The notes under the pieces were generated by a model that was not told where the DNA came from, ran no database searches, and saw only the letters and a program-made list of their open reading frames with translations. Position numbers and translations under genes: made by a program. This document shows positions 1 through 26,719 of a stretch of 26,719 nt of DNA, piece by piece (the stretch's first letter is position 1; each line of letters opens with the position of its first letter). The DNA comes from a virus (taxonomy: Duplodnaviria > Caudoviricetes), in the IMG/VR virus record IMGVR_UViG_3300006641_000147, positions 1 to 26,719 of that record, one strand, 5' to 3'.

Positions 1-1047
1 ACCCATCGCGGGTTCGCCCCCGCCACCCTCACCGAGGCCATGCAGTTCAGCGAGCACCTGGCCTCGTCCAGCATGGTGCCCAAGCAGTACCAGGGGAAAC
101 CCGCAGACATCCTGGTATGCGTGCAATGGGGCTATGAGATTGGCCTCGCCCCCATGCAGGCGCTGCAGAACATCGCCGTGATCAACGGCAAGCCCAGCGT
201 GTACGGTGACGCCGCGCTCGCCCTGGTGCAGGCCTCGCCGCTCTGCGAGGGCATCGATGAGCACATCGAGAACGAAGGCACGCCGAACCCGGTGGCCGTC
301 TGCATCGCCAGGCGCAAGGGACGCATGCCGGTGATCGCCAGGTTCTCGGTCGAGGATGCCAAGCGTGCCGGTCTATGGGGCAAGCAAGGCCCGTGGCAGG
401 CCTACCCCAAGCGCATGCTGCAGATGCGTGCTCGAGGGTTCGCGCTGCGCGACGCCTTCCCGGACGTGCTGAAGGGTCTGATCACCGCCGAGGAAGCCCA
501 GGACTACCCGAGCGACGATCGGCCAGCGCGGGACATCACGCCGCGCAACCCGCTGGATGCGATCAAGCCCGCGATCCCCGCGCCGCCGCCCGTGATGGAG
601 ACCAGCGACCCGGTGGTCATCGAGCAGGTGTTCGCCGCCGACCAGGCGGCCGAGGATGCAGCTGCAGATCAGGCCGAGGCCGACGCAGAGCGCGAGGCCA
701 TCATCGCCGAGTCAGGCGAGCCGCCAGACTCTGACGGCCCTGGCGGTTATCCGCTGCGGGTTCCTGGCAGTGACGTGTATCTGGGCCTGTATCCGACGTT
801 GGCAGAGTGGGCCGATGCCTACGATGCGCTGGGAGACAAGACGGCCAGGGCAGGCCGGGCAGGGGCTCGCACCAGGATGACCAAACTGCGCGAGCTCCGC
901 GAGTGCAACGAAGAGCTCCTGCAGCGTGTCGACCTGGTGCGCAAGACCGCGCTCATGGCCGCCTACAGCCAGCGGCTGGCGGCGCTGGGTGCAGCATTGA
1001 CCCCAGAGGAGCGCGAGGCCGAGGCCGCCTCACGCAAGGTTGCTTGA
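1..1047 (+). CDS. RecT/Bet-like phage single-strand annealing recombinase (5' truncated at window edge)
   Basis: Frame is open from base 1. The N-terminal domain 'VPKQYQGKPADILVCVQWGYEIGLAPMQALQNIAVINGKPSVYGD...WQAYPKRMLQMRARGFALRDAFPDVLKGL' is typical of phage RecT-like proteins and is followed by an acidic Ala/Pro-rich tail. It converges on the endolysin and overlaps it by 18 nt. Confidence 0.75.
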   Translation, partial: THRGFAPATLTEAMQFSEHLASSSMVPKQYQGKPADILVCVQWGYEIGLAPMQALQNIAVINGKPSVYGDAALALVQASPLCEGIDEHIENEGTPNPVAVCIARRKGRMPVIARFSVEDAKRAGLWGKQGPWQAYPKRMLQMRARGFALRDAFPDVLKGLITAEEAQDYPSDDRPARDITPRNPLDAIKPAIPAPPPVMETSDPVVIEQVFAADQAAEDAAADQAEADAEREAIIAESGEPPDSDGPGGYPLRVPGSDVYLGLYPTLAEWADAYDALGDKTARAGRAGARTRMTKLRELRECNEELLQRVDLVRKTALMAAYSQRLAALGAALTPEEREAEAASRKVA

Positions 1048-1560
1048 CCCGTCTGTCATCTTGCCGGCTGCGGTGGCCACCTCGGTCACCCGCCGGCCCC
1101 ATCCCTTGCCGAAAGTGTCCCAGGTCGGCAGACGCTGCAGGAAATCCAAGCGCACCGCTTGGTATTGGGACACGATTTCGTGGGCAGGCATGGCCGCGAC
1201 AGCCCGCAACGTCGCAGGCCCGATCGCACCATCCGCGTTGACCCCGACAACCTGCTGCAGCCACTTGGCCGCACGGCCTGGCCCGCTGTTGATGGCCGCA
1301 TCGAACACGCAATAGTCGACGCCTGCCGGCAGATCGTCGCCGGACACCTGGTTCCAATACTTGGCCTTATACATGGGCGCCACGTCCTCGGGCGTCAGCG
1401 CACGCATCGTGGCCTCGTCGACCTCATGCTTGACCCACTCCTCCCAGACTCGCTTGGTCACGCCCAGGTTGGTCATGCCGCCAGGGTCGCGGGGATGGTT
1501 CACGAAGCCGCCCTCGTGGTGCAGCACCGCGGCGAGCGCCGACTCGAAGTTCTCTTTCAT
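1030..1560 (-). CDS. Endolysin, glycoside hydrolase family 108 with C-terminal peptidoglycan-binding domain
   Basis: 'HEGGFVNHPRDPGGMTNLGVT' is the GH108 catalytic motif. 'DGAIGPATL' and 'FGKGWGRRV' are typical of the C-terminal part. Last gene of the lysis cassette. Confidence 0.93.
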   Translation of the reverse strand: MKENFESALAAVLHHEGGFVNHPRDPGGMTNLGVTKRVWEEWVKHEVDEATMRALTPEDVAPMYKAKYWNQVSGDDLPAGVDYCVFDAAINSGPGRAAKWLQQVVGVNADGAIGPATLRAVAAMPAHEIVSQYQAVRLDFLQRLPTWDTFGKGWGRRVTEVATAAGKMTDGSSNLA

Positions 1561-1970
1561 TGCTTGCCTTTCTTCATGTCGAGGATTTTCTCAAGCGTGC
1601 GGCCGCCAAAGTAGAAGGACATGATGAGCATGCCCCACTGGCCTAGGAGCTCGACGTATGCCTGGTTGGTGTTCTTGTCGAACGCGCTCATCATGGCGAA
1701 GGTGAAGTAGCCCGCCAGGATCGCGATCAGCGTCATCGGTCGGATGTTCTTGGACAGCCAACTGTCGCTGCCCATGTCGGCCTTGAGCCGCTCGGTCAGG
1801 TTGTTCTGCTCGACCTCAAAGAGCTTGGTCTCGTTGGCCATCTTCGCGAGCTCGCCGTCCTGGTGGAGCTTCGCGAGCTCGGCCTGGGCTCTTGCCTTGG
1901 CCTCCGGGTCAGGCAAGACCCTGTCGAGGATCTTGCCGCCTACTTCAAGCAGCGGGCCGAGTGGCAGCAT
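1557..1970 (-). CDS. Holin (3TM/GTA-holin-like family)
   Basis: N-terminal 'GKILDRVLPDPEAKARAQAEL', 'SDSWLSKNIRP' plus two hydrophobic helices, and a 'FYFGGRTLEK' ending. ATGA-overlaps the endolysin start. Confidence 0.8.
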   Translation of the reverse strand: MLPLGPLLEVGGKILDRVLPDPEAKARAQAELAKLHQDGELAKMANETKLFEVEQNNLTERLKADMGSDSWLSKNIRPMTLIAILAGYFTFAMMSAFDKNTNQAYVELLGQWGMLIMSFYFGGRTLEKILDMKKGKQ

Positions 1971-2235
1971 CGTCCTTCTCCTTGCCGATCAGGTTGGCGG
2001 CTGCATACGCACCCTTGCGTCCGACGATGCCGCCGACCGCGCCGATGCAGAGCAGCATGATGTCCTTGAGAATCGCCATGAACTGAGTGTCGATCGGCGA
2101 GATCTTGTCCATGTCGTGCTCGACGAACAGCACGCCCAGGATGATGCCGATCACGCTGGCAACCAGGATGCCGGTGAGCGATAGAGCGATCACCGCCCAG
2201 ACCCGCACCTCCACCTCTTCCGTCGTCATCTTCAT
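1945..2235 (-). CDS. Two-TM membrane protein in lysis cassette
   Basis: Two hydrophobic segments (WAVIALSLTGILVASVIGIILGVLF; ILKDIMLLCIGAVGGIVG). Overlaps the holin. Confidence 0.75.
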   Translation of the reverse strand: MKMTTEEVEVRVWAVIALSLTGILVASVIGIILGVLFVEHDMDKISPIDTQFMAILKDIMLLCIGAVGGIVGRKGAYAAANLIGKEKDDAATRPAA

Positions 2236-2303
2236 GTCGAAACCCCTGCCAATACGAACATCAGAATCACGATGACCGCGATGACCGCGACCAGAAACCT
2301 CAC
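2232..2303 (-). CDS. 23-aa hydrophobic micro-protein MRFLVAVIAVIVILMFVLAGVST (not in the ORF track)
   Basis: Its GTG start overlaps the upstream stop (GTGA at 2300-2303) and its TGA overlaps the next ATG (ATGA at 2232-2235). It fills the gap exactly and encodes a single TM/signal-like helix. Confidence 0.65.
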   Translation of the reverse strand: MRFLVAVIAVIVILMFVLAGVST

Positions 2304-2791
2304 TGTCCAGGCCATGCTTCGATGATGTAGCTGACCAAGTGGTACATGATGATGCCGCCGGTCGCGAGCACCATCGCGATCAGCGCTCGCTCTTTCTTCT
2401 GCTTGGCCAGCCGCTCACGCTCACGCTGGGCGGCGAGCTCGGCAGCCTTACGCCGCTGCACCACCGCGTTGTGCTCGCGCTGGATGTCATCCCAGACATC
2501 AGCCTGGCCACTCCAGACCAGGAACTCGCGGAGCTCCTGCGTCATCTCGCGAACCTTTTTGGCTGCGATGACGGTCTCGAGCGCCTCGCTCATCGCAGAC
2601 TGCTGGCCGCCGCCGGCATCCTTCGCCTTTGCACGCTCGTCGGTCGACGCTTTCTGCAGCTGATCCTGCGCGTCGAAGAGCTTCATGAAGTCGCCGAGAC
2701 AGTCCTGCGCCTCGCGGCCAAGTTGGATCGCCTGCTTGATGCCGGCTACCGCAGCTTGCGCAGTGGCGAGTACAACCGCGACTTCGATCAC
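2300..2791 (-). CDS. Coiled-coil protein with C-terminal TM helix (hypothetical, lysis region)
   Basis: 163-aa ORF with a helical, charged middle and C-terminal 'ALIAMVLATGGIIMYHLVSYII'. Tightly packed in the operon. Confidence 0.75.
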   Translation of the reverse strand: MIEVAVVLATAQAAVAGIKQAIQLGREAQDCLGDFMKLFDAQDQLQKASTDERAKAKDAGGGQQSAMSEALETVIAAKKVREMTQELREFLVWSGQADVWDDIQREHNAVVQRRKAAELAAQRERERLAKQKKERALIAMVLATGGIIMYHLVSYIIEAWPGQ

Positions 2792-2792
2792 G

Positions 2793-2960
2793 TCAGTTCA
2801 CCTTCAGCACCAGGCCGAGCAGCAGCATAATGATGAACCCTGCGCTGCCGATTAGGATCGTCTCGAGCCGTTTGAGCCTGGCATTGATGCCCTCATAGCG
2901 CACCGCGCAAACCTCTTCGTGCGTCATCAACCGAGCCTCCACTTCATTCGCCGTTGCCAT
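2793..2960 (-). CDS. 55-aa small membrane protein MATANEVEARLMTHEEVCAVRYEGINARLKRLETILIGSAGFIIMLLLGLVLKVN (not in the ORF track)
   Basis: GAGGT Shine-Dalgarno upstream of the ATG. Coiled-coil plus C-terminal TM layout is common at the start of phage lysis cassettes. The stop sits 1 nt before the next start. Confidence 0.8.
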   Translation of the reverse strand: MATANEVEARLMTHEEVCAVRYEGINARLKRLETILIGSAGFIIMLLLGLVLKVN

Positions 2961-3020
2961 CAATCACCTCACACAAAACAAACCAGTCGCGCCATTCCTC
3001 GCGAGCATTGCGTTAGATCA

Positions 3021-3425
3021 TCATGGTAACGGGGTGTCCGTAACGTAAGGGATGATCGCCACCTCGATCCATCGTTGCTGGTCAGCAGTCACGCCACTTG
3101 GGCCTAAAGCAACATACAACAGCATAATGTTGGCGTCAGCAGTCGTTACCGATCCGCTGTTATTGATGTCGCCAAGCATCCGGCCATTGATGAGTGTGTT
3201 TTTCCAATATGCGGCATCAGGCTGGCGGTTCTGTGTTGCTTTGGTAATGCTGAGTGTTGTGGAAGCACTCGGGACGTACAGCGTCTTCTGATCCCAGACT
3301 TTCGTCCATTCCCCCTTGCGAAACATGTGGATCTCGGTCGCACGCACCCAGCTGCCATCACGGTAGACATAGGCATAGCCTGGCTTCTTCCAGGCACCGC
3401 TGTCATAGACCGACAGTTCTCTCAC
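3021..3425 (-). CDS. Putative tail-fibre tip/adhesin protein with Trp repeats and a dockerin/EF-hand-like motif
   Basis: GTGA-coupled to the fibre gene. Three N-terminal repeats (VYDSGAWKK / VYRDGSWVR / MFRKGEWTK) and the motif 'GDINNSGSVTTADANIMLLY'. Confidence 0.7.
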   Translation of the reverse strand: MRELSVYDSGAWKKPGYAYVYRDGSWVRATEIHMFRKGEWTKVWDQKTLYVPSASTTLSITKATQNRQPDAAYWKNTLINGRMLGDINNSGSVTTADANIMLLYVALGPSGVTADQQRWIEVAIIPYVTDTPLP

Positions 3426-4333
3426 GATGCGACCCGCAGCCAGAGCGCGCCGTTGTCAGCAGACCCGCTCGGTTCAGCAGTGCTGACGGTGATCGGCACC
3501 GCATACGCGATTTGGTTGGTGCTGATGACGGTGATCTCGTCATTGAGAGTCAGCGCCGACACCGTGATGCTGGTGCCATTGGTTGCGGTGAACTCAGCCG
3601 AATGCAAGAGCGACCCGTTGATGTAGACCTGCACGCTGCCGATGACGTAGTTGGTCGTGATCGTGGTCTGCCCAGATGTTGCCAGGGCGCGATAGATCGA
3701 ATAGGTGCCTGTCCCAAGGTTCACCCAACCGGTCGCCGTGTAGATGCGAACCAAGGCGCTCACGGTGTTGTAGTACAGGTCGCCAGCCACGCGAGCATTG
3801 CCGTCCGGCCTGGCGGTCGGATCGGTCGCATAACTTCCGTAGTAGGTCGTGTTGGGAGCGCCGGCCGTTGTGGTGACGTTGCCGTTCGAGTCGAAGCTCA
3901 GGTACTTGTTCGCCCTGGTGGTGCGGCCCGGCAGCGTCATGTTGATCGTGGTCGGGTCAGTCTGCGGTGCCTGCAGCGCACGGCCCAGACCCTCGGCATT
4001 CTGCTGCGCGAAGATCGTCTGCTGGTCGAGCTCGTCGTTCAGCGTGTTGGCGAAGAAGTCGCCGCCGGTCACGAAGTCGGTGGTGCGGCTGATCGTCCGG
4101 TTGCCGACGATCGCGATCTGCGTCGCACCGGTAGGCGTGGCAGTCAGCGTGACGAAACCGGTGCCGTTGGCGTTGATCGTTACCGTGTAGTCGGTGGTCA
4201 GCACCAGCAGCGTATTGTCCCGATAGACCGCGATGTCGCCCGCCGCGAGGATCTCGAACGTGAAGTTGTACGGGCCGGTGCCGCTGGCCGCGTAGACCAC
4301 GCGCCGGGTGACGTTGTTGATTTGGATGGCCAT
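3422..4333 (-). CDS. Tail fibre protein (T7 gp17-like N-terminal anchor)
   Basis: N-terminus 'YNFTFEILAAGDIAVY...DYTV...RTTDFVTGGDFFANTLNDELD...QQ' is the podovirus fibre anchor. The rest is Thr/Gly-rich. It lies after the internal virion genes. Confidence 0.85.
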   Translation of the reverse strand: MAIQINNVTRRVVYAASGTGPYNFTFEILAAGDIAVYRDNTLLVLTTDYTVTINANGTGFVTLTATPTGATQIAIVGNRTISRTTDFVTGGDFFANTLNDELDQQTIFAQQNAEGLGRALQAPQTDPTTINMTLPGRTTRANKYLSFDSNGNVTTTAGAPNTTYYGSYATDPTARPDGNARVAGDLYYNTVSALVRIYTATGWVNLGTGTYSIYRALATSGQTTITTNYVIGSVQVYINGSLLHSAEFTATNGTSITVSALTLNDEITVISTNQIAYAVPITVSTAEPSGSADNGALWLRVAS

Positions 4334-4336
4334 CGT

Positions 4337-7264
4337 TTACCTCGCGTAGTTGCCCAGCCGCGGCAGGCGTATCTGGGCTGTTTCAATCCGGCGCTGAATG
4401 GCTGGCGCGAACTTGCTGTTCATCATCAGATCATTTTGCGCTGCCTTGACGTATCCTGAATAGACATCGCGGATGTTGTCCTGCTGCACATTCCGCGGGT
4501 CATCGCTGAAGCCTGGCGTGTTATACCGCTCGGCGATTGCATCTTTAAGACGCAGCCCGCGACCGTCTGCAATGCGGCCCAACTGCTGCATCATGTATGC
4601 ATACTCATCGACCTCGAGCTTGATCGTCACGCCGGCTGCGGTGACGCTCATGTCAGGCTTTTTGAGCGGGATGCCCAAGCTGATGATGATCTTATCGGCA
4701 GGCCGCTGCTTCGTCTCGCTGTAGCGCACGCCGGTGGTCGAGGCCAGCCAGGGATTGGCAGGATCGACATCGGTCATCGGCTCGCCCAGGTAGTCGTATG
4801 TAAGCGGCAGCCGCTCACTCAGGATCGGCGTGCGGGCCTGGCTGCGATTGATGCCCTCGAAGAATCCCTTGAGCACCGTCGGCGTGTTGGGAGATTCTGC
4901 AGTCATGCGCTTGAACGGATCGACGCCGCGCTCGACCATTGCCCGCGCTGAACTGAAGATCCCAACCGGCGAACCCTCGATGGCGTAGCTGGCAGCGGTT
5001 CCGGCCAGCCCATCGAGCGCATTCTTGAAGGCCTGCTTCGGATTTGGGATGGTGGCGCTGAACGCGCCCGCCAGCGAACTGATGCCCTGCACGAATGGCA
5101 TCTGGCCGACGTAGCCATAGAGCCCCCAGGTCGCACCCAGCAACACCTCGCCGACCAGATCCTGGTTGTCCTCATAGCGGGCATACTCGACCGCGTCTGC
5201 AATCATGGCCATCGGTGCACCAACCGGGTCGATCCCGCGGAACGGGACATACAGCCGGCCATCCTTGCTGATCGACGGATCGATCCGCATGCCGCGCAGG
5301 TATTTCACAAAGTCCTGATCCCACTCGCCAGACTGAAAGACGAACGAATACGGCCGCCAGCCGCTGTCCAGGTAAACCTTGCGCAGGTTGTTGTCGCCAG
5401 GCCCGCCACCGGTCACGCGGCCATCGGCCACCAGGCTGCCGGCACCGATCATGATGCCGGTGCCCATGCCCCATTTGGCCATCGCGAGCTCACGCTTTGC
5501 GCCGCCGGCCATGAAGTCCTGCCGCCACTGCTTCGATAGCGGGGCGAATGCGCTGTGCTGCATGCCCTCGCTCACCACCCAAATCGGCGTCTTCACGAAG
5601 GGCAGCACGATGCGACCGAGCAGGTTCTCCTGCGCAAGCTCCTGGATCTGGGCGGCACTGCCGGTCAACTTGCGGCTGAACGTGATCATGTGGCTGAAGT
5701 CACGCGCCAGATCATCGAGCTCTGGCGGCGGGTCGGACAAGAGCTCGCCCATCCGCTTCAAGCCCAGCTGCTCGGCCTCCGCTGCAGGCACGCCGGCATC
5801 CCTGGCAGCTCGTCTGACCTGCTGCTCGGCACGATAGGCCTGGGCATAAAGCTCGGCCCGGTAGCCCATCGTCTTGAAGATCTCGTCCATCGCCATGATG
5901 GGGCGGCCGCCCAGCAGCGTGACGAAGTTCGCGTATGCGTTGATGCCCTTGACCAGCCCCTCTGTCTCGATGCCGTAGTCGCGGGCATCGAAAATGTTGT
6001 ACTGGCCCTCGAGCTTGGTGCCGGCGTCGCTGATGAGCTCGGATCCTGCCCGCATCTCGCGGGTGGTACCGGTGCGCAGTGCCGTGCCAGCCAGGCTGAA
6101 TCCTTCGCGCAGGGAATGCACATAGCCAGCCACCATCGCGGCGGCTTCACCGAGTTCGACCTCGGCGTTCATGCCGACCGCACGCTTGGCAGATCCGGCC
6201 AGGCCGGCCAGCGCCCTGGTGGCCACCGAGCTCGCCAGGAACGTCGTGTTCGATGTCAGGTTGACAACGTGCGTGCCGATGCCTGATAGCAGCCCGTTCT
6301 TCCAGGTGCGATCCCACAAGTCCATGATGAGGCCGGTCTTGCTCACCTTGTTGAGCAGCCCCTCACGGGCGCCCTCGTCCTGCAACTGGACGAACTTCTC
6401 GACCAGCAGCTTGAGCTCGGGCACAACCTTCGGGTCGTTCAGGATCGCCTTCATCTCGGGGTCATTCGGCCCTGGGATCTTGGCTCCCTCGGCGACATCG
6501 AGGAGGCCGGCAGCGCGACCTTCGCTGATTTGTATGCGCCCGACAGCGGTGGCCTGTGCTGCGCGAGTGCGCGACAAGATATAGGCCTCGTTGATTATAT
6601 TCTGCCGGTTCAGCAGGTACAGCAGCTGTGCCTGCATATCGACGTTGTCTGGGTTCAGATACGCCTGACGCGCCAGATCGTAAAACTCTTTGGCGTTCAG
6701 GTAGCTCCCCAAACGCATCCACATCATGTCGGTAGGGATCTCTCCGTACTGCTGTTTGAGCGCGGCTATGTCGTTGAGAAAATCCTGGCCAAACCCTTTT
6801 TTCTTGGCGGCGGCCTCAATCTGCTCGAACGTCATGCGCTCTACCTGGATGCCGCTGGACGTGGCGAGAGATTCAACCGCCTGCTTGAAATCAGCCGGCC
6901 CGTCGATCCGATTCTGATTGATCAGCGTAGTCGGCGGGGTGCCGGCTGCGGGCGCTGCCTCGATCGTCTGCTCGATCTTCTGCAGCTGCTGCGGCAATGC
7001 CTCGAGGGGTTTTGCTGCTGGCGGCGCAGCCTCTGCTGCAGCCTTGGCGGCGGCCCTGGCAGCCTCGCCTTCTTTGACGGCTTTGGCACCGCCGATGATG
7101 ATGTTGCGCAGGCCTGCGACCTGCACCACATTGTCGTCGCCAGTATGCGCGGGCTCGAATGCCGGGATCGGCTCATCCGGCTCCGCGCTCACCTCACGCT
7201 GCTGCGGAGGCGGGACGATCTCGTCGAGGCGCTGCTCGAGGGGGGCATTAGGGATGGCCATCAT
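4337..7264 (-). CDS. Large internal virion/ejection protein (T7 gp16-position analogue)
   Basis: 975 aa, helical, with 'NGLLSGIGTHVVN', 'LPFVKTP' and 'GWRPYS' motifs seen in large podovirus core proteins. Its position is the last of the ejection block. Confidence 0.7.
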   Translation of the reverse strand: MMAIPNAPLEQRLDEIVPPPQQREVSAEPDEPIPAFEPAHTGDDNVVQVAGLRNIIIGGAKAVKEGEAARAAAKAAAEAAPPAAKPLEALPQQLQKIEQTIEAAPAAGTPPTTLINQNRIDGPADFKQAVESLATSSGIQVERMTFEQIEAAAKKKGFGQDFLNDIAALKQQYGEIPTDMMWMRLGSYLNAKEFYDLARQAYLNPDNVDMQAQLLYLLNRQNIINEAYILSRTRAAQATAVGRIQISEGRAAGLLDVAEGAKIPGPNDPEMKAILNDPKVVPELKLLVEKFVQLQDEGAREGLLNKVSKTGLIMDLWDRTWKNGLLSGIGTHVVNLTSNTTFLASSVATRALAGLAGSAKRAVGMNAEVELGEAAAMVAGYVHSLREGFSLAGTALRTGTTREMRAGSELISDAGTKLEGQYNIFDARDYGIETEGLVKGINAYANFVTLLGGRPIMAMDEIFKTMGYRAELYAQAYRAEQQVRRAARDAGVPAAEAEQLGLKRMGELLSDPPPELDDLARDFSHMITFSRKLTGSAAQIQELAQENLLGRIVLPFVKTPIWVVSEGMQHSAFAPLSKQWRQDFMAGGAKRELAMAKWGMGTGIMIGAGSLVADGRVTGGGPGDNNLRKVYLDSGWRPYSFVFQSGEWDQDFVKYLRGMRIDPSISKDGRLYVPFRGIDPVGAPMAMIADAVEYARYEDNQDLVGEVLLGATWGLYGYVGQMPFVQGISSLAGAFSATIPNPKQAFKNALDGLAGTAASYAIEGSPVGIFSSARAMVERGVDPFKRMTAESPNTPTVLKGFFEGINRSQARTPILSERLPLTYDYLGEPMTDVDPANPWLASTTGVRYSETKQRPADKIIISLGIPLKKPDMSVTAAGVTIKLEVDEYAYMMQQLGRIADGRGLRLKDAIAERYNTPGFSDDPRNVQQDNIRDVYSGYVKAAQNDLMMNSKFAPAIQRRIETAQIRLPRLGNYAR

Positions 7265-9648
7265 TGCGCTCCAGACTGCGGAGCGCGGCCGCCCCTAGTT
7301 ACTTGGCCGGCTTTTGTACCGGTGGTTGCGCCGGTTGTTTTTGCTCGGGTTGCGCGGCTGGCTGTTCCGGTGCCGGAGAGCTCGCGCTCGAGGAGCGTCT
7401 CAAGTTCGCGCCGTAAAGGATCGAAGTCGGCTGCGGCGCGTCCGAGACCGAGGTCTGCCAGCCTTCCCAGATAAGCTTGCCCATCTTTATCCTTCGTCCA
7501 ATCGTTGCGGGCTTTGATCAGGTCGGCTTCATATCCACGAACTCGAACCTGGAACTGAAGCCCGCTGACCATTTGTGACAATGGCCCTTCAATCGCTGAT
7601 TGTACGCTGGACATTCGCCCTTCGCCACCTTTATCAACAAGCACGCGGATTCCTACCTGCCCTTCTGCTGTGCGGATTGGCTGATATCCAACAAACAGCC
7701 CGGTCGGGTCTGCTGCCATGACCTTCGCCCAGAAGTCCCTAAGCCCAGCATCGTTAGCCAGGTTGGCGCTGCCGTCTTCAACAAAGTCGATTGCAATCGC
7801 CTTGGGGTTCTTGGTCATTCCTTTGACGCTGTTTACCCAAACCTCTGTTTGTTGCAGCAGATAGCCAAGCAAATTGGCGGTCATCTCTGAGCCCTGCTTG
7901 GTGGCCAGCGCCTGTGCAACCGTGGCCGGATTCTGGAATGTCTGCCACCCGCCAGTGCCATGCACCATGCCGGTTACATCAACGCCGGTCATTCGGCTGG
8001 CTTGTTGAATCGCTTTGGCGGTAACGGTCTCGGTGATCTTTGCCTGTCTGTCTTGCGGCAGCGCAGCAAATTGAGCGCCGTATCGTTGTGCCCAGGGAGA
8101 CCCTTCGCCTGGCGCAACTTCCATTGAAATCCTGCGAAGGTTTCTTTCAAGCGCGGTGGTCGTGTCTTCTGCGGCATTCGCTGTCAGCTTGGTCATAGCC
8201 ATCCAGCCAACTGCCTGCACCTCGTGAGGCTTCCAATCGTTTCGGCCCTGCCATCCGATGTCGTTCAAGTGCTGCGTCAATGCACGCCCGAAATCAGCCC
8301 GATTCTCGTATTGAGTATCGGTTGGCCCAGCTTGGAAGTCGGTTTTGATGTTGTTGCGATCAACGCGATAACCGACTCGCTCCAAGTGATTCAAGAGAAT
8401 AGGATCGACCAACCCGGTGTCTCGAGCGGTGTGAATGTCAACGACAAACGGTGCGCCGCCAATCTGGTTGTTGCCGTAATAAGACCTCAATGTCTGCCCT
8501 TCCGCAGAGTCAACAAAGTCTGAAATCTTCGGCCCAACACCTTCTGTGATTGGTTCGCCACGCAGAGCACGTCTAGCCGCAACCGTTGCACCAGGAAGGC
8601 CGCCGGCTCGCATTGCGTCTTCTGGCACTCCTCGGGCAAATTGCTCTGCTTGTAAAAGCACATTGTTGAAAGCGCCATCGACGCCAATGTTTTGGTTTGC
8701 CACTAGCCATGCCCGCATATAAGCATCGGCTTTCGGCGTATCGTTGTTGGTGTACTTGAGGAACATGTCGCGAACATCCGCATACCAATTGGCATACTGA
8801 CGGATCTCTTCTGGCTTGAGCATTGACTCAGTGCGGGTGATCCAATCTTGCGGCGTGATATTCCCAATGGCGAACGGAGGGAGGTTGCTACCCTCTGGTG
8901 GCTCAATGACAACACGGTCATTCTTTGGCCCACCTGGCAGCGGTTTGCCGTTTTGCAAGGCAACCATGCGTTGCGTCTTTAACCGTGCGCGGTCTGCAGT
9001 ATCCGCAGCAGGAAACACCAACCCCTGGCGCTGAACAGCCTGCCCTCCGGCTGGCGCAACATCAAGCAACAGCCCCTGCTTGCGCAGGAAATCTTCTGCT
9101 AGCTCTCCGGCCTTCGGCGCGAGCTCGCGGCCGATTGCAGCGCCAGCCTGCGCAGTGGCTTTGCCGAGTCCGAGCGCCGTCTTGCCGCCACCGAATAACT
9201 CGCCCACCGTCTCGGTAACACCAGCCGATTCGCGCCGGATCTGATCGGTCTCGCCAGCCGGCACCAGCGGAACACCCAGCGTCTCGTCGAGGAACTTCTT
9301 CACGTCCTCGGTGGTGGGCAGGATGGTCGCGCCCTTGGTACCGCGTAGGAACGCATCGAGGCGGCCTTCGCCAGGGTTGGGGCTGGCCGCTGCAGCAAGA
9401 CCGCGCCCCAGCGAGATCAAGTCGCCAGGCAGGCCGATCGTGCCCTGCACAGCGCCCTTGGCCAGGCCAGCAGGAACATCCATCGCCATCTTGCCGAACG
9501 TCGACAGCGGGATGTTCTTGGCATCCTCTGGCAGCGTCATCATCGTCGCCGCCTCCTGCAGGTCTGGCGCGGCCGGCTCGTCAGGGTAGGTGGCCTTGAG
9601 ATAGCCGTCGATGATCCGCTGCTCAAACGGCGTATAGACTTCGCTCAT
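7261..9648 (-). CDS. Internal virion protein carrying a putative HhH-GPD (DNA glycosylase-like) domain
   Basis: 795 aa, ATGA-coupled on both sides within the ejection block. Gly/Ala-rich N-terminus. Central 'GVGPKISDF...FVVDIHTARD...EVQAVGW'. Confidence 0.6.
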   Translation of the reverse strand: MSEVYTPFEQRIIDGYLKATYPDEPAAPDLQEAATMMTLPEDAKNIPLSTFGKMAMDVPAGLAKGAVQGTIGLPGDLISLGRGLAAAASPNPGEGRLDAFLRGTKGATILPTTEDVKKFLDETLGVPLVPAGETDQIRRESAGVTETVGELFGGGKTALGLGKATAQAGAAIGRELAPKAGELAEDFLRKQGLLLDVAPAGGQAVQRQGLVFPAADTADRARLKTQRMVALQNGKPLPGGPKNDRVVIEPPEGSNLPPFAIGNITPQDWITRTESMLKPEEIRQYANWYADVRDMFLKYTNNDTPKADAYMRAWLVANQNIGVDGAFNNVLLQAEQFARGVPEDAMRAGGLPGATVAARRALRGEPITEGVGPKISDFVDSAEGQTLRSYYGNNQIGGAPFVVDIHTARDTGLVDPILLNHLERVGYRVDRNNIKTDFQAGPTDTQYENRADFGRALTQHLNDIGWQGRNDWKPHEVQAVGWMAMTKLTANAAEDTTTALERNLRRISMEVAPGEGSPWAQRYGAQFAALPQDRQAKITETVTAKAIQQASRMTGVDVTGMVHGTGGWQTFQNPATVAQALATKQGSEMTANLLGYLLQQTEVWVNSVKGMTKNPKAIAIDFVEDGSANLANDAGLRDFWAKVMAADPTGLFVGYQPIRTAEGQVGIRVLVDKGGEGRMSSVQSAIEGPLSQMVSGLQFQVRVRGYEADLIKARNDWTKDKDGQAYLGRLADLGLGRAAADFDPLRRELETLLERELSGTGTASRATRAKTTGATTGTKAGQVTRGGRAPQSGAQ

Positions 9649-11402
9649 CGCGCCACCTCACGCAGAATGCGCTGCTGTTGCCGCAGGTAGTCAATTGGCG
9701 CTCCACCACCTGCCTCTGTTTGGCCCAGCTTTGGATACCGTTTCGCAAGATCATCCAAGTTGGTGTCTGCTGTAATTGAAATACCGGCAGGCATCATCTT
9801 TTTCCCAACTAAATCGAGCACTGTTCGCTCAATTGCGGTGGCGGCTCCTGCCTTCCGAGCGTCTGCCTTCTCTGTTCTGTCGTACTGCTGCACGGCCTGG
9901 TCGGCCAATGTGCGGAACGGGATGCGCTGGCCCGGATTGGTTGCTCGAAAGTCTTCGATCAGCGCGTCAAAGTAGCCATTGATCTTTTGCTCTTTGTCGA
10001 TCTTGTGCTGATCGTCTTTGGTGGCAAACACGCTCACAACGTCAGGGGTGCCGGATGCCCGCCTGATAAGCCTGATTGCATCAGACCGCTCGCGATCCAT
10101 CGGTTGCTTGAGCTCTGCAGCCAGATCCTTGAACTGTTCGCCATTCATGCCGTGACGGTTGGACAGCGTCAACAGTTGCCCAAAGTCGGTGATGTCTCCG
10201 CGCTGGATCGCATACTTGGCCGCAGCAAACGCATACGGATCGCCAGGCTTCTGCTTCGGGTCGAGGAACTTCTCCAGCTGCTCGATCGACATGACGTTGA
10301 GCTTGGCAGCCTCGAATGCGATCTGGCGCTGCCGAGTGGGCGGCGTGCCAGGCGTGAAGTATTCGATCATCAGGTCGTTGACCTTGATGTCGCGCTGGCG
10401 CTTATCCAGTTTCTCTGCATCCTCGCGCTGGGAAATGCGGGCAGACACCTCTGCGCGGAACGTCTTGACGATGTCATCGACTGCAGCCTGGTCAGTCGCA
10501 ACCAGGCCGATCAGCATGTTGTTGTACTTGTTGCCCATGCCGAGCGATCCGCTGCGGATGTCGGCGATCGTCTGCGTGGTGTTGGTGAAGTAGGCGTCGT
10601 TCTGCAGCTGGTTGGTGATGACCGAGACCTTTGCGGCCCTGACCATCTTCTCGAACTTGTCACTGTACTCCTTCTGCACGCCGAGGTTGCCCAGCGTCAA
10701 CGCGGTCGTGCTGATGTTCCGGCGATGAATGTCAGCCAGCGCATCGAACTGATCGGGCACCTGCGTCGCAGCGGCATAGAGCAGCTTGCCGACGTTGTCG
10801 ATGTCCATGTCCAGCTTGATGAGCTTCTGCTGCTGCTCGCGCTTCATCTGCGCTTCGTAGGCCGCATTCAGCACGGTGTTGCCGTGCGTGGCCATCGTCG
10901 CCCGGAACTTGATGGCAGCCTCTGGATCCTGGCTGGCCAGCGCCTTGCTGTATCCATCGGTGAACGTGGCGATCTTCTGGCTGATCTGCTCGCCAGTTGC
11001 CTTACCGCTCTGGATCTCAGTCAGCATCTTCGAGAGCTCGTTGCGTCCCTCGATCTCAAAATGGCTCGCCAGCTGCAGCCCGCGGGCCTTGCGCAGCGCG
11101 TCGGTGTAGATGTTGCCCGCCAGGCCAGGGACGATCGTCGCGCCGTTCTTAGCGAGCTCAATCTGCTCCGGCGTGATCGGGTTGTCGGCGGCGAACTGCA
11201 GCGCCTCTTGCTGTGCGAGCTTGCCGGCCTGCTGAAACGCACTCTCGCTCATGCGGTCGAGCATCTGCGCCAGCGTGCCTGCTTGCTGGGCTGCAGCGCG
11301 TGCGGCGATCGGCTCGGCAACCTGCAGCTGCGGCTGCGCCATCGGCACGCCGCCCTGCGCACCGCGCAACATGATCTGACCGGATTCGAGCATCGTCGCC
11401 AT
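9645..11402 (-). CDS. Internal virion/ejection protein (gp15-position analogue)
   Basis: 585 aa, Gln/Ala-rich and helical. Coupled to its neighbours downstream of the tail nozzle gene. Confidence 0.65.
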   Translation of the reverse strand: MATMLESGQIMLRGAQGGVPMAQPQLQVAEPIAARAAAQQAGTLAQMLDRMSESAFQQAGKLAQQEALQFAADNPITPEQIELAKNGATIVPGLAGNIYTDALRKARGLQLASHFEIEGRNELSKMLTEIQSGKATGEQISQKIATFTDGYSKALASQDPEAAIKFRATMATHGNTVLNAAYEAQMKREQQQKLIKLDMDIDNVGKLLYAAATQVPDQFDALADIHRRNISTTALTLGNLGVQKEYSDKFEKMVRAAKVSVITNQLQNDAYFTNTTQTIADIRSGSLGMGNKYNNMLIGLVATDQAAVDDIVKTFRAEVSARISQREDAEKLDKRQRDIKVNDLMIEYFTPGTPPTRQRQIAFEAAKLNVMSIEQLEKFLDPKQKPGDPYAFAAAKYAIQRGDITDFGQLLTLSNRHGMNGEQFKDLAAELKQPMDRERSDAIRLIRRASGTPDVVSVFATKDDQHKIDKEQKINGYFDALIEDFRATNPGQRIPFRTLADQAVQQYDRTEKADARKAGAATAIERTVLDLVGKKMMPAGISITADTNLDDLAKRYPKLGQTEAGGGAPIDYLRQQQRILREVAR

Positions 11403-12061
11403 CAGAGCGTCCTCGCAGCGCCAATAAGGCCTTGTGTCAACGTCGCGCCAGCAAGTAGACCGCCAGTCCGGCGAGCAGTGGCTGCAGCGAACTCAAGCCC
11501 ACCTGCCTGTCGCTGGGCCTGGAAGCGCGACAGAGTCGCCTGCAGTTCTGTCGACTGCAGCATGGCGCTGGCATCCTCAAATCCGAGCACCTGCGCCGTC
11601 AGCGCGTTGAGCTCGGCAATGTCCACATCGCGCATCACGGCCTGCACGTTCGCCGTCTGGATGCCCTGGATGCTGCCCTCGCCGAGCGCCACCCCAGACG
11701 CAGCCGCCCGAGCACGCGCCGCCGCATTCGTCTTGCGGAGATTGCGCAGCAACGTGTTGCCAGCGATCTTGTAGTTCATCGCCTCCATGTCGGCACGTCG
11801 CAGCATGCGGCCGGCCTGGATGGTTGCGTACTGCTCTGATAGGTCTGCGCGAATCTCGGTCACCGCGAGCGTGTCGCGGGCCTGCACTAGGTAGGCCGTC
11901 TGCTGGTTGATCGCTTGCGCTTGCTGCGCTTGCGCTGCGCCATACGCGCCGATCAGGCCAGCGACGCCATACATCTGCCCAGTGGACAGGAACGGAGCGG
12001 CTGCGGCTGCAGCTGGTGCGCCTCCTACAGAACCCGGATCGTAGCCACCAACGTCGGCCAT
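11402..12061 (-). CDS. Internal virion/ejection protein (gp14-like)
   Basis: Likely start at ATG 12061 (MADVGG), just after the nozzle stop. The 'ARAAASGVALGEGS' motif and Ala/Gln-rich helices with hydrophobic Gly-rich ends are typical of gp14-like proteins. Confidence 0.7.
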   Translation of the reverse strand: MADVGGYDPGSVGGAPAAAAAAPFLSTGQMYGVAGLIGAYGAAQAQQAQAINQQTAYLVQARDTLAVTEIRADLSEQYATIQAGRMLRRADMEAMNYKIAGNTLLRNLRKTNAAARARAAASGVALGEGSIQGIQTANVQAVMRDVDIAELNALTAQVLGFEDASAMLQSTELQATLSRFQAQRQAGGLEFAAATARRTGGLLAGATLTQGLIGAARTL

Positions 12062-12062
12062 C

Positions 12063-14336
12063 CTATGTCCCCGAATAAACCGCGATGCGGTAGTCAAGAC
12101 CCAGCAGCGTCATCTTGAGCGGCAGCGTCTGCGAGATCTCGATCGCCTGCTCGCGGTCGTAGCCCAGCACACCGTTCACGCGCTTGATGCCGGTGAAGGT
12201 CGGCACCGGCTCGTCGAGCAGCGGGTTGTCCATCAGCCGGAACGCAACCGGCTGGTTGTTGATCTCGAGCTCCTGCGTGTCCTTCACCACCGCACTGATC
12301 TCGACGATCCGCTTCTTGAAACTCACGCGGCTGCCGGTCTGCAGCTGGATCTCAGCCGGCATCGTCTTGGCGTACACGGTGAACGGCAGGCCGACCTCGT
12401 AGCTGAAGACCGAGGCCCGGTCGAACGTCACGGTTCCGGATCCGCTCACCACCTCGTTGCCCTGCGGCACGCCGTCGCAGATCACGTTCACCGTCTTGCG
12501 GGTCATCACCAGGCTGGACGCGCTAGCAGCAGCGCCGCCGGTCACCGCGCAGTCGGTGTACACCGCATCGTCAAACAGTTCGATCAGGTACTTGGTGCCC
12601 GCGAACTCCTGCACGATGCCATCACCGCCCTCGGTCAGGATCTCGCTCCCAGACTCGAGCAGCAGCGCACCGGAGGCCACGCGCTCGGCCACCGTGTAGA
12701 TGTCTGTCACGTCCACGCCAACATCGATGAACTCGCCATCGGTCACGAACTCAGACGGCGCGGTGATCTGCTGGCTGCGCATGATGCTGAACGCCGCCAT
12801 CGTGCCGTCGGTGGTGTTGGTGAGCAGCAGAAGGTCGGCCTCGTCGGTGCTGGTGGCGCGTCTGATCGCCATCCGCTGCGGCCCTTTGAGCAGATGCCCC
12901 GACAGCAGCGAGATCCGCTGCGTGATGTAGGTCTGCTGCGTGTCCGTGAAGACGAACTCGTTGAGCGATTTGCCCTGGCGCTGGATGAACACCGTGCCGC
13001 TCTCGACCGACTGCACCCGCGTGCCAGGCTTGATGCCATTGCGGCTCACGTTCTTGAACGTGAACGTCAACGGGGTGATCGGATCTGATCCCTGCTGCGG
13101 GACGAAGAACTCGCCGCCAGTTGTGAAGACCTGGAAGTCCCGGCCGCTGATGATGTCGGTGATGACGTTCAGATCATTCGTGTCGAGCGTCGCCTCGACC
13201 GCATCGTCGTCCAAGTTCTCGGTCGGCACGAACTCGTAGAAGAGCCCGATCTTCGATCCCCAGATCGTGCTGGGCCTTGATTTGCTGCCGCCAAAGAACA
13301 GCCGTCCCTCGTGGAAGCTCACCGTCCTCGGCCACCCGCGATTGGCAGACCAGACATCCTCGTAGTTGTGCTCGAGCTCCCAGCTGCCGGCAGCAACCGC
13401 CGACGTGTTGAAGAACGGGTATTCGACCACCGCGTTGACCACGCTCGCGCTGACGTACTGGACAATCCGCGCACGGCCCTGCGGGCTCACGTTGACGTAC
13501 TGATTGACCGATTGCGTCGTCCATGTCGTGAGCGAGTAGGTGCTGGTGTTGTCGGGCGCGGGCGAGAATGCGACATCCACCGTCGCGACTTTGGTTGAGC
13601 CGACATAGTCATCGATGAGCCTGACCTGACCCGATCCAGTGCCGCCAGTGATTGTGACGTACATTCCGTTGTACAGATCATCGGTCGCGCTGGCAGTAGC
13701 CTTCAGCGTGATCGTTGCCGTAGTTCCGGCCTGCGCTGTCCCGGTGTCATGGTGCGTGGTCGAAGAGGTCAGTGTGATATTCCCGCTCACCGCGCTCGGC
13801 GTCAGTGTCGAAGCATTGTTCGTGTGGAAGTCGATGTTGAATGCGTACTTCGGGATGCTGTCGAACGTGATCGTGGTGGCCGTCCAGGCGCTGTCGCTGG
13901 TGCGCTGGATCTGCACCGGCTGCAGGTCGGGATGCACCACGATCAGCGTGTCAGCCGATTGTGTCCAACACATGTCGTCGACAATCGCGCTGGTGATGCT
14001 CGAGACAGACAGGTAGTTGTTGCCGGTGCCATTGATGTTGGTCACCAGTGCCCCGTTCTTGATGACGTACATGCGCTGATGCACGAAGCAGAGCATGTAA
14101 CTGTCGTCGACAGAGAACTGGAACGACACCAGGCGCACACCGTCCGAGGCGTTGCTCGGGAGCTCTGCGACGTACTTGGTACCAGGCCGGCGGCGCATGC
14201 CACCCTGCGGCTGGATCAGGACATTGGTCGCCTTGGCCAGCGCGTTGTTGTAGGCCTGCAGGTCGACTCGGGCCCGCAGCAGGGGATCGAGCTCGCCCGT
14301 CGAGAAGTTGCTCTGCAGGTCGACGAAGCGCGGCAT
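12063..14336 (-). CDS. Tail tubular protein B / nozzle (T7 gp12, P22 gp10-like)
   Basis: The N-terminus 'QSNFSTGELDPLLRARVD...NVLIQPQGGMRRRPGT' and the beta-propeller motif 'GWPRTVSFHEGRLFFGGS' are diagnostic. 757 aa, follows tubular A. Confidence 0.9.
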   Translation of the reverse strand: MPRFVDLQSNFSTGELDPLLRARVDLQAYNNALAKATNVLIQPQGGMRRRPGTKYVAELPSNASDGVRLVSFQFSVDDSYMLCFVHQRMYVIKNGALVTNINGTGNNYLSVSSITSAIVDDMCWTQSADTLIVVHPDLQPVQIQRTSDSAWTATTITFDSIPKYAFNIDFHTNNASTLTPSAVSGNITLTSSTTHHDTGTAQAGTTATITLKATASATDDLYNGMYVTITGGTGSGQVRLIDDYVGSTKVATVDVAFSPAPDNTSTYSLTTWTTQSVNQYVNVSPQGRARIVQYVSASVVNAVVEYPFFNTSAVAAGSWELEHNYEDVWSANRGWPRTVSFHEGRLFFGGSKSRPSTIWGSKIGLFYEFVPTENLDDDAVEATLDTNDLNVITDIISGRDFQVFTTGGEFFVPQQGSDPITPLTFTFKNVSRNGIKPGTRVQSVESGTVFIQRQGKSLNEFVFTDTQQTYITQRISLLSGHLLKGPQRMAIRRATSTDEADLLLLTNTTDGTMAAFSIMRSQQITAPSEFVTDGEFIDVGVDVTDIYTVAERVASGALLLESGSEILTEGGDGIVQEFAGTKYLIELFDDAVYTDCAVTGGAAASASSLVMTRKTVNVICDGVPQGNEVVSGSGTVTFDRASVFSYEVGLPFTVYAKTMPAEIQLQTGSRVSFKKRIVEISAVVKDTQELEINNQPVAFRLMDNPLLDEPVPTFTGIKRVNGVLGYDREQAIEISQTLPLKMTLLGLDYRIAVYSGT

Positions 14337-14950
14337 CAGTACCTCACCGCCACCAGCGTGTAGTCCTCGATCACCCGGCTCGGGTTGCCCTGTGCATCCA
14401 TCTGGCAGGCCTGCCGGAAGTAGCCCCCGCGCATGTTCTCAGCCGGGTCACCGAGTGCCACCCGCTGCCAGCGCAGAGACTTGTCCTGCTGCTCGGTGAT
14501 CGCCTCGGCAATGTGCCAGGCCATTTGGTACTTCAGCAGCTGCACGAAGTATTGCGGCATCGCGTACTCGGGCACGCTGTACTGATAGTCGATGAAGACA
14601 GCGGTCAGGTTGGTCAGCAACTGGTCGCCCTGGATCTCCCAGTCCTTGTCGATCGGGGTGCCGACGTTGCTGCTCGGGTAAACCGCCATCGGGTTGCCCA
14701 GGCGATCGCCAGGCAACTGGTAGGCATACCGCCAGTAGCTGCCGGGTGCGGTCACCAGCTGCGCCAACGCGATCTTCTTCATCGAGAAGCTCCACCGGTA
14801 CATCGTCAAGGTGGAGTCGCGAACATTGGGGTAGAGCCGGTCGCAGACCGAGCTCGAGTCGGTGCCGTCGTTGAATGAGGTGATCGCCTTTGCGCCCAGC
14901 ATGAGCAGCGCGTCCGAGCAGATCCTGACTCCCGTATCACCTGCAGCCAT
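14336..14950 (-). CDS. Tail tubular protein A / head-tail adaptor (T7 gp11-like)
   Basis: 'ICSDALLMLGAKAITSF...LYPNVRDSTL...WSF...YAYQLPGD' pattern. 204 aa, lies between the capsid and nozzle genes. Confidence 0.88.
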   Translation of the reverse strand: MAAGDTGVRICSDALLMLGAKAITSFNDGTDSSSVCDRLYPNVRDSTLTMYRWSFSMKKIALAQLVTAPGSYWRYAYQLPGDRLGNPMAVYPSSNVGTPIDKDWEIQGDQLLTNLTAVFIDYQYSVPEYAMPQYFVQLLKYQMAWHIAEAITEQQDKSLRWQRVALGDPAENMRGGYFRQACQMDAQGNPSRVIEDYTLVAVRY

Positions 14951-14967
14951 TGCGGCCCCTCAATGTG

Positions 14968-15008
14968 AGAAAGGCCAGCCTCCGCTCGAGGCGAAAGCCG
15001 GCCCTTCT
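14968..15008 (-). terminator. Long hairpin after the capsid/decoration genes (probable attenuating terminator or processing site)
   Basis: Minus strand AGAAGGGCCGGCTTTCGC-CTCGA-GCGGAGGCTGGCCTTTCT forms an 18-bp stem with 4 G-U pairs and ends in TTTCT. Confidence 0.65.
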
Positions 15009-15022
15009 GGTTGCTGCTGCTG

Positions 15023-15295
15023 TTAGTCGCTGTCGGTTACTGCAATCGACTGACCGTTCGACACGTCGACAACCGTGCCGGTATTCGACAGCACCACCAC
15101 CAGGTTAGCGGTCGGTGTTGCGGTGTCGTATACATAGATCAGATCGCCGACCTTCATCAGTGAAGCGACCGAGTTGAAATAGCCCTCGGTGTTCACGTCA
15201 GCGATCGCATCAGCCGACTGGTAAGACCAGATCTGCGGTGCGTTGCCAGCCTTGGAACCGGCGACCAATGCAAGACCAGTGCTCGAAAATGCCAT
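15023..15295 (-). CDS. Small capsid-associated (decoration/cement-like) protein, 90 aa
   Basis: True start is probably ATG 15295 (MAFSSTG) with the SD TAAGGAG overlapping the capsid stop. Beta-rich, directly after the major capsid gene. Confidence 0.7.
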   Translation of the reverse strand: MAFSSTGLALVAGSKAGNAPQIWSYQSADAIADVNTEGYFNSVASLMKVGDLIYVYDTATPTANLVVVLSNTGTVVDVSNGQSIAVTDSD

Positions 15296-15305
15296 GATCT
15301 GCTCC

Positions 15306-16145
15306 TTATTCGCGGCAGGTGATCTGAACGATGCCCTCGGCGTCGATCGCAACCGCGTTGGCCGAGAACACCTCGTTGACCAGCCAGCTGGTCTTTTCCG
15401 GGATGTAGTTGATCTCGGTGCGCATTGCGATGCCCTCGCCGTAGCCGATTGCCTGCTGATGGAACGCGAAGACCTTGCGGTCGCTCGAACCATCGATCGG
15501 CAGCCCGCCCTCGGCACGGTCGCCCAGAACGTGGAAGGTGAAGCCCAGGAACGTGTTGAGCTCGCCCTGAACCAGCGCCTTGACCGTGTTGAAGTCGCTG
15601 CTGGTGACCGAGGTCTCAGACAGCAGGTTCGACAGGCTGTTAGCGTGGATCACAATGTGACGGCCCTCGGGCGGCACGTTGTTCTTGTCGAGCAGGCGCT
15701 TCGCGTCGCGCAGCTTGGCCAGGTTCAGGTTGGTGTTCGACCCGCCGATGCTGTTCGCAACGGTGGCGGTCGTTCCCGAGTTGACCAGCGCGTCGATGAT
15801 CATCTGATCCTGACGGCGGCCGACAGCGGCGGCGACAACCTGCACAAGCTCCTGGCGCTCGTCGAAGTTGACCTTGGCCTGGCTGAAGATGTCCGAGTAT
15901 TCGGCAGCATTCCAGTCCTGCAGGGTCAGCGTGACTTGCGAGAAGCTCGCGTTGATGGGGGTTACGTCGGTCTGCGGAACGCGCAGGGTAGCGGTGCCTT
16001 TGCCGACCTTGGGAAACTTGACGATAGAACCTTCGACTCCGCGACGCGCCCGGGTGGCCCCGACAAGCATTGCCTTGCCTTGGTAGGCTTGCTTGACCTC
16101 AGCGTCGAACAGAGTGACGAAGGCATTGGAAAGACCAATAGCCAT
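15306..16145 (-). CDS. Major capsid protein
   Basis: 'FVTLFDAEVKQAYQG...FPKVGKG...EYSDIFSQAKVNFDER...GRRQDQMIIDAL...FLGFTFH' matches podoviral major capsid proteins. GAGGT SD. Follows the scaffold gene. Confidence 0.92.
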   Translation of the reverse strand: MAIGLSNAFVTLFDAEVKQAYQGKAMLVGATRARRGVEGSIVKFPKVGKGTATLRVPQTDVTPINASFSQVTLTLQDWNAAEYSDIFSQAKVNFDERQELVQVVAAAVGRRQDQMIIDALVNSGTTATVANSIGGSNTNLNLAKLRDAKRLLDKNNVPPEGRHIVIHANSLSNLLSETSVTSSDFNTVKALVQGELNTFLGFTFHVLGDRAEGGLPIDGSSDRKVFAFHQQAIGYGEGIAMRTEINYIPEKTSWLVNEVFSANAVAIDAEGIVQITCRE

Positions 16146-16290
16146 TTGATCACCTCATTCGGTTGAAAACTTGGGGTTCTCGCGCCGGTGGGCCTGCGTT
16201 GCACAGGGCCGAATGCTTGCTGGTTGCGCCAGCCACTCGTCAGCATCCGCTGCGGTGAGGGTCGGGTAAACCCGGTGGGCCTTGACGCCG

Positions 16291-16320
16291 ATTCTATTTC
16301 CTGATCGGCCCGTTTGACAA
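16291..16320 (-). promoter_or_regulatory. Putative sigma70-like promoter for the capsid operon
   Basis: TTGTCA (16320-16315), 18-nt spacer, TAGAAT (16296-16291), immediately downstream of the scaffold terminator. Confidence 0.55.
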
Positions 16321-16327
16321 GTGGACG

Positions 16328-16355
16328 AAAAAAGACCCGGCGGGAAGGCCGGGTC
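16328..16355 (-). terminator. Rho-independent terminator after the scaffold gene
   Basis: GACCCGGC-CTTCCC-GCCGGGTC perfect 8-bp stem followed by TTTTTT on the minus strand. Confidence 0.85.
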
Positions 16356-16384
16356 AATTCACCACTATCTGAAGGAGACAGGCT

Positions 16385-17158
16385 CTATTGTAAGACCGCC
16401 TGGAACAGCCGCTCAACCTTTTGGCGGTAGGCAGCGTCGGTCTTGTATCGCGGGTCGCCCACCATCTGGTAGAGCTCTTCCTTGCTGGGCGCACCTTCCA
16501 TCGGCGCGACCTCGATCGGGATCCGGCCCTCGTAGCTCTCGCGGAGCTTCATCAGCGCACGGATGCCACCCGCGGTGCCGCCCATGATCTTGAACTCTTC
16601 AAAATCGTCCTTCCCCCAGACGCCTTTATTGACCAGGCCGCGAGCCCAATCGACCATGCCGCCGATCACCGCGTTGGCATTCGGCCCGAGCTTCTTCATC
16701 TCGACAGCCGGGTCGACCATCTCGCCCTGCATGAGCTCCTTGGCCTGCGTCTGCAGCGTGCCGACTAGGTCGTCGAAGTCGGCCTGGCTGAGACCGCGCT
16801 CCCTCGCCCAGCCCGTCAGCGCATTGGCCATCGGGTTCTCCGTGTTGCCATCGCCGAACGCGGTCAGGTCGTACTTTCCATCAGCCGGAGCGTTGTGCTG
16901 TCCCTTGCTGATCTTGGCTCGCAGATCGCGCCAGGACTTCGCGATGCCCTCGAGATCAGGCTCGTTCGCGTCCTTCTTCCAGAAGTTCTCGGGCCAGTAG
17001 TCCGGGCGCTCGAGGGGATCCTCGGGTGCTGGTGCGCTGGGGTCAGCGGCGCGGTGATCGATCTGCGCTGCTTGGGGGCTTGCCGGCTTGCTGTCGTCTT
17101 CAACGGTAACGCTGTCGAGTAAGCCGGTGCTGCCGGGCTCGTTTGCGGTTTCGCTCAA
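16385..17158 (-). CDS. Capsid assembly scaffolding protein
   Basis: Acidic low-complexity N-terminus, 'ERPDYWPENFW...AKSWRDL' and C-terminal 'DPRYKTDAAYRQKVERLF'. Lies between portal and capsid. Confidence 0.85.
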   Translation of the reverse strand: MSETANEPGSTGLLDSVTVEDDSKPASPQAAQIDHRAADPSAPAPEDPLERPDYWPENFWKKDANEPDLEGIAKSWRDLRAKISKGQHNAPADGKYDLTAFGDGNTENPMANALTGWARERGLSQADFDDLVGTLQTQAKELMQGEMVDPAVEMKKLGPNANAVIGGMVDWARGLVNKGVWGKDDFEEFKIMGGTAGGIRALMKLRESYEGRIPIEVAPMEGAPSKEELYQMVGDPRYKTDAAYRQKVERLFQAVLQ

Positions 17159-17418
17159 AGGTTCCTCGCTCTTTTGATCCGCGCCTGGATGTCTCGCACC
17201 ACCGACCGCTGACCGTCAGCGTAGTAAGCGTGCGAGGGGTCGGTGCCGGGCACGGCGATCGGCACGTCGACGTACATGTGGCGCAGCCAGATCAGGAGCT
17301 TCTGGCCATCCTCGCCGTTGAATACTCGCAGCACCAGGCGATCCAGGTCGTCGCGCTTCTGGTCTGCCTCGCGGATGTCGGGCGTCGCGAGCGCCTCGAT
17401 CTCGTCCCAGCCGCTCAA
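17155..17418 (-). CDS. Bbp19-like small phage protein
   Basis: 'RVFNGEDGQKLLIWL...YYADGQRSVVRDIQARI' pattern and the conserved position between portal and scaffold in BPP-1-like podoviruses. TTG start coupled to the portal stop. Confidence 0.7.
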   Translation of the reverse strand: MSGWDEIEALATPDIREADQKRDDLDRLVLRVFNGEDGQKLLIWLRHMYVDVPIAVPGTDPSHAYYADGQRSVVRDIQARIKRARNL

Positions 17419-19007
17419 ACGGGTGCCCCTGCCGGCGCTGCAGCCTGGGCCTGCATGGCCGCCTGCTGCATGGCCATCGCTTCCATCTGCCGGTTCTGCG
17501 CCTCTTCCATGAGCACTGCACGCTCCTCACGGGTGTTGCGCACGGTGGCCGGCACGCCGAGCTTGTCGCCGATGTAGTCGACCACCGCGTCACCCTTGAG
17601 CGCCAGCTGGCCGTCAGGCCCGAACGCCTGCATCAATTGCGCGTACTGGAGGATGGCATTAACCTCCTCCATGTTCTGCGCTTGTGCGAGCGGCGCGACG
17701 GGGGTGACTTTTACCTCGAGACCGTTGACACGCAACGGCAGGTCGATCATTCCGCGCTCGTCCATGACCTCAAGGATCTTGGCCACCAGCGGGATCATCG
17801 TCTCGTTGATCAGGCGGCCGAACGCCGAGCCCAGATTCTGCGCGAGCTCCTTCATCCGCTCGACGATCTCGGTGGCCGAGCGGGCGCTCATGTTGTCCGG
17901 CGGCAGCGACTCGTCCAGCAGGATCCGCTTGATGCTGCCCGTCAGGTCGTTGATCACCAGCTGCGACACGTTGAAGTCGCCAGAGCGGGGAAGGGGCTGC
18001 AGGCTCGCACCCTGGGGGCCGCCATTGCGTGCCACCGGGATGATCGCGCCCGGCACGATCTTGACCGTCGCAGGGTTCAGCACGCCATCGTCGGCCGCCG
18101 TGTAGACGCCGGCGACCGCCAGGCTCGCGTTCTTGAGCAGGAGCTCCTTGGTCTTGTTCAGCGTCTTGATGTCGGGGAGCGCCGTGATGAGCGGCCCGCG
18201 GCCGTAGATCTCCCCCGCGACCTTCATGTAGCGCGAGATCACCCAGGGGCTGGTCTTGCGCCGCCGGTAGACGATCTCCTGCTTCGAGATCTTGTCGATG
18301 ACGTGGTAGCAGTAGTCGCCGCGCTTGTAGTCGTGGATCGTGGCCTCGACCAGGTCGACATCATCGGTGGGCTTCTGCTCGATCCGCATCTGCACTTCAG
18401 CCGGCAGCTTTGCGTCGGGCCACTGGCGCTGGATCGACTCGCCCTTCATGCGCATCTTGCGGTAGACGTTGTCCACCTGGCCGTTCGCGCCCTCTTCGTA
18501 GCAGACCAGGAACAGCGGCACCGGGATGAAGTTGATCGGCGTCACGTCGTCGCCCGGCTGCACCATCATGCAGGCCGTGCCGACAGCGAGATCCAGCAGG
18601 AACTCGCCGATCGCGATGTCGAAGTTGGACTGCTTCAGCACGGCGAACATCTTGTCGCCGTATGCGTCCAGGATCGCCTGCGCTTGCTGTGTGCGCTCGA
18701 TGGGGATCGACGGGCCAGGCTCGAGCCTCGACCACTTGCGCTGTGGCGGGAACACCACCGACTGCAGCCGGTTCGCAAACCGCTGGGTGCTGTTGATAGC
18801 GGTCGAGTCGAAGACGCGCTGCATCTTCTTCGTGCCGGTGCTGCCACCCTCCCAGATGCCGTACAGCTGGCGCTGCGGGAGCGCGAATTCGTAGGCGTCC
18901 TGGTAGATCTGCTGGAACTCGTCCTTCTTCTTCTGGGCCGCGTCGTGGCGCTTGAGGATCTGCTCTGGCGTCAGCCGCATCCCGCCGGTGTCTTTCTCGT
19001 ATTCCAT
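17415..19007 (-). CDS. Portal (head-to-tail connector) protein
   Basis: 'FDSTAINSTQRFANRLQS', 'GEIYGRGP', 'SATEIVERMKELAQNLGSAFGRL' are T7-type portal motifs. Likely start is ATG 19007 (MEYEKD) rather than the TTG-extended ORF. Confidence 0.93.
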   Translation of the reverse strand: MEYEKDTGGMRLTPEQILKRHDAAQKKKDEFQQIYQDAYEFALPQRQLYGIWEGGSTGTKKMQRVFDSTAINSTQRFANRLQSVVFPPQRKWSRLEPGPSIPIERTQQAQAILDAYGDKMFAVLKQSNFDIAIGEFLLDLAVGTACMMVQPGDDVTPINFIPVPLFLVCYEEGANGQVDNVYRKMRMKGESIQRQWPDAKLPAEVQMRIEQKPTDDVDLVEATIHDYKRGDYCYHVIDKISKQEIVYRRRKTSPWVISRYMKVAGEIYGRGPLITALPDIKTLNKTKELLLKNASLAVAGVYTAADDGVLNPATVKIVPGAIIPVARNGGPQGASLQPLPRSGDFNVSQLVINDLTGSIKRILLDESLPPDNMSARSATEIVERMKELAQNLGSAFGRLINETMIPLVAKILEVMDERGMIDLPLRVNGLEVKVTPVAPLAQAQNMEEVNAILQYAQLMQAFGPDGQLALKGDAVVDYIGDKLGVPATVRNTREERAVLMEEAQNRQMEAMAMQQAAMQAQAAAPAGAPV

Positions 19008-19008
19008 G

Positions 19009-19332
19009 TCAAGCCTCGGCCTTGTACTTCTCAAGCAGGTTGCGACCCTTCGCGGCCAGACGCTGCGCAGCAGCTGCGGTGCGCGGAGCAGGTTCGCCCC
19101 ATGCTCGAGCCGCCAACGCAAGCCGCGTCGGCTCACCCTTGTCGTTGACCAGCGGGCCTGACGGATTGGTGTAAAACCGCGTGAGGAACGAACCCTTGCG
19201 GCGAGCACGCTGGCCGGTTGGGCTCGATTCCTTCACGCCGGGCTGGAGATTTCCGCTCTCGCCCGTCGACTCGTAATGCCGCCTGCCGGCCTCTGTCAGC
19301 CCGCCTTCTGGATCCTTGTAGCGAGCCTTCAT
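19009..19332 (-). CDS. Basic phage protein, DUF6321-like
   Basis: 'DPEGGLTEAGRRHY...NLQPGV...RRKGSFLTRF...PTRLALAARAWG' pattern. Confidence 0.6.
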   Translation of the reverse strand: MKARYKDPEGGLTEAGRRHYESTGESGNLQPGVKESSPTGQRARRKGSFLTRFYTNPSGPLVNDKGEPTRLALAARAWGEPAPRTAAAAQRLAAKGRNLLEKYKAEA

Positions 19333-19343
19333 GGCTGATGTTC

Positions 19344-20285
19344 TCAGCGTGCTTTCAGCGCCGCGACCTCTGTTTCCAGCGCCTCAATTCGCGTGATGGC
19401 TTCCTGCAGCGCCTTCACCGCCTTCATGTAGAGCACGCTGTACTTGACAACCTTTGTGCTGGTGCCGAGTGGATTGCGCTGGCGCTCCATCACCGGATTG
19501 CCGTCAGCATCGACCACGGCATTGCCATCGGCATCCACCGACTGAACTTCGACTTCCTCGTAGTCGGGATGCTCTTCGATCAGGCCAGGCGATACGGTCT
19601 GAGCTTCTTGCGCAATCAAGCCGATCTGCAGCGGGCCAGTCGGGTCGGCCTTGTAGTGGAACTTGCGAACGCGCAGACCTTTGATGTCGTCCCACTGAGA
19701 TCCGGCATCAACGATGTCCTGCTTCAGCTTCTCATCCGAGACGGCGCCGTAGGAGTTGTTGGTGTTGGTGACGTTGCCGGAGTCTGCTACACGGAACCTA
19801 AATTCATTAGCAGGCTGGTTATAGTAACTAAGCGCATAAAATGAGCTATTAGTAGTGTTTCTATAAGCCCAAATACCTAACGCAGTATTTGTATAACTTG
19901 CGTTTGTCGCCTGTAATATTAGACATTCTAAATCGGCTGTTTGTCGAAGCTCATGGTATGCACCAGAAGCTCCTAAATAAGCCCCAGTATCACTCGCCTT
20001 AAAGTACCCACCACTGGTGGTGCGATTTCTTTCGGTGCCACCAGTCGAGATTGCCACCGTGTCGGCCGCAGGAAAGTAGATGCCTGTGTTCTGATCGCCT
20101 TGTGCGGCGATCGCTGGAGCAGATGCGGTTCCAGCAGGAACGCTGTCGAACAGTTCCTGAATGGTGATCTTCTTGCTGCGATCAGCCGCTGCGGCTTCGC
20201 TGATGTCAACGATGTAGAGCAGGTCGCCGGTCGCGGTGTTGGCACCCGTCAGTGACGTGAGTGCGGATACGGCTTTGTCAGTCAT
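19344..20285 (-). CDS. Fibre/spike protein with C-terminal intramolecular chaperone (peptidase S74) domain
   Basis: N-terminal 'MTDKAVSALTSLT...DLLYIVD...SKKIT', shaft 'APAIAAQGDQNTGIYFPAADT', S74 cleavage motif 'SDEKLKQDI', 'IGLIAQEAQ' and a C-terminal coiled coil. Confidence 0.85.
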   Translation of the reverse strand: MTDKAVSALTSLTGANTATGDLLYIVDISEAAAADRSKKITIQELFDSVPAGTASAPAIAAQGDQNTGIYFPAADTVAISTGGTERNRTTSGGYFKASDTGAYLGASGAYHELRQTADLECLILQATNASYTNTALGIWAYRNTTNSSFYALSYYNQPANEFRFRVADSGNVTNTNNSYGAVSDEKLKQDIVDAGSQWDDIKGLRVRKFHYKADPTGPLQIGLIAQEAQTVSPGLIEEHPDYEEVEVQSVDADGNAVVDADGNPVMERQRNPLGTSTKVVKYSVLYMKAVKALQEAITRIEALETEVAALKAR

Positions 20286-20287
20286 GA

Positions 20288-20593
20288 TTAACTCTCCAAA
20301 AGTAGAAGGTCAAGATCCTCAAGTAGGGCGTCGTACCCGTCCTCGAACTCAAGGTTGGTGAACAGCGACTCGTCGTTCTCAAATAGCAGATAGGACGAAT
20401 CCTCTAGCAGCACATTGCCGCCATCCTCGAGCTCGACGTTGTAGGACAGGTAGTCGGTGCTCTCGAGGAGGATGTAGCCACCGTCCTCAAGCAGGATGCC
20501 GCCGCCGTCTTCCAGCTGCAGCACCGCCGGGAATTCGATCCCGTTGCCGAGTCCACCGAACCGGCCTAGCCTGAGATTGATGCCGAGAAACAC
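20288..20593 (-). CDS. Acidic adaptor protein with three 'LEDG..LLED..LLLE' repeats
   Basis: N-terminal 'MFLGINLRLGRFGG' peptide followed by three ~20-aa acidic/hydrophobic repeats. Lies between the spike base and fibre genes. Confidence 0.75.
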   Translation of the reverse strand: MFLGINLRLGRFGGLGNGIEFPAVLQLEDGGGILLEDGGYILLESTDYLSYNVELEDGGNVLLEDSSYLLFENDESLFTNLEFEDGYDALLEDLDLLLLES

Positions 20594-20594
20594 G

Positions 20595-20849
20595 TCACAC
20601 CAGGCCGACGATGCTGGTGGCGGTCGTACCGGTCGACCAGACCCGCACCGCGGTCACCGGCAGGATTGATCCAGCCTGCACGGCGTTGAAGGTGGTGGCA
20701 TTGCCTAGTGCGTCAGTGATCTTCACGTTGCCGCTGCCGCCAACGTAGAGAGCACGCACGGCAGCCGACAGGTCGCTGTCTGCAGGCGTGATCGCAATCG
20801 CGCCGATCGCGCATGAGTCTGGCGTGGTGGGGAAGGGTAGTTGCGCCAT
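20595..20849 (-). CDS. Head spike base protein (RcGTA Rcc01079-like)
   Basis: 'AITPADSDL...RALYVGGSGNVKI...TFNAVQAGSILPVTAVRVWSTGTTATSIVGL' matches the gene-transfer-agent head-spike base family. Confidence 0.75.
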   Translation of the reverse strand: MAQLPFPTTPDSCAIGAIAITPADSDLSAAVRALYVGGSGNVKITDALGNATTFNAVQAGSILPVTAVRVWSTGTTATSIVGLV

Positions 20850-20850
20850 G

Positions 20851-21009
20851 TCACTTTCCTTTTTGTGCTGCCCGCATGTTGTCGACCAGGTTGGGGTAGG
20901 GCCGTCCTGCTTTCTTGGCCATCATCTGCGCGGCCTTCTTCTGCATCGGCGAGAGCTCTTTAGGCTTTCCCAGATCCTTCGGTCGCGCTTTGTCCCAGAC
21001 CTCTTTCAT
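20851..21009 (-). CDS. 52-aa basic protein MKEVWDKARPKDLGKPKELSPMQKKAAQMMAKKAGRPYPNLVDNMRAAQKGK (not in the ORF track)
   Basis: ATGA-coupled to the upstream gene. Stop sits 1 nt before the spike-base start. Fills the gap exactly. Confidence 0.8.
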   Translation of the reverse strand: MKEVWDKARPKDLGKPKELSPMQKKAAQMMAKKAGRPYPNLVDNMRAAQKGK

Positions 21010-21200
21010 TTCTTCGATCCGTATTCGTCGAGCTCACTCTCGAGCTCCGCGGCCATCTTCATCTCGTGCTCGTTGGGCGTGCGCCGCCCGGCACGCTTTG
21101 CCATCATCTGAGCGACCCTCTTCTGGAAGGCCGTCTGCTTCATGGCTTTCATCTCTTCGCCGTGCTTGCCGTTCGACTCGATCTCGATCTCGACTTTCAT
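21006..21200 (-). CDS. 64-aa hypothetical protein
   Basis: ATGA overlaps on both sides. Confidence 0.7.
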   Translation of the reverse strand: MKVEIEIESNGKHGEEMKAMKQTAFQKRVAQMMAKRAGRRTPNEHEMKMAAELESELDEYGSKK

Positions 21201-21364
21201 TTCTTCTTGTACCCCGCCTCAGACATCGCAATGGCCACGGCCTGGTCTCGACTGGTGACCTTGTCACCGCTCGAGCTCTTCAGCTTCCCGGCCTTGTACT
21301 CGCGCATCACCTTCGCGACCTTGGCTTTCATCTTGTCGTCTTTGGATCCGTAGTGACCGGGCAT
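21197..21364 (-). CDS. 55-aa basic protein, DUF6496-like (not in the ORF track)
   Basis: MPGHYGSKDDKMKAKVAKVMREYKAGKLKSSSGDKVTSRDQAVAIAMSEAGYKKK. AGGAG SD. 'KVMxE.KxGKLKS..G.KV.SRxQA.AIAxSEA' pattern. Confidence 0.75.
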   Translation of the reverse strand: MPGHYGSKDDKMKAKVAKVMREYKAGKLKSSSGDKVTSRDQAVAIAMSEAGYKKK

Positions 21365-21366
21365 GG

Positions 21367-21963
21367 TTACGCTCCTGCAAGCATGTTGCGGCTGCGACGG
21401 GACACCGCTGCCAGCCTGGCGGCGCGGCGCTCACCGAGCTCACGCTGCAGACCAGACTCCAAGCCCTTGCGCTCAGTCTCGAACGCGCTGGTGTCAAACG
21501 CAGCGATCGTCGGTGCGGTTGGTGCCTCCGGTGCTGTTGGCTTTTTCTCAGTAAAGGTCGGAAGAGGCTTCGGCTCTTCGTACTCGTAGCTGCGGGTCTC
21601 GGTGGTGTAGCCCGCCAGGCCGAACAGACCAAAGCGCGGAACCCGCTCCTGGTAGTAGCCAGTCTTGGTCACGGTCGGGCTCGCCTTCACGGCTGCGAGT
21701 TCGCTCTCGTAGGCCTTCAACCGTTCGTTGTAGGCCGCCACCTGCGACTCATACGCCGGGAAGCTCACCGTCTCGTAGGTAGCCTTGGCAGCCTCGAAGG
21801 GCTTCAGTTGCTCTTTGACGCCGGCCTGGTAGGCGGCGAGTGAAGATTCCTGCTTGCCGGTCAGCGCCTCGATGTCTTTGCGAAACTGGGTAGATAGACG
21901 ATCAATGCCAGCGGTCTTGCGACGCAGAGCGCGTTGCGCGAACTGTGGCAGTTGAGTGGCCAT
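21367..21963 (-). CDS. Hypothetical virion-associated protein
   Basis: 198-aa ORF, TGATG-coupled. Coiled-coil plus Pro/Thr-rich linker and an Arg-rich C-terminus. Confidence 0.7.
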   Translation of the reverse strand: MATQLPQFAQRALRRKTAGIDRLSTQFRKDIEALTGKQESSLAAYQAGVKEQLKPFEAAKATYETVSFPAYESQVAAYNERLKAYESELAAVKASPTVTKTGYYQERVPRFGLFGLAGYTTETRSYEYEEPKPLPTFTEKKPTAPEAPTAPTIAAFDTSAFETERKGLESGLQRELGERRAARLAAVSRRSRNMLAGA

Positions 21964-22409
21964 CAGAGCATCATCCCGGTGCCCAGCTGCGGGCCGGTCA
22001 CGCCAAGCTCCGGCGTGAGGCGCTCTTGCGAGAGGAGCGAGCGTCTGCCGCCTCGCGTCCGGGCCTTGAGGGCCGACGCTTCAGCAGCCGCGGCCTTACG
22101 GCGCTCTTCGTCTGCAGCGGCTTGTACCTCGCGGGCCTTGTTCTCCATCGAGAGCTTGTTCTCTTGATACTGGAGCTGGCTGGCCTGGAAGGCCTGCCGA
22201 GCGGTCTCAGCCTGCGTCTGGAGGGCTGCAGCCTGCTGACCGTAGGCAGCGGTCTGGCGGTTGATCTCATCGCGCATGGCGGCCGCATCACGCTCCTGCT
22301 GCTGCAGCTGCAGGGCTTGCTGCTCACGCGCCGCACGGTTGGCCTGGCGTGCCTGGTTAGCCTGGTAGGCAGACCCTAAGAGAATCGCTCCAGCAATCAA
22401 GAATGGCAT
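21963..22409 (-). CDS. Hypothetical virion-associated coiled-coil protein
   Basis: Hydrophobic N-terminus, Gln/Ala coiled coil and C-terminal 'RGGRRSLLS...LG', as in small podovirus virion proteins encoded upstream of the portal. Confidence 0.7.
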   Translation of the reverse strand: MPFLIAGAILLGSAYQANQARQANRAAREQQALQLQQQERDAAAMRDEINRQTAAYGQQAAALQTQAETARQAFQASQLQYQENKLSMENKAREVQAAADEERRKAAAAEASALKARTRGGRRSLLSQERLTPELGVTGPQLGTGMML

Positions 22410-22723
22410 CAGTCGCTCCTGACCAGCACTTCATCTATCCGATCCAGGTCTGTCTCGCTGGTCGCGTGAACACAGAACCAGACCGCGTCCTCGAGCGCCT
22501 CGATCCGGTGATGCACTCCAGCTGGTATCGTGATCACGGCCGGCGCTGTGTATCGCCTCTCGACACCGTCTGCCTCGACCGTCACCTCACCACTCGCCAG
22601 TATCGACAGGTGGTCATAGTGATGCGCGTGGGTCACCGCAAAGTGACCCCGCGGCAGCATCATCTGTCTCGCATACAACCCAGATGAGAAGTGATGCCTG
22701 ATCTGCAGATCTATGTCGATCAT
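22409..22723 (-). CDS. Cupin-fold protein (104 aa)
   Basis: Likely start ATG 22723 (MIDIDLQIRHHF). Cupin metal motifs 'THAHHYDHLSILASGEV' and 'IPAGVHHRIEALED'. The longer ORF in the track is an out-of-frame overlap with the HNH gene. Confidence 0.8.
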   Translation of the reverse strand: MIDIDLQIRHHFSSGLYARQMMLPRGHFAVTHAHHYDHLSILASGEVTVEADGVERRYTAPAVITIPAGVHHRIEALEDAVWFCVHATSETDLDRIDEVLVRSD

Positions 22724-22752
22724 GCAGACCATTCTATTGGATGTTGGACAGG

Positions 22753-23310
22753 TCAGGAAGAGGGTGATACCGGCGCGGTATTGATGGATCGCCAGTCCGT
22801 TCTGTCCCAGTTCCCCTTGCCGTGGTTGCAGGGGTGGCAGAGGATCTGCAGGTTGTCTATGTCCAGGGCGAGGTGAGGGTAGTGCTTTCGGGGTTTTATA
22901 TGGTCGACGTTGATGGTGATACCGTCGGCCGGCGTCGCGCCGCAGCACATACACCTGGCACCGTACTTCTTGATGGCCAGCATTCGCAACTGCCGCCACT
23001 CGAAGGTCTCGAGGAAAGCGTCGGTCTTCGGGTCGACCTTGCTCTGAGGTTTGGTCGTGACGCTGCGCACCCACTCGTCGGAGCGATCGCGCAAGATCCT
23101 GGCGTGGATGGCATGCACAACATGCAGGTTGCGAATTACCCAGCCTCGACAGGACGCACCAGGCGGCCTCGGGAATCCATCCTTCGCCAGAGCTCTACAG
23201 GTCAGTTCATAGATGCTGGCGTGCCGCTCGGATGAATGTCCGAGCCTGCTCTTGGTGTAAGCGTGCAGCTTGCTCTTCTTGATGGGCACCTTGTAGCGCA
23301 CCTGGGGCAT
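22753..23310 (-). CDS. HNH endonuclease with ~95-aa basic N-terminal extension
   Basis: Likely start ATG 23310 (MPQVRY) with AAGGAG SD. 'EWRQLR...CMCCG...VDHIKP...NLQILCHPCNHGKG' is a Zn-binding HNH domain. Confidence 0.9.
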   Translation of the reverse strand: MPQVRYKVPIKKSKLHAYTKSRLGHSSERHASIYELTCRALAKDGFPRPPGASCRGWVIRNLHVVHAIHARILRDRSDEWVRSVTTKPQSKVDPKTDAFLETFEWRQLRMLAIKKYGARCMCCGATPADGITINVDHIKPRKHYPHLALDIDNLQILCHPCNHGKGNWDRTDWRSINTAPVSPSS

Positions 23311-23554
23311 AGTGAGGACTCCTTGAGGAGGTTCCAGGCAAAGGCCCCCTACCCCACGGACGTGAAGTAAGAGGCAGGCTCCAGGGCCCCGTAGGGCATC
23401 CACATGCCAGCTTTCGCTGCACCCTCGACTTGTGGATTCGGCCAGTCGCACGGACTATTCGGGAACTGCCCCCTAGCCTTTCGGCATACCGTGTACCCTT
23501 TTCTTCCGCGCAGCCGGGTTGGGCTCTTGCTCCGTGCGGAGTACGGGTTACGGC
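23311..23554 (-). ncRNA. Candidate large structured RNA upstream of the HNH gene (no named family recognised)
   Basis: Multiple stems with GNRA/UNCG tetraloops (GCC-GAAA-GGC, CAGC-GAAA-GCTG, GCCC-TACG-GGGC), long-range pairings, and a 14-bp stem with 4 G-U pairs at 23344-23375. Confidence 0.55.
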
Positions 23555-23706
23555 AAAACAAAAACCCTCATGGGGAAAGGCTTTAGGCTTGGTTTGCCGC
23601 TACTTGGTTGGTCACGCCACCTTCCAAGTGCTTTGACGAAGCCCGCCCCCATGAGGGTTCGGATAATCGCAGGCGTGTGCTGTATCGGTTTACCAGGCCG
23701 ACACAG
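23555..23706 (-). ncRNA. c4-like antisense RNA with upstream a1/b1-like target hairpin
   Basis: 13-bp perfect outer stem AACCCTCATGGGG/CCCCATGAGGGTT followed by a U-tract. Internal unpaired segments GGCGTG and ACCAAGCC complement upstream CACGCC and GGCCTGGT. Confidence 0.6.
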
Positions 23707-23711
23707 TTCGT

Positions 23712-23741
23712 ACACTAGCCAAACGCTCCGCAGGCTGTCAA
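23712..23741 (-). promoter_or_regulatory. Putative sigma70 promoter driving the RNA-HNH cassette
   Basis: Consensus TTGACA (23741-23736, overlapping the terL stop codon), 18-nt spacer, TAGTGT (23717-23712). The first hairpin starts about 6 nt downstream. Confidence 0.65.
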
Positions 23742-25282
23742 GCAAACACGTCAAAGTCCGCACTGGCAGTGGTCTGATGAACCATCGGAGCGCCGGCCAT
23801 GTTGCTTTTCCGCACCATCCGGTTGTACTCGCCGCCACCCAGCATCAGGTAGCCAAAGCTGTCGCCAATGTGCGAGTGCTCGTTCTTGTTGGGTGCGTCT
23901 CTGAACCTTTCCTGGCCGGCACCGATGCTGATGCGCTTGAAGTGATACCCGCCTCCCAGAGCCTTTCTTAGGAGCTTGCAGGAGCGATTGACGATCAGCC
24001 CAGGCTTACCCATTACCAGCCTCTGCATGGGGCTTGCAGCGGCCTCTCGTCTGACCTTGAAGTCGTTGCTGGCAGTGGGTTGCGCCTTCAGTCCCAGGGT
24101 GCGCAGGAAGTCAAAGGAGGTCACCTCATAGATCGCGTCTCTCGCCATACCGGCTGGGTCACCCCAGAGCATGACTTGGTGGTTGGGGTATCGCTGGTTG
24201 AGCTCTGCTAGCAGCTGCAGACCGAACCGCTCGAGGCCCATGTCGAAGGTCACGATCTCGTGGTGGATCAGCCAGCGTCCGTTGGGCAGTCTCTGGCCGA
24301 TGGTGGCTGCAGGAGTGAGACCAAAGTCGAGGCCCACCTGGATGGGTACGCCAGGCTCGACCTCAGTCTCACCGCTCATGGTGGCGTCGTCGTACTCTGG
24401 CCAGACGGGTCTACCTTCCTGGACGTAGGTGTACTGTCCCGCGGCATAGCACCGGATCCAGTCCAGGTTCTTGCCCGGCAGCATCTGGTGGTAGTAGCCG
24501 GCAGGCAGGTTGTTGATGTTCTCTGCTGCAGGGTTGGTCTTCCACCACTTGCCGGCTGCCAGGATATGGTCGTTGGCCTCGGGGTTGTCCGGCAGGTCGT
24601 CTGCTGGCACTTCAATCACACCGCCTGGTTGCTTCCAGAACTTCCATCCTCGGGGCTTTTCCTTCTCGGCCATGTTGTGCCACCAGTGGTCGTCATCCAT
24701 CGGGTTGGTATCCATCCAGATGCCGTGCCAGGTGGCCCCGCCATCACGCTTGGTGGGATACCTGCCCACCCGGTGCGTGAGACCGTCTATTACCGCTTTG
24801 GGGAGCTCACGGGCCTCGTTGACCCATGCGCCTGTCAGTTCAAGTGAGAGCAGCTTTCTGACGTCCTTGGGCTGGTCGAGCGCCAGAAAGATGACCTCGC
24901 AGTCGATGCCGGCAGCATCACCGCGGGCGGGCAGCCGAATGTGATGGGTGATGGGTGGCGTCCAGAGCATGTTGCCGAACGTGCTCTCTGGGAACAGATC
25001 CAGCCAGGTCTTGATGGTCGTGGTCTTCAGCATGGGGTAGCTGTTCCTGACCACGGCCCAGCGCGAGTACCGGATGTTGTCGATGGGGGAGGGCTTTTGC
25101 TTGACCGCCTGGATGAAGATCTTGGCCGCGCAGGCGTAGCTCTTCCCGCTGCCCACCGGCCCCATGACACCGGCCACGAACTGCCGGGACTGGATGAAGT
25201 CGTAGACCACCGGGCTCTCGCTGAAGTCCAGCTTCAGTCCGGTGACGCCGACCTGCTTGGCGCTCTGTTCTTTAGTACGCAT
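23738..25282 (-). CDS. terL: Terminase large subunit
   Basis: Walker A 'GPVGSGKS', Walker B-like 'GAWVNEARE', motif III 'DTNP', nuclease 'GLDFG...GDPAG...SHIGDS'. Confidence 0.93.
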   Translation of the reverse strand: MRTKEQSAKQVGVTGLKLDFSESPVVYDFIQSRQFVAGVMGPVGSGKSYACAAKIFIQAVKQKPSPIDNIRYSRWAVVRNSYPMLKTTTIKTWLDLFPESTFGNMLWTPPITHHIRLPARGDAAGIDCEVIFLALDQPKDVRKLLSLELTGAWVNEARELPKAVIDGLTHRVGRYPTKRDGGATWHGIWMDTNPMDDDHWWHNMAEKEKPRGWKFWKQPGGVIEVPADDLPDNPEANDHILAAGKWWKTNPAAENINNLPAGYYHQMLPGKNLDWIRCYAAGQYTYVQEGRPVWPEYDDATMSGETEVEPGVPIQVGLDFGLTPAATIGQRLPNGRWLIHHEIVTFDMGLERFGLQLLAELNQRYPNHQVMLWGDPAGMARDAIYEVTSFDFLRTLGLKAQPTASNDFKVRREAAASPMQRLVMGKPGLIVNRSCKLLRKALGGGYHFKRISIGAGQERFRDAPNKNEHSHIGDSFGYLMLGGGEYNRMVRKSNMAGAPMVHQTTASADFDVFA

Positions 25283-25529
25283 TCTTGTCCTTCAGCTTTG
25301 CCTCGATGTCGCGGGCAAGATCCACGGCCTGGTCACGGTAGAGCATCGGCAGGCTGCCACGGATCTCTGTGTGGTCATCCACGATCTCGAGTATCTCCTG
25401 CGTCGTCAGTCCAAGCCATTGGCGCGAATGCTCGATGGCAGCGCGGAGAGCGGTTGCCGCCCGTAGTTGAATATCCGGGCTATCGGAATCCAACGCCTCC
25501 AGCGCCTGCTTCATTGCTTCGATGCTCAT
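25272..25529 (-). CDS. Hypothetical phage protein
   Basis: 85 aa. 'MSIEAMKQALEAL...WLGLT..EI...ARDIEAKLKDKN' is typical of small accessory phage genes. ATGA coupling. Confidence 0.75.
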   Translation of the reverse strand: MSIEAMKQALEALDSDSPDIQLRAATALRAAIEHSRQWLGLTTQEILEIVDDHTEIRGSLPMLYRDQAVDLARDIEAKLKDKNAY

Positions 25530-25741
25530 ATTTCACCTAGTGCTTTAGCGATGGCTGCTCTGGCTGCCACTACTACATCATCCGGCGCAAGCGTCTGCCA
25601 ACCGAGCATGTCTTCCAGCGCCTCCAGAAGATCAGGCGCGGCTGCGGCGAGAGTCCAGTCCTCCTGCGTAACCGGGCCTTGCAGATCCCAATCACCACCA
25701 CCAACGTAGACCATCTTCCACGGCCCCGGCGTATACCTCAT
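25526..25741 (-). CDS. Hypothetical phage protein
   Basis: 'TPGPW...AAAPDLLEAL...ARAAIAKA' is a common phage small-protein pattern. ATGA coupling. Confidence 0.8.
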   Translation of the reverse strand: MRYTPGPWKMVYVGGGDWDLQGPVTQEDWTLAAAAPDLLEALEDMLGWQTLAPDDVVVAARAAIAKALGEI

Positions 25742-26064
25742 CTCTCACCCCCAGATACCTTCAGTGTCTCAGCAGCATATTTGAAGTAGTTGTGGATCCC
25801 GCCAGCCCCGTTGTGCAGCGTCTCCAGTATCAGGATGCTTCGCTCACGCTCGTCCTTTACCGCCTCCCGCACCCTGACGCACGCAGGGCGAGGGCACTCA
25901 GCGTGGCAGGTGTGGATACCGTCGCTCTCCATGCGCTCACGCTCGGCAGCTGCAGCACGCTCTGCAAAGCGCATCAGAAAGGCCAGATCCTTCTCGGGCG
26001 TCTCCGACAGCTCCCAGAACGCTCCGGCATCCAGCGCCATCCGTAAGACCTCGTCCTTGCTCAT
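25738..26064 (-). CDS. Hypothetical phage protein (108 aa) with HxCHxxCxxxxC cluster
   Basis: Likely start ATG 26064 (MSKDEVLRMA) with AAGGAG SD and an ATGA overlap. Confidence 0.7.
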   Translation of the reverse strand: MSKDEVLRMALDAGAFWELSETPEKDLAFLMRFAERAAAAERERMESDGIHTCHAECPRPACVRVREAVKDERERSILILETLHNGAGGIHNYFKYAAETLKVSGGER

Positions 26065-26240
26065 TCCCGCTCCTTGAAGTCTCCGCATCTCTTCTTCCAC
26101 CCGTACATCCCTGTATGCGCCTGGTGCATCGTGATGGGCTTGTAGAACCGAGGCTTGTGTCCCAGCCTGCACATGTCCTTCACTTCCCAATACACCTCAT
26201 GCTTGAAATGCTTGCAGTCATGGCACCAAACCGTCTTCAT
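26061..26240 (-). CDS. 59-aa Cys4 putative zinc-binding protein (not in the ORF track)
   Basis: MKTVWCHDCKHFKHEVYWEVKDMCRLGHKPRFYKPITMHQAHTGMYGWKKRCGDFKERE. GGAG SD and ATGA overlaps on both sides. Confidence 0.7.
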   Translation of the reverse strand: MKTVWCHDCKHFKHEVYWEVKDMCRLGHKPRFYKPITMHQAHTGMYGWKKRCGDFKERE

Positions 26241-26428
26241 CTCTCCAGCCTCCCATTCGGGTCACCATCATTCTCAACCTGCAGCATCTCTGCCGGAACC
26301 TCGTAGGTCGACCACCGGTGCCCACACTCCACGCAATCCCTGAGACGCCACTTCCACCCATACCGGGTGTCCCTGCGGCTTTCCTTCACCTGCGACTTCC
26401 AGCTGCCGCACTCCACACACACACTCAT
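26237..26428 (-). CDS. NrdR-N-terminal-like zinc-ribbon protein
   Basis: 'CVECG....VKESR......RLRDCVECGHRWSTYE' mirrors the NrdR Zn ribbon (CPxC...VxDSR...RRRxCxxCxxRFTTxE) but has no ATP cone. Confidence 0.75.
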   Translation of the reverse strand: MSVCVECGSWKSQVKESRRDTRYGWKWRLRDCVECGHRWSTYEVPAEMLQVENDGDPNGRLER

Positions 26429-26719
26429 CCCTCCCCCCTGGGTGCCACCACGTTCACGTCAATCACCGAGGGCTTCTCATCGTCTTCAGGCCTGTCCAAG
26501 AGCCCCGATGCCTTGGCCAGCAGCCTGAGCACCTGAACCTTGTCGAAGAGCTCAATCTCAAGCGTCTGCTGCCCGTCCTTGCCCTTCGTCACCCTCACGT
26601 TCTTGATCGCCTGCAGCGCATGCTCCGGGATCCTGCCCGCCCCCTTAAACCTCACCGTGCCGTCATCATCCCAATCCATGATGTCCGTGATCTTCGTCTT
26701 CGCCATGCACAGCAACAGA
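26425..26719 (-). CDS. Terminase small subunit, C-terminal part (5' truncated)
   Basis: 'ITDIMDWDDDG...IPEHALQAIKNVRV...EIELFDKVQVLRLLAK' resembles TerS oligomerisation domains. Upstream of terL. Confidence 0.65.
   Translation of the reverse strand, partial: LLLCMAKTKITDIMDWDDDGTVRFKGAGRIPEHALQAIKNVRVTKGKDGQQTLEIELFDKVQVLRLLAKASGLLDRPEDDEKPSVIDVNVVAPRGEG

Follow-up and report, generated by a model that had tools for sequence, protein, structure and literature searches.

The DNA analysed here, hereafter the window, is a 26.7-kb piece of the genome of a podovirus with a T7-like capsid, as indicated by domain matches for portal, scaffold and capsid proteins. Complete sister phages measure 32-36 kb; no polymerase, primase or helicase was recognised in their ORF lists, and a Rep-like gene was confirmed in one of them (G001). 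On the minus strand of the window, ~430 nt without coding capacity extend from the stop codon of terL (23738) to the start of a gene for an HNH endonuclease (23310), as a preliminary description of this DNA had reported, and the two RNA modules and the TTGACA-18-TAGTGT promoter (23741-23712) that it placed in this gap are present, the latter being unlisted by a consensus scanner (Table 1). Elsewhere in the window, an ORF with a Peptidase_S74 chaperone domain (19344-20285) lies between the portal gene and small upstream genes, and is not found at the corresponding place in the sisters G001 and G002.

Searched against Rfam at the gathering score, as had been proposed for the RNA modules, the window and 20 HNH loci returned no match to a known family except one tRNA, and relaxed E-values added rows at chance level or below threshold only. 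By BLAST, neither plasmids nor GenBank phages gave a real match to the leader of the window or to one of its homologues, except for one 53-nt piece, and a literature search, light on subscription journals, found no paper describing the system. Sequencing runs yielded small shares and contigs only, among them a single 252-nt contig of an RNA run at depth 2, which is no evidence of transcription.

Table 1. Features of the cassette and its downstream junction in the window.
Feature	Position	Strand	Basis or remark
Putative sigma70-like promoter	23712..23741	-	-35 overlaps terL stop codon; sequence and positional homologues with better consensus
Switch 5' hairpin, loop X (23699-23692) complementary to X'	23682..23704	-	Covariation, fold
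Switch address Y (CACGCC), complementary to loop Y' (23618-23613)	23672..23677	-	Covariation
Long stem enclosing Y' and X' (23593-23586), then U-tract; terminator-like	23555..23659	-	Fold, alignment
Leader pseudoknot of 3' RNA	23495..23540	-	Helices 1-3; common to several core families
Core P1 (23493-89/23453-49), enclosing GNRA hairpin and T-loop-like hairpin	23398..23493	-	Helices 4-9
Core H-type pseudoknot	23448-44/23430-26 crossing 23437-31/23404-398	-	Helices 4-9
Direct repeat copy 1 (CCTGGAGCC)	23377..23385	-	Repeat analysis of 91 cores
Wobble-rich hairpin with conserved G-rich 3' arm	23345..23374	-	Predicted start of RNA-DNA hybrid
Direct repeat copy 2 (CCTGGAACC)	23330..23338	-	Repeat analysis
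HNH endonuclease, 185 aa, optional	22753..23310	-	Two CxxC motifs; ribosome-binding site predicted in small hairpin
Ancestral promoter-like element before cupin gene	22731..22759	-	Overlapped by last HNH codons

Among 80 TerL relatives, 76 of which extend at least 400 nt past the stop codon, a structured core lies behind terL in 11, and most other junctions consist of a ~60-nt spacer with a promoter-like element, so that the cassette-free junction sought in related phages is indeed present in sisters. These empty sister junctions, with the enrichment of this HNH family behind such RNAs (45 of 64 proteins), bear out the reading of the locus as an inserted, self-promoted and mobile-looking cassette with an undescribed structured RNA. 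The promoter-like element before the cupin gene (..CCAATAGAAT), common to the window and the empty junctions, marks the downstream edge of the putative insertion. Within the last HNH codons of the window, a palindromic GATACC..GGTATC (22760-22780) matches operator-like inverted repeats located upstream of the promoter in empty junctions. All six loci with a TerL identity of at least 97.6% carry a cassette, with three unrelated core families and different switch addresses, and cores swap rapidly among sisters that are 98-99% identical. Behind terL in L223, L224 and L229, an unrelated HNH gene with an AP2-like tail occupies this junction and is followed by a core, either whole or truncated.

The 5' module was compared through a pattern scan that returned 113 loci, including 106 true homologues, of which 45 diverse ones were aligned. 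All share one arrangement, in which the promoter is followed by the hairpin that bears loop X, by the short segment Y and by a long stem with a U-tract, within which Y' and X' are enclosed. At the promoter position, the sense-strand score reaches at least 9/12 in 30 of 44 switch homologues, and antisense scores stay at or below 8/12 across the 44, as given by a consensus scan only. X and X' pair as TGGT/ACCA in 37 of the 45 aligned homologues and as TGGC/GCCA in 7, with one mismatch. Furthermore, Y and Y' form at least five Watson-Crick pairs in 44/45 homologues, through 41 different sequences, compared to a mean of 7/45 and a maximum of 14 with shuffled partners; such a hypervariable address fits incompatibility-type selection. 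The module folds with a z of -5.2 and is likely a same-strand switch, whose terminator-like end would yield a short RNA. Neither these address pairings nor the direct repeat presented below featured in the preliminary description.

The 3' module is a core RNA of ~220 nt with two pseudoknots, and its last element is a G-rich hairpin flanked by direct repeats that covary. A pattern scan recovered it at 119 viral and two bacterial loci (a Variovorax contig and a Burkholderiales MAG), and its covariance model, R1, matches the window at 23329-23549. Covariation among homologues, which had been proposed as a check, is present: in 37 aligned cores, 39 pairs distributed over nine helices are 96.7% paired, and 22 of them display two-sided, compensatory changes. 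None of 500 shuffles reached the observed pairing and slid controls were 34-44% paired, both controls leaning in favour of the structure since it was drawn from the tested sequences. This alignment identifies the crossing of CGACT/AGTCG and ATCCACA/TGTGGAT, previously described as a pseudoknot or alternative folds, as a true covarying pseudoknot, and upholds the TCCGC/GCGGA helix. For the supposedly perfect 8-bp pair CGCACGGA/TCCGTGCG, none of 37 sequences shows a compensatory change, and pairing of the 5' ACCC/GGGT stem reaches just 55%; alternative partners are CACGG (23493-23489) for CCGTG and the loop ACCC (23519-23516) for GGGT. Support for the module lies in covariation, its stability being on a par with that of shuffled sequences (z -0.08).

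Indels that shift the frame, together with compensatory pairing, speak against a protein-coding 3' module, and HDV-like and group I-like ribozyme topologies were dropped for want of a P3/L3 and given the high variability of the would-be P7. The leader pseudoknot also precedes other core families, and the second hairpin enclosed by P1 is T-loop-like. At many loci, including L110, L114, L130, L150 and L154, an insert of 110-140 nt with long terminal stems, often tRNA-like, takes the place of the core GNRA hairpin. The bacterial locus L427 (3540-4165) carries a switch-like element and a core among accessory genes of a contig from a cultured Variovorax rhizosphaerae strain, with no same-strand gene close behind the core. 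In addition, a covarying hairpin element of ~85 nt, not in the window, was found at L491, L442, L489 and others. Of its 19 distinct copies, 17 lie on the strand of a core and 9-280 nt downstream of it, and a 9-nt word of the element also occurs in ColE1 near position 1355, which we take to be the primosome assembly site.

Flanking the last G-rich hairpin, a direct repeat of 6-9 nt was found in 90 of 91 cores. Its two copies covary across 15 word types, with a match of 6.9 nt to their own partner against 4.4 nt when shuffled (0/2000), and the complement of the repeat occurs inside the RNA in just 3/90 cores. A repeat without partner in the RNA implies a partner outside it, most simply the template strand.

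Some of the genes that follow cassettes encode no more than the C-terminal part of a phage replication initiator, matching residues 176-274 of 288 in phrog_9474 or 218-291 of 346 in phrog_678, the latter followed by a P-like loader, and longer initiator relatives carry DUF1376 or HTH_36 N-termini. The first of these short Reps has fewer than 60 open codons upstream in all 80 loci, and the examples displayed share one layout, with a cro-like gene followed by promoter, switch, core and Rep. A core lies within 1400 nt upstream of the short Rep in 67/68 and 69/70 loci (two overlapping sets with at least 900 nt of flank). In an independent metagenome scan that kept loci with at least 500 nt upstream, leaving out 20 of 80, a core precedes 49/50 short Reps versus 0/10 full-length ones (~7 distinct), several of the latter having a switch-like element alone before the gene; full-length Reps were taken from metagenomes because the viral scan with a full-length Rep returned short forms only. 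A second short Rep, O-like and unrelated to the first, is accompanied by a P-like loader in 24 of 26 loci and has a core in 21/24 by BLAST and in 23/24 on inspection.

Three unrelated cores exchange 37 times on the Rep tree, six identical Rep domains are associated with different cores, and 5 of 115 short-Rep entries have no core; the other two exchanging families also covary (23/33 and 9/43 pairs). The exclusion counts are not independent, as all full-length Reps fall on one side of the tree and genomes with a terL cassette in a single clade, which inflates Fisher values; about three evolutionary cases are represented. At another locus (L019), a switch leads directly into a Rep N-terminus of the DUF1376-like kind, in which iteron-like repeats stand in tandem, and then into an HNH gene, an arrangement that reads as a protein-origin version of the same slot. 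Most genes directly after cores are not replication genes. On these comparisons, RNA cores stand where the protein-bound initiator origin is missing, with the exception of G035.

Within the clade of the window, 15 near-complete genomes were scanned whole. Clusters of iteron-like 9-mers in the Rep linker count 4-6 copies in 9/9 genomes without cassette versus 2-3 in 6/6 with cassette; 0/6 cassette genomes reach at least four clustered copies, with one exception on inspection, and one N-terminal control region also reached four. DnaA-box-like 9-mers, defined by consensus, occur in rep in 14/21 genomes with an empty junction versus 0/8 with a terL cassette. The cassette of G013 is cut by a contig end. 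The window's sisters still encode a full-length Rep; as the window stops short of its rep gene, the test here rests on G001 and G008. In G035, whose cassette lies away from terL, two exact 14-mers persist together with a DnaA-box-like site, and degenerate repeat copies remain in G002. The cassette does not stand out clearly in the cumulative GC skew.

A knotted RNA standing, across many freshwater phages, where the protein-bound origin is missing suggests that the RNA itself likely starts DNA copying. An origin role, whether as a primer or not, is what we consider the likely explanation of the cassette, and we lean, with somewhat less assurance, towards an RNA-primed, ColE1-like origin under P4-CI-like control, associated with a homing-type HNH. 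Sequence comparison shows how both RNAs fold, the pairing code of the address, the direct repeat, that the HNH gene is optional and that cassettes and protein-bound origins exclude each other; from this we infer the following course, from transcription to homing. Host RNA polymerase would start near 23705 and mostly stop at the U-tract, releasing a switch RNA of ~150 nt that could pair with X and Y in any nascent transcript sharing its address, likely setting copy control or immunity. Read-through RNA would fold into the knotted core, where copy 1 of the repeat would pair with the template at copy 2, the G-rich arm helping to capture the template into an R-loop, which RNase H and Pol I may turn into a primer for DNA synthesis. 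The helicase would be loaded by the C-terminal initiator domain, in other phages, or by host PriA, and the optional HNH would likely spread the cassette by homing.

In ColE1, the upstream G-tract of RNA II pairs with the template at a downstream G-tract, and the ColE1 record has two G6 tracts (928 and 1175). There, the RNA II pre-primer forms the primer and RNA I controls it (PMC5043065). Similarly, the cassette encodes a folded non-coding RNA with its own putative promoter in place of an initiator protein, with likely control of the 5' end by a small RNA and two G-tracts near the 3' part. By contrast, it is shorter (~390 nt versus 550), has no evident counter-transcript promoter, as reflected in the antisense scores above, nor an Rfam match to RNA I, and resides in phages, often with a remnant C-terminal initiator. 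Homology to RNA II, suggested by look-alike words, was not found: when 187 leader regions were searched with RNA II by nhmmer, nothing matched on the sense strand, and R1 does not match ColE1; without such homology, the cassette would work like a ColE1 origin and not be a member of that family.

The proposed control resembles that of the C4 RNA of P1/P7 (RF01695), and that of the CI RNA of P4 and of IsrK of Gifsy-1, through a same-strand RNA complementary to upstream sites in its own transcript (X/X' and Y/Y' covary); as for CI, it heads a replication region and ends in a terminator-like stem. P4 CI pairs with seqA and seqC, stopping expression of replication genes (PMC4825925); c4-a1b1 is listed in a table of PMC2864571. 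Unlike these, the switch matches neither the Rfam C4 nor the c4-2 model, and would control an RNA rather than a kil/icd peptide. When a second downstream target of the seqC/a2b2 type was sought in the window, Y recurred in the HNH gene only (23223 and 23106), where chance is possible for a 6-mer, and X nowhere. Finally, the plasmid motifs ARRPOF, PAGEV and GEBRO are structured RNAs of 220-350 nt also linked to replication, and the ARRPOF region supports replication without rep (PMC5737381); the cassette differs from these plasmid-borne motifs by its lack of an Rfam match, although the supplement of that paper may list motifs outside Rfam.

Several observations count against a primer origin: the absence of ColE1 homology and of a real plasmid match, the repeats kept in G035 and G002, the control region at four copies, the full-length Rep of the sisters, the mostly non-replication genes behind cores and the flat GC skew. 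The foremost alternative, to which we give a low probability, keeps the origin without the primer: the nascent RNA would act as a scaffold, to which the C-terminal initiator domain and the helicase are tethered or which keeps the duplex open, with the primers made by primase. Identical exclusion data apply to it, a C-terminal Rep domain and P-like loader are kept beside the RNA, and a mere primer would not require folds this ornate. However, one Rep domain accepts three unrelated folds, which is hard to reconcile with direct recognition, some cores have no Rep of this kind in their vicinity, and pairing with the template is what the direct repeat and the G-tract suggest.

It is rather less probable that the RNA is a cis-acting transcription element, such as a put/EAR-like antiterminator or a stabilising leader for the downstream operon. 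Such a role would agree with the position of the core, always between promoter-switch and, usually, an operon, and in the window ahead of structural genes. Yet the ancestral promoter-like element is kept downstream, L427 has no same-strand gene close behind its core, and the loss of the initiator N-terminus or iterons would be left unexplained.

The HNH protein itself agrees with the preliminary description in its nuclease core and N-terminal extension, a PF01844 domain standing behind a helical extension, for which a fold search with the whole-protein model gave no clear match. D136, H137, N153 and N162 are invariant in 34 HNH sequences, and the catalytic motif is thus intact. Its best matches in sequence (E 2e-9) and in fold (Z 8.8, rmsd 3.8, 78 aligned) are free-standing phage HNH endonucleases (GVE2 HNH, PDB 5h0m/5h0o; phrog_144), with GVE2 HNH as the closest structure, and it differs from them by its variable helical N-terminal domain and strong enrichment behind RNA cores. 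As with HEARO/omega RNA and IscB, a pseudoknotted RNA lies directly upstream of an HNH-containing gene. The protein was nevertheless rightly said not to be IscB: its 185 aa leave no room for RuvC, HNH families alone were matched, the model comprises one HNH domain and a helical N-terminus, and the locus has no Rfam match, PLMP or split RuvC, guide segment or obligate HNH.

The preliminary description had proposed a dedicated mobile unit with an RNA-bound or RNA-guided HNH, a reading that we now regard as improbable. Some association is clear: a core lies upstream of 45 of 64 distinct HNH-family proteins with some clustering on a poorly resolved tree (27 changes versus 42 shuffled), the family is the largest next-gene cluster after cores (26/177 loci), and its HNH core is strongly conserved. 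At least 16 of 93 distinct switch-pattern loci are followed by HNH, a lower bound because 33/113 loci had short flanks. In G035 (C1, ~29900-30750), a separate and possibly recently acquired cassette carries a 115-aa HNH of the same family, 54% identical. However, HNH follows just 2/65 distinct window-type cores with enough flank, one of them the window, so that homologous RNAs do sit upstream of unrelated genes, an outcome that the preliminary description had named as refuting its proposal; it is present in 1/11 sister terL cassettes, and L083 and L101 have a near-identical core at the same terL junction without it. The family is found behind 11 unrelated folds, no core was detected for 19/64 of its proteins, and an unrelated HNH gene also adjoins a core (L229). 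No free guide-like segment was seen either, the variable 6-mer having a partner in cis.

The commonest gene directly after window-type cores is a ~207-aa 2OG-Fe(II) oxygenase (18 loci in all sets, among them L357, L309 and L311). Minimal cassettes with a switch and a short region keeping the G-tract hairpin only precede HNH at L036, L060 and L045. A role as terminase cofactor was also considered for the HNH, and rejected as it is absent from 79/80 terL loci. With an intact catalytic motif and an optional presence at an orthologous site, as in homing HNH endonucleases, the protein is likely a homing-type passenger at a conserved, valuable site, which fits better than a guide-nuclease pair. An equally improbable reading, a trans-acting decoy or anti-defence RNA (tRNA or antitoxin mimic) diversified by host conflict, would suit the T-loop-like hairpin, the tRNA-like inserts of some cores and the rapid core swapping among sisters, but a decoy needs neither near-universality in short-Rep phages nor absence from full-length-Rep loci, and the core lies behind a terminator-like switch.

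To our knowledge, most large ornate phage RNAs have no assigned function, and the tracking of RNA by initiator truncation and iteron loss is a natural genetic experiment that gives uncatalogued RNA families a testable role. At about even odds in our judgement, temperate freshwater phages would have repeatedly replaced the DNA-binding half of their initiator and its iterons with an RNA origin, drawing on at least a dozen unrelated folds for one slot, with the 6-nt address defining incompatibility or immunity groups and a specialised HNH family moving the origins, possibly via the R-loop. If the RNA-primed origin is true, ColE1-style RNA priming would reach replication modules of lambdoid type and of podoviruses, Burkholderiales would be supplied with numerous small replicons and pairs of RNA addresses orthogonal to one another, and the clustering of nuclease genes beside such RNAs would be explained without these nucleases being RNA-guided.
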